A DNA stretch of 64,000 nucleotides from Neoechinorhynchus agilis. Lineage: Eukaryota > Animalia > Acanthocephala. Where the stretch lies: contig CM121341.1 of the NCBI GenBank assembly GCA_051530055.1, forward strand, positions 15,230,784-15,294,783, in the 5' to 3' direction. The notes under the pieces are model-generated. The model had not been told where the DNA came from. It saw only the letters and a list, made by a program, of their open reading frames with translations, and made no database searches. The stretch's first letter is position 1. Every line of letters starts with the position of its first letter. Both the position numbers and the translations under genes were made by a program. Shown here in pieces: positions 1-64,000 of the stretch.

Positions 1-3000
1 ATTAATCCGTATAAAAATCGTGGGATAAATCGTGGCGATCGGGATGCCTTTTTAGAGCTATGGTTCAAATATTCAACGAAAATGTATAAACGGTTGAAAA
101 AATGTAAGATGTTTATTGGCACCATTTGAATACTTTACAAATGGCTTCCTAACATCCTCTGAGTATTCTTTGCCTTCCCGGCGATTAATCCGTATTAAAA
201 TTGTATGACAAATCGTGGCGGACGGCATGTCTCGGAGAGCAAAGTAAAAAATATTAAAATAAAAAGTATAAAAAGTTTAATCAATGTAAGATGTTTGTTG
301 GCACCATTTGAATACTTTACAAATGGCTTCCTAACATCCTCTGAGTATTCTTTGCCTTCCCGGCGATTAATCCGTATTAAAATTGTAGGACAAATCGTGG
401 CGGACGGCATGTCTCGGAGAGCTAAGTAAAAAATATTCATATAAAAAGTATAAACAGTTCAAAAATGTAAGATGTTTATTGGCACCATTTGAAAAGTTTA
501 CAAATGGCTTCCTAACATCCTCTGAGTATTCTTTGCCTTCCCGGCGATTAATCCGTATTAAAATTGTAGGATAAATCGTGGCGGTCGGGATGCCTTTTTA
601 GAGCTATGGTTCAAATATTATACGAAAATGTATAAACGGTTGAAAAATGTAAGATGTTTATTGGCACCATTTGAATACTTTACAAATGGCTTCCTAACAT
701 CCTCTGAGTATTCTTTGCCTTCCCGGCGATTAATCCGTATTAAAATTGTAGGACAAATCGTGGCGGTCGGCATGTCTCGGAGAGCTAAGTAAAAAATATT
801 CATATAAAAAGTATAAACAGTTCAAAAATATTCTTTGCCTTCCCGGCGATTAATCCGTATTAAAATTGTAGGACAAATCGTGGCGGACGGCATGTCTCGG
901 AGAGCTAAGTAAAAAATATTCATATAAAAAGTATAAACAGTTCAAAAATGTAAGATGTTTATTGGCACCATTTGAATACTTTACAAATGGCTTCCTAACA
1001 TCCTCTGAGTATTCTTTGCCTTCCCGGCGATTAATCCGTATTAAAATTGTAGGACAAATCGTGGCGGTCGGCATGTCTCGGAGAGCTAAGTAAAAAATAT
1101 TCATATAAAAAGTATAAACAGTTCAAAAATGTAAGATGTTTATTGGCACCATTTGAATACTTTACAAATGGCTTCCTAACATCCTCTGAGTATTCTTTGC
1201 CTTCCCGGCGATTAATCCGTATTAAAATTGTAGGACAAATCGTGGCGGACGGCATGTCTCGGAGAGCTAAGTAAAAAATATTCAAATAAAAAGTATAAAA
1301 AGTTCAAAAATGTAAGATGTTTATTGGCACCATTTGAATACTTTACAAATGGCTTCCTAACATCCTCTGAGTATTCTTTGCCTTCCCGGCGATTAATCCG
1401 TATTAAAATTGTAGGACAAATCGTGGCGGACGGCATGTCTCGGAGAGCTAAGTAAAAAATATTCATATAAAAAGTATAAACAGTTCAAAAATGTAAGATG
1501 TTTATTGGCACCATTTGAATACTTTACAAATGGCTTCCTAACATCCTCTGAGTATTCTTTGCCTTCCCGGCGATTAATCCGTATTAAAATTGTAGGACAA
1601 ATCGTGGCGGACGGCATGTCTCGGAGAGCTAAGTAAAAAATATTCATATAAAAAGTATAAACAGTTCAAAAATGTAAGATGTTTATTGGCACCATTTGAA
1701 TACTTTACAAATGGCTTCCTAACATCCTCTGAGTATTCTTTGCCTTCCCGGCGATTAATCCGTATTAAAATTGTAGGACAAATCGTGGCGGACGGCATGT
1801 CTCGGAGAGCTAAGTAAAAAATATTCATATAAAAAGTATAAACAGTTCAAAAATGTAAGATGTTTATTGGCACCATTTGAATACTTTACAAATGGCTTCC
1901 TAACATCCTCTGAGTATTCTTTGCCTTCCCGGCGATTAATCCGTATTAAAATTGTAGGACAAATCGTGGCGGTCGGGATGCCTTTTTAGAGCTATGGTTC
2001 AAATATTAAACGAAAATGTATAAACGGTTGAAAAAATGTAAGATGTTTATTGGCACCATTTGAATACTTTACAAATGGCTTCCTAACATCCTCTGAGTAT
2101 TCTTTGCCTTCCCGGCGATTAATCCGTATTAAAATTGTATGACAAATCGTGGCGGTCGGCATGTCTCGGAGAGCTAAGTAAAAAATATTCATATAAAAAG
2201 TATAAAGAGTTCAAAAATGTAAGATGTTTATTGGCACCATTTGAATACTTTACAAATGGCTTCCTAACATCTTCTGAGTATTCTTTGCCTTCCCGGCGAT
2301 TAATCCGTATTAAAATTGTAGGACAAATCGTGGCGGACGGCATGTCTCGGAGAGCAAAGTAAAAAATATTAAAATAAAAAGTATAAAAAGTTTAATCAAT
2401 GTAAGATGTTTATTGGCACCATTTGAATACTTTACAAATGGCTTCCTAACATCCTCTGAGTATTCTTTGCCTTCCCGGCGATTAATCCGTATTAAAATTG
2501 TAGGACAAATCGTGGCGGACGGCATGTCTCGGAGAGCTAAGTAAAAAATATTCATATAAAAAGTATAAACAGTTCAAAAATGTAAGATGTTTATTGGCAC
2601 CATTTGAATACTTTACAAATGGCTTCCTAACATCCTCTGAGTATTCTTTGCCTTCCCGGCGATTAATCCGTATTAAAATTGTAGGACAAATCGTGGCGGA
2701 CGGCATGTCTCGGAGAGCTAAGTAAAAAATATTCATATAAAAAGTATAAACAGTTCAAAAATGTAAGATGTTTATTGGCACCATTTGAATACTTTACAAA
2801 TGGCTTCCTAACATCCTCTGAGTATTCTTTGCCTTCCCGGCGATTAATCCGTATTAAAATTGTAGGACAAATCGTGGCGGACGGCATGTCTCGGAGAGCT
2901 AAGTAAAAAATATTCATATAAAAAGTATAAACAGTTCAAAAATGTAAGATGTTTATTGGCACCATTTGAATACTTTACAAATGGCTTCCTAACATCCTCT

Positions 3001-6000
3001 GAGTATTCTTTGCCTTCCCGGCGATTAATCCGTATTAAAATTGTAGGACAAATCGTGGCGGACGGCATGTCTCGGAGAGCTAAGTAAAAAATATTCATAT
3101 AAAAAGTATAAAAAGTTTAAGATGTTTATTGGCACCATTTGAATACTTTACAAATGGCTTCCTAACATCCTCTGAGTATTCTTTGCCTTCCCGGCGATTA
3201 ATCCGTATTAAAATTGTAGGACAAATCGTGGCGGTCGGCATGTCTCGGAGAGCTAAGTAAAAAATATTCATATAAAAAGTATAAACAGTTCAAAAATGTA
3301 AGATGTTTATTGGCACCATTTGAATACTTTACAAACGGCTTCCTAACATCTTCTGAGTATTCTTTGCCTTCCCGGCGATTAATCCGTATTAAAATTGTAG
3401 GACAAATCGTGGCGGTCGGCATGTCTCTTTAGAGCTAAGGTACAAATATTCAACGAAAAAGTATAAAAAGTTCAAAAAAATGTAAGATATTTATTCGCAC
3501 CATTTGAATACTTTACAAATGGCTTCCTAACATCCTCTGAGTATTCTTTGCCTTCCCGGCGATTAATCCGTATTAAAATTGTAGGACAAATCGTGGCGGA
3601 CGGCATGTCTCGGAGAGCTAAGTAAAAAATATTCATATAAAAAGTATAAACAGTTCAAAAATGTAAGATGTTTATTGGCACCATTTGAATACTTTACAAA
3701 TGGCTTCCTAACATCCTCTGAGTATTCTTTGCCTTCCCGGCGATTAATCCGTATTAAAATTGTAGGACAAATCGTGGCGGACGGCATGTCTCGGAGAGCT
3801 AAGTAAAAAATATTCATATAAAAAGTATAAAAAGTTCAAAAAATGTAAGATGTTTATTGGCACCATTTGAATACTTTACAAATGGCTTCCTAACATCCTC
3901 TGAGTATTCTTTGCCTTCCCGGCGATTAATCCGTATTAAAATTGTAGGACAAATCGTGGCGGACGGCATGTCTCGGAGAGCTAAGTAAAAAATATTCATA
4001 TAAAAAGTATAAACAGTTCAAAAATGTAAGATGTTTATTGGCACCATTTGAAAAGTTTACAAATGGCTTCCTAACATCCTCTGAGTATTCTTTGCCTTCC
4101 CGGCGATTAATCCGTATTAAAATTGTAGGACAAATCGTGGCGGACGGCATGTCTCGGAGAGCTAAGTAAAAAATATTCATATAAAAAGTATAAACAGTTC
4201 AAAAATGTAAGATGTTTATTGGCACCATTTGAATACTTTACAAATGGCTTCCTAACATCTTCTGAGTATTCTTTGCCTTCCCGACGATTAATCCGTATTA
4301 AAATTGTAGGACAAATCGTGGCGGTCGGCATGTCTCTTTTTAGCTATGGTTCAAATCTTCAACGAAAAAGTATAAAAAGTTCAAAAAAAGTAAGATATTT
4401 ATTCCCACCATTTGAATACTTTACAAATGGCTTCCTAACATCTTCTGGGTATTATTTCCCTTCACGGCGATTAATCCGTATTAAAATTGTAGGACAAATC
4501 GTGGCGGACGGCATGTCTCGGAGAGCTAAGTAAAAAATATTCATATAAAAAGTATAAACAGTTCAAAAATGTAAGATGTTTATTGGCACCATTTGAATAC
4601 TTTACAAATGGCTTCCTAACATCCTCTGAGTATTCTTTGCCTTCCCGGCGATTAATCCGTATTAAAATTGTAGGACAAATCGTGGCGATCGGCATGCCTT
4701 TTTAGAGCTATGGTTAAAATATTCAACGAAAAAGTATAAACAGTTGAAAAAATGTAAGATGTTTATTGGCACCATTTGAATACTTTACAAATGGCTTCCT
4801 AACATCCTCTGAGTATTCTTTGCCTTCCCGGCGATTAATCCGTATTAAAATTGTAGGACAAATCGTGGCGGACGGCATGTCTCGGAGAGCTAAGTAAAAA
4901 ATATTCATATAAAAAGTATAAAGAGTTCAAAAATGTAAGATGTTTATTGGCACCATTTGAATACTTTACAAATGGCTTCCTAACATCCTCTGAGTATTCT
5001 TTGCCTTCCCGGCGATTAATCCGTATTAAAATTGTAGGACAAATCGTGGCGGTCGGCATGCCTTTTTAGAGCTATGGTTCAAATATTCAACGAAAAAGTA
5101 TAAACAGTTCAAAAAATGTAAGATGTTTATTGGCACCATTTGAATACTTTACAAATGGCTTCCTAACATCCTCTGAGTATTCTTTGCCTTCCCGGCGATT
5201 AATCCGTATTAAAATTGTAGGACAAATCGTGGCGGACGGCATGTCTCGGAGAGCTAAGTAAAAAATATTCATATAAAAAGTATAAACAGTTCAAAAATGT
5301 AAGATGTTTATTGGCACCATTTGAATACTTTACAAATGGCTTCCTAACATCTTCTGAGTATTCTTTGCCTTCCCGGCGATTAATCCGTATTAAAATTGTA
5401 GGACAAATCGTGGCGGTCGGCATGTCTCTTTGAGCTAAGGTACAAATCTTCAACGAAAAAGTATAAAAAGTTCAAAAAAAGTAAGATATTTATTCGCACC
5501 ATTTGAATACTTTACAAATGGCTTCCTAACATCTTCTGGGTATTATTTCCCTTCACGGCGATTAATCCGTATTAAAATTGTAGGACAAATCGTGGCGGAC
5601 GGCATGTCTCGGAGAGCTAAGTAAAAAATATTCATATAAAAAGTATAAACAGTTCAAAAATGTAAGATGTTTATTGGCACCATTTGAATACTTTACAAAT
5701 GGCTTCCTAACATCCTCTGAGTATTCTTTGCCTTCCCGGCGATTAATCCGTATTAAAATTGTAGGACAAATCGTGGCGGTCGGCATGTCTCGGAGAGCTA
5801 AGTAAAAAATATTCAAATAAAAAGTATAAACAGTTGAAAAAATGTAAGATGTTTATTGGCACCATTTGAATACTTTACAAATGGCTTCCTAACATCCTCT
5901 GAGTATTCTTTGCCTTCCCGGCGATTAATCCGTATTAAAATTGTAGGACAAATCGTGGCGGACGGCATGTCTCGGAGAGCTAAGTAAAAAATATTCATAT

Positions 6001-9000
6001 AAAAAGTATAAACAGTTCAAAAATGTAAGATGTTTATTGGCACCATTTGAATACTTTACAAATGGCTTCCTAACATCTTCTGAGTATTCTTTGCCTTCCC
6101 GGCGATTAATCCGTATTAAAATTGTAGGACAAATCGTGGCGGTCGGCATGCCTTTTTAGAGCTATGGTTCAAATATTCAACGAAAAAGTATAAACAGTTT
6201 AAAAAATGTAAGATGTTTATTGGCACCATTTGAATACTTTACAAATGGCTTCCTAACATCCTCTGAGTATTCTTTGCCTTCCCGGCGATTAATCCGTATT
6301 AAAATTGTAGGACAAATCGTGGCGGACGGCATGTCTCGGAGAGCTAAGTAAAAAATATTCATATAAAAAGTATAAAGAGTTCAAAAATGTAAGATGTTTA
6401 TTGGCACCATTTGAATACTTTACAAATGGCTTCCTAACATCCTCTGAGTATTCTTTGCCTACCCGACGATTAATCCGTATTAAAATTGTGGGACAAATCG
6501 TGGCGGTCGGCATGTCTCTTTTTAGCTATGGTTCAAATCTTCAACGAAAAAGTATAAAAAGTTCAAAAAAAAGGTAAGATATTTATTCCCACCATTTGAA
6601 TACTTTACAAATGGCTTCCTAACATCTTCTGGGTATTATTTCCCTTCACGGCGATTAATCCGTATTAAAATTGTAGGACAAATCGTGGTGGACGACATGT
6701 CTCGGAGAGCTAAGTAAAAAATATTCATATAAAAAGTATAAACAGTTCAAAAATGTAAGATGTTTATTGGCACCATTTGAATACTTTACAAATGGCTTCC
6801 TAACATCCTCTGAGTATTCTTTGCCTTCCCGGCGATTAATCCGTATAAAAATCGTGGGATAAATCGTGGCGATCGGGATGCCTTTTTAGAGCTATGGTTC
6901 AAATATTCAACGAAAATGTATAAACGGTTGAAAAAATGTAAGATGTTTATTGGCACCATTTGAATACTTTACAAATGGCTTCCTAACATCCTCTGAGTAT
7001 TCTTTGCCTTCCCGGCGATTAATCCGTATTAAAATTGTAGGACAAATCGTGGCGGACGGCATGTCTCGGAGAGCAAAGTAAAAAATATTAAAATAAAAAG
7101 TATAAAAAGTTTAATCAATGTAAGATGTTTGTTGGCACCATTTGAATACTTTACAAATGGCTTCCTAACATCCTCTGAGTATTCTTTGCCTTCCCGGCGA
7201 TTAATCCGTATTAAAATTGTAGGACAAATCGTGGCGGACGGCATGTCTCGGAGAGCTATGTAAAAAATATTCATATAAAAAGTATAAACAGTTCAAAAAT
7301 GTAAGATGTTTATTGGCACCATTTGAAAAGTTTACAAACGGCTTCCTAACATCCTCTGAGTATTCTTTGCCTTCCCGGCGATTAATCCGTATAAAAATCG
7401 TCGGATAAATCGTGGCGATCGGGATGCCTTTTTAGAGCTATGGTTCAAATATTCAACGAAAATGTATAAACGGTTGAAAAAATGTAAGATGTTTATTGGC
7501 ACCATTTGAATACTTTACAAATGGCTTCCTAACATCCTCAGAGTATTCTTTGCCTTCCCGGCGATTAATCCGTATAAAAATCGTGGGATAAATCGTGGCG
7601 ATCGGGATGCCTTTTTAGAGCTATGGTTCAAATATTAAAACGAAAATGTATAAACGGTTGAAAAAATGTAAGATGTTTATTTTCACCATTTGAATACTTT
7701 ACAAATGGCTTCCTAACATCTTCTGAGTATTCTTTGCCTTCCCGACGATTAATCCGTATTAAAATTGTATGACAAATCGTGGCGGTCGGCATGTCTCGGA
7801 GAGCTAAGTAAAAAATATTCATATAAAAAGTATAAAGAGTTCAAAAATGTAAGATGTTTATTGGCACCATTTGAATACTTTACAAATGGCTTCCTAACAT
7901 CTTCTGAGTATTCTTTGCCTTCCCGGCGATTAATCCGTATTAAAATTGTAGGACAAATCGTGGCGGTCGGCATGTCTCTTTAGAGCTAAGGTACAAATCT
8001 TCAACGAAAAAGTATAAAAAGTTCAAAAAAATGTAAGATATTTATTCGCACCATTTGAATACTTTACAAATGGCTTCCTAACATCCTCTGAGTATTCTTT
8101 GCCTTCCCGGCGATTAATCCGTATTAAAATTGTAGGACAAATCGTGGCGGACGGCATGTCTCGGAGAGCTAAGTAAAAAATATTCATATAAAAAGTATAA
8201 ACAGTTCAAAAATGTAAGATGTTTATTGGCACCATTTGAATACTTTACAAATGGCTTCCTAACATCCTCTGAGTATTCTTTGCCTTCCCGGCGATTAATC
8301 CGTATTAAAATTGTAGGACAAATCGTGGCGGTCGGCATGTCTCGGAGAGCTAAGTAAAAAATATTCATATAAAAAGTATAAAAAGTTTAAAAAATGTAAG
8401 ATGTTTATTGGCACCATTTGAATACTTTACAAATGGCTTCCTAACATCCTCTGAGTATTCTTTGCCTTCCCGGCGATTAATCCGTATTAAAATTGTAGGA
8501 CAAATCGTGGCGGACGGCATGTCTCGGAGAGCAAAGTAAAAAATATTAAAATAAAAAGTATAAAAAGTTTAATCAATGTAAGATGTTTGTTGGCACCATT
8601 TGAATACTTTACAAATGGCTTCCTAACATCCTCTGAGTATTCTTTGCCTTCCCGGCGATTAATCCGTATTAAAATTGTAGGACAAATCGTGGCGGACGGC
8701 ATGTCTCGGAGAGCTAAGTAAAAAATATTCATATAAAAAGTATAAACAGTTCAAAAATGTAAGATGTTTATTGGCACCATTTGAAAAGTTTACAAATGGC
8801 TTCCTAACATCCTCTGAGTATTCTTTGCCTTCCCGGCGATTAATCCGTATTAAAATTGTAGGACAAATCGTGGCGGACGGCATGTCTCGGAGAGCTAAGT
8901 AAAAAATATTCATATAAAAAGTATAAACAGTTCAAAAATGTAAGATGTTTATTGGCACCATTTGAATACTTTACAAATGGCTTCCTAACATCCTCTGAGT

Positions 9001-12000
9001 ATTCTTTGCCTTCCCGGCGATTAATCCGTATTAAAATTGTAGGACAAATCGTGGCGGACGGCATGTCTCGGAGAGCTAAGTAAAAAATATTCATATAAAA
9101 AGTATAAAAAGTTTAAAAAATGTAAGATGTTTATTGGCACCATTTGAATACTTTACAAATGGCTTCCTAACATCTTCTGAGTATTCTTTGCCTTCCCGGC
9201 GATTAATCCGTATTAAAATTGTAGGACAAATCGTGGCGGTCGGCATGTCTCGGAGAGCTAAGTAAAAAATATTCATATAAAAAGTATAAAGAGTTCAAAA
9301 ATGTAAGATGTTTATTGGCACCATTTGAATACTTTACAAATGGCTTCCTAACATCCTCTGAGTATTCTTTGCCTTCCCGGCGATTAATCCGTATTAAAAT
9401 TGTAGGACAAATCGTGGCGGACGGCATGTCTCGGAGAGCTAAGTAAAAAATATTCATATAAAAAGTATAAACAGTTCAAAAATGTAAGATGTTTATTGGC
9501 ACCATTTGAAAAGTTTACAAACGGCTTCCTAACATCTTCTGAGTATTCTTTGCCTTCCCGGCGATTAATCCGTATTAAAATTGTAGGACAAATCGTGGCG
9601 GACGGCATGTCCCGGAGAGCTAAGTAAAAAATATTCATATAAAAAGTATAAAGAGTTCAAAAATGTAAGATGTTTATTGGCACCATTTGAAAAGTTTACA
9701 AATGGCTTCCTAACATCCTCTGAGTATTCTTTGCCTTCCCGGCGATTAATCCGTATTAAAATTGTAGGACAAATCGTGGCGGACGGCATGTCTCGGAGAG
9801 CTAAGTAAAAAATATTCATATAAAAAGTATAAAAAGTTTAAAAAATGTAAGATGTTTATTGGCACCATTTGAATACTTTACAAATGGCTTCCTAACATCT
9901 TCTGAGTATTCTTTGCCTACCCGACGATTAATCCGTATTAAAATTGTAGGACAAATCGTGGCGGTCGGCATGTCTCTTTTTAGCTATGGTTCAAATCTTC
10001 AACGAAAAAGTATAAAAAGTTCAAAAAAAAGTAAGATATTTATTCCCACCATTTGAATACTTTACAAATGGCTTCCTAACATCCTCTGAGTATTCTTTGC
10101 CTTCCCGGCGATTAATCCGTATTAAAATTGTAGGACAAATCGTGGCGGACGGCATGTCTCGGAGAGCTAAGTAAAAAATATTCATATAAAAAGTATAAAC
10201 AGTTCAAAAATGTAAGATGTTTATTGGCACCATTTGAATACTTTACAAATGGCTTCCTAACATCCTCTGAGTATTCTTTGCCTTCCCGGCGATTAATCCG
10301 TATTAAAATTGTAGGACAAATCGTGGCGGTCGGCATGTCTCGGAGAGCTAAGTAAAAAATATTCATATAAAAAGTATAAAAAGTTCAAAAATGTAAGATG
10401 TTTATTGGCACCATTTGAATACTTTACAAATGGCTTCCTAACATCTTCTGAGTATTCTTTGCCTTCCCGGCGATTAATCCGTATTAAAATTGTAGGACAA
10501 ATCGTGGCGGACGGCATGTCTCGGAGAGCTAAGTAAAAAATATTCATATAAAAAGTATAAAAAGTTTAAAAAATGTAAGATGTTTATGGCACCATTTGAA
10601 TACTTTACAAATGGCTTCCTAACATCTTCTGAGTATTCTTTGCCTTCCCGGCGATTAATCCGTATTAAAATTGTAGGACAAATCGTGGCGGACGGCATGT
10701 CTCGGAGAGCTAAGTAAAAAATATTCATATAAAAAGTATAAAGAGTTCAAAAAAGTAAGATGTTTATTGGCACCATTTGAAAAGTTTACAAACGGCTTCC
10801 TAACATCCTCTGAGTATTCTTTGCCTTCCCGGCGATTAATCCGTATTAAAATTGTAGGACAAATCGTGGCGGACGGCATGTCTCGGAGAGCTAAGTAAAA
10901 AATATTCATATAAAAAGTATAAACAGTTCAAAAATGTAAGATGTTTATTGGCACCATTTGAAAAGTTTACAAACGGCTTCCTAACATCTTCTGAGTATTC
11001 TTTGCCTTCCCGGCGATTAATCCGTATTAAAATTGTAGGACAAATCGTGGCGGTCGGCATGTCCCGGATAGCTAAGTAAAAAATATTCATATAAAAAGTA
11101 TAAAAAGTTTAAAAAATGTAAGATGTTTATTGGCACCATTTGAATACTTTACAAATGGCTTCCTAACATCTTCTGAGTATTCTTTGCCTTCCCGGCGATT
11201 AATCCGTATTAAAATTGTAGGACAAATCGTGGCGGACGGCATGTCTCGGAGAGCTAAGTAAAAAATATTCATATAAAAAGTATAAACAGTTCAAAAATGT
11301 AAGATGTTTATTGGCACCATTTGAATACTTTACAAATGGCTTCCTAACATCCTCTGAGTATTCTTTGCCTTCCCGACGATTAATCCGTATTAAAATTGTA
11401 GGACAAATCGTGGCGGTCGGCATGTCTCTTTTTAGCTATAGTTCAAATATTCAACGAAAAAGTATAAAAAGTTCAAAAAAAAGTAAGATATTTATTTCCA
11501 CCATTTGAATACTTTACAAATGGCTTCCTAACATCTTCTGGGTATTATTTCCCTTCACGGCGATTAATCCGTATTAAAATTGTAGGACAAATCGTGGCGG
11601 ACGGCATGTCTCGGAGAGCTAAGTAAAAAATATTCATATAAAAAGTATAAAAAGTTTAAAAAATGTAAGATGTTTTTGGCACCATTTGAATACTTTACAA
11701 ATGGCTTCCTAACATCTTCTGAGTATTATTTCCCTTCACGGCGATTAATCCGTATTAAAATTGTAGGACAAATCGTGGCGGACGGCATGTCTCGGAGAGC
11801 TAAGTAAAAAATATTCATATAAAAAGTATAAAGAGTTCAAAAAAGTAAGATGTTTATTGGCACCATTTGAAAAGTTTACAAACGGCTTCCTAACATCCTC
11901 TGAGTATTCTTTGCCTTCCCGGCGATTAATCCGTATTAAAATTGTAGGACAAATCGTGGCGGACGGCATGTCTCGGAGAGCTAAGTAAAAAATATTCATA

Positions 12001-15000
12001 TAAAAAGTATAAACAGTTCAAAAATGTAAGATGTTTATTGGCACCATTTGAAAAGTTTACAAACGGCTTCCTAACATCTTCTGAGTATTCTTTGCCTTCC
12101 CGGCGATTAATCCGTATTAAAATTGTAGGACAAATCGTGGCGGTCGGCATGTCCCGGATAGCTAAGTAAAAAATATTCATATAAAAAGTATAAAAAGTTT
12201 AAAAAATGTAAGATGTTTATTGGCACCATTTGAATACTTTACAAATGGCTTCCTAACATCTTCTGAGTATTCTTTGCCTTCCCGGCGATTAATCCGTATT
12301 AAAATTGTAGGACAAATCGTGGCGGACGGCATGTCTCGGAGAGCTAAGTAAAAAATATTCATATAAAAAGTATAAACAGTTCAAAAATGTAAGATGTTTA
12401 TTGGCACCATTTGAATACTTTACAAATGGCTTCCTAACATCCTCTGAGTATTCTTTGCCTTCCCGGCGATTAATCCGTATAAAAATCGTGGGATAAATCG
12501 TGGCGATCGGGATGCCTTTTTAGAGCTATGGTTCAAATATTCAACGAAAATGTATAAACGGTTGAAAAAATGTAAGATGTTTATTGGCACCATTTGAATA
12601 CTTTACAAATGGCTTCCTAACATCCTCTGAGTATTCTTTGCCTTCCCGGCGATTAATCCGTATTAAAATTGTAGGACAAATCGTGGCGGACGGCATGTCT
12701 CGGAGAGCAAAGTAAAAAATATTAATATAAAAAGTATAAAAAGTTTAATCAATGTAAGATGTTTGTTGGCACCATTTGAATACTTTACAAATGGCTTCCT
12801 AACATCTTCTGAGTATTCTTTGCCTTCCCGGCGATTAATCCGTATTAAAATTGTAGGACAAATCGTGGCGGACGGCATGTCTCGGAGAGCTAAGTAAAAA
12901 ATATTCATATAAAAAGTATAAACAGTTCAAAAATGTAAGATGTTTATTGGCACCATTTGAATAGTTTACAAACGGCTTCCTAACATCCTCTGAGTATTCT
13001 TTGCCTTCCCGGCGATTAATCCGTATAAAAATCGTCGGATAAATCGTGGCGATCGGGATGCCTTTTTAGAGCTATGGTTCAAATATTCAACGAAAATGTA
13101 TAAACGGTTGAAAAAATGTAAGATGTTTATTGGCACCATTTGAATACTTTACAAATGGCTTCCTAACATCCTCTGAGTATTCTTTGCCTTCCCGGCGATT
13201 AATCCGTATAAAAATCGTGGGATAAATCGTGGCGATCGGGATGCCTTTTTAGAGCTATGGTTCAAATATTAAAACGAAAATGTATAAACGGTTGAAAAAA
13301 TGTAAGATGTTTATTTTCACCATTTGAATACTTTACAAATGGCTTCCTAACATCTTCTGAGTATTCTTTGCCTTCCCGACGATTAATCCGTATTAAAATT
13401 GTATGACAAATCGTGGCGGTCGGCATGTCTCGGAGAGCTAAGTAAAAAATATTCATATAAAAAGTATAAAGAGTTCAAAAATGTAAGATGTTTATTGGCA
13501 CCATTTGAATACTTTACAAATGGCTTCCTAACATCCTCTGAGTATTCTTTGCCTTCCCGGCGATTAATCCGTATTAAAATTGTAGGACAAATCGTGGCGG
13601 TCGGCATGTCTCGGAGAGCTAAGTAAAAAATATTCATATAAAAAGTATAAAAAGTTCAAAAAATGTAAGATGTTTATTGGCACCATTTGAATACTTTACA
13701 AATGGCTTCCTAACATCCTCTGAGTATTCTTTGCCTTCCCGGCGATTAATCCGTATTAAAATTGTAGGACAAATCGTGGCGGACGGCATGTCTCGGAGAG
13801 CTAAGTAAAAAATATTCAAATAAAAAGTATAAAAGTTTAAACAATGTAAGATGTTTATTGGCACCATTTGAATACTTTACAAATGGCTTCCTAACATCCT
13901 CTGAGTATTCTTTGCCTTCCCGGCGATTAATCCGTATTAAAATTGTAGGACAAATCGTGGCGGACGGCATGTCTCGGAGAGCTAAGTAAAAAATATTCAT
14001 ATAAAAGTATAAACAGTTCAAAAATGTAAGATGTTTATTGGCACCATTTGAATACTTTACAAATGGCTTCCTAACATCCTCTGAGTATTCTTTGCCTTCC
14101 CGGCGATTAATCCGTATTAAAATTGTAGGACAAATCGTGGCGGACGGCATGTCTCGGAGAGCTAAGTAAAAAATATTCATATAAAAAGTATAAACAGTTC
14201 AAAAATGTAAGATGTTTATTGGCACCATTTGAATACTTTACAAATGGCTTCCTAACATCCTCTGAGTATTCTTTGCCTTCCCGGCGATTAATCCGTATTA
14301 AAATTGTAGGACAAATCGTGGCGGACGGCATGTCTCGGAGAGCTAAGTAAAAAATATTCATATAAAAAGTATAAAAAGTTTAAAAAATGTAAGATGTTTA
14401 TGGCACCATTTGAATACTTTACAAATGGCTTCCTAACATCCTCTGAGTATTCTTTGCCTTCCCGGCGATTAATCCGTATTAAAATTGTAGGACAAATCGT
14501 GGCGGACGGCATGTCTCGGAGAGCTAAGTAAAAAATATTCATATAAAAAGTATAAACAGTTCAAAAATGTAAGATGTTTATTGGCACCATTTGAATACTT
14601 TACAAATGGCTTCCTAACATCCTCTGAGTATTCTTTGCCTTCCCGGCGATTAATCCGTATTAAAATTGTAGGACAAATCGTGGCGGACGGCATGTCTCGG
14701 AGAGCTAAGTAAAAAATATTCATATAAAAAGTATAAACAGTTCAAAAATGATGTAAGATATTTATTGCACCATTTGAATACTTTACAAATGGCTTCCTAA
14801 CATCTTCTGAGTATTCTTTGCCTTCCCGGCGATTAATCCGTATTAAAATTGTAGGACAAATCGTGGCGGACGGCATGTCTCGGAGAGCTAAGTAAAAAAT
14901 ATTCATATAAAAAGTATAAACAGTTCAAAAATGTAAGATGTTTATTGGCACCATTTGAATAGTTTACAAATGGCTTCCTAACATCTTCTGAGTATTCTTT

Positions 15001-18000
15001 GCCTTCCCGGCGATTAATCCGTATTAAAATTGTAGGACAAATCGTGGCGGACGGCATGTCTCGGAGAGCTAAGTAAAAAATATTCATATAAAAAGTATAA
15101 ACAGTTCAAAAATGTAAGATGTTTATTGGCACCATTTGAATACTTTACAAATGGCTTCCTAACATCCTCTGAGTATTCTTTGCCTTCCCGGCGATTAATC
15201 CGTATTAAAATTGTAGGACAAATCGTGGCGGACGGCATGTCTCGGAGAGCTAAGTAAAAAATATTCATATAAAAAGTATAAAAAGTTCAAAAATGTAAGA
15301 TGTTTATTGGCACCATTTGAATACTTTACAAATGGCTTCCTAACATCTTCTGAGTATTCTTTGCCTTCCCGGCGATTAATCCGTATTAAAATTGTAGGAC
15401 AAATCGTGGCGGTCGGCATGTCTCGGAGAGCTAAGTAAAAAATATTCATATAAAAAGTATAAAGAGTTCAAAAATGTAAGATGTTTATTGGCACCATTTG
15501 AATACTTTACAAATGGCTTCCTAACATCCTCTGAGTATTCTTTGCCTTCCCGGCGATTAATCCGTATTAAAATTGTAGGACAAATCGTGGCGGACGGCAT
15601 GTCTCGGAGAGCTAAGTAAAAAATATTCATATAAAAAGTATAAACAGTTCAAAAATGTAAGATGTTTATTGGCACCATTTGAAAAGTTTACAAATGGCTT
15701 CCTAACATCTTCTGAGTATTCTTTGCCTTCCCGGCGATTAATCCGTATTAAAATTGTAGGACAAATCGTGGCGGACGGCATGTCCCGGAGAGCTAAGTAA
15801 AAAATATTCATATAAAAAGTATAAACAGTTCAAAAATGTAAGATGTTTATTGGCACCATTTGAATACTTTACAAATGGCTTCCTAACATCCTCTGAGTAT
15901 TCTTTGCCTTCCCGGCGATTAATCCGTATTAAAATTGTAGGACAAATCGTGGCGGACGGCATGTCTCGGAGAGCTAAGTAAAAAATATTCATATAAAAGT
16001 ATAAAAAGTTTAAAAAATGTAAGATGTTTATTGGCACCATTTGAATACTTTACAAATGGCTTCCTAACATCTTCTGAGTATTCTTTGCCTACCCGACGAT
16101 TAATCCGTATTAAAATTGTGGGACAAATCGTGGCGGTCGGCATGTCTCTTTTTAGCTATGGTTCAAATCTTCAACGAAAAAGTATAAAAAGTTCAAAAAA
16201 AAGTAAGATATTTATTCCCACCATTTGAATACTTTACAAATGGCTTCCTAACATCTTCTGGGTATTATTTCCCTTCACGGCGATTAATCCGTATTAAAAT
16301 TGTAGGACAAATCGTGGTGGACGACATGTCTCGGAGAGCTAAGTAAAAAATATTCATATAAAAAGTATAAACAGTTCAAAAATGTAAGATGTTTATTGGC
16401 ACCATTTGAATACTTTACAAATGGCTTCCTAACATCCTCTGAGTATTCTTTGCCTCCCGGCGATTAATCCGTATAAAAATCGTGGGATAAATCGTGGCGA
16501 TCGGGATGCCTTTTTAGAGCTATGGTTCAAATATTCAACGAAAATGTATAAACGGTTTAAAAAATGTAAGATGTTTATTGGCACCATTTGAATACTTTAC
16601 AAATGGCTTCCTAACATCCTCTGAGTATTCTTTGCCTTCCCGGCGATTAATCCGTATTAAAATTGTAGGACAAATCGTGGCGGACGGCATGTCTCGGAGA
16701 GCTAAGTAAAAAATATTCATATAAAAAGTATAAAAAGTTTAAAAAATGTAAGATGTTTATTGGCACCATTTGAATACTTTACAAATGGCTTCCTAACATC
16801 TTCTGAGTATTATTTCCCTTCACGGCGATTAATCCGTATTAAAATTGTAGGACAAATCGTGGCGGACGGCATGTCTCGGAGAGCTAAGTAAAAAATATTC
16901 ATATAAAAAGTATAAACAGTTCAAAAATGTAAGATGTTTATTGGCACCATTTGAAAAGTTTACAAACGGCTTCCTAACATCTTCTGAGTATTCTTTGCCT
17001 TCCCGGCGATTAATCCGTATTAAAATTGTAGGACAAATCGTGGCGGACGGCATGTCCCGGAGAGCTAAGTAAAAAATATTCATATAAAAAGTATAAAAAG
17101 TTTAAACAATGTAAGATGTTTATTGGCACCATTTGAAAAGTTTACAAATGGCTTCCTAACATCTTCTGAGTATTCTTTGCCTTCCCGGCGATTAATCCGT
17201 ATTAAAATTGTAGGACAAATCGTGGCGGTCGGCATGTCTCTTTTTAGCTACGGTTTAAATCTTCAACGAAAAAGTATAAAAAGTTCAAAAAAAAGTAAGA
17301 TATTTATTCCACCATTTGAATACTTTACAAATGGCTTCCTAACATCTTCTGGGTATTATTTCCCTTCACGGCGATTAATCCGTATTAAAATTGTAGGACA
17401 AATCGTGGTGGACGACATGTCTCGGAGAGCTAAGTAAAAAATATTCATATAAAAAGTATAAACAGTTCAAAAATGTAAGATGTTTATTGGCACCATTTGA
17501 ATACTTTACAAATGGCTTCCTAACATCCTCTGAGTATTCTTTGCCTTCCCGGCGATTAATCCGTATAAAAATCGTGGGATAAATCGTGGCGATCGGGATG
17601 CCTTTTTAGAGCTATGGTTAAAATATTCAACGAAAATGTATAAACGGTTGAAAAAATGTAAGATGTTTATTGGCACCATTTGAATACTTTACAAATGGCT
17701 TCCTAACATCCTCTGAGTATTCTTTGCCTTCCCGGCGATTAATCCGCATAAAAATCGTTGGATAAATCGTGGCGCACGGCATGTCCCGGAGAGCAAAGTA
17801 AAAAATATTCATATAAAAAGTATAAAAAGTTTAATCAATGTAAGATGTTTATTGGCACCATTTGAAAAGTTTACAAACGGCTTCCTAACATCTTCTGAGT
17901 ATTCTTTGCCTTCCCGGCGATTAATCCGTATTAAAATTGTAGGACAAATCGTGGCGGTCGGCATGTCTCGGAGAGCAAAGTAAAAAATATTAATATAAAA

Positions 18001-21000
18001 AGTATAAAAAGTTTAATCAATGTAAGATGTTTGTTGGCACCATTTGAATACTTTACAAATGGCTTCCTAACATCCTCTGAGTATTCTTTGCCTTCCCGGC
18101 GATTAATCCGTATTAAAATTGTAGGACAAATCGTGGCGGACGGCATGTCTCGGAGAGCTAAGTAAAAAATATTCATATAAAAAGTATAAACAGTTCAAAA
18201 ATGTAAGATGTTTATTGGCACCATTTGAAAAGTTTACAAATGGCTTCCTAACATCTTCTGAGTATTCTTTGCCTTCCCGGCGATTAATCCGTATTAAAAT
18301 TGTAGGACAAATCGTGGCGGACGGCATGTCTCGGAGAGCTAAGTAAAAAATATTCATATAAAAAGTATAAAGAGTTCAAAAATGTAAGATGTTTATTGGC
18401 ACCATTTGAATACTTTACAAATGGCTTCCTAACATCTTCTGAGTATTCTTTGCCTTCCCGGCGATTAATCCGTATTAAAATTGTAGGACAAATCGTGGCG
18501 GTCGGCATGTCTTTTTAGAGCTAAGGTACAAATCTTCAACGAAAAAATATAAAAAGTTCAAAAAAATGTAAGATATTTATTCGCACCATTTGAATACTTT
18601 ACAGATGGCTTCCTAACATCCTCTGAGTATTCTTTGCCTTCCCGGCGATTAATCCGTATTAAAATTGTAGGACAAATCGTGGCGGACGGCATGTCTCGGA
18701 GAGCAAAGTAAAAAATATTCATATAAAAAGTATAAAAAGTTTAATCAACGTAAAATGTTTATTGGCACCATTTGAAAAGTTTACAAACAGCCTCCTAACA
18801 TCTTCTGAGTATTCTTTGCCTTCCCGGCGATTAATCCGTATTAAAATTGTTGGACAAATCGTGGCGGTCGGCATGTCTCTTTTTAGCTATAGTTCAAATC
18901 TTCAACGAAAAAGTATAAAAAGTTCAAAAAAAAGTAAGATATTTATTCCCACCATTTGAATACTTTACAAATGGCTTCCTAACATCTTCTGGGTATTATT
19001 TCCCTTCACGGCGATTAATCCGTATAAAAATCGTGAGATAAATCGTGGCGATCGGGATGCCTTTTTAGAGCTATGGTTCAAATATTCAACGAAAATGTAT
19101 AAACGGTTGAAAAAATGTAAGATGTTTATTGGCGCCATTTGAAAAGTTTACAAACGGCTTCCTAACATCTTCTGAGTATTTTTTGCCTTCCCGGCGATTA
19201 ATCCGTATTAAAATTGTAGGACAAATCGTGGCGGACGGCATGTCTCGGAGAGCTAAGTAAAAATATTCATATAAAAAGTATAAACAGTTCAAAAATGTAA
19301 GATGTTTATTGGCACCATTTGAATACTTTACAAATGGCTTCCTAACATCCTCTGAGTATTCTTTGCCTTCCCGGCGATTAATCCGTATTAAAATTGTAGG
19401 ACAAATCGTGGCGGACGGCATGTCTCGGAGAGCTAAGTAAAAAATATTCATATAAAAAGTATAAACAGTTTAAAAAATGTAAGATGTTTATTGGCACCAT
19501 TTGAATACTTTACAAATGGCTTCCTAACATCCTCTGAGTATTCTTTGCCTTCCCGGCGATTAATCCGTATTAAAATTGTAGGACAAATCGTGGCGGTCGG
19601 CATGTCTCTTTAGAGCTAAGGTACAAATATTCAACGAAAAAGTATAAAAAGTTCAAAAAAATGTAAGATGTTTATTGGCACCATTTGAATACTTTACAAA
19701 TGGCTTCCTAACATCCTCTGAGTATTCTTTGCCTTCCCGGCGATTAATCCGTATTAAAATTGTAGGACAAATCGTGGCGGACGGCATGTCTCGGAGAGCT
19801 AAGTAAAAAATATTCATATAAAAAGTATAAACAGTTCAAAAATGTAAGATGTTTATTGGCACCATTTGAAAAGTTTACAAACGGCTTCCTAACATCTTCT
19901 GAGTATTCTTTGCCTTCCCGGCGATTAATCCGTATAAAAATCGTGGGATAAATCGTGGCGATCGGGATGCCTTTTTAGAGCTATGGTTCAAATATTCAAC
20001 GAAAATGTATAAACGGTTGAAAAAATGTAAGATGTTTATTGGCACCATTTGAATACTTTACAAATGGCTTCCTAACATCCTCTGAGTATTCTTTGCCTTC
20101 CCGGCGATTAATCCGTATTAAAATTGTAGGACAAATCGTGGCGGACGGCATGTCTCGGAGAGCTAAGTAAAAAATATTCATATAAAAAGTATAAACAGTT
20201 CAAAAATGTAAGATGTTTATTGGCACCATTTGAATACTTTACAAATGGCTTCCTAACATCTTCTGAGTATTATTTCCCTTCACGGCGATTAATCCGTATT
20301 AAAATTGTAGGACAAATCGTGGCGGACGGCATGTCTCGGAGAGCAAAGAAAAAATATTAATATAAAAAGTATAAAAGTTTAATCAATGTAAGATGTTTAT
20401 TGGCACCATTTGAAAAGTTTACAAACGGCTTCCTAACATCTTCTGAGTATTCTTTGCCTTCCCGGCGATTAATCCGTATTAAAATTGTAGGACAAATCGT
20501 GGCGGACGGCATGTCTCGGAGAGCTAAGTAAAAAATATTCATATAAAAAGTATAAACAGTTCAAAAATGTAAGATGTTTATTGGCACCATTTGAATACTT
20601 TACAAATGGCTTCCTAACATCCTCTGAGTATTCTTTGCCTTCCCGGCGATTAATCCGTATTAAAATTGTAGGACAAATCGTGGCGGACGGCATGTCTCGG
20701 AGAGCTAAGTAAAAAATATTCATATAAAAAGTATAAACAGTTCAAAAATGTAAGATGTTTATTGGCACCATTTGAATACTTTACAAATGGCTTCCTAACA
20801 TCTTCTGAGTATTATTTTTCTTCATGGCGATTAATCCGTATTAAAATTGTAGGACAAATCGTGGCGGACGGCATGTCTCGGAGAGCTATGTAAAAAATAT
20901 TCATATAAAAAGTATAAACAGTTCAAAAATGTAAGATGTTTATTGGCACCATTTGAAAAGTTTACAAACGGCTTCCTAACATCTTCTGAGTATTCTTTGC

Positions 21001-24000
21001 CTTCCCGGCGATTAATCCGTATTAAAATTGTAGGACAAATCGTGGCGGACGGCATGTCCCGGAGAGCTAAGTAAAAAATATTCATATAAAAAGTATAAAA
21101 AGTTTAATAATGTAAAATGTTTATTGGCACCATTTGAAAAGTTTACAAACAGCTTCCTAACATCTTCTGGGTATTATTTCCCTTCACGGCGATTAATCCG
21201 TATTAAAATTGTATGACAAATCGTGGCGGACGGCATGTCTCGGAGAGCTAAGTAAAAAATATTCATATAAAAAGTATAAACAGTTCAAAAATGTAAGATG
21301 TTTATTGGCACCATTTGAATAATTTACAAACGGCTTCCTAACATCCTCTGAGTATTCATTGCCTTCCCGGCGATTAATCCGTATAAAAATCGTGGGATAA
21401 ATCGTGGCGATCGGGATGCCTTTTTAGAGCTATGGTTCAAATATTCAACGAAAATGTATAAACGGTTGAAAAAATGCAAGATGTTTATTTTCACCATTTG
21501 AATACTTTACAAATGGCTTCCTAACATCCTCTGAGTATTCTTTGCCTTCCCGACGATTAATCCGTATTAAAATTGTAGGACAAATCGTGGCGGACGGCAT
21601 GTCTCGGAGAGCTAAGTAAAAAATATTCATATAAAAAGTATAAAAAGTTTAAAAAATGTAAGATGTTTTTGGCACCATTTGAATACTTTACAAACGGCTT
21701 CCTAACATCTTCTGAGTATTCTTTGCCTTCCCGGCGATTAATCCGTATTAAAATTGTAGGACAAATCGTGGCGGACGGCATGTCCCGGAGAGCTAAGTAA
21801 AAAATATTCATATAAAAAGTATAAACAGTTCAAAAATGTAAGATGTTTATTGGCACCATTTGAATACTTTACAAATGGCTTCCTAACATCCTCTGAGTAT
21901 TCTTTGCCTTCCCGGCGATTAATCCGTATTAAAATTGTAGGACAAATCGTGGCGGACGGCATGTCTCGGAGAGCTAAGTAAAAAATATTCATATAAAAAG
22001 TATAAACAGTTCAAAAATGTAAGATGTTTATTGGCACCATTTGAATACTTTACAAATGGCTTCCTAACATCCTCTGAGTATTCTTTGCCTTCCGGCGATT
22101 AATCCGTATTAAAATTGTAGGACAAATCGTGGCGGACGGCATGTCTCGGAGAGCTAAGTAAAAAATATTCATATAAAAAGTATAAACAGTTCAAAAATGT
22201 AAGATGTTTATTGGCACCATTTGAATACTTTACAAATGGCTTCCTAACATCTTCTGAGTATTCTTTGCCTTCCCGGCGATTAATCCGTATTAAAATTGTA
22301 GGACAAATCGTGGCGGTCGGCATGTCTCTTTTAGCTATGGTTCAAATCTTCAACGAAAAAGTATAAAAAGTTCAAAAAAAGTAAGATATTTATTCGCACC
22401 ATTTGAATACTTTACAAATGGCTTCCTAACATCCTCTGAGTATTCTTTGCCTTCCCGGCGATTAATCCGTATTAAAATTGTAGGACAAATCGTGGCGGAC
22501 GGCATGTCTCGGAGAGCTAAGTAAAAAATATTCATATAAAAAGTATAAACAGTTCAAAAATGTAAGATGTTTATTGGCACCATTTGAATACTTTACAAAT
22601 GGCTTCCTAACATCCTCTGAGTATTCTTTGCCTACCCGACGATTAATCCGTATTAAAATTGTAGGACAAATCGTGGCGGTCGGCATGTCTCTTTTTAGCT
22701 ATGGTTCAAATATTCAACGAAAAAGTATAAAAAGTTCAAAAAAAAGTAAGATATTTATTTCCACCATTTGAATACTTTACAAATGGCTTCCTAACATCTT
22801 CTGGGTATTATTTCCCTTGACGGCGATTAATCCGTATTAAAATTGTAGGACAAATCGTGGCGGACGGCATGTCTCGGAGAGCTAAGTAAAAAATATTCAT
22901 ATAAAAAGTATAAAAAGTTTAAAAAATGTAAGATGTTTTTGGCACCATTTGAATACTTTATAGATGGCTTCCTAACATCTTCTGAGTATTATTTCCCTTC
23001 ACGGCGATTAATCCGTATTAAAATTGTAGGACAAATCGTGGCGGACGGCATGTCTCGGAGAGCTAAGTAAAAAATATTCATATAAAAAGTATAAAGAGTT
23101 CAAAAAAGTAAGATGTTAATTGGCACCATTATAAAAGTTTACAAACGGCTTCCTAACATCCTCTGAGTATTCTTTGCCTTCCCGGCGATTAATCCGTATT
23201 AAAATTGTAGGACAAATCGTGGCGGACGGCATGTCTCGGAGAGCTAAGTAAAAAATATTCATATAAAAAGTATAAACAGTTCAAAAATGTAAGATGTTTA
23301 TTGGCACCATTTGAAAAGTTTACAAACGGCTTCCTAACATCTTCTGAGTATTCTTTGCCTTCCCGGCGATTAATCCGTATTAAAATTGTAGGAGAAATCG
23401 TGGCGGACGGCATGTCCCGGAGAGCTAAGTAAAAAATATTCATATAAAAAGTATAAAAAGTTTAAAAATGTAAGATGTTTATTGGCACCATTTGAATACT
23501 TTACAAATGGCTTCCTAACATCCTCTGAGTATTCTTTGCCTTCCGGCGATTAATCCGTATTAAAATTGTAGGACAAATCGTGGCGGACGGCATGTCTCGG
23601 AGAGCTAAGTAAAAAATATTCATATAAAAAGTATAAAAAGTTCAAAAAATGTAAGATGTTTATTGGCACCATTTGAATACTTTACAAATGGCTTCCTAAC
23701 ATCTTCTGAGTATTCTTTGCCTTCCCGGCGATTAATCCGTATTAAAATTGTAGGACAAATCGTGGCGGACGGCATGTCTCGGAGAGCTAAGTAAAAAATA
23801 TTCATATAAAAAGTATAAACAGTTCAAAAATGTAAGATGTTTATTGGCACCATTTGAATACTTTACAAATGGCTTCCTAACATCCTCTGAGTATTCTTTG
23901 CCTTCCCGGCGATTAATCCGTATTAAAATTGTAGGACAAATCGTGGCGGACGGCATGTCTCGGAGAGCTAAGTAAAAAATATTCATATAAAAAGTATAAA

Positions 24001-27000
24001 CAGTTCAAAAATGTAAGATGTTTATTGGCACCATTTGAATACTTTACAAATGGCTTCCTAACATCCTCAGTATTCTTTGCCTTCCCGGCGATTAATCCGT
24101 ATTAAAATTGTAGGACAAATCGTGGCGGACGGCATGTCTCGGAGAGCTAAGTAAAAAATATTCATATAAAAAGTAAAACAGTTCAAAAATGTGAATGTTG
24201 CACCATTTGAATACTTTACAAATGGCTTCCTAACATCTTCTGGGTATTATTTCCCTTCACGGCGATTAATCCGTATTAAAATTGTAGGACAAATCGTGGC
24301 GGACGGCATGTCTCGGAGAGCTAAGTAAAAAATATTCATATAAAAAGTATAAACAGTTCAAAAATGTAAGATGTTTATTGGCACCATTTGAATACTTTAC
24401 AAATGGCTTCCTAACATCTTCTGAGTATTCTTTGCCTACCCGACGATTAATCCGTATTAAAATTGTAGGACAAATCGTGGCGGTCGGCATGTCTCTTATA
24501 GCTATGGTTCAAATATTCAACGAAAAAGTATAAAAAGTTCAAAAAAAGTAAGATATTTATTCGCACCATTTGAATACTTTACAAATGGCTTCCTAACATC
24601 CTCTGAGTATTCTTTGCCTTCCCGGCGATTAATCCGTATTAAAATTGTAGGACAAATCGTGGCGGACGGCATGTCTCGGAGAGCTAAGTAAAAAATATTC
24701 ATATAAAAAGTATAAACAGTTCAAAAATGTAAGATGTTTATTGGCACCATTTGAATACTTTACAAATGGCTTCCTAACATCCTCTGAGTATTCTTTGCCT
24801 ACCCGACGATTAATCCGTATTAAAATTGTAGGACAAATCGTGGCGGTCGGCATGTCTCTTTTTAGCTATGGTTCAAATATTCAACGAAAAAGTATAAAAA
24901 GTTCAAAAAAAAGTAAGATATTTATTTCCACCATTTGAATACTTTACAAATGGCTTCCTAACATCTTCTGGGTATTATTTCCCTTGACGGCGATTAATCC
25001 GTATTAAAATTGTAGGACAAATCGTGGCGGACGGCATGTCTCGGAGAGCTAAGTAAAAAATATTCATATAAAAAGTATAAAAAGTTTAAAAAATGTAAGA
25101 TGTTTTTGGCACCATTTGAATACTTTATAGATGGCTTCCTAACATCTTCTGAGTATTATTTCCCTTCACGGCGATTAATCCGTATTAAAATTGTAGGACA
25201 AATCGTGGCGGACGGCATGTCTCGGAGAGCTAAGTAAAAAATATTCATATAAAAAGTATAAAGAGTTCAAAAAAGTAAGATGTTAATTGGCACCATTATA
25301 AAAGTTTACAAACGGCTTCCTAACATCCTCTGAGTATTCTTTGCCTTCCCGGCGATTAATCCGTATTAAAATTGTAGGACAAATCGTGGCGGACGGCATG
25401 TCTCGGAGAGCTAAGTAAAAAATATTCATATAAAAAGTATAAACAGTTCAAAAATGTAAGATGTTTATTGGCACCATTTGAAAAGTTTACAAACGGCTTC
25501 CTAACATCTTCTGAGTATTCTTTGCCTTCCCGGCGATTAATCCCTATTAAAATTGTAAGAGAAATCGTGGCGGACGACATGTCCCGGATAGCTAAGTAAA
25601 AAATATTCATATAAAAAGTATAAAAAGTTTAAAAAATGTAAGATGTTTATTGGCACCATTTGAATACTTTACAAACGGCTTCCTAACATCTTCTGAGCAT
25701 TCTTTGCCTTCCCGGCGATTAATCCGTATTAAAATTGTAGGACAAATCGTGGCGGACGGCATGTCCCGGAGAGCTAAGTAAAAAATATTCATATAAAAAG
25801 TATAAACAGTTCAAAAATGTAAGATGTTTATTGGCACCATTTGAATACTTTACAAATGGCTTCCTAACATCCTCTGAGTATTCTTTGTCCCGGCGATTAA
25901 TCCGTATTAAAATTGTAGGACAAATCGTGGCGGACGGCATGTCTCGGAGAGCTAAGTAAAAAATATTCATATAAAAAGTATAAAAAGTTTAAAAAATGTA
26001 AGATGTTTTTGGCACCATTTGAATACTTTACAAACGGCTTCCTAACATCTTCTGAGCATTCTTTGCCTTCCCGGCGATTAATCCGTATTAAAATTGTAGG
26101 ACAAATCGTGGCGGACGGCATGTCCCGGAGAGCTAAGTAAAAAATATTCATATAAAAAGTATAAACAGTTCAAAAATGTAAGATGTTTATTGGCACCATT
26201 TGAATACTTTACAAATGGCTTCCTAACATCCTCTGAGTATTCTTTGCCTTCCGGCGATTAATCCGTATTAAAATTGTAGGACAAATCGTGGCGGACGGCA
26301 TGTCTCGGAGAGCTAAGTAAAAAATATTCATATAAAAAGTATAAACAGTTCAAAAAATGTAAGATGTTTTTGGCACCATTTGAATACTTTACAAATGGCT
26401 TCCTAACATCTTCTGAGTATTCTTTGCCTTCCCGGCGATTAATCCGTATTAAAATTGTAGGACAAATCGTGGCGGACGGCATGTCTCGGAGAGCTAAGTA
26501 AAAAATATTCATATAAAAAGTATAAACAGTTCAAAAATGTAAGATGTTTATTGGCACCATTTGAATACTTTACAAATGGCTTCCTAACATCCTCTGAGTA
26601 TTCTTTGCCTTCCGGCGATTAATCCGTATTAAAATTGTAGGACAAATCGTGGCGGACGGCATGTCTCGGAGAGCTAAGTAAAAAATATTCATATAAAAAG
26701 TATAAAAAGTTCAAAAAATGTAAGATGTTTATTGGCACCATTTGAATACTTTACAAATGGCTTCCTAACATCTTCTGAGTATTCTTTGCCTTCCCGGCGA
26801 TTAATCCGTATTAAAATTGTAGGACAAATCGTGGCGGTCGGCATGTCTCTTTTTAGCTATGGTTCAAATCTTCAACGAAAAAGTATAAAAAGTTCAAAAA
26901 AAGTAAGATATTTATTCCCACCATTTGAATACTTTACAAATGGCTTCCTAACATCTTCTGGGTATTATTTCCCTTCACGGCGATTAATCCGTATTAAAAT

Positions 27001-29302
27001 TGTAGGACAAATCGTGGCGGACGGCATGTCTCGGAGAGCTAAGTAAAAAATATTCATATAAAAAGTATAAACAGTTCAAAAATGTAAGATGTTTATTGGC
27101 ACCATTTGAATACTTTACAAATGGCTTCCTAACATCCTCTGAGTATTCTTTGCCTTCCCGGCGATTAATCCGTATAAAAATCGTGGGATAAATCGTGGCG
27201 ATCGGGATGCCTTTTTAGAGCTATGGTTAAAATATTCAACGAAAATGTATAAAAGGTTGCAAAAATGTAAGATGTTTATTGGCACCATTTGAATACTTTA
27301 CAGATGGCTTCCTAACATCTTCTGGGTATTATTTTCCTTCACGGCGATTAATCCGTATTAAAATTGTAGGACAAATCGTGGCGGACGGCATGTCTCGGAG
27401 AGCTAAGTAAAAAATATTCATATAAAAAGTATAAAAAGTTTAAAAAATGTAAGATGTTTATTGGCACCATTTGAATACTTTACAAATGGCTTCCTAACAT
27501 CCTCTGAGTATTCTTTGCCTTCCCGGCGTTTAATCCGTATTAAAATCGTGGGATAAATCGTGGCGATCGGGACGCCCTTTTAGAGCTATGGTTCAAATAT
27601 TAAACGAAAATGTATAAACGGTTGAAAAAATGTAAGATGTTTTTGGCACCATTTGAATACTTTACAAATGGCTTCCTAACATCGTCTGAGTATTATTTCC
27701 CTTCACGGCGATTAATCCGTATTAAAATTGTAGGACAAATCGTGGCGGACGGCATGTCTCGGAGAGCTAAGTAAAAAATATTCATATAAAAAGTATAAAC
27801 AGTTCAAAAATGTAAGATGTTTATTGGCACCATTTGAATACTTTACAAATGGCTTCCTAACATCCTCTGAGTATTCTTTGCCTTCCCGGCGATTAATCCG
27901 TATTAAAATTGTAGGACAAATCGTGGCGGACGGCATGTCTCGGAGAGCTAAGTAAAAAATATTCATATAAAAAGTATAAACAGTTCAAAAATGTAAGATG
28001 TTTATTGGCACCATTTGAATACTTTACAAATGGCTTCCTAACATCCTCTGAGTATTCTTTGCCTTCCCGGCGATTAATCCGTATTAAAATTGTAGGACAA
28101 ATCGTGGCGGACGGCATGTCTCGGAGAGCTAAGTAAAAAATATTCATATAAAAAGTATAAACAGTTCAAAAATGTAAGATGTTTATTGGCACCATTTGAA
28201 AAGTTTACAAACGGCTTCCTAACATCTTCTGAGTATTCTTTGCCTTCCCGGCGATTAATCCGTATTAAAATTGTGGGACAAATCGTGGCGGACGGCATGT
28301 CTCTGGGAGCCAAAGAGAAAATCTTAAGAGAAAAAGAATAAAAGTTTAAAAAGTGTAAGATATTTATTCGTACCATTTGAATACTTTACAAATGGCTTCC
28401 TAACATCTTCTGAGTATTCTTTGCCTTCCCGGCGATTAATCCGTATTAAAATTGTAGGACAAATCGTGGCGGTCGGCATGTCTTTTAGAGCTAAGGTACA
28501 AATATTCAACGAAAAGTATAAAAAGTTCAAAAATGTAAGATGTTTATTGGCACCATTTGAATACTTTACAAATGGCTTCCTAACATCCTCTGAGTATTCT
28601 TTGCCTTCCCGGCGATTAATCCGTATTAAAATTGTAGGACAAATCGTGGCGGACGGCATGTCTCGGAGAGCTAAGTAAAAAATATTCATATAAAAAGTAT
28701 AAACAGTTCAAAAATGTAAGATGTTTATTGGCACCATTTGAAAAGTTTACAAACGGCTTCCTAACATCTTCTGAGTATTCTTTGCCTTCCCGGCGATTAA
28801 TCCGTATTAAAATTGTAGGACAAATCGTGGCGGACGGCATGTCTCTGGGAGCCAAAGAGAAAATCTTAAGAGAAAAAGAATAAAAGTTTAAAAAGTGTAA
28901 GATATTTATTCGTACCATTTGAATACTTTACAAATGGCTTCCTAACATCCTCTGAGTATTCTTTGCCTTCCCGGCGATTAATCCGTATTAAAATTGTAGG
29001 ACTAATCGTGGTGGACAGCATGTCTCGGAGAGCTAAGTAAAAAATATTCATATAAAAAGTATAAAGAGTTCAAAAATGTAAGATGTTTATTGGCACCATT
29101 TGAATACTTTACAAATGGCTTCCTAACATCCTCTGAGTATTCTTTGCCTTCCCGGCGATTAATCCGTATAAAAATCGTGGGATAAATCGTTACGGACGGG
29201 ATGTCTCGGAGATTTAAAATCTTCAGAGAAAAAGAATAAAAAATTTAAGGCACCATTTGAATAGTTTACAAATGTGTTCCTAAAATTGTCTCAGTATTTT
29301 TT
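1..29302. repeat. 181-bp tandem satellite array (~160 monomers), continuing off the left edge of the window
   Basis: Monomer ATTAATCCGTATTAAAATTGTAGGACAAATCGTGGCGGACGGCATGTCTCGGAGAGCTAAGTAAAAAATATTCATATAAAAAGTATAAACAGTTCAAAAATGTAAGATG...CCTTCCCGGCG repeats head-to-tail. Identical spurious ORFs recur at 850, 1031, 1212, 1393 and 1574 (181-bp spacing). The last monomer decays at ~29,160-29,302. Confidence 0.99.
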
Positions 29303-29407
29303 GGGGATGAATTATCTATATGCCATCGACCTTAACTATTATATGCCCACTATCTCCCTTTTCCCGACAAACATTTCGGCCTTTTTTATTTCGCTTTTGA
29401 TCTCGAA

Positions 29408-29830
29408 TTAGCACGATCTGAAGGATTCTCGTAGTTGGGCGAGCTTTCCGGTGTGTTTAAAGTATTTGTAGCTGAGATAAGCTCCAACGCCTGAAAGGAG
29501 TGGCACGGGTCCGATGACTACTCCCAGGTACAAATTCGCTAGGACCGTATTGATAACGAGGGTTTGTTTGCCAGTGGTGGACATTTTGTCATAATCAATT
29601 TTTACTTGTCGAAGAGTTCGGACGACCGGATCTTCTTTTTTTATGGCTGCCATGAACGTTTTTACGTATTTTGTGGTTTCGGTCGGTAGTTGATCCTCAT
29701 GTTGGCCATTTGCTATAGTTCTTACCTGGATGTTCTTTGGGAGGTGGAGAAGCGCTGCCCGTTGAATGGCACGAGTTTGGTGGTACATTTCTACAAAATT
29801 CGCGATAAAACGATGGAAGCGAAGGCGCAT
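29408..29830 (-). CDS. Small uncharacterised protein (~140 aa) with a basic N-terminus and a C-terminal hydrophobic hairpin
   Basis: Intronless ORF from ATG at 29,830 (MRLRFHRFIANF...) with hydrophobic segment LVINTVLANLYLGVVIGPVPLLSGVGAYLSY. No family recognised. Confidence 0.5.
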   Translation of the reverse strand: MRLRFHRFIANFVEMYHQTRAIQRAALLHLPKNIQVRTIANGQHEDQLPTETTKYVKTFMAAIKKEDPVVRTLRQVKIDYDKMSTTGKQTLVINTVLANLYLGVVIGPVPLLSGVGAYLSYKYFKHTGKLAQLRESFRSC

Positions 29831-30841
29831 CAAACGGAAGTGCGTTTACATGATGAACCGGAAGAAATGTTTGAATATTACTAAATTCCAGACTAGGAAC
29901 GCGATTTTTATCGACTTGGAAATCTCCAAATGTAGGGTTTTGTACTACGTAGTTTGTGGGTTCGTTGTGAAAGTTTTCACTACGCAGTACCGAATTTCAT
30001 TTCTTTGTCGACTGCTGTTGCACTCGGAAGCACTTTCTCCATTTATAAGACTTCTTAATACCGAAACGACGGAATCAGATTCTCATTATGAATCGCGAAT
30101 ATGAAGAGTGCGCACAACACGTCGACTCTTGTGAGTTTATGAAGCTATAGATAGCATTAATGGATCTTAGGAGATATCGGCGGAAAAAGAAGAGCATAAT
30201 GCCTACAGTTATCTCCTTTTTAAAGGATTATTTTTGACGGGGAACATCTCCGCGTTTCTGACTCGATGATAGTACCGGCAAAAGGCTTTTTATATGTTTT
30301 AGATTGGAAAAATTTGTGTATTTTAATTTAGCAATCAAATTACGTTTGGGGCAAATCTTATGGAGCGAACCCCTACGCCAGACTTCGGGTCATTTTTGAA
30401 ACCTGAGAAGTGAACGCGAATCTGCATTAACGCTCGTTTGCTAGTTCAGAATGTATTTGTTGTCTTTTTATACCTAAAGAAGGTCACAAATTGCAATCTG
30501 TTCAATATCAATTGATTTTAGCACAAAATAATCCTTCCGTTTTTCTAGAGTTTATTTATTCGACGATTCGTGAACGCTATTCAGGGGAAACGCCGAAATG
30601 AATCGTTTAAGGACCTTTGAAGACGAAAACCGAAAGGAAAGCAGCTATCGCTGTGCATGCTAAAATGACGAACTCATGAAGACTAAAACTTACTTTTTTG
30701 CGCCAATATTTAAAAAAGTAACACTCCAGACAATTTGGGTATATTGTATCAATCTCTCTTTTTGACTTACCTCGATGTACGCAGTTCTCTTATATTTCTG
30801 AGAAGTCCAAAAGGTATATTGTTCCACCGTATAATTTCGTT

Positions 30842-33085
30842 TTAGCGTCTTCGTATTAAACTGTTCATGTAAGCGAGTAGCGATCCCGGTTTCAAGGCCG
30901 CCACGTCGTCCGCTCTTGCTTTGTTTCTCAAGTTTAGGTCATTGGAAACCAACAGTGAAGTCTGTGTTTGTCTGTACAAATATTGATACTTTTTTTCGGT
31001 CAATCGAGCACAATCTAGAATGGATTCATCATTAATCCGAGAAAGCATTCGACTGTGTTTATGATCGTTGCAAATCTTTAAGTTTGATTTTTGTTTGTGA
31101 TCATAAATCCACTCCAGTGCGGCTTTGGCCTCACAATATGTTGGTTTTCCCGGTTTAGCGAGATTTTCAAGTTCACTTACGACTACGTTAGGAATCACGC
31201 ATTTGAACTCCATCAAACGCATTGCTTCCTCTACTTGGTACCGATCATATAGTACGGCGTTCGTGTCGATCACTGCGATCAATAATCGATAAACAGGTTC
31301 CGTATAACCGTCTTCAGTTGAATCAAACTTCAATTTTCTGATCATCCGTCCACAATGCGACTCTAGTAAATGTTGGTCAAAGTGCATACTGTCGCAAATA
31401 ACATTACAGACAGCCTTCGACCCCAGCAATGTTTGAATCTTAAAAGTTCCTTTCTCTTCGATAGAAAAGGTGTTCGATACCTCAAGAAGGTCACGAGTTA
31501 AAACCTTGTCCGTTTGCTCGATGTCAACACAAAGGTCAAGCATCACAGCAAATGCGGCCAATGAAAGCGAAGACCGGTTATTGACGGCTAGCGAGAGACA
31601 TGCCCGCATTACGGGTTCACAGAAGTCTGATAAAGCCATATATTGGTGAAATATATCACCTTTGCCTCTCATGGTTTTGCTCAGAATCGAAGCGATCATG
31701 AATATCGATTTTTCTAGCTCTTCGTTGTCGTCATGAGACTCCATCGCTTTCATCATGCAATCACTAAATGCGCGGGTCACATCAGCTGTAATCGCTACGG
31801 AGGATGTCTCGTGGCAGCTGTATAAATCCCTCAAGAAGATGTGAATCAATCCAATCAGTCCGCCTTGCGGCATAGGCTTTGCAATGTTTTCATCAAATTT
31901 CTTAAGACGGCATTGAATTTGCTGGCTTCGAAAATCAAGTATCGAAGGGATTCTCGATTAAATGGCGAGGAAATAGGAATTTTTACCGAATTTAAACTGT
32001 ACAGGAAAAAAGTTACGTTCAATAATAAGTATAAAATCAATTCTGAACATAAATATCGTTTCTTTTGATTATACGTCATCGGCGCTAATGGATTTTGAAT
32101 CCTTTTGACCCCAGAGATAGGGATCAGGGGCTCAAGTCCACTAGACCACCTCAAGACCTGCCAGTTTTTAGCTTAGGCAACTTTTTAAACTTAACGATGA
32201 TCGTATAAAAAATTCTATAATTGTAATTACTATTGTTTCAATTTCACCTAGCGATATTTTAATCATTATTGTTTCAATTTCACCTAGCGATATTTTAATC
32301 ATTATTGTTTCAATTTCACCTAAATTGAAACAATAAATTGTAATTACGATTATCGAGCATACCTTCGCGAAGAAGAATGATTCCTTCTGGATTCCTATAT
32401 AATTATCAGAGTCGGTTAAAGCTCCACTGTTTTGAATTGAGCAGGATAAAAATTCACCAACTTTTTTCTTCATAACTTTTCTTAGCTCATCGGAAATTTC
32501 GTTAGCAAGATCAATCATTTCTATAGACAATAAGGCAAAATATATTGAAGCTAAGAACGTAGGATTCCCCGGTTGCACCAGCAATAGTTTCGCTATTTTC
32601 TCGTATGCTAATGTACGCGGCGATGACGAGGTACTGTTCTCGGTGTTCAGATAACAATTGAGTATATCTCGCATTGAAATTGTCATATTTGAATCGACAG
32701 TTTGAATGGAGTACTTCAGACTTAAAAGATCTCCAATTTTAAGAAACAAATCCATTAGCACAATATCTTTGGTTTCATCCTCGTCTGAACAGGACGATAT
32801 TCTTTTTATGTAATCAAAGAAAAGTTCACTTCCTTGTTCTAGTACATGCTCAATCGTAACACGTAAAGTATGCTCTTCCACGAGATCCGATTTTGCACAT
32901 TCTTCGATTATAGGCTCATAAAAACTTCCCCATAGTCGACAGGAACTTCTAAAGACGTCTTTAATTGTATTATTGTTTCGCATCCGTTCAACGTGGCGGA
33001 GTCTCATTGCTTGACCTTGTTCAATTAATCGATCTACGCTTCTATAAGTATCTTTTTCGGCACGAAGACATTGAGTGATTTCCAT
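30842..33085 (-). CDS. SMG6: SMG6/EST1A-like protein: EST1/14-3-3-like region plus C-terminal PIN nuclease (3 coding exons, ~650 aa)
   Basis: LWGSFYEPII resembles the EST1-domain LWKNAFYQVI motif. PIN motifs VIDTN, VIPNVVVSELE, INDESILDCA and LVSNDLNLRNKA keep their acidic catalytic residues. GT-AG introns at 32,362-32,158 and a ~65-nt one near 31.95 kb join the three ORFs in frame. Confidence 0.75.
32219..32347. repeat. Intronic 36-bp tandem repeat (2.6 copies) plus short inverted tail, flanked by a 12-bp direct repeat
   Basis: Unit TATTGTTTCAATTTCACCTAGCGATATTTTAATCAT at 32,231 and 32,267, partial at 32,303, then inverted AATTGAAACAATAA. AATTGTAATTAC occurs at 32,219-32,230 and 32,336-32,347. 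Confidence 0.9.
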
Positions 33086-33634
33086 CTGAAGGGAAAACTA
33101 AGCAAGTAGCAAGTACGATTTGTCTCTAAACCAGAGAAAGTCAACACCTTCAAAACAAGCAGTGTGATTTTGAATGTTCCAACAATGTAAAGGAAGCTCG
33201 CTTATATGCGTTTATATAAATACATTATATAATGAAGTTTAATACTAAAAACGGTAACAAAATTAAAAAACTGCGAAGAGCAAAAACATTCGACGAATGG
33301 ATATTTATAGATAGACAGAAAATATAGAATTTGGCGAACATTTAATTTTATAATAGAAGGTTATTTGCTCAAAAATATAGCTAAAGTGTAAAGAAAAGTG
33401 CTAGGAGACGTCTTTGTCGACATTTGCCATTGTTTTGGACTATCTATTTAACCTGAACAAAAACCTCAATTAAATTAGAAGTATGCGAAAGCTTCAATAT
33501 CGTTTGGGAATGTGTTGCAATTAATCATCGCGATGTTATGAAGCGTTTCGAAACGAAAAATAGCTGAACATCATCGCCATTTTGCAAAGAAGTTAAAGAT
33601 TCAGTACGTGTTTCATTACTTGTTGATCAGGCAC

Positions 33635-34504
33635 TCACTTTGACATTGAAATACTATATGAACCGGTGTTAGGATCCTTTTCGACCTTAAAACTATCTGT
33701 ACTCAGGCCAAACGGCTTCAGAACTGCATTTCCAAGCCCTTTCAATTGCGACATCATTTCTTTTTTCATTTTCTCGTTCCTTTCGTTAATTTGTTGTTCC
33801 AGCATATAACATCGCGATTTATAAGTCATTTCGTTAGGTTTTAAATCCATAAGTTTTAACAGGTCAGCGTGGGCCTCATCTAACTTCTCTGTTTTCTCGT
33901 ATAGACCAGCTCTTCGGTGCAATGCTTTAACATATTGTGGCTATCAAGAGTTCCTTTTAGAATTTAAAAGGAATCCGTGACATATTCAAGTTTATAGCCC
34001 GAGTACATTCGTGAATGGCGCTCTTTGTTTCACCCAACCGGTCAAAGCATGCAGCTCTATTTGAGCTCAAGGTAGCTAAAATCTGTATGATCTCAGCATC
34101 CTCAGTTTCCTGAGAGTAATGACTAAGGAGTTCAGTGTAAATATCAAGAGCTAGCTCAAATTTTCCCTCTTCAAAATACCTATTACCTTCTGATTTCTTT
34201 TTATCAAATTGACCGGAATCAATGACAGCCAACTTAGTTTCACAATCTATCCTGTACTTGGTTTCTACGTGAAATGGATCTTTTTAGAAAAAAGATTCAT
34301 TTTCTCTAAAGGACATGCCGGAATTTTCGGTTTACATCTGATATCAGTCCTGTTCAATCTATCAGATAGAGAATCGCCTTCCGATGGAGTAGATGGTTCC
34401 TTTGTCGATTTTTGACACCAACACACAATTGGAGCTGCCGCATCCATAAAAATGACTTCATCATTTAGTTCATCCCGAGCGTCTTCGAATTCAGAATCTG
34501 ACAT
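33635..34504 (-). CDS. TTC1: Tetratricopeptide repeat protein 1
   Basis: TPR motifs (KSEGNRYFEEGKFELALDIYT; LSSNRAACF; ALHRRAGLYEKTEKLDEA) and the diagnostic C-terminus LKGLGNAVLKPFGLSTDSFKVEKDPNTGSYSISMSK. Two short introns; the second junction is anomalous (see findings). Confidence 0.9.
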
Positions 34505-34960
34505 CTGAAATCAATTTAATACTTTTAAATAAAAATTCGGTTTTTTTGGTCATGAATTCCTCGATACACGACATGATGATCTTATCCCGACAATTCAAAT
34601 CTTACTATCGAAGTTGTCAACTTACGCTTCAGCTTTACTACAAGATATAACAAAATCAATGAGAAAGGCAAACCTATGAGTTATTAGGATGCTTTTATGA
34701 AAGATCCAAGAGTAGAGTGTATTAGAAAGCACTTTCTCATTTTGGGATAAAGTTTGTAAATTTCAAAAACTAAATCTAAAAATACCTAAATTAGATTTTT
34801 GGTCGTTTCATTGAAAAACTCAATTTTTCTAATCTGGTAATCAACTCGAAATTAGAAGTCATCAATTTTTCTATAAAAGTTCCTCACTAATACCCACGAA
34901 TAAAACGCAATCTTTAATCATCAAAGAATCTGGTATTATCGAACAAAATCCTCCTTCTGA

Positions 34961-35527
34961 TTAATTATTGAGGAAATCGAGGCTATTAAAATTGAGAGTG
35001 CGTAATGCCAAAATAAGAACGTCCTCGCTTTTCCAAAGACCGTTAGTCGATCTTTCAGTAATGGGTTCATTCACCGTGATCAGAATATCAGTATTATTCG
35101 ATTTTAATCTTATAAGACCAAGAAAGATATTGACTTCAAGGCCAGCCTCATCTTTAATTGAAAAAGAAGCCCGGCATGCGAAAATGCCTTCTTTCCGAAT
35201 AAATTCATTATCTGCGAAAACTGTAACATCGCTTAAACTCTTCTTTTCGACGCTGGTGTTGGCAATGTCCTCGAAATGGAGGCTAAAAAGATTTTTCATT
35301 AATTTTTATATATAACGACGACTTTCTTACTTTATAGCCTCGTCAGGGGTTCTTCCTTCAACACTTTCTAACATTTCAATTATCACACTCTGATTTGATG
35401 ATGCACAAGAGAAAACTTCTTGGTTGTCAGGAATCGGTCTGCCTCCCGACATTCGCAAATTAACGGCGTTCGAAGGAAGCGATAGCTGAGCGATGCCATT
35501 AAAGAGCTCAAAAGTGCAATCTAACAT
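34961..35527 (-). CDS. RANGRF: Ran guanine nucleotide release factor (Mog1 family), 2 exons
   Basis: Mog1 motifs RPIPDNQEVF, QSVIIEMLE, HFEDIA and LIRLKSNNTDILITVNEP. A short GTAAG...TTTTTAG intron joins the two ORFs in frame. Confidence 0.88.
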
Positions 35528-35779
35528 GGCAAAAAGGTGATCTTTTCAAATAGATACAACTAATGTTCGAATATTAAATGTTCTTTCGAGGAATTATTTA
35601 TTGAGTCCTTTTCCTGAAAGGAGTCTGTAAAAAGACTAAATTCAATTGGATTAATGATATTCTTCACAGAAATTTTGAATTAAATAGGTCTTGCTAATAA
35701 TGCAGTCTTTGCATTCGTCAATGTTCGTCTGGTAACCATCTGGTTTTTTATGGAAAAGATTATACATTCCAGGAATCGA

Positions 35780-38160
35780 TTTTAAAGCACTCGAATTTTG
35801 CTCAAATCTTCAGAAATTGTACCGATTGTGCAATTTGTTAGCTTCTTTTTTTATCGAAAGACAACAAATTAATTATTATCTGGCTAATAAGCATAAAAAA
35901 TTATAGCATCCATCCAAAATCGATGGCATTTAGCACTTCGTTTTGGAAAGGGAAGGAAATACCCAGAATTCGTTTAGAATTGAACGATCGCAATTTTCGA
36001 GCTTCTTTTATTACCATAAGACAACGAATTAATTTAAAACTTGCGAATAAGCATTAAAAGAAAATACAATACCAATCAAAAAAATGGACGGCATTTTGCA
36101 TTCCGTTTTAATAAGCAAAGGAAAACGGAGAATTCGTTAGTTTTTAGATCTTACTTTTAAAAGTGACTCACTTTTCTCAAATCCTCAGGCGTTTAACCGA
36201 TTAAAAATTGTATGTTTCCTTTTCTAAACAGTTAAAAAATTATTCTTAACTATCGAATGAGCATTAAAATAAAGTATAGCATCAGTCACAAATCGACGGC
36301 ATTTATCATTCCGTTTTAAAAGGGAAAGGAAATCCGAGAATTTGTGAGTTCTAAAGCCTTGATTTTTAAAAAGATCCATTTTTGCCAAAAACTTCAGACA
36401 CTGAACCGATTAAAATTTTTTCTTCTTTATCAAAAGACAGCAAATTAATCCTTAACTGGCGAAGAGCATTAAAATTAAGTTAACATAAATAAATAATCAC
36501 CGGCATTTTTCATTCCGTTTTAAAAATTAAAAAATAATGAAAATTCATGTTTTAAGGTTTTCTTGTAGAAGCCATTAGCCTTTACCCAAATCTTCAGGCG
36601 TTGAAATGATTTCAATTTTTGAGCTTCTTTTTTAATCAAAAGACAATGAATTAATTCAAAACTTGCGAATAAGCATAAAAATGGGCTGCATTTTGCATTC
36701 TGTTTTAAAAGGGCAAGGAAACCTGAGAATTCGTAGGTTTTTAGGACTCGCTTCTAAAAGCAATTCATTGTTGCTCAAATCTTCAGACATTGAAATGATA
36801 TCAATTTTTGAGTTTCTTTTGTATAAAACGACAACAAATTAATTCTAAACTAGCGAATGAGCGTTATAATTAAGTTTTGCGCCAGTATAAAATAGACGAC
36901 ATTTAGCGTTCCATTCTAAAAAGAAAAAATCCGAAGAATTTGTGTGTTTAGGACTGGTTTTTAAAAGCGATTCATTCTTGCTTAAATTTTTAGACCTTCA
37001 AACGATTGCAATTTGCGAGCTTCTTTTTTATCGAAAGACAACAAATTAATTCTTAACGTGCAAATGAGTGTTAAAATTAAGCATAGCACCAATGAAAAAT
37101 CGGCGGCATGTGGCAAGATTAAAATGAATTCCGTGAATTCGTAGTTTCCATGACTCGCTTCCAAACGATATATTTTTTCTCAAGTCAATGTGAGATAGAA
37201 CGATTGCAAATTGTATACTTTTTTTATAGAAAGACAAGAATTTTATTCCGAACATGCGAATGATCATTAAAATTAAGCATAGTATCCATCCAAAAACGAC
37301 TACGTTTAGCATTCCGTATTGAAAACGATGTGAAACCTAGAGAACCCGTTAGCATTTAGGGCTGAATTTTTAGTGTGATTCATTTTGTCCAAAACTTTCC
37401 GACATTGAACCAGTTACAATTTACGTGCTTGTTTGTCATCAAATGATGAAAAAAATATATTCTGAACTGGCGAATAAGCATTGAATTTAAGTATAGCGTC
37501 CATGAAACATCGATAGCATTTTTCGTTCAGTTTTTTAAAAGAAATTAAACCCCGATAATTCGAATGTTTTTAACTCTCGCTTCGTAAAGCGCTTGATTTT
37601 GGCTCAAGCCTTTAGACATTGTACCGATTGCAATTCGCATGCCAATTTTTTTCACAAAACTACAAATTTTTATGTTGAACTGGCAACTGGGCATTAAAAA
37701 ATTATGTATGGTATCCTTCCACAATTGACTGCATTTAGCATTCGGTTTTAAACTTTAAAGGAAACCCCGAGAATTCGTGAGTTTTAAGACTAGTTTCCAA
37801 GAGTGATTCATTTTTCTCAAGTTGACGCTGAAATGAACGGTTGCAATTCGTTTGCTTTTTTTCATTAAAAGTCAAAATTTTATTCTGCACTTCCGTAAAA
37901 CCTTAAGAAATAAGGCGTAGCTTCAATCACAATCTGACGGCACTTAGCTTTCCGTCTTAGAAAACTGGACAATATCACGAGATTTCGCGCGTTTTTAGGT
38001 TTCACTTCTTAGGGCGATGCATTTTATCCCAAATCTTCAGAGATTTAGCTGCTTGGAATTTAAATGCTTCTTTTTTTATCAGAAGACAGGCTGCGAAAAT
38101 GAAGTACAGTTTTGATATAAAGTCGGCGGCATAAAGCTATTCGTTTTGCAAAACCAGCCA
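35780..38160. repeat. Old, degenerate tandem repeat of ~190-215 bp, about 12 copies
   Basis: Recurring blocks AAATCTTCAG, AAAAGACAACAAATTAATT, GAATAAGCATTAAAATT, GACGGCATTT(A/T)GCATTCCGTTTT and GGAAACC(C)GAGAATTCGT. The GACGGCATT-like motif recurs at ~35,923, 36,087, 36,296, 36,501, 36,896, 37,104, 37,512, 37,727 and 37,937. Confidence 0.85.
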
Positions 38161-38840
38161 AGCCCGTCGCTCCAATGACCACGATAAACGATAGCTACTG
38201 CTTTTTCTTGAAATCGCTTTTTCCATTATTTAGTTTCGTTTTTAGACTTAAATTAAAATTTAATTTACTTTAAATAGCTATTCCACCAATATCGATGGGT
38301 CTTTGGAATTTGTTCCAAAAAGTATTTATATTGTTTTAATACACGGATTTTACTTAAATTTTCTTCAAGTGATTGAACGACAATAGTCACATAACTAATG
38401 TTACTTTAATTAAATTTTTTGCATATTTTATTTGTCCAATTCGGTTACGTTATAGATAAAACATTGATCTACAATAATTTTTCTAAGGAAATCGATATTC
38501 CAAGCGTTCCATTTCTGATTTAATTGATCATAAATATAATCCAAAAATGAATCTTTGTAACTCTTGTTCGCGTCGTTTTGAGTTCTAAAAATGACTTTAT
38601 GGCTTCGAATATCGTATTCGTTCAAACGCGTTTAATAGACCGGAAATAATATTGGATTTCCAAACATTCATCCGCGACGATTAGAGGATTTGTGTTATTT
38701 ATGCTACCCATGTGGGACTCTTCTGCAAAAGCAAAGAAATATTACTTCTGTTTTAAATAATGGAACTAGCAAACGCTGTTCGTGAAAAATCACACGAATT
38801 CGACTCAGCCATGATCGACATAGTAATCACGGATTTTAGC

Positions 38841-38959
38841 TCTCAGAGTGTTTAAAATTATTGTTTAGGTCTACACCCGGTAAATGATTATTTATTAAAG
38901 ACGTTTCGAATTCCAATCACATTCCCCGGTACCTCACATATCGACATTCTCAGAGTGTT
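38841..38959. mobile_element. ~95-bp internally inverted insertion with 12-bp target-site-like duplication, derived from the hammerhead-bearing repeat at 43.8 kb (Penelope-like fragment)
   Basis: TCTCAGAGTGTT occurs at 38,841-38,852 and 38,948-38,959. 38,856-38,910 is the reverse complement of 43,836-43,890. 38,909-38,948 matches 43,887-43,926 in direct orientation with 4 mismatches. Confidence 0.75.
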
Positions 38960-39883
38960 GTTTTAGAAAAAGCGACTTTTCTTTATAGTCATGATTATCA
39001 GAATAAATGACTCTGACAAAGAGCCTCAACAAGGCGCCAATCAAACTCAAGATAAAGTGCCAGCAATCAGAAATATAGAATTTGTCCTGAATGACAAGTC
39101 GTCAGATATGACAGTTGTTCACATGCAATGTGAATCGACCAACCCGAGAAAGTGTAGGTCACTCAGAATTTCCGGCCAAAAATCAATCCAGATTGTACCC
39201 ACTAAATAACCTTACATACCGGCATTTTCATCAAGCTTGTGCATGTTCCAAGCTACGATTTATCGATTGAAAGGGATTTCGGTAAACAATTAGAAAGCAT
39301 GTTTACTGTTTTCCTTAAGAGTCCATCGATTTCTCTCTCTAAGAGTACACCTAATGAAATATCATAGCTATAAGACGAAAGTTTATAGTTCTACTTGTAT
39401 TTTTTTCCGGCAAAGCGATTACATTGGCTGCGACGGAAAAGCATATGCGACGACCAATCAACATTTAATATAAAAGCAATTATGGACTAGTGTTAGGCCT
39501 TCGATGATCCAAATGGGCCTGTCATAAAGAGCTACTTTAAGAAAACAAGATAACAGCTTCCTATTGTGAGTATGCATTCTCCTTCTTCCTTTTGGATTGT
39601 ATATGGAATAAAGCAATGCCAAGGAACATGATATTATCCCTCTTTACGATGAGCACTGTTCTGCAAAAGCTGGATGTGGATGTGGCAATTGGCTGGCAGA
39701 CAAGCGGAATAGGCGTATAGTAGAATGGAGCACAAAACTATTCCTTCCCTTCGGCATTGTCGCAATATTATAAGCCGTTAGTACGCAAAAGACGCAGCAG
39801 GTAAAAAAAGATAATGTGGGTAGATAAGAGAAGCTTTTCCTTCCAGAGAATCGACTTTGTTCTCGCTTCTTTGCAGCTTACAA

Positions 39884-40692
39884 ATGAATCCAGCGGTCAC
39901 TATCTTTGTCGTTCTCCTGTTCATTAATGGAGAATTCAGCAAAAAAGAGTCTCATTCAAAAGATTCTAAAATAGGTGGGTATGTTTGGCTGTGCTATTTT
40001 TCCTTAAAAAATCGTTTATATACAGTTAGCACGAAAAAAGCCAGTGCATTCCTCGGTTTTAAGGATTGCATGAAAGCAATGAACTGTGGCCCGGCGTTAA
40101 AGAAAGAATGCGTTCATGAGTGTAAGAAAGGTTTGGTTTGCTTTTTAATCAAATAAGGTTCGCTCTATTTTCGTTAATAGGAAACACTAAAGAAGAAGTC
40201 GAAGAACATGTTGAGAAATTGAGGAAGGTTCAAAAATATGCAAAAGATGCGAAGGATGCCAAACGTATGAGCAAAAGGCAGGATACTGATCTCAGTGATA
40301 CTGATTCCGATACTGATTCAGACGATGATTCAACTAGTAGCAGTGAAAATGAAGGTTATTGTAGACTCGGCAATAAGTGCCAAGGACGTAAGATTATCCA
40401 TGTCTCAAACATTTAACTTGTGCTTTCGAGGCGTTTTAGTGCAAAAGGCAAATCGATTTTTATCGTACCGAGATTGTATGAAAAGAATGAATTGCGGAAA
40501 AGCAGTTAAAAATGAATGCAAAGAGGAATGTCTTGAAGGTAAAATAATAACCGTAAAAGCAAAGGCAAATTTGCATTTTTACTTGTTTTTGCATGTTGAT
40601 TCTTGGTTTTATTGACGTTTTGTAAAAATATAGGAACTATAAGAAATGCGGAAAATATGAACAATGTTGGAAAGGAAATTGTCCGATATTAG
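39884..40692 (+). CDS. Secreted precursor with two Cys4 modules and an Asp/Ser-rich spacer (5 exons)
   Basis: Signal-like MNPAVTIFVVLLFINGEFS. GT-AG introns at 39,975-40,025, 40,131-40,180, 40,388-40,430 and 40,539-40,633 are all phase 1 and give one open frame. Modules KASAFLGFKDCMKAMNCGPALKKECVHECKKG and KANRFLSYRDCMKRMNCGKAVKNECKEECLEG. Confidence 0.75.
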
Positions 40693-41269
40693 GATCTTTT
40701 TAATAATTTTAAAATGTACGAAAATATTTCCAATCGACTCGGATGTTCATTGTCCAAATTGAACGTGTTTTATATAGCTTAGACTTATACTGTAATATAA
40801 TTATACTAAAATCTTATATTTCAAACTATACGTTAGATTAATGATTTGCTATCTTAAAGTGTACTAAGGGAGGAATTACCGGTTCACTATTAAGTACTGA
40901 TATTTATTACTAGCAGAAATTGTCAGGCTCCACCACCCGGTGGCAGCGTTGACATTCATGACCGCTGATTATTGTTAGTGTTAATTGTCGTTTTGGAAAA
41001 TTCACTTCCGACGAGGAAAGATTTCCCAAAGGTGACTGCGAAGTTATTAACCAGCTAAATGTGAACGTATTACATCCTTCGGGAACTTTGAGTTATTCCT
41101 ACTGAAAATGGCATTAATAAGCAATTTAGCTTAGCAGCCATATATTAAAAAGAGAAAGTTTAACGGTATCATTTGTCCCATTTTTGTAGTTTGAATACAA
41201 GTGGCATCGGAAACATGAAAATTTAATCCCGGTGATAAAAATTTCTTGATAAAAATTATGTCTCATTAA

Positions 41270-41986
41270 TGTAGAGAAGTTTATTATTTACATTGTGGTG
41301 AATGCTTGTTGTCCCTGCTTTCATTCGGGGAAAGGAAACTTCTTCCGGCTGCCCGTCATTACGTGGAAGTCGCCACATACCTCCCCTCCAGTGTCGCCGC
41401 ACTAATCCGTTCCGTCCTGGAAACGGCCGGTCTCTCGAGTTGAACCTCGGTGTGATGACGGCGTGTTGCTAGCAGCTGGACCTGGTCAGGACGCTGACCA
41501 GGCCGGTCCCGTCGGGGAGGATCGTACTACCAGGTGCCGTCTTTGGTCCGTTGTTTGTGGGCTGCGCCGACTGCCAGTGCTGAGGCATCGGTGACATTGT
41601 CGAACGCTGCTTGGCTCGTTGGGTTGAGCAAGGAAGTCCGTATGTCACGACGCTGCGCTGGGCCAGATGTCGAGCAACCGAGTTGAACCTCGGTGCGATG
41701 ACGGCGTGTTGCTGGCAGCTGGGCCTGATCAGGACGCTGACCAGGCCGGTCTCGTTGGGTAAGGACAGCCGGGTATTGGAGGAGCAAGGCCTCGATGTTG
41801 TTGATGGGCCTGATCAGGACGCTGACCAGGCCGGTCTCGTCGGGGTCACCAATTTGGCGGCGTCACGTAAGAAGAAGATTAAGTTTATTATCTTTACATT
41901 GTGGTGAATGCTTGTTGTCCCTGCTTTCATTCGGGGAAAGGAAACTTCTTCCGGCTGCCCGTCATTACGTGGAAGTCGCCGCCACA
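41270..41986 (-). mobile_element. Non-autonomous miniature LTR retroelement (TRIM-like), ~717 bp
   Basis: Direct terminal repeats start TGTGGCG on the minus strand and carry AATAAA. PBS TGGTGACCCCGACG (41,851-41,838) is complementary to the tRNA-Trp 3' end. PPT GGAGGGGAGGTA (41,389-41,378) abuts the 3' LTR. GC-rich internal region with no pol. Confidence 0.8.
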
Positions 41987-42410
41987 AATCAAAGAGCTTT
42001 TTCTGTGATTATACGATTAAACAACTCCGCCCAGATTAAAATACCACGATAGTAAATAGAGGAACGTTCATTTTGATAGACATTAGCAATTTTCGATAAA
42101 TTACTTTGACATATCGATCTTGATTTAAATGCACAGTTCTCTTTTTGACTGGGAAACATTAAGAAGTCTAAATTGGCTTTTGTTTAAATTGTAATTTTAC
42201 ATTTGTTTGAAGATTGAACTACTCATTCAAGTATATGGCGGAAAATTTAAAGGAATTAATTAAATCCTATATTCCGGCACAATATCGTGATTTTATCAAG
42301 TTTGTTAATAAATTTTACACAACGTGTGTACTCTTTATCTCGTTCGTAAGACCGATAGCTTCTTATCGACTTATTAATTCTATCTGTTATCCGTTGGCCG
42401 CTCTCATTAG

Positions 42411-42616
42411 GTAACACCGAGGAGGAGGTAGAGGAGCATGGTTCGTTCTTGCGAAAGATTGACAAGTACATCGCAGAAGCTAAGAGACTGAAGAGCACTC
42501 TTCATCAAAAGGATTCGGATGATTCAACATCGTCCTCAGATTCTGACGATTCCACAGACGATACGGACAAGGACAGTACTGATAGCGATACTGACACGGA
42601 TTCCGATAAAAAGTAA
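42411..42616 (+). pseudogene. Exon paralogous to exon 3 of the 39.9-kb secreted precursor; gene or gene remnant
   Basis: After acceptor CTCTCATTAG it reads GNTEEEVEEHGSFLRKIDKYIAEAKRLKSTLHQKDSDDSTSSSDSDDSTDDTDKDSTDSDTDTDSDKK*, versus GNTKEEVEEHVEKLRKVQKYAKDAK...DTDSDTDSDDDSTSSS. Upstream exons could not be resolved. Confidence 0.6.
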
Positions 42617-43804
42617 AAAAAGAAAAAAGCATAGATTTAGCGCTGTATAAATCAAAAGGAAGCAAAATGAATCCCATGTTGAGCGTAGATTAAATTTGAG
42701 TACAAAATAAAAGTACTTTGAGCTTCATATTGATCATAGAATCCTATTAAAAATATCGCAAGAAAAAGCAATCAATGCCACTAACCTCTTCGTCCTTATT
42801 CTAACAGTTAACGAAAAAGTGTGAATAAGCAAGAACATTAGTTATTCTCTTTAGCTCTTCATATTGAGAACAACGGACAAAAGTATGTGAAACAAAACAT
42901 CAATTTCACCGCTCTCCTCTCGGTTGTAACTTTAACCCGACTGCCCAACAAAGTTGAATGCGTCAACTGTACTATACACGAAGTTCATAAAATATTTATT
43001 TTTTGGAATCTATGGGGCTGTTTTAAGCGGCAAGACTGAAGGAAAGTCGTCAAATCCATTAGAGATTGACATTTCGCTTAGGCGTCGTTGCTACTGATAT
43101 GCGCGGTGAAAGGTGCTATTATGAGTGCAAAGACCGTGCTGATAATTCAGAACGATCTATTTCAGGTCTATGAAACTTTTGTGGCGAAATCTGAGAAAAT
43201 AACTTAGAGTATTTGTTCACAGAACTAAAATCAGGTTAAGATGATGCGGATATTGTGGAGATATATTGAATACAATGTTAATCGTTGAAACAGTGTTTTC
43301 GCTTCAAGTGATGAAAATTTTCTTGTAATTTGGAGAGTTGCTCGAGCAACGATAAATCCCATTCTCGTTTTTATAATGTTTCGCCTATTCATTTGTTCTA
43401 TATTTCACACGATACTTTACCCCCCCCCCCGAATTATGTCAAGTCGGGCTACATAAAGTTTTTGGGTTGTCTCGAATGCAAGACGGAGTGGCGACTGACT
43501 TCTCCAAATAAAAAGGAAAGATATAACGAATCCAGTGAAGCATTCCTTAAATCGTTTGGATTCTTAGAACAATGTGGTAATGCTTAGGTTATCATAAGAT
43601 GCAATGCCAAGGATGGAATGTAATGGTCGGTATTCGGTTGCATGTGACGCTCCTTGACAACGACTGTCGCATTCCTTTAACGAGGACAACCCTGGATCTC
43701 AATCTTTCCAACCTGACCTTGAATTCGGCCGCTGATCAAAATTGATTTCGAGGGAGTTTGCACCCTTTTATGATCTTTTCCTTAGAGGTAAATCAGTTTG
43801 TTAA

Positions 43805-43854
43805 TTATTAAAAGACGCTGATGAACCCGACGAGGTTCGAAACGTCTTTAATAA
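43805..43854 (+). ncRNA. Hammerhead-ribozyme-like motif (minimal type I, imperfect)
   Basis: CTGATGA (43,818-24), hairpin AACC-CGACGA-GGTT, GAAAC-GTC (palindromic ACGT helix III), and TTATTAAA/TTTAATAA helix-I arms. The helix I and helix II registers are imperfect. Confidence 0.45.
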
Positions 43855-43957
43855 ATAATCATTTACCGGGTGTAGACCTAAACAATAATTCTAATTACAT
43901 TCCCCGGTACTTCACTTATAGACATTTCAATAGAAAAAGAAGTTTCTCATCATTATA

Positions 43958-44116
43958 TATGTATTTTTTGATGATAAGAAAAATAGAGATTGATTTATTA
44001 TTCTCAATATTTTATCCTTTTCGTCGGACTTCTTTAGGTTTCTTGTAAGTTTTCTATTAACGAAAAAGTGAGAATAATAAATCAATCTCTATTTTTCTTA
44101 TCACGAAAAATACATA
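43958..44116. repeat. Foldback: ~49-bp inverted arms around a ~62-nt spacer containing a decayed hammerhead core (minus strand)
   Basis: 43,958-44,006 TATGTATTTTTTGATGATAAGAAAAATAGAGATTGATTTATTATTCTCA is near-perfectly complementary to 44,069-44,116. Confidence 0.9.
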
Positions 44117-44397
44117 AGTAGATTTAGCAAACTCACTATAAATCCATAAGGAAAATCACGTGGGTGACACCGCCATTTTCCACGTGATTTGCACTTTATA
44201 AATGACATATAAACCACTCATTAGGGAAAATGTATAAAAGCTCACCATGAGATTTCTTTTTGAAGAAAGACGTCTTTTTCGTTTCTATACACTCGACACA
44301 TCTTTCTAATTACTGCTACTGTAAGTTGATGAAACGCGGGGTTTTCCTAAGATCACGTTAATTCGGCGATAAAATCAATACAACATTACCCAAAATT

Positions 44398-44561
44398 TCT
44401 TTTTTGGGTGACTCTTTATCGCTCCGAGAAAAATTAACATTTATTCCATTAATATTTCGAGACCTTAGTCCCTTCATCAGAATGTAGTAACAAGGTCTAG
44501 AAATATTAATGGAATAAATGTTAATTTTTATCGGAGCGATAAAGAGTCACCCAAAAAAGAA
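44398..44561. repeat. Foldback: ~69-bp inverted arms around a 25-nt loop
   Basis: 44,398-44,466 pairs with 44,492-44,561 with about 2 differences. Confidence 0.92.
44447..44484 (-). ncRNA. Minimal type I hammerhead ribozyme (Penelope-like, dimer-dependent helix III)
   Basis: Minus strand reads CAUU-CUGAUGA-A-GGGAC-UAAG-GUCUC-GAAA-UA-UU-AAUG: intact core, 5-bp helix II, palindromic AUAU helix III, AUU cleavage triplet and 4-bp helix I. Confidence 0.65.
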
Positions 44562-45110
44562 GTTAAATTCGCACCGAAAGTTATTCTCAACGAAATTACC
44601 CAAAATGCTGAGTAGTAAATTAACGCGACGGTCTGTCAAACAAGTCGTCCAATTTATCTGCCTTAAATCGCCATCGAGCCTAATAATACTTCCAAAAAGT
44701 AAAGAATCTGGTCGATCAATCATATTGATCCTAATGCAATCGTGATATTAGTACCGACATATCATTTCCTTTTGTTCTACTCGATTGCTAACGGCTGGCG
44801 TTGCGAGCATTCATATGAACGTTAGATGTTTGCCGACTTTCCTCCTCCTTCCCGGAGGATCGAGCGCCCATTATTTCCCGATAGGCACCCGGGGAATTCC
44901 TTTATTGTAGGAATAAAGCACATTGACCGCCCCTGTCCTCTGCAAGTCAAACTTGTAATTTGATATGGTAATTGGCACCCCTAAATGGTGGACTGAAAGC
45001 ACATTCCCACACGACATTCTCCCCTCCGGACACATTCGAAACGCTCCTCGCAACATTTGGTGACGCCTGTCTCCGTTCTCGACCTCTTTGTCCAACTTCT
45101 ATTCTAGACT

Positions 45111-46697
45111 ATGGCTATTTCATCGTCTCAACCGCCGATTGACGCAAATGCAATCAATGACCTCAAGGTAAATTTCCAAGTTGGTTCGCTCAACTCTTTA
45201 ATAGTTTCCTTTAGCATCTTCGTCCCCTTTGGGATGACTTCTTGAAACGTGCAACCAAGTTCAATAACCACGCCAGATTGTTTCTTCGCTCAATGTCGGC
45301 TTTCACAGACTCTCTCGATGCCATATCGCAAGTTGCTTCGACTTGCTCGTCGTCTACATTCGCTGTAGATCCGGTTCAGGGTAACGGACGGTCCATTGGG
45401 AAAACTCTACAAGCCGTATCTTCTTACCAGAGATCGCTCGAATTCAAATGCCGATCACTGCAAACGTATGATTATTCATTCTTTACATTATAGACCGATC
45501 CTCGTGTTTTAGGGCATTTAATGATAGATTACTTCATCGATTGTCTGATCAGGTTTCGATCTGGAGAAGCAAAACCGATAAACTCGACAATATTCTTTCC
45601 AAAAATACCAGAGGTTATAGACGCATAGCTAAAAATCAGCTTTTACGGCAACGATCAGAAATTTATTGTCTCGGTTGCTGTTTTTTCCTCGGTCCTCCGA
45701 ATATACTCTCAATTACTGAACATCTATCCCATTGCTTTCTAGAGAAACGCTACTCACAGAATTCCCCCGACACACTTTTTTGGGTTCTAAATTTCTGATC
45801 TTTGCTCTAAGTCTATGCAAAAGCAAGCCCGCAAAATTCGACCGTTCGAAATGTCTTCAGGAAGCTAGCAAAGAGCTCGATAGCCAAATAAATGGATTTT
45901 TTATGTGTCTCAGGCCAGTGCTTCAAGCTCAGGCGACTATGGCTCCCGACTTTAAGAGATTGAGCGATTTGATGGCAAGTTTGGACAATAGTGCATCAGT
46001 ACTCCCTCACCCTCAATTCGATGCAAATTATTCTAATCGAGGTGGCGTTGATACATGGCCTTCAAGCCACGATGCTTCAAGGTCATCGTTCTTTAGTAGC
46101 AATAGTAGCATCAATAATACGGTTGTTGATGGTCATCAAACAAATGGACTATCGATTGATTGGTCTTTGAAGGTTGGTCTAAAATCAAAAGAACCTGACG
46201 ATAGTGGCGGTATTGCACTTATCGCGAACGATAGCCACGATGGAGCTGGTTTGAACACAAGCACTTGCACTGCTCCTAAAGCAGGAGGCGAAATCATTTG
46301 GTATAATTCAGAGCCTATTTCCCCTTCTATTCCCGAAACCGAGACTTTCGCTTGCTGCAGTACAATTTGGCGCCGTAGTAGTAGGTATCAACGCTTGGCA
46401 CCCAAACCAGTGGCAGTTCCCCGCGTTCCGGGTCTTACCAACCATTCCCAATCGGCATCGACATCTACATCGATATCTGGAATAACGAGTACAACTGTAA
46501 CGGACGTGCTCAGTACTTATGGTCCAATGAGTTGCGGGGGTGGATCGGTCACCTATGACCAGATTGGCTCAAGTCGTTCTTATGCTATGACAAGCAGCAA
46601 CAATGGAACTGGTGGATATACAGATTCTGTACGAAGTGGACCAGCAGCTTTGAGAAGGAACATTACTTCGTCTTCTCATGAGAATTTCCCAAGATGA
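45111..46697 (+). CDS. MTSS1: MTSS1/MIM-like I-BAR (IMD) protein with C-terminal WH2-like motif
   Basis: INDLK|HLRPLWDDFLKRATKF aligns with MIM IISDMKGSYPVWEDFINKAGKL, and DQVSIWRSKTDKLD with EQMEEWKKVANQLD. A Ser-rich linker precedes DSVRSGPAALRRNIT (WH2-like). First intron 45,168-45,214; internal splice sites near 45.7 kb are not fully resolved. Confidence 0.75.
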
Positions 46698-46729
46698 CCA
46701 CCGATCCTTTTGATGTAATTTATTTGTAA

Positions 46730-47296
46730 CTAAATATTATTTCTATTAAGAACATCTCCGTAAAAATCTTCCTGCAATGCCGTATCCATAAACTTTTTCA
46801 TCGGTATTGTCTCTTGAGTAGCAGAATCGATGAGCTGATCAAATGCCTTGTTGGCATTTTGCACTTCATAACCTGCATCAAGTCCATTTAACAATGTTCT
46901 TGCTTGATCTGTGTTTATACTTGCAGGCATTTCTCCAGTTGAATTTAAAATCTGTTTTACGAGAAATTCCATTTTTGTGCGAGCTGCTCCTTGTTCACGT
47001 AACATTACGTAGGCTGCTGTGAATTCATCAAAAGTTAGATATCCCGATTCGTCCTTATCGAACGCTTTGAATACCCGATTGGCTATTTTTCGGAGTTTAA
47101 GTGACGATTCTGGGTCTGAACCAGGAGTGAGTTCGCAATACATTTCACGAAATTGTTTTTTATTCATTAGGCCATTTTTTGAGTGCTTTTGGAACTCAAG
47201 GCTAAGACCTCGGATCGCAAATTGGTCGATTCCTGTTAGGTTTGAAAATGCTTTAATATCTCCTTCGTCCAAGGGCTTTGTTTTTTTCGCTCCCAT
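46730..47296 (-). CDS. Neuronal calcium sensor / recoverin-family EF-hand protein, intronless, 188 aa
   Basis: N-myristoylation-type start MGAKKTK, NCS-like GLMNKKQFREMY, and canonical EF-hand VFKAFDKDESGYLTFDEF. Confidence 0.8.
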   Translation of the reverse strand: MGAKKTKPLDEGDIKAFSNLTGIDQFAIRGLSLEFQKHSKNGLMNKKQFREMYCELTPGSDPESSLKLRKIANRVFKAFDKDESGYLTFDEFTAAYVMLREQGAARTKMEFLVKQILNSTGEMPASINTDQARTLLNGLDAGYEVQNANKAFDQLIDSATQETIPMKKFMDTALQEDFYGDVLNRNNI

Positions 47297-47587
47297 TTGT
47301 TCGCACTTCGAGAATCCGTTAGTACAAAACGCCTCTTTAAAGATAGTAAGTAAAAATATGAGTAAGTCGCTCATCTGTTCACGCGTTGATGCTTCGCTGA
47401 ATCGAGACACGCTCTTTCGTTTCATAAAGATGTTTAATAAGGAAATCACTATTAAATTTGGCGTGTAAGAAAAATTCAATTTTTCATATTTGACCTCTTA
47501 ATTTTTACGTTATCAGCTTACAAATCTGAAAACGATTCACTTATATTTAATCAACGTCGTAAACACTTGCAAACAATGACTGATGAG

Positions 47588-48041
47588 GCGAGGTCACCTC
47601 GCGAAATATTTCCAATAAATCAAAATAAAATGTGCTATTACCGGGATTATTATCACCAAAATAATACTTATATTTAAAGCGCAGAACATTTCTTGTTAAT
47701 CGATAATCCGGTTAAAAAGTCAGAAATGTTTTGTCCGAATATTTTCTATGAAATGGTGAATCGAAACCTTAAAAACTTCATGGCAACTTCAAATTGCACG
47801 AAAATTTTAAATTAATACTTGCTTGGTTAGCTTTTGTCTCCAAATTCAAAAAAAGGATGACTTACTAAACGATTAAAACACTGTATCTTGAATAAGTGGT
47901 CTATTCGTTATTCTAACATGTATATATAAGAAGGAATAAAAAATCCGAGTTTAAGTTTTTGGTGAACATAATACCGGTCATAACTTATGTGATTTATTTG
48001 AGATATCTCGCGAGGTAACCTCGCGATTATGTTCACCAAAA
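47588..48041. mobile_element. MITE-like element with imperfect ~70-bp terminal inverted repeats ending in a self-palindrome
   Basis: GCGAGGTCACCTCGC(GAAATATTTCCAATAAATC...) at 47,588 and inverted counterpart ending CGCGAGGTAACCTCGCG at 48,009-48,025. Extra inverted pair TTTTGGTGAACATAAT / ATTATGTTCACCAAAA. Confidence 0.6.
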
Positions 48042-48979
48042 GTATACTTTGATTAACACGAAGCGCTAAAGGATTCAATAGTATTTCTTGAGCAAAACGG
48101 TACTCTTAAGACCAATTTTCCATACGAGCCATCACAAATAAAACGTGCAGTACCTCAAACTCTAGTCTTAAACAGCAACCAAACAACATCGATGCACCTA
48201 AAATTTCTAAGTTAATCGTTTAATTCCAAAATACAGTTTACTACTTTAAAAACGTTTATCCAAATCATTTAGATTTTGATTTGTTCGCACAACACCGTAA
48301 AAACTTTTATTCAGCAACTGCAACAAATTATCGAATATATCCGCAAATCGAGTGCATCCATCTAAAACTCCTTGCAAAAATTATGCAGTTCTGACTTTTT
48401 TGCGCATTTCTGTTTGCTCACAATGATTACACAATTATTTTTATTGAAAAATATCACTCTTGCCCTTAAATTTATCGACCATTTTTGGTGAAGATAAGTT
48501 AACAAATAAAAAATGCGATTACTATATGTTATTTCACTAAAAATTACTAAATTTCTTGAAAACACTTCGGAAGTAGTATTTCATTATACAAATTTATCCT
48601 TTTTGGCCTGTTTCAGATGACATAAAGTGTGCTTAGAGTCGTTCATTCGAAATAGCGACTATAAAAACAAAAATACGAACTCCCTAGGACCCAAATCCCG
48701 TAATTTTGTACAAAAATAACTTACTACTATATTATTTTCTAGTTTCAACATGCGCGACAGGATGAAAAATGAAATCGATCACTAAAAGGCGTATTTGTTT
48801 TGCTTTTCGAGTAAGCCAACATCGTAAGATAAAAATTCGGCCCTCATAAAAAGTGCTGCATCTTTTTTGAGAATATATAAAATCGAAAAGGATATACAGA
48901 TCGTATTCTCGCGGATTGTAAATACTTTGCTGAACGGATGGAGCATTCTTGTGGTTATTAAATATTTATACCTTCTCGT

Positions 48980-49219
48980 GGTAGTTATAACACCCATGAT
49001 TTAAATTAACTAATTTATTAATGACAGCAACAAATCTAGGAATTTAAATTCTGGGTGTTATAACTACCAAAAGAAAGTATATTTTCCCCCGAAATCCACG
49101 AAGTTATAACACCCATGATTTAAATTGACTAATTTATTAATGACGGCAATAGATCTAGGAATTTAAATCCTGGGTGTTATAACTACCAAAAGAAAGTATA
49201 TTTTCCCCAGAAATCCACG
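48980..49219. repeat. Tandem duplication of a 119-bp hairpin-forming unit
   Basis: Units start AGTTATAACACCCATGATTTAAATT at 48,983 and 49,102. Each contains the complementary arm AATTTAAAT(T/C)CTGGGTGTTATAACTACC. Confidence 0.9.
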
Positions 49220-49803
49220 GCATTAAATATTTATTTTTTAAATGACTGAATGCAATATTTGAAAATGCGAATTTCATGCAGAAATTACTTTGCACAAGAC
49301 TATTTTTAAGTAGCTAAAAAATTTCGCTTGGTGCTTAATAACAAGTTTCCGGGCTTGAAATTTACAATAATGATTTTTAATATTGTTAGCTATTCTGATG
49401 GCAAGCAGTGAACTAAAGGACATGCCTAATGGCACTTTAAATTATCACGCACGGATGGGTTAGGTATTTTCACAGACAAAAGGCACTCTAGCTTGGCCTA
49501 GGAAAATCGAATACATTTGTCCAAATGCGCAAAATCCAAGGCAACAACTGCGCCTTCCTTTCCGCATGAGCCGCTAGGAAACATTTTAGCTGATCTCGAA
49601 GCTTAAGTTTTTTTCTCGAATTCTGCATGTGTGCAAGATAATTGAAGCCTTATACTTAAACACTATTGCATATCCGAACCTACTTAGTTCGAAAAGATGA
49701 ATGAATTGAAGCAGAAGCGAGCGAGAGAAAATATGAGGTGGTTTTCAATATTTATGTAGAAATCTCAGTGTTTAAATCGGGCTATCAAGATTTCTAAATT
49801 CAG

Positions 49804-50944
49804 ATGCTGATTTCATCTTCGAGTTTAAGCTCCACGTCTACGGCAATATCGCTCATGTCGACCAATGTAGCTCCGCACGTTCAATTGAGTTTAGCGTTTG
49901 TAACGACCGTAAGATGCTTTGGAATGTTGATTATAATCTTTGGGACGATTGGTAATCTTCTGTCGATACTTGTGCTCACCAGACCACGCCTAAGAAAACA
50001 ACCAACAGCCGTCTATTTGACCGCACTCGCATTCTCAGACATTGGAATTATCTATTTTATCTACTTCACTCATTATCTCTCATTCTCGTACCGAAAAAAT
50101 GTTCGCCTATATAGTTCATTTCTCTGTAAACTGTCGTGCTTCACCAGCCATACCTTCCTCCAACTAAGTCCTGCATTACTAGCACTAGTTAGTGTCCAAC
50201 GGCTCTTAACAGTAAAAAATCCTTCCATAAATGTTCCTTTAATATGCAATCTAAACATGTCTAAGATCATCATCTCCACGGTCGCACTGATTTCAGCACT
50301 AGCCAACTGCCATTTTTTGGTATTTTATCGCCTTCAGCACGATTCGTACGATAACGTTTCATTCTGTGGACCGGATTCCCGATACTCAGCTTATCGATAC
50401 TTCTTATCTCGAATCCATCCAAGAGTAATACTTTTCTCATGCGTTATCGGACCGTCCTTTACCATGATAATATGCAACTTCAAACTCGGACGCCATGTTC
50501 TAAAAACTACCAAAGGGGTATTCCGTGATTCAGCTAGCGAAACCAACTCTACTTTGGCCGGGCAATCGAAAAGGAGGCAAAATCGACAAAAATCTTTAAC
50601 TATCATGCTCACCAGCGTATCGGCAGTTTATATTCTATTCACAGCACCAGCAATCTTTGTCTATCTTTTATTCCGTCATGAGTGATCACAGCAAAGGAGG
50701 GGAGAGCAAGGTGCTGCAGCTGCGAACGCTCAATAGCACAATCATCAATTCGTTTAGTCTCAGAGCCATCATATGGGCAGTCGTGAACATGCTGCTGACG
50801 CTGAACACTGTTGCAAATTTCGTCTTATATTTCCTGGCAGGTAATGTATTCAGAAGTGAACTTAAGCTTGTAAAAACTTGTGGAGCGAACTGCAAGGTCA
50901 TCAAAAAAATCGATACGCCCACCTATTTTATTCTTTGCAATTGA
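49804..50944 (+). CDS. Rhodopsin-class (family A) peptide-receptor-like GPCR, intronless, with a 1-nt frameshift after TM6
   Basis: TM1 GTIGNLLSILVL, TM2 YLTALAFSD, TM3 C...VSVQRL (DRY variant), TM6 YILFTAP, and TM7 NTVANFVLYFLAGNVFR in the +1 frame. Removing one T from TTTT at 50,666-69 fuses the two ORFs. Confidence 0.85.
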
Positions 50945-51382
50945 CATTTTTTCGCTCTTTTTTAAATGTAGCCTAAAATAGTTAGTGCAAATATGAAGCG
51001 TTATAAAGTGTTGATCGCAACAATATTATGGATTAATCTTTCTGATAAGCGCTTAAAATGTCATGCCATTGTTCTTGTTCTAAATAATCTATAAATACGA
51101 CCATTAATCACACAAACAACGGCAATCGCTCCACATGATAATCTCAGGATGTCTACACCAAATGGGCCTCGTATATTCGGAGACTACAGACAGTCAAGAA
51201 AGTTGATAATATTTTGAAGCCATTCGCCTAGCTCTCTACTGCGCAATCAACTACTGCGACCATTTCGATTGTAACAATAAACGTGTAAGTGAGCGATTTT
51301 GAATAGCAGTTTGGGTTGTGTATTTGTGATTAAGTTTTTAAGAACTTTTAATCAAAATCACATGTTTTTTATCCAGTAAAAA

Positions 51383-53628
51383 ATGCGAGCTGACCGGAAA
51401 ATAGCTTCAGCAGCTCTTCATACATATAAATTACAAGACTTTTCTGTGAATTGGAAGTCTTAGATAAAGTGCGAGAAGTCTTGTTAAACAGCTTTTCTAA
51501 AAAAGACCAGGTTATTTAAGTGGAAACGAAATGGTGAAGATGAGAACTGGCCTGAGCATGCAATCGATGCTCTGTACAAGCGATTGAAAAAGAAGAAAGG
51601 TTCTACCTAGTTTTTTTGCAATTCACTAAAGTTTTCTAATATTTTTAGGCGAAGTCGAGAAACTAGTTGAGATTTTATCAAACCCATCTTCCATTAGTGA
51701 ATGTGTCACGATTCCTCGCTCAATGGATGGCCGAATTCAGTACGCAGCTAATCGAAAATGCCTTCCTCATGTCCTCTATTGTCGCCTATGGAGATGGCCA
51801 GATCTTTCAAACTGTCAAGAACTTAGATCTGTGCCAAACTGCGACCATCCGTATCAGTCCGAAAATAAAAACAGTAAAGATATTTGCATCAATCCATACC
51901 ATTACATACGGCTTACACGAGCTGCCACTACTGCCGCTTCGACGAGTAAATATCACTGTAAAATTATTGATTGATAATTTTCTTGTATTTTAGATCTTCC
52001 GCCCGTTCTGGTTCCATGCTACAATCAGTTCCCCGCGGTTTCCGAACAAACGCGAGCAAACGAAAATCAACCTTTCTCCACAGCAGACAACGTTCAATCT
52101 GGTAAGTATTATGGTTGAAATCGGTTAGCTTTTCTAATTTATGGTTCATTTAAAACTGTAAAATAAATAGATCTACACTGTGCTTCTCTGCTACACATAT
52201 ACAACCAACAAATCATTTTTTTGTGAAACTATTTCGCTTTTAATTCTTGTAAATATCCCGACGTTGCCAGTATACTGGCAGCGTTCCCTCGCTGTATCAC
52301 AATTGCGATTCGTTGAGCGAGGAAATTTCTCGAGCGCGGTTCCCCCGTCGTCATTTCGTCCTTCGTCCCAAATCGTCGAGGAGAGGGAGCGCTAACGGTC
52401 CCAAGGCTCCATACGTTTCCACGGCAATAGGGACGAAATGGTAATTCCTTAGGAGCTCTCTATATTTTGAACGCTTTCGTTCCTCAGCTACGACCGCTGA
52501 ACCTCCAGGGCGCTTTTTTCAAAAGGGAAAATTACTGGGGGCAAGCGTGTCCACACAAGTCGCGTCCCATAAAAGCGGTTTTCCCTCCCGCCATGGAAAA
52601 ACCGTGACACCGTCAGGTCGCTTGCTGTCTAGGCGGCATAAATTACTCGGCTCTAGAATATTGGACACGTGAACGGAATCAAGCTAAATGATAATAATCG
52701 ACAAGTTTTCTCCAAAAATCGGTTTTTTGCCTGACTAGAACATATCAATACATTAACATTTCTCTCCTTTGATAATCATGTACAAATTGGATCGCCATTG
52801 TCATTGTAGGTGCTCCAATAAGTGCCAATAACCAGGATATCCACCAGCATTCAGCTTATGTTCCATACGAACCACAATCAAATTGGTGTATGATAGCTTA
52901 CCATGAACTTAATCAACGGGTTGGGCCCGTTTTCTTTGGAAACAGTCCCACAATTCAAGTAGACGGATACACGAACCCACTGTCTTCGGATTTTACAATT
53001 AGAAATGATCCACTAAAATCACGTATCTTTTTCTTTTTTCGTGAGTAAGAAAATTATACGAGTTATAAAGAAACAACTTTTGCAAATGACAAATGCCGTT
53101 GCTGCCCCGCCTCCATTTACACGATTTTCACTTGGTCCAATATCATCTTTATTCCGAAACTCCACTACGAAGAAAGTCCGAACTCACATTGGAAAAGGTA
53201 TATTGCTGACACAATCAGCCAATTCGCTAGATGTCTACCTTCAAGTACTGGGATCTCATCCGGTGTTTGTCCGGAGTAGAATCCTTAATGGCGAACAAGG
53301 ATTTCTCGACTGTACAGTTGTCAAGATGCATCCGGGAACAAGCCTCAGAGTATTCTCAGAAGCTGTATTTTATCAAACACTCACTGCTGCTCTTCAATGT
53401 GGTCCTACCGAAAACTGTGTAAGTCCGTTCGATGCGGTCTATGATCTGATAGGCTGCTGCAAGTTTTCGTTAAGTTTCATCAAAGGTTGGGGCAATGGAT
53501 ATGCGAGAAGCGATATATCCTCAACTCCCTGTTGGCTCGAAGTTCACCTTAATGGACCACTGTCATGGTTAGATAATATCTTAGCTACTATGGGATGCGC
53601 TCAATCGATGATGTCTTCAAGAACTTGA
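51383..53628 (+). CDS. SMAD1: Receptor-regulated Smad, BMP type (Smad1/5/8-Mad-like), divergent
   Basis: MH1: RLFKWK...[14 protein letters not shown]|[40 protein letters not shown]. Linker LPPVLVP. MH2: [52 protein letters not shown]. The start exon is tentative, and orthology within Smad1/5/8 is not established. Confidence 0.85.
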
Positions 53629-55013
53629 TCTGCTCATATTGTGTGTGCGCTCTTTGGACCTTTATATTTTTCAATTTTTGAATAATATTAAAGCTCATAC
53701 TGATCTTTGTTTTTTTAAGAAAGTTATCTGTCGGCATATATTCCGTTCAGAGCTTCCTATCGTCACCTTTATCGATATTGGACTAGTTTCATCATCCTTA
53801 AAATACGACACTCAATGTCATGGCTTCACTCGTGATAGCACAAACTATGATCATAAAAATTGTTGCAACCATTGCGCTTTGGAATTCTAGGTTCGCTTTA
53901 AGTATCGTAAAAAATCCATAAAAAGCAGCTAACTAAACCTTAATTGAGTTTCATCTCGTGCTGCCTGAAAACATATACAATTTCTTTAGAGCCTCTTTCG
54001 ATGTTCATTAAAACTCCATGTTCGTAATTATCGCTATATTTTAGAACTTATTTCCATCTTCCAGTAAAAAATTCTGAATTTCTGGACATGCACTTGTGTG
54101 TGTGCTTAAGAATGTTCGTCAGCCTTGAAAATTCATTTCGGATAATCTTTCAAATTACTAAAGACAGTTCTACATGTTGTTTGCACCTATAAATGAAATC
54201 TCTCTATATAAAAAATAAATGTATTTCCTTGGACATGATGCAACAAAACTCATTTTTTTGTCGTTAGAGAATTTGAGTTTCGTACGAGCGCAAAAGACAA
54301 GTTCTTGTAAGGATTTTACATAGTAAAAAATATAGTTTCACATCTAATCGTATTTTTTTGCTAACCATCTCATTGTTTCCATCAATGTCCGTTTAATTTC
54401 TTAAACACAAATTGTTAATTCTAATACAATTATTGCTGTTACTGCATTTCCTGGAAATACACATTTAGTGAAGACTGTTTTAAAGGCACTTCTCCCCTTA
54501 AATTACTTTAGCTACATTCCTTTGAGATTCGTGTGCATTGCACAATATCTCCACTCCTTGCTTTTAAAGAGTAATTTCATTTCCTGGACGTTTATAAAAG
54601 TACGAAGATCCTTCGCAAATAGTGCATTCTGTAAAATCTCTTCATTAAACTTTTGCTACATAGCCATCATAACGGTATTAGAAAGTATGAAATGTCGCTT
54701 TGTTTTAATCTGGAAATAAACATGTATTGCTAAACCGAATAGCGTATTTCATATTGCTCTCAAAAAATTAACTTAAATCCGTTGTCTAGCCTGGTGTTTC
54801 GGTTTCTACCGAACATTCTCTAGCAAGAAAATACTATTTTTTCATTTTCTGGCATTATCATTGTCGCCTTGGTATTGGACAACTTGCAGTTCTAGATCCT
54901 TAAAAGACATGTCTCTCTTTTAGACAAACACACGTATTCAGCTACTTTCCTTATTGTAGCTAACATTTCTTTTTCTCCTCTTCTTTTCACGCATAGATTC
55001 GCTTCCGTGCGTC

Positions 55014-58000
55014 ATGTCTCGTCTTAGGGGACTTTCTCCAGCAAGTGTGGTCGTGGGTGAGGAACACAAAAGGAGTGCATCCGTGGGGCACAATCAAAAT
55101 GCAGTACCTTTAAGGGCAATGCTGAAGATGTGCACTTGTTGGTGGTGCCTTAATCCATCTTCATCCTCGGTAAGATAAGAACGAAAATCTTAATAGTTGT
55201 TCTCGGTGTATAGGACGAAAAAGGAAGCTGTAAGGCAATGGCGTCAACAACAACAATCCGTCAACAGGTCAAGTTCCAAAATGATTTGAAGAAAATTAAA
55301 AGGAGTTCAAGATGCGCAGGTGGAGGTGCATCGACTGGGGTTAGTGGTCTACGAGTCATTAAAGCCGAACTGGTGAGCGGAAACATTTGAATCTAGTCCA
55401 TGTATTCGGTGGATTCATACTTTTAGGATGTTAGGAGAGAAATCGCATCCTGCAGAGAAAATCGAGTCGACAGACTTGACCTCTCAAAGTCAAATGTTAG
55501 TATTCCGTTATTCTAAATGTAACCTCCACAACCATTATTCGACAAAATGCGTGCTTTTTTAATCTTGTTATAATTTTGAGATTTTTCTGCTATTTTCAGA
55601 CAACATGACGAAAATGATTTGTAGCTTTCTGAGTCGTATGATGGTTTATTCACAGAAAATTCGTAAATAATTTCAGACCACTTTTTGCGGTAAAATATAT
55701 AATCATTATAAAAAATAAGAACTCGTGTTCATGACAGTAGAAGACAGATGATTTTTTTCGAATTCAATCATGTCACTGTAAAGTATGAAACAATGTTTTA
55801 CGATTTAATTCAAAATAACTTTTTGGTTAGTCAAACCCTAAGTTTTATTATTTCTGATTCTGAATATTTTAACAATATTAATGATCACCAAAGCAACTTT
55901 AAACGTCCTTATAAATAGAAAATCCAAATTGTTTGAGGAAAAAGGTCATGGGGAAATAAAATTGTTCGCATTTTACAAAATACAAAAACTAGGCTATTAA
56001 TCACATACTTTATAATTAAAAGATCTAACCTTAAACTGCAAGTAATCACTTGAAAACCAAGAGCAACTGTTTATCGTTTTGAAATATGCGTTTATTGTAA
56101 ATATTGGATTGTTAACTAACATTCGCATCGATGAATTATTTCATTTAGCTGACAGCCTTGCCGTCAACTATAAGAGACGTAAGATCAATTTAAATTTAAC
56201 TTTCCTTTTCTATTTGAAAGCCAAAAAATAGCTGACAAATTTAAAAGAATTGTATTTATACGGAAACAGAATTCATTCCTTACCAGCAGAGATCGGAAAT
56301 CTCAGAGAACTTAGAGTATTAAGTCTGAGTGAAAATGCACTAACAACATTGCCGGATTCGATGAGGAACCTCCAAGAACTTCGCGTATTTGACCTCAGGC
56401 ATAACAAACTCGTTGAGGTAAAATTTGATAATGTTTTTGAGAATGACATTTACGTGAAAAAAGATCCCAGATTTGATTTATGGACTTGAATCGCTGACGA
56501 CGCTTTATCTACGATTTAATCGCATCAGAGAAATAAAGGCGGATATTGGGAAACTAGAGGTCAGTCTTACCTAAATTGCGAATCACATTAAACTTTTTAT
56601 AAGGGCTTGGTGATTTTAAGTTTAAGAGAGAACCGAATTAGACACTTACCAACAGCTATCGGTCACTTAGTCAATTTATTGACTCTCGATATCGCCCATA
56701 ATCAATTGGAGCATCTTCCTAGTGAAGTCGGATATTGCAAATCGCTAACAACGTTGGACGTACAGCATAATGAATTAACGAACCTTCCTGACTCTATTGG
56801 ATATTTGAGCAATCTAAATCGCCTTCTCATAAGGTTTATGATAATTTGTTCAAATGAATATTCTAAACAGTTTGTGCTAAAAAATTTAAGGTATAACAAA
56901 ATCACCGATATTCCCGCTACGTTGAGCCAATGCAAAAAGCTTGACGATTTTAACATTGAAGGGAATTGTATAACACGATTGCCGGTAAGATCTTCCACGT
57001 GTTTCTTTTCCTCTTCAGTTCTTTAGAGTTCACTCCTCCTGGAACTTTCGAAAAATTTGAATTCTATCACATTGGCAAGGAATAATTTTAGCTCCTTCGC
57101 CGCGTTCGCTGGTGCAGGCGGACCAAGACAATTTGAATCCGTGCGATCGGTTAATTTGGAATGCAACAGAATTGAGAAAATTCCATTTGGAATTTTTGCG
57201 ATAGCTAAACAATTAACCGCACTTAATTTAAAGGAAAATCACATTAGGTCGCTACCTATCGGTAAGACGATTATCGCTCTCTTGTACTGACTTCTTCGTC
57301 GAGAAAGATATCCGCTCGTGGGCATCTTTGGTAGAATTGAACATTGCGACAAATCATTTGATTATACTACCAGACGAAATTGGATATCTACACAATCTCG
57401 AAGTGCTTGTCCTTAGTAATAATCAGTTGAAGGTGATTTAGGATAATATTTAGGACGTAAACTGTTGCTTATTTTTGCTTGCGATCAGCAAATGCTCATT
57501 GGAAATTCTATTTGAAGCTAGGTTTTCATTTTAAGTAAATACAAAATTGAAATCACTGACGAGTAAATTCAACAATGTAGTTTCGTACCTATTGAATCGT
57601 CGAAAGCGTCCCACTGATTTATAAGCACTAAGGAAGCGTACTTTTCCATTGTTTATACAACCGTTTCAGCACGCATCATGAAGATAGATGCCTTTTTCGT
57701 CTGATATTATCTGACACCTAATTTTCGAAGCTAAGACCTATCGGGGAACTGTTATCACGAAACACATTAACCAAGTTATACAAATATGTTTCTGATTAAG
57801 CGGCCAATTTCTACGATTTGTGGCGATATCTTTTTAATCGTTGAAAACAGAAGCAATATAAGTTTTGCTTTAAGCAAGCGAATTTGGTGATGTATTGAGT
57901 TCCGGTAATTGGCTTTTAAGAGAGCTTTTTTGCCGGATTCCGCATCACACGTTTTTCTTATGATAAAAGCTCGTTTGTTAACAGGAGGCCCGAGGGAGTG

Positions 58001-59593
58001 TAATCAACGACAAACGAAATGTAGACTAGGAGAGTATTACAGAGCTCTAATATAGATACTTAAGTTTTAAAGTGCCTTTTAGCAGAGCTTTTAAAACATG
58101 TCCAATCGAAATAATTGAGATTAAAATAGCATTTTCTAATAAAAAACTGGTCTGGCAAATATATCATCTGTCCCGAGTTAATTTTTAATTTGATACAAAC
58201 CATTTGAATTTAACCTTATTAAATAGGAAAATAGCTTCTTGTAAAGTTCGCAAGTGTTTACTTCATCAGAACTCGAGGAAGAAGCTCTTGCATACATTTG
58301 TGGCACAGATATATTCTGATTCGCAATGCGACTTGATTTCCATATTCTTCGCCGATTCACCCCGAGGTAGTGAACGTGCTTGTCAAAGCGACATAATTTT
58401 GTAAGTCAGCACAGTTATGACAAAAGGCTATGTGCCAAATAGAATTTTAAGAAAATTCAGTTTATTCGCTTGAGAGTTGTAATATCCTGGTTTTAGAAGA
58501 AAACGATAATGAAACCACAAAGATTTTTATTTTTGTAGAATTGCGCTGTGAGATGATTTTCGCGGCAAAGACACCCGTATATTGAATGATGTCTTCACCG
58601 ACTTTTATGCCGTTTTGTTGTCAGTTTGTCTTGTCAAAAAGGATTCCAATTTAACTTACTTTAGATTTCTGTGTAGAGTTTCTCATCTTAAAAAGGAAAT
58701 GCTCGCTCCTCGCAAGTTTTCGTCTTGATTTATTTTTTGGTGACTTCGAACCTCGTCTGATTCATCATCAGTTCTAAAAAACGAGAAGTAAAATGGTACC
58801 CTTCTGTTTATATATCACACAACATTCTTTGGGTTCATACAAAAAATAGGCAGTTCGAAAGTGCGGATAAAAAAGTAGATTCATCCTCGGCAGTTTTCCC
58901 TTCTATCTTTTTTCACTTTGCAACGGTTTATGACTCCTATGGGTAAAATAAACAGTAACTAATTGCTCGACGATTAAGCGAATCCCAAACTCTATTGGGC
59001 AACTTAATGTCCTTTGTTCCTCTTTTGGGTGATAAGAGGAATGAACGCATAGAAGACTAAGGCACCTTGATTTGGAAGAGAATGAGCTGGAACACATTCC
59101 ATCCGAGATTGGCGAACTAAGTGAATTGTCGTGGCTTTCAATTGCATCAAACGCACTTTGCGAACTTAGTGATCATATTTGGTAATGGTGTTTTGCAAAC
59201 ACATTAATGGTCCTAAACTGTACCATATAGCTATCTTACCAATCTTCAGTACTTAAACGTGGGTGAAAATCGGATAATTTCCATTCCAAATGAAATTGGT
59301 AAGATTTTTCATTCAAATTTATCAAATGAACAATTGTGCATTAATTTAGGCCAGCTGGAAAAACTGGAGCAACTATATATCAATGATAATGAACTCTTGA
59401 GCGACCTTCCATTTACGCTTACACTTTGTCAAAATCTGCAAATTCTGGGACTTGAAAACTGCCCTTTAAGTGCTTTTCCGCTCGAGATAGTGGCCGGGGG
59501 ACCATCACTAATTGTGCAGGTACCCGAGATATTATAGGCATTCTATTTCATTCATTTATACAGTATTTAAAAATGAGAAGCATAAAACGCTGA
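55014..59593 (+). CDS. SHOC2: Leucine-rich repeat protein SHOC2/SUR-8, about 14 exons
   Basis: [63 protein letters not shown], and C-terminal [23 protein letters not shown]|YLKM all match the SHOC2 repeat series. Stop TGA at 59,591-93. Confidence 0.93.
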
Positions 59594-59719
59594 GAAATTC
59601 ATTGATATACAATCGAAAAAATCATTTGTAAATTTAATGAATAAATGCGCTTTATATGTCCCTTTAAAAGCTAAATAATAACACGTTTATTGTTAACCAA
59701 ATACAAAGAATAGGAACCA

Positions 59720-62700
59720 TGTGTGGCGAGTAACGTCAGAGGTCCACCAATCGATGTGCACGCATGGTGCATGGAGTACAACTAGAAAACAGAGCGCGTT
59801 GGTTTTTTGAGTTGAACTACATTGGTGCCCCCGACGCTTGTTAGCGAAGCAACAAGATATGGACAGTCAGGCATCGATTCAAGCGGTAAACATGAAATTG
59901 CCACCTTTTTGGATCGAACAATCCCGAGTGTGGTTCGTACAAGCTGAGGCTCAATTTGCACTGAGGAGCATTATGGCAGACGACGAAAAATTCTATTACG
60001 TCCTCGCAGCTCTGGATCAAAATACTGCCGGACGAGTAATAGATCTTCTGGAGACTCCGCCACAGCAAAAGAAGTACGATGCACTCAAAGACCGCTTACT
60101 CGATACATTTTCCTTGTCGGAATACACGCGTGCCAGGCGGATTCTACACATGGAGGAACTAGGGGACGCTCAACCATCAGAACTCATGGACAAGGTTTTA
60201 GGATACCTCGGGGCAGGTGTTCATGGAGCGGCTACCTGAGGATATGCGCTCGGTACTTGTTCACTCCAAGATTACGGATCCCCGTAAACTTGCACAAGCA
60301 GCCGACGAATTGTTCAGGGCAAAGCGGTTCACCGCGGGATCGATTAAACAAAACACCGATTTTATATTCCCTGTTGAACAAACCAAAAAGAAGCAAACGG
60401 ATATTTGCTTCTATCACCAACGGTACGGCAACCGCGCCAAGCGTTGCCGACCACCTTGTTCGATGGCACAAGACGCGTTTAAAAAAACTGCTAAGGAAAT
60501 AAACACGTTATTCTATGTTCACGACAGTGGGACAGGTCGACGATTTCTAGTGGACACCGGTGCCGAGGTGAGTGTTATGCCGGCGTCGATAGCTGATAAG
60601 TCAGTTAGTGCACAAAGCCGAACACTTACCGCGGCTAACGGCTCCTCAATCAAAACATTCGGAAGCCGGATGGTGGTGCTTCGTTTCGGTAAATGGACGA
60701 TTAAGTGGAAGTTTCTGATCGCAGCTGTGCGGCAACCGTTGCTGGGGGCTGATTTCCTTCGACACAGCGGACTGCTAGTCGATGCCCGTGGGTAAAAGTT
60801 GGTCGACCCATTAAACCACTGGGGAGAAGGCATTCCCTCATCACGAAAAGAAACCGAAGTAGCTCAAGTGAATATGACAAGTCCAAAAATTTCGATTTAC
60901 GCAAAGATGTTGAGTGCATTCCCGGGCATCAGTACTCACGATTTCTCGGGTACTGAGGTGAAGCATGGTGTGCGGCACCACATTCAAATGAATTGTGCTC
61001 CTATCCACGCACGGGCGCGACGCCTTACACCTGAGAAACTAGCCATCGCACAAGAGGAATTCGCCAGAATGGAATCGCTCGGAATCATTCGACGATCAAG
61101 CAGCCAGTGGGCGTCTCGGTTACACGTGGTTCCGAAATCAGACGGCACATGGAGGCCGTGCGGCGATTATCGACGATTAAACGAAATCACCATTCCTGAT
61201 AGATATCCGGTCCCTCACATCCACGATTTCTCAGCGCAGCTTTTCGGACGGGAGATATTCTCGAAGGTCGATTTGGTCCGAGGCTATCATCAAATCCCGG
61301 TCGCAGAGCACGACATACCTAAGACGGCAATCATAACGCCATTCGGTTTGTTCGAATTCCTCAGGATGCCTTTTGGCTTCTAAAATGCTGCACAAACCTT
61401 TCAACGGCTGATGGACGCAGTCTGCTCCGGTCTTGATTTCGCTTTCGTGTACCTGGATGACATCCTCATCGCCAGTTACAATCAGGCCGATCATTTACGC
61501 GACCTAAGAGTCCTATTCACTCGTCTAGCTGAACAGGGACTGGCCATCAACCTGCCAAAGTGCGTATTCGGCGTAAAGGCTCTCGACTTTATAGGTCATC
61601 GTGTCAGTGAAGAAGGAACCATCCCGATGCCCAGCAAGGTGGAAGCCATTCGAAGTTTTCCACGGCCAACGACAGTGAAGGCCCTTCAGGAGTTCGTGGG
61701 CATGGTAAATTTTTACCACTACTTTATGCCGGCGGCTTCCAAGTTGATGCATCCACTATACCTCGCGTTATCACAAAAAACCCCGAAAAAGATGTTTCCA
61801 TGGACTGAGGAAATGGATAAAGCTTTCAAAGTTACAAAAAACCACTGGCAGATGCCACTTTGCTTACCCACACCGCCAAAGACATCCCCATTGCAATCAC
61901 CACGGACGCTTCCGATTATGCTGTCGGTGCCATGTTGCAACAGAAAATATCTGACAGTTGGAGACCGCTAGCCTTTTCAGCCGTCAATTACGAAAACCCG
62001 AGCAAAAATACAGTGCCTTCGATCGAGAGCTGCAGCAAATTATCTTGCGATCCGACATTTCCGTTATGCTGTGGAAGAACGCTTTTTGACGGTTTTCACG
62101 GATCATCGACCACTCACTTTCGCAATAACACGAGTATCGGATCCATGGTCAGCACGGCAACAACGACACCTGAGCTATATTTCCGAGTATACCACAGACA
62201 TCCAGCACGTTAGCGGACGTAACAATAGCTTGGCCGATACACTCTCTAGAGCAATATTGAATAACGTCGCCGAGGGTATATCCTTTGAAGAGATGTCGCG
62301 AGCACAAAAAGATGACTCGGAAACACAGGCTTTACGTACAGCAAAGACTGGATTGCGTCTCCTTGATGTTCCAATTGGGGATGGTGAGATGACCATTTTG
62401 TGCGATATTTCAACAGGAAGGCAAAGGCCGTTAGTACCCGTTGCTTGGAGACGCCGCGTTTTTGATGCCGTCCACGAACCTCGAATCGGAGCTACGCGCA
62501 AGTTGGTGTCGAGCAAGTTCGTCTGGCAGGGTCTCGTCAAGGACGTGGGAAACTGGACGAAAATGTGTCTAGCCTGTCAAAAAGTGAAGATTCATCGACA
62601 CGTTAAAGCACCGCCGGAAATATTCGATGCACCTACAAACAGATTTGCACACATACACGTGGATCTCGTAGGCCCTCTCCCACCTTCTCAGGGATTCACA

Positions 62701-63600
62701 CACTTGTTGACGATAATAGATCGGTTCACGCGTTGGCCAGAAGCGATTTCACTTTCAAAAACCGACACACTTTCATGTGCGCGAGCTTTGGTCAGCAATT
62801 GGATTTCGCGATTCGGGGTTCCGACGGATATCACCTCAGATAGGGGAGCGCAATTCACCTCCAAAATATGGACCGACATGTCGACCCTATTTGGCACCAA
62901 ATTACACCACACGACAGCTTATCATCCACAGTCCAACGGTATGGTCGAAAGGATGCACCGGCACCTGAAAAACGTCCTTAAAAGCCCGTCTCAAATGTGC
63001 CAATTGGTATGACGAGCTACCGTGGGTCCTGCTGGGCACGAGGACATCGCCTAAATCCGATTTTGGGACGTCATCCGCTGAACAAGTCTACGGGAGCCCA
63101 ATTAGAGTTCCCAGCGATTTCGTTAGCCCTACACCGACATGAGCCAATCAAGGAAACCAACTCGAAAGTTTGCGCGATCGGATCCGTCCGTTAGTCCCCG
63201 TACCGACGTCACGACATGGAAATATCTCGACCTACGTCCCAAAAGCCCTTAAGATCGCACGCCATGTGTTCGTCAGGAGTGAGCAGATCGGAGGACCGCT
63301 GCTGCCAGCATACAGAGGACCCTACAGAGTAATCGAAGCAGGTGAAAAATATTTCACGATTGATTATAGAGGACGCAACGAAACGATTGCGATAGACAGG
63401 CTGAAACCCGCGCATTGTGACCCTTCCTCCACAGTCGAAGCCGACATACCACGCAAGCGAGGACGGCCACGGAAGACTTAGCGGAGCCTCTTGGGGGAGC
63501 TGTGTGGCGAGTACGTCAGAGGTCCACCAATCGATATGCACGCATGTTGCATGGAGTACAACTAGAAAACAGAGCCGTTGGTTTTTTGAGTTGAACTACA
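59720..63600 (+). mobile_element. Ty3/gypsy LTR retrotransposon, CsRn1-like clade, decayed (3,881 bp)
   Basis: LTRs at 59,720-59,821 and 63,501-63,600 (TG...CA; 2 substitutions and 2 indels). PBS TGGTGCCCCCGACG (tRNA-Trp-like), PPT TTGGGGGAGC, and flanks ACCA/ACCT (4-bp TSD with 1 mismatch). Confidence 0.97.
59859..63481 (+). pseudogene. Disrupted gag-pol: gag, aspartic protease, RT, RNase H, integrase
   Basis: Gag KLPPFW...WFVQAEAQF with CHCC motif CFYHQRYGNRAKRCRPPC; protease FLVDTGAEVS; RT VYLDDILI; RNase H TDASDYAVGAMLQQ; integrase HVDLVGPLP...IDRFTRWPEA and GPY. In-frame stops at 60,793-95 and 61,381-83, plus several frameshifts. Confidence 0.95.
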
Positions 63601-63699
63601 ACCTGATGTAGCGCTTTTAAACATTCTATATATTTTGAAGTCTGGCAAACCAGTAACTTTTGAGTATTTATCTATGTGTGGGCCTGTTTCACAGCTTAT

Positions 63700-63870
63700 A
63701 ATTTTCCTTTGGCACACAGCCCATCGATCGATGAAGATGAGATCGTCGGCATATAAAAAAGTTTAGATGTTTAAGGTCGTTTGGGAAAATATTAAAAAGA
63801 AGTGGTAACAGGACGGCGCTCGGAGGTACGCCCTTGGTGAAGGATAGTCTGATAGAGGAGGTAGTCACCC
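63700..63870 (-). mobile_element. Degenerate non-LTR retrotransposon reverse-transcriptase fragment
   Basis: GVPPSAVLLPLLFNIFPNDL (a GVPQGSVLSPLLFNIY.NDL variant), followed after a frameshift by YADDLIF (TATGCCGACGAT at 63,753-63,742). Confidence 0.7.
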
Positions 63871-64000
63871 AATCACCACCCCACCTCTCCCTCTCCTTAA
63901 TCTCTAACGAAATCACACCCATAAAAGATTTCTGGAGCAATCACAAACTCAACCTGAATTTCTCTAAATGCTTCGAAATAGTCCCTTCATTCTGCCGAAA

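Follow-up and report, generated by a model that had tools for sequence, protein, structure and literature searches.

The mRNAs of the mammalian NMD factors UPF1, SMG1, SMG5, SMG6 and SMG7 are themselves NMD substrates, and this buffers the activity of the pathway. The triggers of the mammalian feedback are mostly long 3' UTRs and uORFs, not introns in the 3' UTR; endogenous NMD targets are listed in PMC5238794. In plants, the NMD or EJC factor genes SMG7 and Barentsz have a 3'-UTR intron over 50 nt beyond their stop codon, which makes their own mRNA an NMD target and gives a negative feedback (Nyiko et al. 2013, PMC3711448). The rule behind it requires an exon junction at a distance of more than 50-55 nt past the stop and applies to vertebrates and plants (PMC3711448), and the SMG5/6/7 family has been reviewed together with the variety of NMD modes among eukaryotes (PMC6173133).

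A preliminary description of a locus in Neoechinorhynchus agilis (Acanthocephala) had proposed a switch with the same logic as the plant SMG7 and Barentsz introns, in which two very small introns would follow the stop codon of a gene for a SMG6-like NMD nuclease. The plant case has been demonstrated by experiment, whereas that of N. agilis is proposed from the sequence, and SMG7 lacks the PIN domain that the N. agilis protein has. The likeness to metazoan SMG6 (EST1A; 2HWW, 2DOK) consists of a PIN_4 domain at the extreme C-terminus, a full acidic set and a long N-terminal region that is predicted to be helical. Metazoan SMG6 has, however, an EST1/14-3-3-like domain, and none is detectable in the N. 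agilis protein. The two proteins also differ in size, with 593 aa in N. agilis and about 1400 aa in human SMG6. For the PIN domain, the nearest relatives that could be detected are the SWT1-type PIN endonucleases, which act in nuclear mRNP surveillance, at E values of only ~1e-5, and several of these matches carry the SWT1_3rd domain. The motif NDESILDCA of the N. agilis protein resembles xDDSILDCC of the SWT1-type matches, but SWT1 has its SWT1_3rd domain C-terminal to PIN, whereas the N. agilis protein ends with PIN and was found by Pfam to have no SWT1_3rd domain.

Gene model and identity of the PIN protein

The window that we analysed is a stretch of 64,000 nt from the 19.4-Mb chromosome record CM121341.1 of the N. 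agilis assembly GCA_051530055.1. All coordinates below refer to the window, and adding 15,230,783 gives the chromosome coordinate. The genome is ~46 Mb with ~13,700 genes, and it was annotated by BRAKER with RNA-seq hints (PMC12690905). The PIN gene is found on the minus strand, with the following parts:

30842..33085, minus strand: PIN-domain gene, 593 aa (100% match to protein P0001; same range in the gene call)
33085-32363, minus strand: exon 1 (protein mapped back onto the DNA)
32362-31901, minus strand: annotated intron, 462 nt, GTATGC...CTTAAG (protein mapped back onto the DNA)
31900-30842, minus strand: exon 2 (protein mapped back onto the DNA)
30892..31273, minus strand: PIN_4 domain, residues ~451-577 of 593 (Pfam, E 2e-18 to 4e-18)
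30844-30842, minus strand: stop codon TAA (minus-strand reading)

The ORF of the last exon (30842-31873, minus strand) has 343 codons and is 100% identical to the 593-aa N. agilis protein P0001, which NCBI labels 'hypothetical protein ACOME3_003618', and the gene call on record spans the same range. Gene calls on record coincide with the coding ranges, so the UTRs are unannotated. The protein clusters of the PIN gene have one member from one contig, which is the genome record only. A paralog (P0002 + P0003) is present on the same chromosome, and its protein is 51-56% identical to the PIN gene product. The annotated protein and this old paralog terminate at the same alignment column, from which we conclude that the stop codon of the PIN gene is genuine.

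PIN_4 was the only domain found in the protein by Pfam, and the protein ends 16 residues past it. An alignment of 12 PIN sequences, including 10 other PIN_4 domains, placed the acidic residues D453, E484, D532 and D562 in the invariant D/E/D/D columns. With these four acidic residues intact, the PIN protein may plausibly work as an endonuclease. The 440 residues N-terminal to PIN are predicted to be helical, and a search of P0001 and of the N-terminal half of the paralog gave no Pfam match to an EST1-type domain even at E<=10. The AlphaFold2 model made from the two-paralog alignment had a mean pLDDT of 36.8, which is too poor for a fold comparison. The two-paralog profile matched none of the SMG5/6/7 chains in PDB, and phmmer with the PIN protein itself matched no PDB chain. 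A broader PIN profile did find the human SMG6 PIN structures 2dok/2hww as the best in PDB (E 1e-21), with the DIS3 and SMG5 PINs also matched, but there was no SWT1 chain among these matches, so this profile cannot separate SMG6 from SWT1.

When 1.84 billion representatives were searched with a profile, 15 matches were obtained, and in the 12 that came from outside N. agilis only the PIN domain was matched (E ~1e-5 to 1e-3). Among these 12 were SWT1-type proteins (with one cluster from Lodderomyces, a yeast), a PhoH-PIN protein of bacterial type and a number of uncharacterised proteins, two of which have their PIN at the C-terminus. Neither an EST1 domain nor a SMG6 ortholog was present among the 15 matches, and no relative of the N-terminal region was found outside N. 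agilis in the 1.84 billion representatives. The bit score of the PIN domain was 12.5 against the human SMG6 PIN and 25-38 against the library matches, several of them SWT1-type, the library matches having been pre-selected as the best in the library.

The earlier naming of the gene as a SMG6-like NMD nuclease was right as to the PIN_4 domain and the acidic residues, but it did not stand as to the EST1/14-3-3-like domain or to SMG6 orthologs among the closest relatives. In its architecture, with PIN as the very last domain, the protein is like SMG6 or SMG5, and its PIN sequence leans towards the SWT1-type more than towards SMG6. Judged by its sequence, the gene is one for a divergent, fast-evolving PIN_4 endonuclease, whose orthology to SMG6 is no more than a possibility. 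Seen by eye, IGDLLSLKY and QPGNPTFLASIY resemble the SMG7 motifs LGDxxRY and PxxGxPYNQLA, a likeness that we take as a lead only.

Splice-like motifs after the stop codon

When the minus strand was read directly, the motifs claimed in the preliminary description were all present at their coordinates. The sites, and the introns that they could delimit, are as follows (splice boundaries are marked by a slash):

30841-30771, minus strand: post-stop segment of 71 nt, without AATAAA or ATTAAA and with two AATATA variants
30820-30815 (+22) and 30796-30791 (+46), minus strand: the AATATA variants (motif scan)
30770-30765, minus strand: GTAAGT of the first donor, GAG/GTAAGT, a perfect U1 match
30724..30770, minus strand: candidate intron 1, 47 nt, gag/GTAAGT...tctgGAG/tgt, the acceptor without the T-run of the reconstructed short introns
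30694..30723, minus strand: putative internal exon, 30 nt, TGTTACTTTTTTAAATATTGGCGCAAAAAA (minus-strand reading)
30693-30688, minus strand: second donor GTAAGT, a perfect consensus match
30660..30693, minus strand: candidate intron 2, 34 nt, aaa/GTAAGTTTTAG...CATTTTAG/cat, where cattTTAG ends at 30660
30683..30770, minus strand: alternative single candidate intron, 88 nt, ending at the TTTTAG directly after the second GTAAGT
30770 to 30660, minus strand: alternative single candidate intron, 111 nt, the first donor being paired with the TTTTAG that ends at 30660
30693 to 30651, minus strand: alternative pairing of the second donor, 43 nt, CAG acceptor
30693 to 30645, minus strand: alternative pairing of the second donor, 49 nt, TAG acceptor

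On the chromosome, the region of the candidate introns is CM121341.1:15,261,443-15,261,553. The acceptor of candidate 1 is the first AG at least 28 nt past the donor, at 30725-30724 in the context tgtctgGAG, and the AG distances listed from the first donor are 47, 78, 82, 88 and 98 nt. On paper, 71 nt and 101 nt of spliced sequence would separate the candidate junctions from the TAA, which bears out that both would be more than 50 nt past a genuine stop. Translation of the pieces likewise agreed with the claim that no ATG-initiated ORF spans the putative exons. The alternative pairings of 88, 111, 43 and 49 nt appear at least as plausible as the 47 + 34 nt pair. Each arrangement predicts its own junction:

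47-nt candidate: CGTACATCGAG/TGTTACTTTTTT
34-nt candidate: GGCGCAAAAAA/CATGCACAGCG
88-nt alternative: CGTACATCGAG/TCTTCATGAGTT
111-nt alternative: CGTACATCGAG/CATGCACAGCG
43-nt alternative: GGCGCAAAAAA/CGATAGCTGC
49-nt alternative: GGCGCAAAAAA/CTGCTTTCC

As reference we used six annotated N. agilis introns with reconstructed coordinates, five of which had unique solutions. The gene call of the ASTER-family gene was compatible with three reconstructions of its intron, of which the one with a T-rich acceptor (ACTTTAG) was chosen. The introns of the EF-hand gene and of the TPR gene were left out of the set, as brute-force reconstruction gave several solutions for each. A guessed EF-hand protein from a single exon had no entry on record. 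The main text of the published N. agilis papers does not mention introns and hence offers no intron statistics. The reference introns are:

Mog1 intron: 48 nt, donor aaa/GTAAGA, acceptor TTTTTAG
IMD-domain gene intron: 47 nt, donor GTAAAT, acceptor CCTTTAG
IMD-domain gene intron: 47 nt, donor GTATGA, acceptor GTTTTAG
IMD-domain gene intron: 308 nt, donor GTTTCG, acceptor TCTTCAG
ASTER-family gene (near the paralog) intron: 51 nt, donor GTTCGT, acceptor ACTTTAG
PIN gene intron: 462 nt, donor GTATGC, acceptor CTTAAG

The short class is tight, 47, 47, 48 and 51 nt, and under the best-fitting reconstructions the acceptor is TTTAG in all four. Ab initio candidates stretch the short range to 42-52 nt; the ab initio ORF-joining scan was too noisy for fixing a minimum intron length. 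Both candidates have a GT donor and an AG acceptor. Compared with the four short reference introns, candidate 1 has the modal length of 47 nt but the acceptor CTGGAG, not TTTAG, and candidate 2 has a fitting acceptor, ATTTTAG, but at 34 nt is 13 nt under the 47-51 nt of the class. Furthermore, both candidate donors are GTAAGT, a donor that none of the six reconstructed annotated introns has. Each proposed mini-intron misses one property common to the reconstructed short introns; with such a small set, these misfits are to be taken as weights and not as exclusions.

The GTAAGT hexamer occurs in the window at chance frequency, without enrichment: in the 30.6-kb part that is neither satellite nor retroelement there are 8 per strand, as compared to ~9.7 expected from base composition. 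One unspliced GTAAGT is located within the PIN coding exon at 31180, in the conserved catalytic motif VVSE, which implies that the hexamer alone is insufficient to make an intron, and another is within the MH2 coding ORF at 53419. A pair of GTAAGT on the same strand, spaced by 30-120 nt, is expected 0.21 times in a sequence of this kind (P>=1 = 0.19; 400 first-order Markov simulations), and the pair together with a TTTAG 20-70 nt past the second GTAAGT 0.02 times per window, also in first-order Markov simulations. Scaled to the ~3.6 kb of sense 3' flanks, ~0.001 occurrences of the full motif set are expected, a statistic that was defined after the data had been seen, so that its real significance is weaker. 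The motif cluster is unusual under this post hoc Markov null, though not decisive. In the eight other 3' flanks examined, GTAAG was absent from the stretch that leads from the stop to the first canonical poly(A) signal.

Some observations run against the view that the motifs are fortuitous. The full motif set is improbable by chance, the GAG/GTAAGT is a perfect U1 match, 47 nt is the modal length, the frame of the main ORF is open for 59 codons past the stop once both candidates are removed, and GTAAG is lacking ahead of the first canonical poly(A) signal in the eight other flanks. In a genome with short introns the sites are also probably paired across the intron, so that pairs of this kind may well be spliced, whatever the origin of the motifs.

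The 3' flank of the paralog has no counterpart of the motifs: its AATAAA is at +147, and GTAAG is absent up to +385. Between this flank and that of the PIN gene there is no similarity. The paralog is the only relative compared, and the two coding sequences are just 68-69% identical, so this is an absence of support and not a strict test of conservation.

The end of the transcript and the neighbouring gene

Downstream of the motifs, two features on the same strand were considered:

30551..30560, minus strand: AATAAATAAA, the first canonical poly(A) signal, two overlapping AATAAA at +282/+286 after the stop
29408..30327, minus strand: the next gene, 140 aa, with its 497-nt upstream region; CDS 29830-29408 (gene calls)

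No AATAAA or ATTAAA was found before +282 after the PIN stop, and a U/GU-rich stretch (ttattttgtg) follows ~22 nt past AATAAATAAA. As the first canonical signal comes only at +282, both donors are probably inside the transcript. The first canonical signal was at +7 to +147 in six of eight other 3' flanks and late in two, the TPR gene (+289) and the N-terminal half-model of the paralog (+601). The transcript could nevertheless end before the first donor, at the AATATA variants (+22/+46), since these precede the donor and most of the other flanks have early signals.

The 140-aa gene lies 1012 nt downstream of the PIN gene. Its unit is duplicated ~41.4 kb away, across a satellite array, and the 140-aa protein is on record only on this genome, in two places. 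Between a point 497 nt ahead of the ATG and the CDS start the copies do not differ, and the boundary at 30327 is sharp (alignment L003/L004); the duplication is, by this alignment, very recent. The boundary places 30328-30841 outside the duplicated unit, adjoining the PIN gene. We rejected the possibility that the motifs belong to a repeat or to a fragment of a gene: apart from a short dispersed repeat past the poly(A) signal, the stretch is unique.

Explanations for the motif cluster

The explanation that we prefer, and to which we give about even credence, is that the motifs arose by accident in a rather long 3' UTR and are spliced, if at all, only incidentally. The ~290 nt of the region would follow, probably as 3' UTR, a fast-evolving PIN_4 gene with a catalytic site predicted to be intact; two consensus 5'-splice-site hexamers and two TTTTAG would be present there by happenstance, having arisen without selection for regulation. 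The mRNA would normally end after AATAAATAAA, or possibly earlier at an AATATA variant. Any splicing would be incidental, and the layout with two mini-introns would not be a dedicated NMD switch. Should the first donor be in use, its expected partner would be a TTTTAG, giving a single intron of 88 or 111 nt and not the pair of 47 + 34 nt.

It is possible, though we are inclined to doubt it, that the 3' UTR has at least one real spliceosomal intron, either as the 47 + 34 nt pair or as a single one of 88 or 111 nt, with a junction at least 71 nt past the stop and hence beyond the 50-55 nt of the vertebrate and plant rule (PMC3711448). Such a cluster is improbable by chance, and the first donor has a perfect consensus with an interval to the first AG of exactly the modal 47 nt, but this same candidate lacks a T-rich acceptor. 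A TTTTAG is found 34 nt past the second donor, and TTTTAG also 88 and 111 nt past the first; the 34 nt of candidate 2 are, however, far under 47-51 nt. The lack of a canonical poly(A) signal before +282 and the position of 30328-30841 outside the duplicated unit of the downstream gene are both in favour of real introns, while the paralog without a counterpart speaks against them. We regard real splicing of at least one junction as a substantial minority possibility, and splicing in the exact 47 + 34 nt arrangement as improbable. If real introns are present and EJC-type NMD operates, the mRNA level would be low, and if the protein is also an NMD endonuclease, the result would be a feedback like that of SMG7. 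This NMD feedback loop would be a chain of three inferences, and we consider it very unlikely. Equally slight is the probability of its more specific form, where a lineage-specific, catalytically intact PIN endonuclease, possibly a fast-evolved functional counterpart of SMG6, would target its own mRNA to junction-dependent NMD by one or two mini-introns at least 71 nt past the stop. A role of the PIN gene as an NMD factor would be a supposition, and to our knowledge NMD in Drosophila and C. elegans is independent of the EJC. Furthermore, a BUSCO table (PMC12256650) has SMG9 and PYM missing and SMG8 fragmented in the column that we infer to be N. agilis, which hints at a reduced NMD/EJC periphery and has no bearing on UPF1 or the core EJC.

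The motifs could also act or be used in other ways, each of which we find hard to credit. It is conceivable that unspliced U1 snRNP sites in the terminal exon damp expression by blocking polyadenylation at AATAAATAAA, 130-210 nt downstream. U1 sites are known to inhibit polyadenylation in papillomavirus late mRNAs and when engineered, and both hexamers are perfect U1 matches and lie at most ~210 nt ahead of the sole canonical poly(A) signal. No acceptor is needed for this, so the acceptor of candidate 1 and the length of candidate 2 would not count against it, but there is no conservation in the paralog, and we think it highly improbable. There is as little to expect from the pieces being coding, as alternative 3' exons of a C-terminally extended or altered isoform, to be reached either through an alternative donor further upstream or by readthrough of the stop. 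Taking out both candidates leaves the main ORF's frame open for 59 codons past the TAA (probability ~0.02 from base composition), and taking out the 88-nt variant leaves it open for 48 codons, with a hydrophobic end FVILACTAIAAFLSVFVF. In the last segment, however, two frames out of three are free of stops in any case. The paralog has its stop at the same column and its post-stop frame closes after two codons, and TAA-A is not known as a readthrough context. The frame-2 isoform that had been suggested, ...AYIE/CYFFKYWRKK/HAQR and a stop, does translate as written, but it ends after 14 codons and found no support. Finally, the motifs may belong to another transcript, the 5' leader of the 140-aa gene or an unannotated non-coding RNA. 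That gene is on the same strand, 1012 nt downstream, and a GTAAG pair is found also upstream of the start of the TPR gene, at 34625 and 34605. Since AATAAATAAA is positioned between the motifs and the 140-aa gene, the recent duplicated unit begins only at 30327 and so excludes the motifs, and Rfam has no match to an RNA family in the window, such an origin is in our opinion very improbable.

Should the feedback loop turn out to be true, it would be an animal example of an intron-based feedback on an NMD factor, of the kind that plant SMG7 and Barentsz have been shown to have. Junction-dependent NMD in a spiralian with a reduced NMD/EJC periphery would then gain support as well, which would bear on the spread of this mode outside vertebrates. 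The practical value is a precise hypothesis that is cheaply testable on existing RNA-seq (PRJNA1223661). The PIN family itself, fast-evolving and duplicated, with a non-PIN part for which the databases searched gave no relatives outside N. agilis, may outlast the motifs in interest.

The PIN gene, its flanks and its paralog

Features at or near the PIN gene, which encodes a 593-aa PIN_4-domain protein, and at its paralog:

32220-32322, tandem repeat of 36 bp in 2.9 copies, within the 462-nt intron annotated for the PIN gene
30427-30497 and 35795-37072, short dispersed repeat, in opposite orientation and about 87% identical across 46 nt
34605-34625, minus strand, pair of GTAAG donors 20 nt apart, between the stop of the Mog1 gene and the start of the TPR gene
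L002 9260-11117 (another locus, at 7.84 Mb of the chromosome), full-length paralog of the PIN gene, annotated as two neighbouring genes, P0003 and P0002

The tandem repeat is in frame with exon 1 of the PIN gene, and the unspliced open reading frame therefore reads GEIETIMIKISL three times across it. At the other end of the gene (window 30580-30841, minus strand), the reading frame without the two GTAAGT-led candidate introns stays open for 59 codons past the TAA stop, and removal of the 88-nt variant (30770-30683) leaves 48 open codons, with a hydrophobic stretch at the end.

The two gene models at the paralog are separated by 21 nt. P0003, of 239 aa, makes up the N-terminal half, and P0002 is of 324 aa with a first exon of two residues that looks suspicious. 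Taken as a pair, they align colinearly with the 593-aa protein, so they are probably a single gene divided by the annotation.

The dispersed repeat is found on the downstream side of the PIN gene's poly(A) signal, and several copies of it lie upstream of Mog1 in a stretch that has no genes. The GTAAG pair could mark a 5'-UTR intron, or it could be a further chance cluster.

The 181-bp satellite and the duplicated unit

1-29212, satellite with a 181-bp unit, 156 copies, 92% matches
29408-30327 and L004 2505-3423, duplicated unit, the copies about 41.4 kb apart on the chromosome

Nearly half of the window is made up of the satellite, and the array extends past the window start at one end and adjoins the 140-aa gene, the next gene downstream of the PIN gene on the same strand, at the other. 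The N. agilis genome is 46 Mb, with 31.6% of its length coding (PMC12690905), and a satellite of this size in it is striking.

Besides the 140-aa gene itself, the duplicated unit takes in the 497 nt upstream of it and the beginning of the satellite. The unit has a sharp edge at window 30327; from there to where the coding sequence begins its two copies are identical, and they encode the same 140-aa protein. The satellite that follows the gene in the L004 copy is only about 2.2 kb.

A probable retroelement and doubtful gene models

59838-63012, plus strand, retrotransposon-type ORFs: gag, protease, reverse transcriptase, RNase H and integrase
49855-53628, annotated 749-aa gene model with a 7TM receptor and SMAD MH1 and MH2 domains
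39884-42616, 235-aa gene model spread across 2.7 kb

The retrotransposon-type stretch has about 49% GC, and the protease motif LVDTGAEVS and the reverse transcriptase motif YLDDILIAS can be recognized in its ORFs. Because these ORFs are split among six or more fragments, the stretch is probably a decayed LTR retroelement.

The 749-aa model is probably two adjacent genes joined by the annotation; a 76-nt intron at 50682 can close a 354-aa receptor within it. The structure of the 235-aa model looks doubtful, and its region is richer in GC, with a strong GC skew (GC 0.42, skew +0.14) and repeats of the GAAGAAG type.

Follow-up and report, generated by a model that had tools for sequence, protein, structure and literature searches.

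The chromosome CM121341.1 of Neoechinorhynchus agilis (Acanthocephala) contains, within bases 15230784-15294783 (the 64-kb stretch analysed here, hereafter the window), a cluster of inverted structures, some of them lying at or beside hammerhead ribozyme motifs, which raises the question of what kind of element left them and whether ribozyme cleavage took part. The original prediction attributed the cluster to several Penelope-like or retrozyme-like families in which the cleaved RNA end sets the point of template switching, and regarded it as a candidate for an undescribed system. Our analysis indicates that the cluster very probably was left by Penelope-like retroelements (PLEs) of at least three families in N. 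agilis, as insertions that are very short and non-autonomous or else strongly truncated at the 5' end, each copy representing a PLE 3' module composed of a minimal type-I hammerhead and roughly 55-80 nt leading to the reverse-transcription start.

The three inverted structures reported at first were all recovered at their positions. Segments 38852-38910 and 43836-43894 form an inverted repeat of 59 nt (98% complementary), 43965-44012 and 44063-44110 one of 48 nt (92%), extending to a palindrome at 43958-44116 (72% over 173 nt; fb2), and 44394-44466 and 44492-44564 one of 73 nt (96%) with a 25-nt loop (fb3). The first of them, initially delimited as 38,856-38,910 versus 43,836-43,890, is a true repeat but not a single foldback, as its arms belong to two independent insertions 4.9 kb apart (E1c1 and E1c2), which flank an annotated 235-aa gene, one on each side. 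A fourth such structure, which had been missed, is located at 47950-48075 (x48) and pairs with 47580-47690. Head-to-head inverted 5'-truncated copies are present in the window at fb3, fb2, E1c1 and x48 (Table 1).

Table 1. Coordinates of putative PLE-derived features in the window (HHR, hammerhead ribozyme)
Feature	Position	Strand	Evidence or remark
E1c1 left target-site duplication TCTCAGAGTGTT	38841..38852		12-mer occurring exactly twice in the 64-kb window (38841, 38948)
E1c1 right target-site duplication TCTCAGAGTGTT	38948..38959		directly flanks the insertion
E1c1 inverted copy, tailless putative PLE 3' module	38853..38910	-	58/59 nt identical to 43836-43894 inverted
E1c1 very short direct copy	38905..38947	+	direct repeat with 43887-43925, 88% identical
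E1c2 single direct E1 copy (hammerhead, 3' module, tail)	43800..43925	+	alignments with L001 and 58.7-kb copies
E1c2 degenerate min-HHR CUGAUGA-ACCCGACGAGGUUC-GAAA-CG-UC	43818..43846	+	covariance model 14.6 bits, E = 0.08
fb2 head-to-head pair of E4-superfamily 3' modules	43952..44122		palindrome; motifs in common with 47580-47690 and 47950-48075
fb3 left target-site duplication ATTACCCAAAAT	44385..44396		12-mer at 44385 and 44595 only, in the window
fb3 right target-site duplication ATTACCCAAAAT	44595..44606		second of two window occurrences
fb3 copy R, longer, tailless, ~100 nt	44397..44495	-	3' end (...CACCCAAAAAAGAA) adjoins the duplication
fb3 min-HHR CUGAUGA A GGGAC-UAAG-GUCUC GAAA UA UU, then AAUG	44451..44480	-	strict descriptor; covariance model 14.6 bits
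fb3 copy L, shorter	44490..44561	+	96% identical to copy R
fb3 33-nt tail, on copy L alone	44562..44594	+	layout as in L003 (30 nt) and L014 (34 nt)
E4 single direct copy	47565..47690	+	min-HHR at 47580-47610 (CUGAUGA G GCGAGG-UCA-CCUCGC GAAA UA UU)
x48 inverted copy, tailless	47950..48025	-	78% identical to 47588-47661 inverted
x48 short direct copy	48026..48075	+	16-nt overlap (ATTATGTTCACCAAAA) and tail-like continuation
E1-family degenerate hammerhead CUGAUGA U GAAUC-AGACGA-GGUUC GAAGUC	58742..58771	-	

Two complete PLE-type minimal hammerheads (min-HHRs), in which CUGANGA and GAAA boxes surround a helix II hairpin, were identified at 44480-44451(-) and 47580-47610(+), together with degenerate relatives at 43818-43846(+) and 58771-42(-); in the former of these the two boxes are likewise split by a helix II hairpin (CUGAUGA...GAAACGUC). 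A motif had been expected at each of the three structures, and it was found at two of them but not at fb2 (43958-44116), where no CUGANGA box is left, the presence of a hammerhead is unconfirmed, and only CGAAAA boxes occur near the centre, 10-20 nt upstream of the family motif AATAAATCA. The strict min-HHR descriptor gave two matches in 34.8 kb of non-satellite sequence, compared with a mean of 0.009 in 1000 dinucleotide shuffles, none of which reached two (0/1000). This corresponds to an approximately 200-fold enrichment, so that the motifs in the window are clearly commoner than in shuffled sequence. By using a covariance model trained solely on PLE hammerheads from other organisms, the three window motifs were placed at ranks 1-3 (E-values 0.02-0.08), with E4 scoring highest of the three at 16.5 bits (E = 0.02), and another E1-family copy was found elsewhere on the chromosome. 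None of the Rfam hammerhead families (types I, II, III, HH9, and HH10) matched at the gathering threshold or at E <= 10, which is expected because min-HHRs are devoid of the helix III that the Rfam models require.

Several features lying outside the first pattern search also agree with published min-HHRs, including the bulge after A9, the G10.1-C11.1 pair, and the palindromic 15.2/16.2 positions (PMC4209133), and the fb3 motif conforms to the same description. The unpaired nucleotide between A9 and G10.1 is a bulged A in fb3 (helix II GGGAC/GUCUC), a bulged G in E4 (GCGAGG/CCUCGC), and a bulged U in both the 58771 copy (GAAUC/GGUUC) and the L001 copy. The minimal helix III (A15.1, palindromic 15.2/16.2, U16.1, and H17) reads GAAA-UA-UU twice and GAAA-CG-UC once. 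With about 4-5 bp beside the core taken as the yardstick, helix I has 4 bp in fb3 (CAUU/AAUG) and 2 bp only in E4, and is out of register in E1c2 (GACG pairs with CGUC). The E1c2 motif has also lost one UGA repeat relative to its siblings (CUGAUGAUGAAYC), and with it the bulge and G10.1; since both are kept by the siblings at 58771-42 in the window and at 12161-12112 of L001, 43818-43846 represents a degenerate copy.

The anatomy of the individual insertions, including their duplications, tails, and orientations, can be read directly from the DNA, as can the motif statistics. E1c1 is a 95-bp insertion whose inverted copy begins in the 3' strand of helix II (TTCGAAACGUC...) and extends as far as the upstream start of reverse transcription (...AAUAAUUUUAA), and whose direct copy comprises about 8 nt of overlap (AATTCNAA) and a ~31-nt tail ending in ...ATCGACAT, exactly at the duplication; the tail of the E1 family is about 31 nt long. 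E1c2 is matched more closely by one half of E1c1 (58/59) than by the other (35/40; Fisher p = 0.04). The arm at E1c2 begins at TTCGAAAC, which is the 3' strand of helix II, and the copy itself has its 5' limit ~15 nt upstream of CUGAUGA, where the homology of L001 and the 58.7-kb copy ends. In fb3, copy R starts 13 nt upstream of C3 and holds the complete min-HHR, copy L has lost its 5' part up to the loop/3' strand of helix II (AAGGUCUAGAAAUAUU...), the same place in which the arm boundary at 44466 falls, and an unpaired extension of 33 nt sits between the right arm and the 12-nt duplication. The inverted copy of x48 starts with the helix II hairpin (CGCGAGGUUACCUCGCG), ends in ...CACCAAAAA, and is without CUGAUGA. 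The direct pieces of both E1c1 and x48 consist of a short overlap and about 30 nt, which yields a one-tail layout. Both arms of fb2 carry AATAAATCA and TTATCAYSAAAA.AATAC.TATA, as do 47580-47690 and 47950-48075, and no target-site duplication was found for fb2 or x48. The presence of several families, as proposed at the outset, is borne out by one family of the GAAACGUC type and at least two of the GAAAUAUU type.

A tblastn search with the Poseidon_Ac protein as query detected no PLE ORF (RT/GIY-YIG) in the window or in L001, and the window copies are non-autonomous stubs without this ORF. As no autonomous PLE carrying these 3' modules was found in N. agilis, the link to PLEs rests on the hammerhead motif and the insertion signature, both of which agree with the PLE derivation suggested originally. 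A close counterpart of this signature was observed in Sitophilus oryzae (L003), in which a PLE with an intact RT ORF and an HTH_animal domain (its Pfam listing is without a GIY-YIG domain) is accompanied by an inverted truncated copy bearing a 30-nt tail, whereas the direct copy has none, all within a 12-nt duplication (ATATTTTGTGTT). The distance from the hammerhead to the 3' end is 56 nt in this locus and 54 nt in fb3, and by this likeness the fb3 tail probably derives from the element as well. Examined at the level of single bases, L014 has this anatomy too, with a 12-nt duplication and a 34-nt tail, and a head-to-head inverted 5'-truncated copy was found at the external PLE loci L002, L003, L005, and L006.

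An independent set of 120 metagenome contigs, all carrying PLE hammerheads, provided 108 copies, among which 57 head-to-head pairs were detected; the idea that PLE 3' modules commonly become foldbacks was confirmed in this sample, where about half of the copies have done so. Of the 63 copies flanked by 700 nt or more on either side, 30 had a head-to-head partner, none a tail-to-tail partner, and one each a direct partner upstream and downstream. In addition, an exact duplication of at least 10 nt was present in 17 pairs, each of which had exactly one tail of 26-38 nt (17/17). These data also bear on an origin of the structures as MITEs or foldbacks of other DNA transposons with hammerhead-like strings arising by chance, which would share with the window elements the small size, the long terminal inverted repeats, and the very stable hairpin (-114 kcal/mol, z = -16.9); foldbacks free of hammerheads indeed occur nearby (48967-49219). 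We consider it the least probable of the alternatives, given that 12-bp duplications enclose an asymmetric 33-nt extension, the ribozyme motif and retroelement-type 3' end are present with the descriptor far above shuffles, the same architecture surrounds a PLE with an intact ORF (L003), and the metagenome sample has a strict head-to-head bias (30 versus 0 tail-to-tail).

The arrangement found here may also be compared with the L1 inversions that Ostertag and Kazazian are said to have explained by 'twin priming' in 2001. E1c1 and x48 resemble these in having an inverted upstream segment and a direct 3' segment inside one duplication, with an overlap of a few nucleotides at the junction; on the other hand, the second start in PLEs is one of two regular sites ~30 nt apart rather than chance internal priming, and the arrangement is the rule in PLEs (about 50% of short copies) but a minority outcome in L1. 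Metazoan non-LTR retrozymes, tandem hammerhead repeats spreading via circular RNA, were part of the original prediction and share the type-I hammerhead. They probably derive from PLE pLTRs, as is now argued (bioRxiv 10.64898/2026.07.22.740005), and solo 'monomers' of them are common. Nevertheless, this origin appears extremely unlikely for the window elements, which are solitary or head-to-head rather than arranged in the head-to-tail tandem arrays that give rise to circular RNAs: no hammerhead unit is tandemly repeated in the window, no direct tandem of the modules (pseudo-LTR) is present there, and a lone minimal hammerhead is unable to form an active dimer in cis.

From the features described above, we infer how these insertions came about step by step and why the cDNA stopped. 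The PLE would nick both target strands ~12 bp apart, and both 3'-OH ends would prime cDNA synthesis on PLE RNA. One cDNA would begin at the upstream start site and be tailless, the other would begin ~30-35 nt further 3' and carry the tail, and the two, joined head to head, would leave an inverted repeat inside a 12-bp duplication. With the ribozyme lying 55-80 nt from the element's 3' end, two cDNAs of just 10-100 nt each would yield a small foldback that has its centre on or beside the hammerhead. It has been reported that PLEs leave inverted 5'-truncated copies with a one-sided tail of 30-40 bp (PMC8557442), and that both strands are nicked and extended, the tail being the stretch between two RT start sites (PMC11167929). 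Snap-back self-priming, in which a single cDNA folds (for example, via the palindromic helix II) and copies itself into an inverted duplicate, could make use of helix II as the sole strong palindrome in the module, and the fb3 junction fits a 2-nt microhomology (AA/TT). It is nonetheless very unlikely: a copy made in this way cannot bear a 30-35-nt tail absent from its template arm, as seen in fb3, L003, L014, and 17/17 metagenome pairs, the L003 tail sequence stands in the source element directly 3' of the end of the shorter arm, and the perfect palindrome centred on loop II that self-priming predicts differs from what fb3 and x48 show.

In all three datable window insertions, one cDNA ends within helix II. 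The original prediction explained such ends by hammerhead self-cleavage, with the RT running off and switching template at the cleaved RNA 5' end, so that foldbacks would be anchored at the cleavage site. Some junctions are close to this position: the full-length direct copy of L003 begins within 2 nt of the predicted site, the short copy of L014 begins about 4-6 nt upstream of it, and four metagenome junctions (+27, +28, +28, and +30 from C3) are 2-8 nt upstream of its estimated position. However, templated sequence extends upstream of the predicted cleavage site by 11 nt in E1c1, 14 nt in fb3 copy L, and 24 nt in x48, ending inside helix II, so that the template was uncleaved. Moreover, only 7 of the 57 metagenome junctions are anywhere inside the ribozyme, most being 20-120 nt upstream, and hammerhead-dead mutants insert normally in vitro, with no RNA-seq reads starting at the cut site (PMC11167929). 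Control of the switch point by cleavage is consequently quite unlikely, and the helix II stop, which we do not attribute to cleavage, is ascribed to one of three causes: stalling at the G+C-rich hairpin, the 5' edge of a protein-bound minimal template, or chance (n = 3). PLE RNA cut back to +20, a position within the 3' strand of helix II, remains usable as a template (PMC11167929).

The insertion architecture of the N. agilis elements is already known, whereas the family members are new, and no undescribed system is involved. This architecture is also reportedly to be credited to Evgen'ev and Arkhipova (2005) and Arkhipova (2006). PLE insertions that combine pseudo-LTRs with a one-sided tail of 30-40 bp and an adjoining inverted copy truncated at its 5' end were described in later studies (Craig et al. 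2021, PMC8557442; Frangieh et al. 2024, PMC11167929), and metazoan PLE min-HHRs, including pairs of hammerheads that lie 100-700 bp from each other on opposite strands, were reported by Cervera and de la Pena (2014, PMC4209133). The inverted neighbour, the one-end tail, and the opposite-strand hammerheads had accordingly all been published before (PMC8557442, PMC4209133), and a PLE protein had been shown to nick both DNA strands and to extend them (PMC11167929). The window shares with known PLE insertions the ~12 bp target-site duplication, head-to-head copies, exactly one tail of ~30-35 nt, the hammerhead 55-80 nt from the 3' end, and clustering in AT-rich DNA. It differs in that the copies are tiny (10-100 nt), making the whole insertion a 95-200-bp hairpin, and are without an ORF or a partial-tandem pLTR, and in that no autonomous partner was found. 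Similarly, the motifs match PLE min-HHRs in the CUGANGA and GAAA boxes, the extra nucleotide between A9 and 10.1, the G10.1-C11.1 pair, a helix II of 5-6 bp, the palindromic 15.2/16.2 positions, and a short helix I; but these putative ribozymes, known from their sequence, are retained in only one arm of each foldback, and two of the four motifs are mutated.

Since PLEs are known to carry a small hammerhead near their end and to insert head to head, the biology of this cluster is ordinary, found here in a parasitic worm that has been sequenced only recently. As a more tentative possibility, which we hold to be rather doubtful at present, the PLE 3' module (hammerhead and RT entry site) may be a self-sufficient mini-template that becomes a head-to-head hairpin about half the time since the RNP primes both strands. 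In some lineages, including N. agilis, helix II or the protein bound there might then be the preferred stop or switch point, making the tail-bearing cDNA systematically shorter, and such hairpins of 75-180 bp could constitute a large, unrecognised genomic source of dsRNA in PLE-rich invertebrates.

All three inverted repeats of the original prediction are present, essentially at the positions it named, and most of the hammerhead motifs assigned to them are real, whereas the palindrome at 43958-44116 (fb2) has no CUGANGA box. Penelope-like elements (PLEs) have been described as carrying minimal hammerheads (PMC4209133): helix III is missing, helix I is short and helix II long, an additional nucleotide follows A9, G10.1 pairs with C11.1, and 15.2/16.2 is palindromic. 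A loose search for CUGANGA-N6-30-GAAA gave 9 matches against 4.4 expected, three of them being CUGAUGA followed by a hairpin. A descriptor with exactly the published features matched twice outside the satellite (34.8 kb searched), at 44480-44451(-) and 47580-47610(+), and the expectation that such motifs would be commoner than in shuffled sequence was borne out (mean of 0.009 in dinucleotide shuffles; 0/1000 shuffles reached two). No hammerhead boxes were found in the satellite array. A covariance model trained only on PLE hammerheads from Anolis, Sitophilus and two metagenome contigs placed the three window motifs at ranks 1-3 with filters off (16.5, 14.6 and 14.6 bits; E = 0.02-0.08); with default filters, the GAAAUAUU-type motifs were missed. 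Rfam reported no hammerhead at the gathering threshold or at E <= 10, as is to be expected of minimal hammerheads, since its models require helix III. The sole Rfam match on the foldback region, to plant MIR1508 (44432-44526; 39.5 bits, gathering score 70), was rejected as generic hairpin resemblance.

The motif at 43818-43846 has one UGA fewer in CUGAUGAUGAAYC than its siblings at 58771-42(-) and at 12161-12112 of L001, the 21-kb locus that represents N. agilis sequence beyond the window, and is therefore a decayed copy from a proper minimal hammerhead family. Another decayed hammerhead in L001 (11624-11657, CUGAAAA G..GUGGA-UUUUG-UCCAC GAAA UA UU, with G8 changed to A) shows that GAAAUAUU-type PLE relics are present elsewhere on the chromosome. 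The arms of fb2 carry the 3'-module sequence of the family at 47.6 kb, namely AATAAATCA and TTATCAYSAAAA.AATAC.TATA, and all five occurrences of AATAAATCA in the window fall in these PLE-module elements. Most N. agilis modules carry AAUAAA(U) 3-10 nt past the predicted cleavage site: the string was seen in the 95-bp insertion at ~38853-38947 (E1c1) and its single direct relative at 43800-43925 (E1c2), the ~44385-44606 foldback (fb3), E4 (47565-47690), x48 (47950-48075), both arms of fb2 and the copy at 58.7 kb, and is absent from the two L001 copies. The string looks like a polyadenylation signal and may be a conserved piece of the reverse transcriptase (RT) entry module.

The window (bases 15230784-15294783 of chromosome CM121341.1, assembly GCA_051530055.1, from an acanthocephalan) consists, outside the satellite, of AT-rich genic DNA and transposon debris. 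The 29-kb satellite array stops abruptly at genic DNA; its subtypes alternate, and variants of 120, 301 and 363 bp occur in it. Within the coding sequence of a PIN-domain gene, a 36-bp tandem repeat (32220-32322, 2.9 copies) encodes a repeated GEIETIMIKISL peptide; the chromosome has a paralogue of this gene, with 56% identity, at a distance of 7.4 Mb, in L001. A G+C-rich 707-bp element (41274-41980) in an intron of the 235-aa gene has terminal direct repeats of ~100 nt, 88 nt of which are identical (41287-41374, 41893-41980), and internal repeats of 243 and 85 nt; it could be a non-autonomous retroelement with a partial tandem, pseudo-LTR-like arrangement. At 48967-49219, a 119-bp unit occurs twice in tandem (94% identity), each unit being a foldback of AGTTATAACACCCATGATTTAAATT, 33 nt and the reverse complement, without hammerhead boxes. 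A Gypsy-type pol (protease, RT, RNase H and integrase), broken across several frames, occupies 59838-63481, with closest relatives at ~60% identity in marine invertebrates, and is followed at the window end by a LINE-like RT fragment (63600-64000). No N. agilis paralogues were found with the Gypsy-like integrase as query.

Annotated genes, satellite and AAUAAA(U) strings in the window
Feature	Position	Strand	Remarks
181-bp satellite	1-29212		~156 copies, 92% match
343-aa ORF	30842-31873	-	100% identity with an N. agilis protein
235-aa gene, annotated	39884-42616	+	between both arms of the first predicted structure
AAUAAA(U) sites	43850-43860, 44440-44450, 47612-47622, 47990-47998, 58726-58734, 43991-44084

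PLE insertions are mostly 5'-truncated, often with an inverted 5'-truncated copy adjoining the 5' end, and carry a 30-40-bp tail on one end only and a hammerhead in the pseudo-LTR close to the 3' end (PMC8557442). The window structures match this published description exactly. In fb3, the 12-mer ATTACCCAAAAT, present only at 44385 and 44595, flanks a 198-nt insertion that reads, on the minus strand, as a 33-nt extension, an inverted 70-nt copy (L) and a copy of ~100 nt (R). Copy R starts 13 nt ahead of the core position C3, includes the whole ribozyme and ends with ...CACCCAAAAAAGAA at the duplication, and copy L has the same sequence from the helix II loop/3' strand onward, its 3' end running into the 33-nt tail. 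Homology of this tail to the 33 nt downstream of E1c2 was not significant (p = 0.15).

What had been taken as a first foldback proved to be half of the 95-bp insertion E1c1 resembling a separate single copy, E1c2, 4.9 kb away. E1c1 is flanked by TCTCAGAGTGTT, found only at 38841 and 38948; its inverted piece is 58 nt, the reverse complement of 43836-43894 from the helix II 3' strand to ...AAUAAUUUUAA, and its direct piece of 38 nt comprises an 8-nt overlap and the last ~31 nt of the element. Identity to E1c2 is 58/59 in the inverted half and 35/40 in the direct half (Fisher p = 0.04; 38852-38948 vs 43836-43926), so that the halves may be two cDNAs copied from different source RNAs, or the difference may be chance. 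x48 has the same form, with an inverted copy from the helix II hairpin to ...CACCAAAAA and a direct piece of 16-nt overlap plus continuation. No convincing target-site duplication was found for x48 or fb2.

The same arrangement is found in insects. In Sitophilus oryzae, a locus with a PLE RT ORF (L003) shows ATATTTTGTGTT as its duplication; the inverted copy, of 570 bp, bears a 30-nt tail, whereas the direct copy is full-length and tailless. The distance from hammerhead to 3' end is 56 nt there and 54 nt in fb3. At its head-to-head junction (9741-9773), the 11-nt stretch GGTATACGGTA is tandemly duplicated directly ahead of the direct copy. Head-to-head copies also occur in Tenebrio (L002), Sitophilus (L005) and Dendrolimus (L006). 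With Poseidon_Ac RT-EN as query, no N. agilis PLE protein was among the 120 matches listed of 4581.

A larger sample came from metagenome contigs: a single search for CTGATGATG-N10-24-CGAAACGT gave 120 loci (L009-L128), mostly insect host DNA within termite-gut samples as judged from contig names. Head-to-head pairs numbered 57 among 108 usable hammerhead copies. Where a copy had 700 nt or more of sequence on each side, an inverted 3' module lay upstream in 30/63 and downstream in 0/63, and a direct copy upstream in 1/63 and downstream in 1/63. Exactly one tail, of 26-38 nt, was present in 17/17 pairs with an exact duplication of at least 10 nt, and the base-by-base view of one locus (L014) shows a duplication-flanked pair with one tail. 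These orientation and tail counts therefore indicate that the head-to-head foldback is the normal state for short PLE 3' modules, and that it arises at insertion, not from later nesting. A reading of the structures as MITEs is contradicted by both the 30-to-0 orientation bias and the asymmetric tail within a 12-bp duplication. Retrozymes would be expected as tandem units, and the window has no tandem hammerhead units. The tail-bearing copy was the shorter one wherever assignment was unambiguous (fb3, E1c1, x48, L003 and the metagenome loci L014, L047 and L066), a tally that leaves out 2-3 long-spacer pairs, for which palindromes in the reference regions themselves made the left/right assignment ambiguous. 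Snap-back priming has no way to put a tail on the copied arm alone. Many head-to-head pairs of one PLE family consist of two copies that both end 65-81 nt upstream of the hammerhead and are at most 10 nt apart, which suggests a fixed RNA 5' end (e.g., a transcription start) or amplification of a pre-formed foldback.

The original prediction also suggested that the cleaved RNA end may set the point of template switching. In the window, the shorter homology boundary lies within helix II in 3/3 resolvable cases, at 11, 14 and 24 nt on the upstream side of the predicted cleavage site. Helix II is also where the 74-nt inverted partner of a solitary Sitophilus hammerhead (L003, 20780) ends. Because the templated sequence in these copies extends 5' beyond the cut site, a cleaved RNA end cannot have defined them, and the proposed role of the cleaved end in template switching is not supported. 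Furthermore, purified PLE protein accepts RNA truncated to +20, within the helix II 3' strand, and needs no hammerhead activity for insertion (PMC11167929). A general rule of junctions on the hammerhead core was rejected: boundaries of the 57 sampled pairs ranged from -221 to +81 relative to C3, with a cluster at -81 to -65, and only seven lay inside the ribozyme (+6, +6, +16, +27, +28, +28 and +30) and three past it. The short length of the retroposed unit accounts for junctions near the ribozyme, the association not being with the core as such, and the helix II pattern of the window may be family-specific or due to the small sample. In contrast, the direct full-length copy in L003 begins at most 2 nt from the predicted cleavage site, so that unit-length RNAs could have a 5' end set by processing.

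Thus, the window structures add new family members to a kind of element that is already known, and their arrangement is known as well; the proposed undescribed system is one whose layout is already in the literature (PMC8557442, PMC11167929). The structures provide a first description of PLE families with hammerheads in Neoechinorhynchus agilis, whose genome paper does not mention transposable elements (PMC12690905). Purified PLE protein has been shown in vitro to nick both strands and extend them, and to begin reverse transcription at two internal start sites, the tail being the stretch between them (PMC11167929); genomic copies in three unrelated hosts bear the signature expected from this process, i.e., a 12-bp duplication around head-to-head copies with a single tail. 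If transcribed, the fb3 hairpin would have ~75 bp (predicted fold, -114 kcal/mol, z = -16.9). Such hairpins should be regarded as insertion by-products and not a separate system, and provide no evidence for ribozyme cleavage directing integration. If the stop in helix II or the rule of a tail on the shorter copy is true of the whole genome, models of how PLEs synthesize the second strand would be constrained by it.
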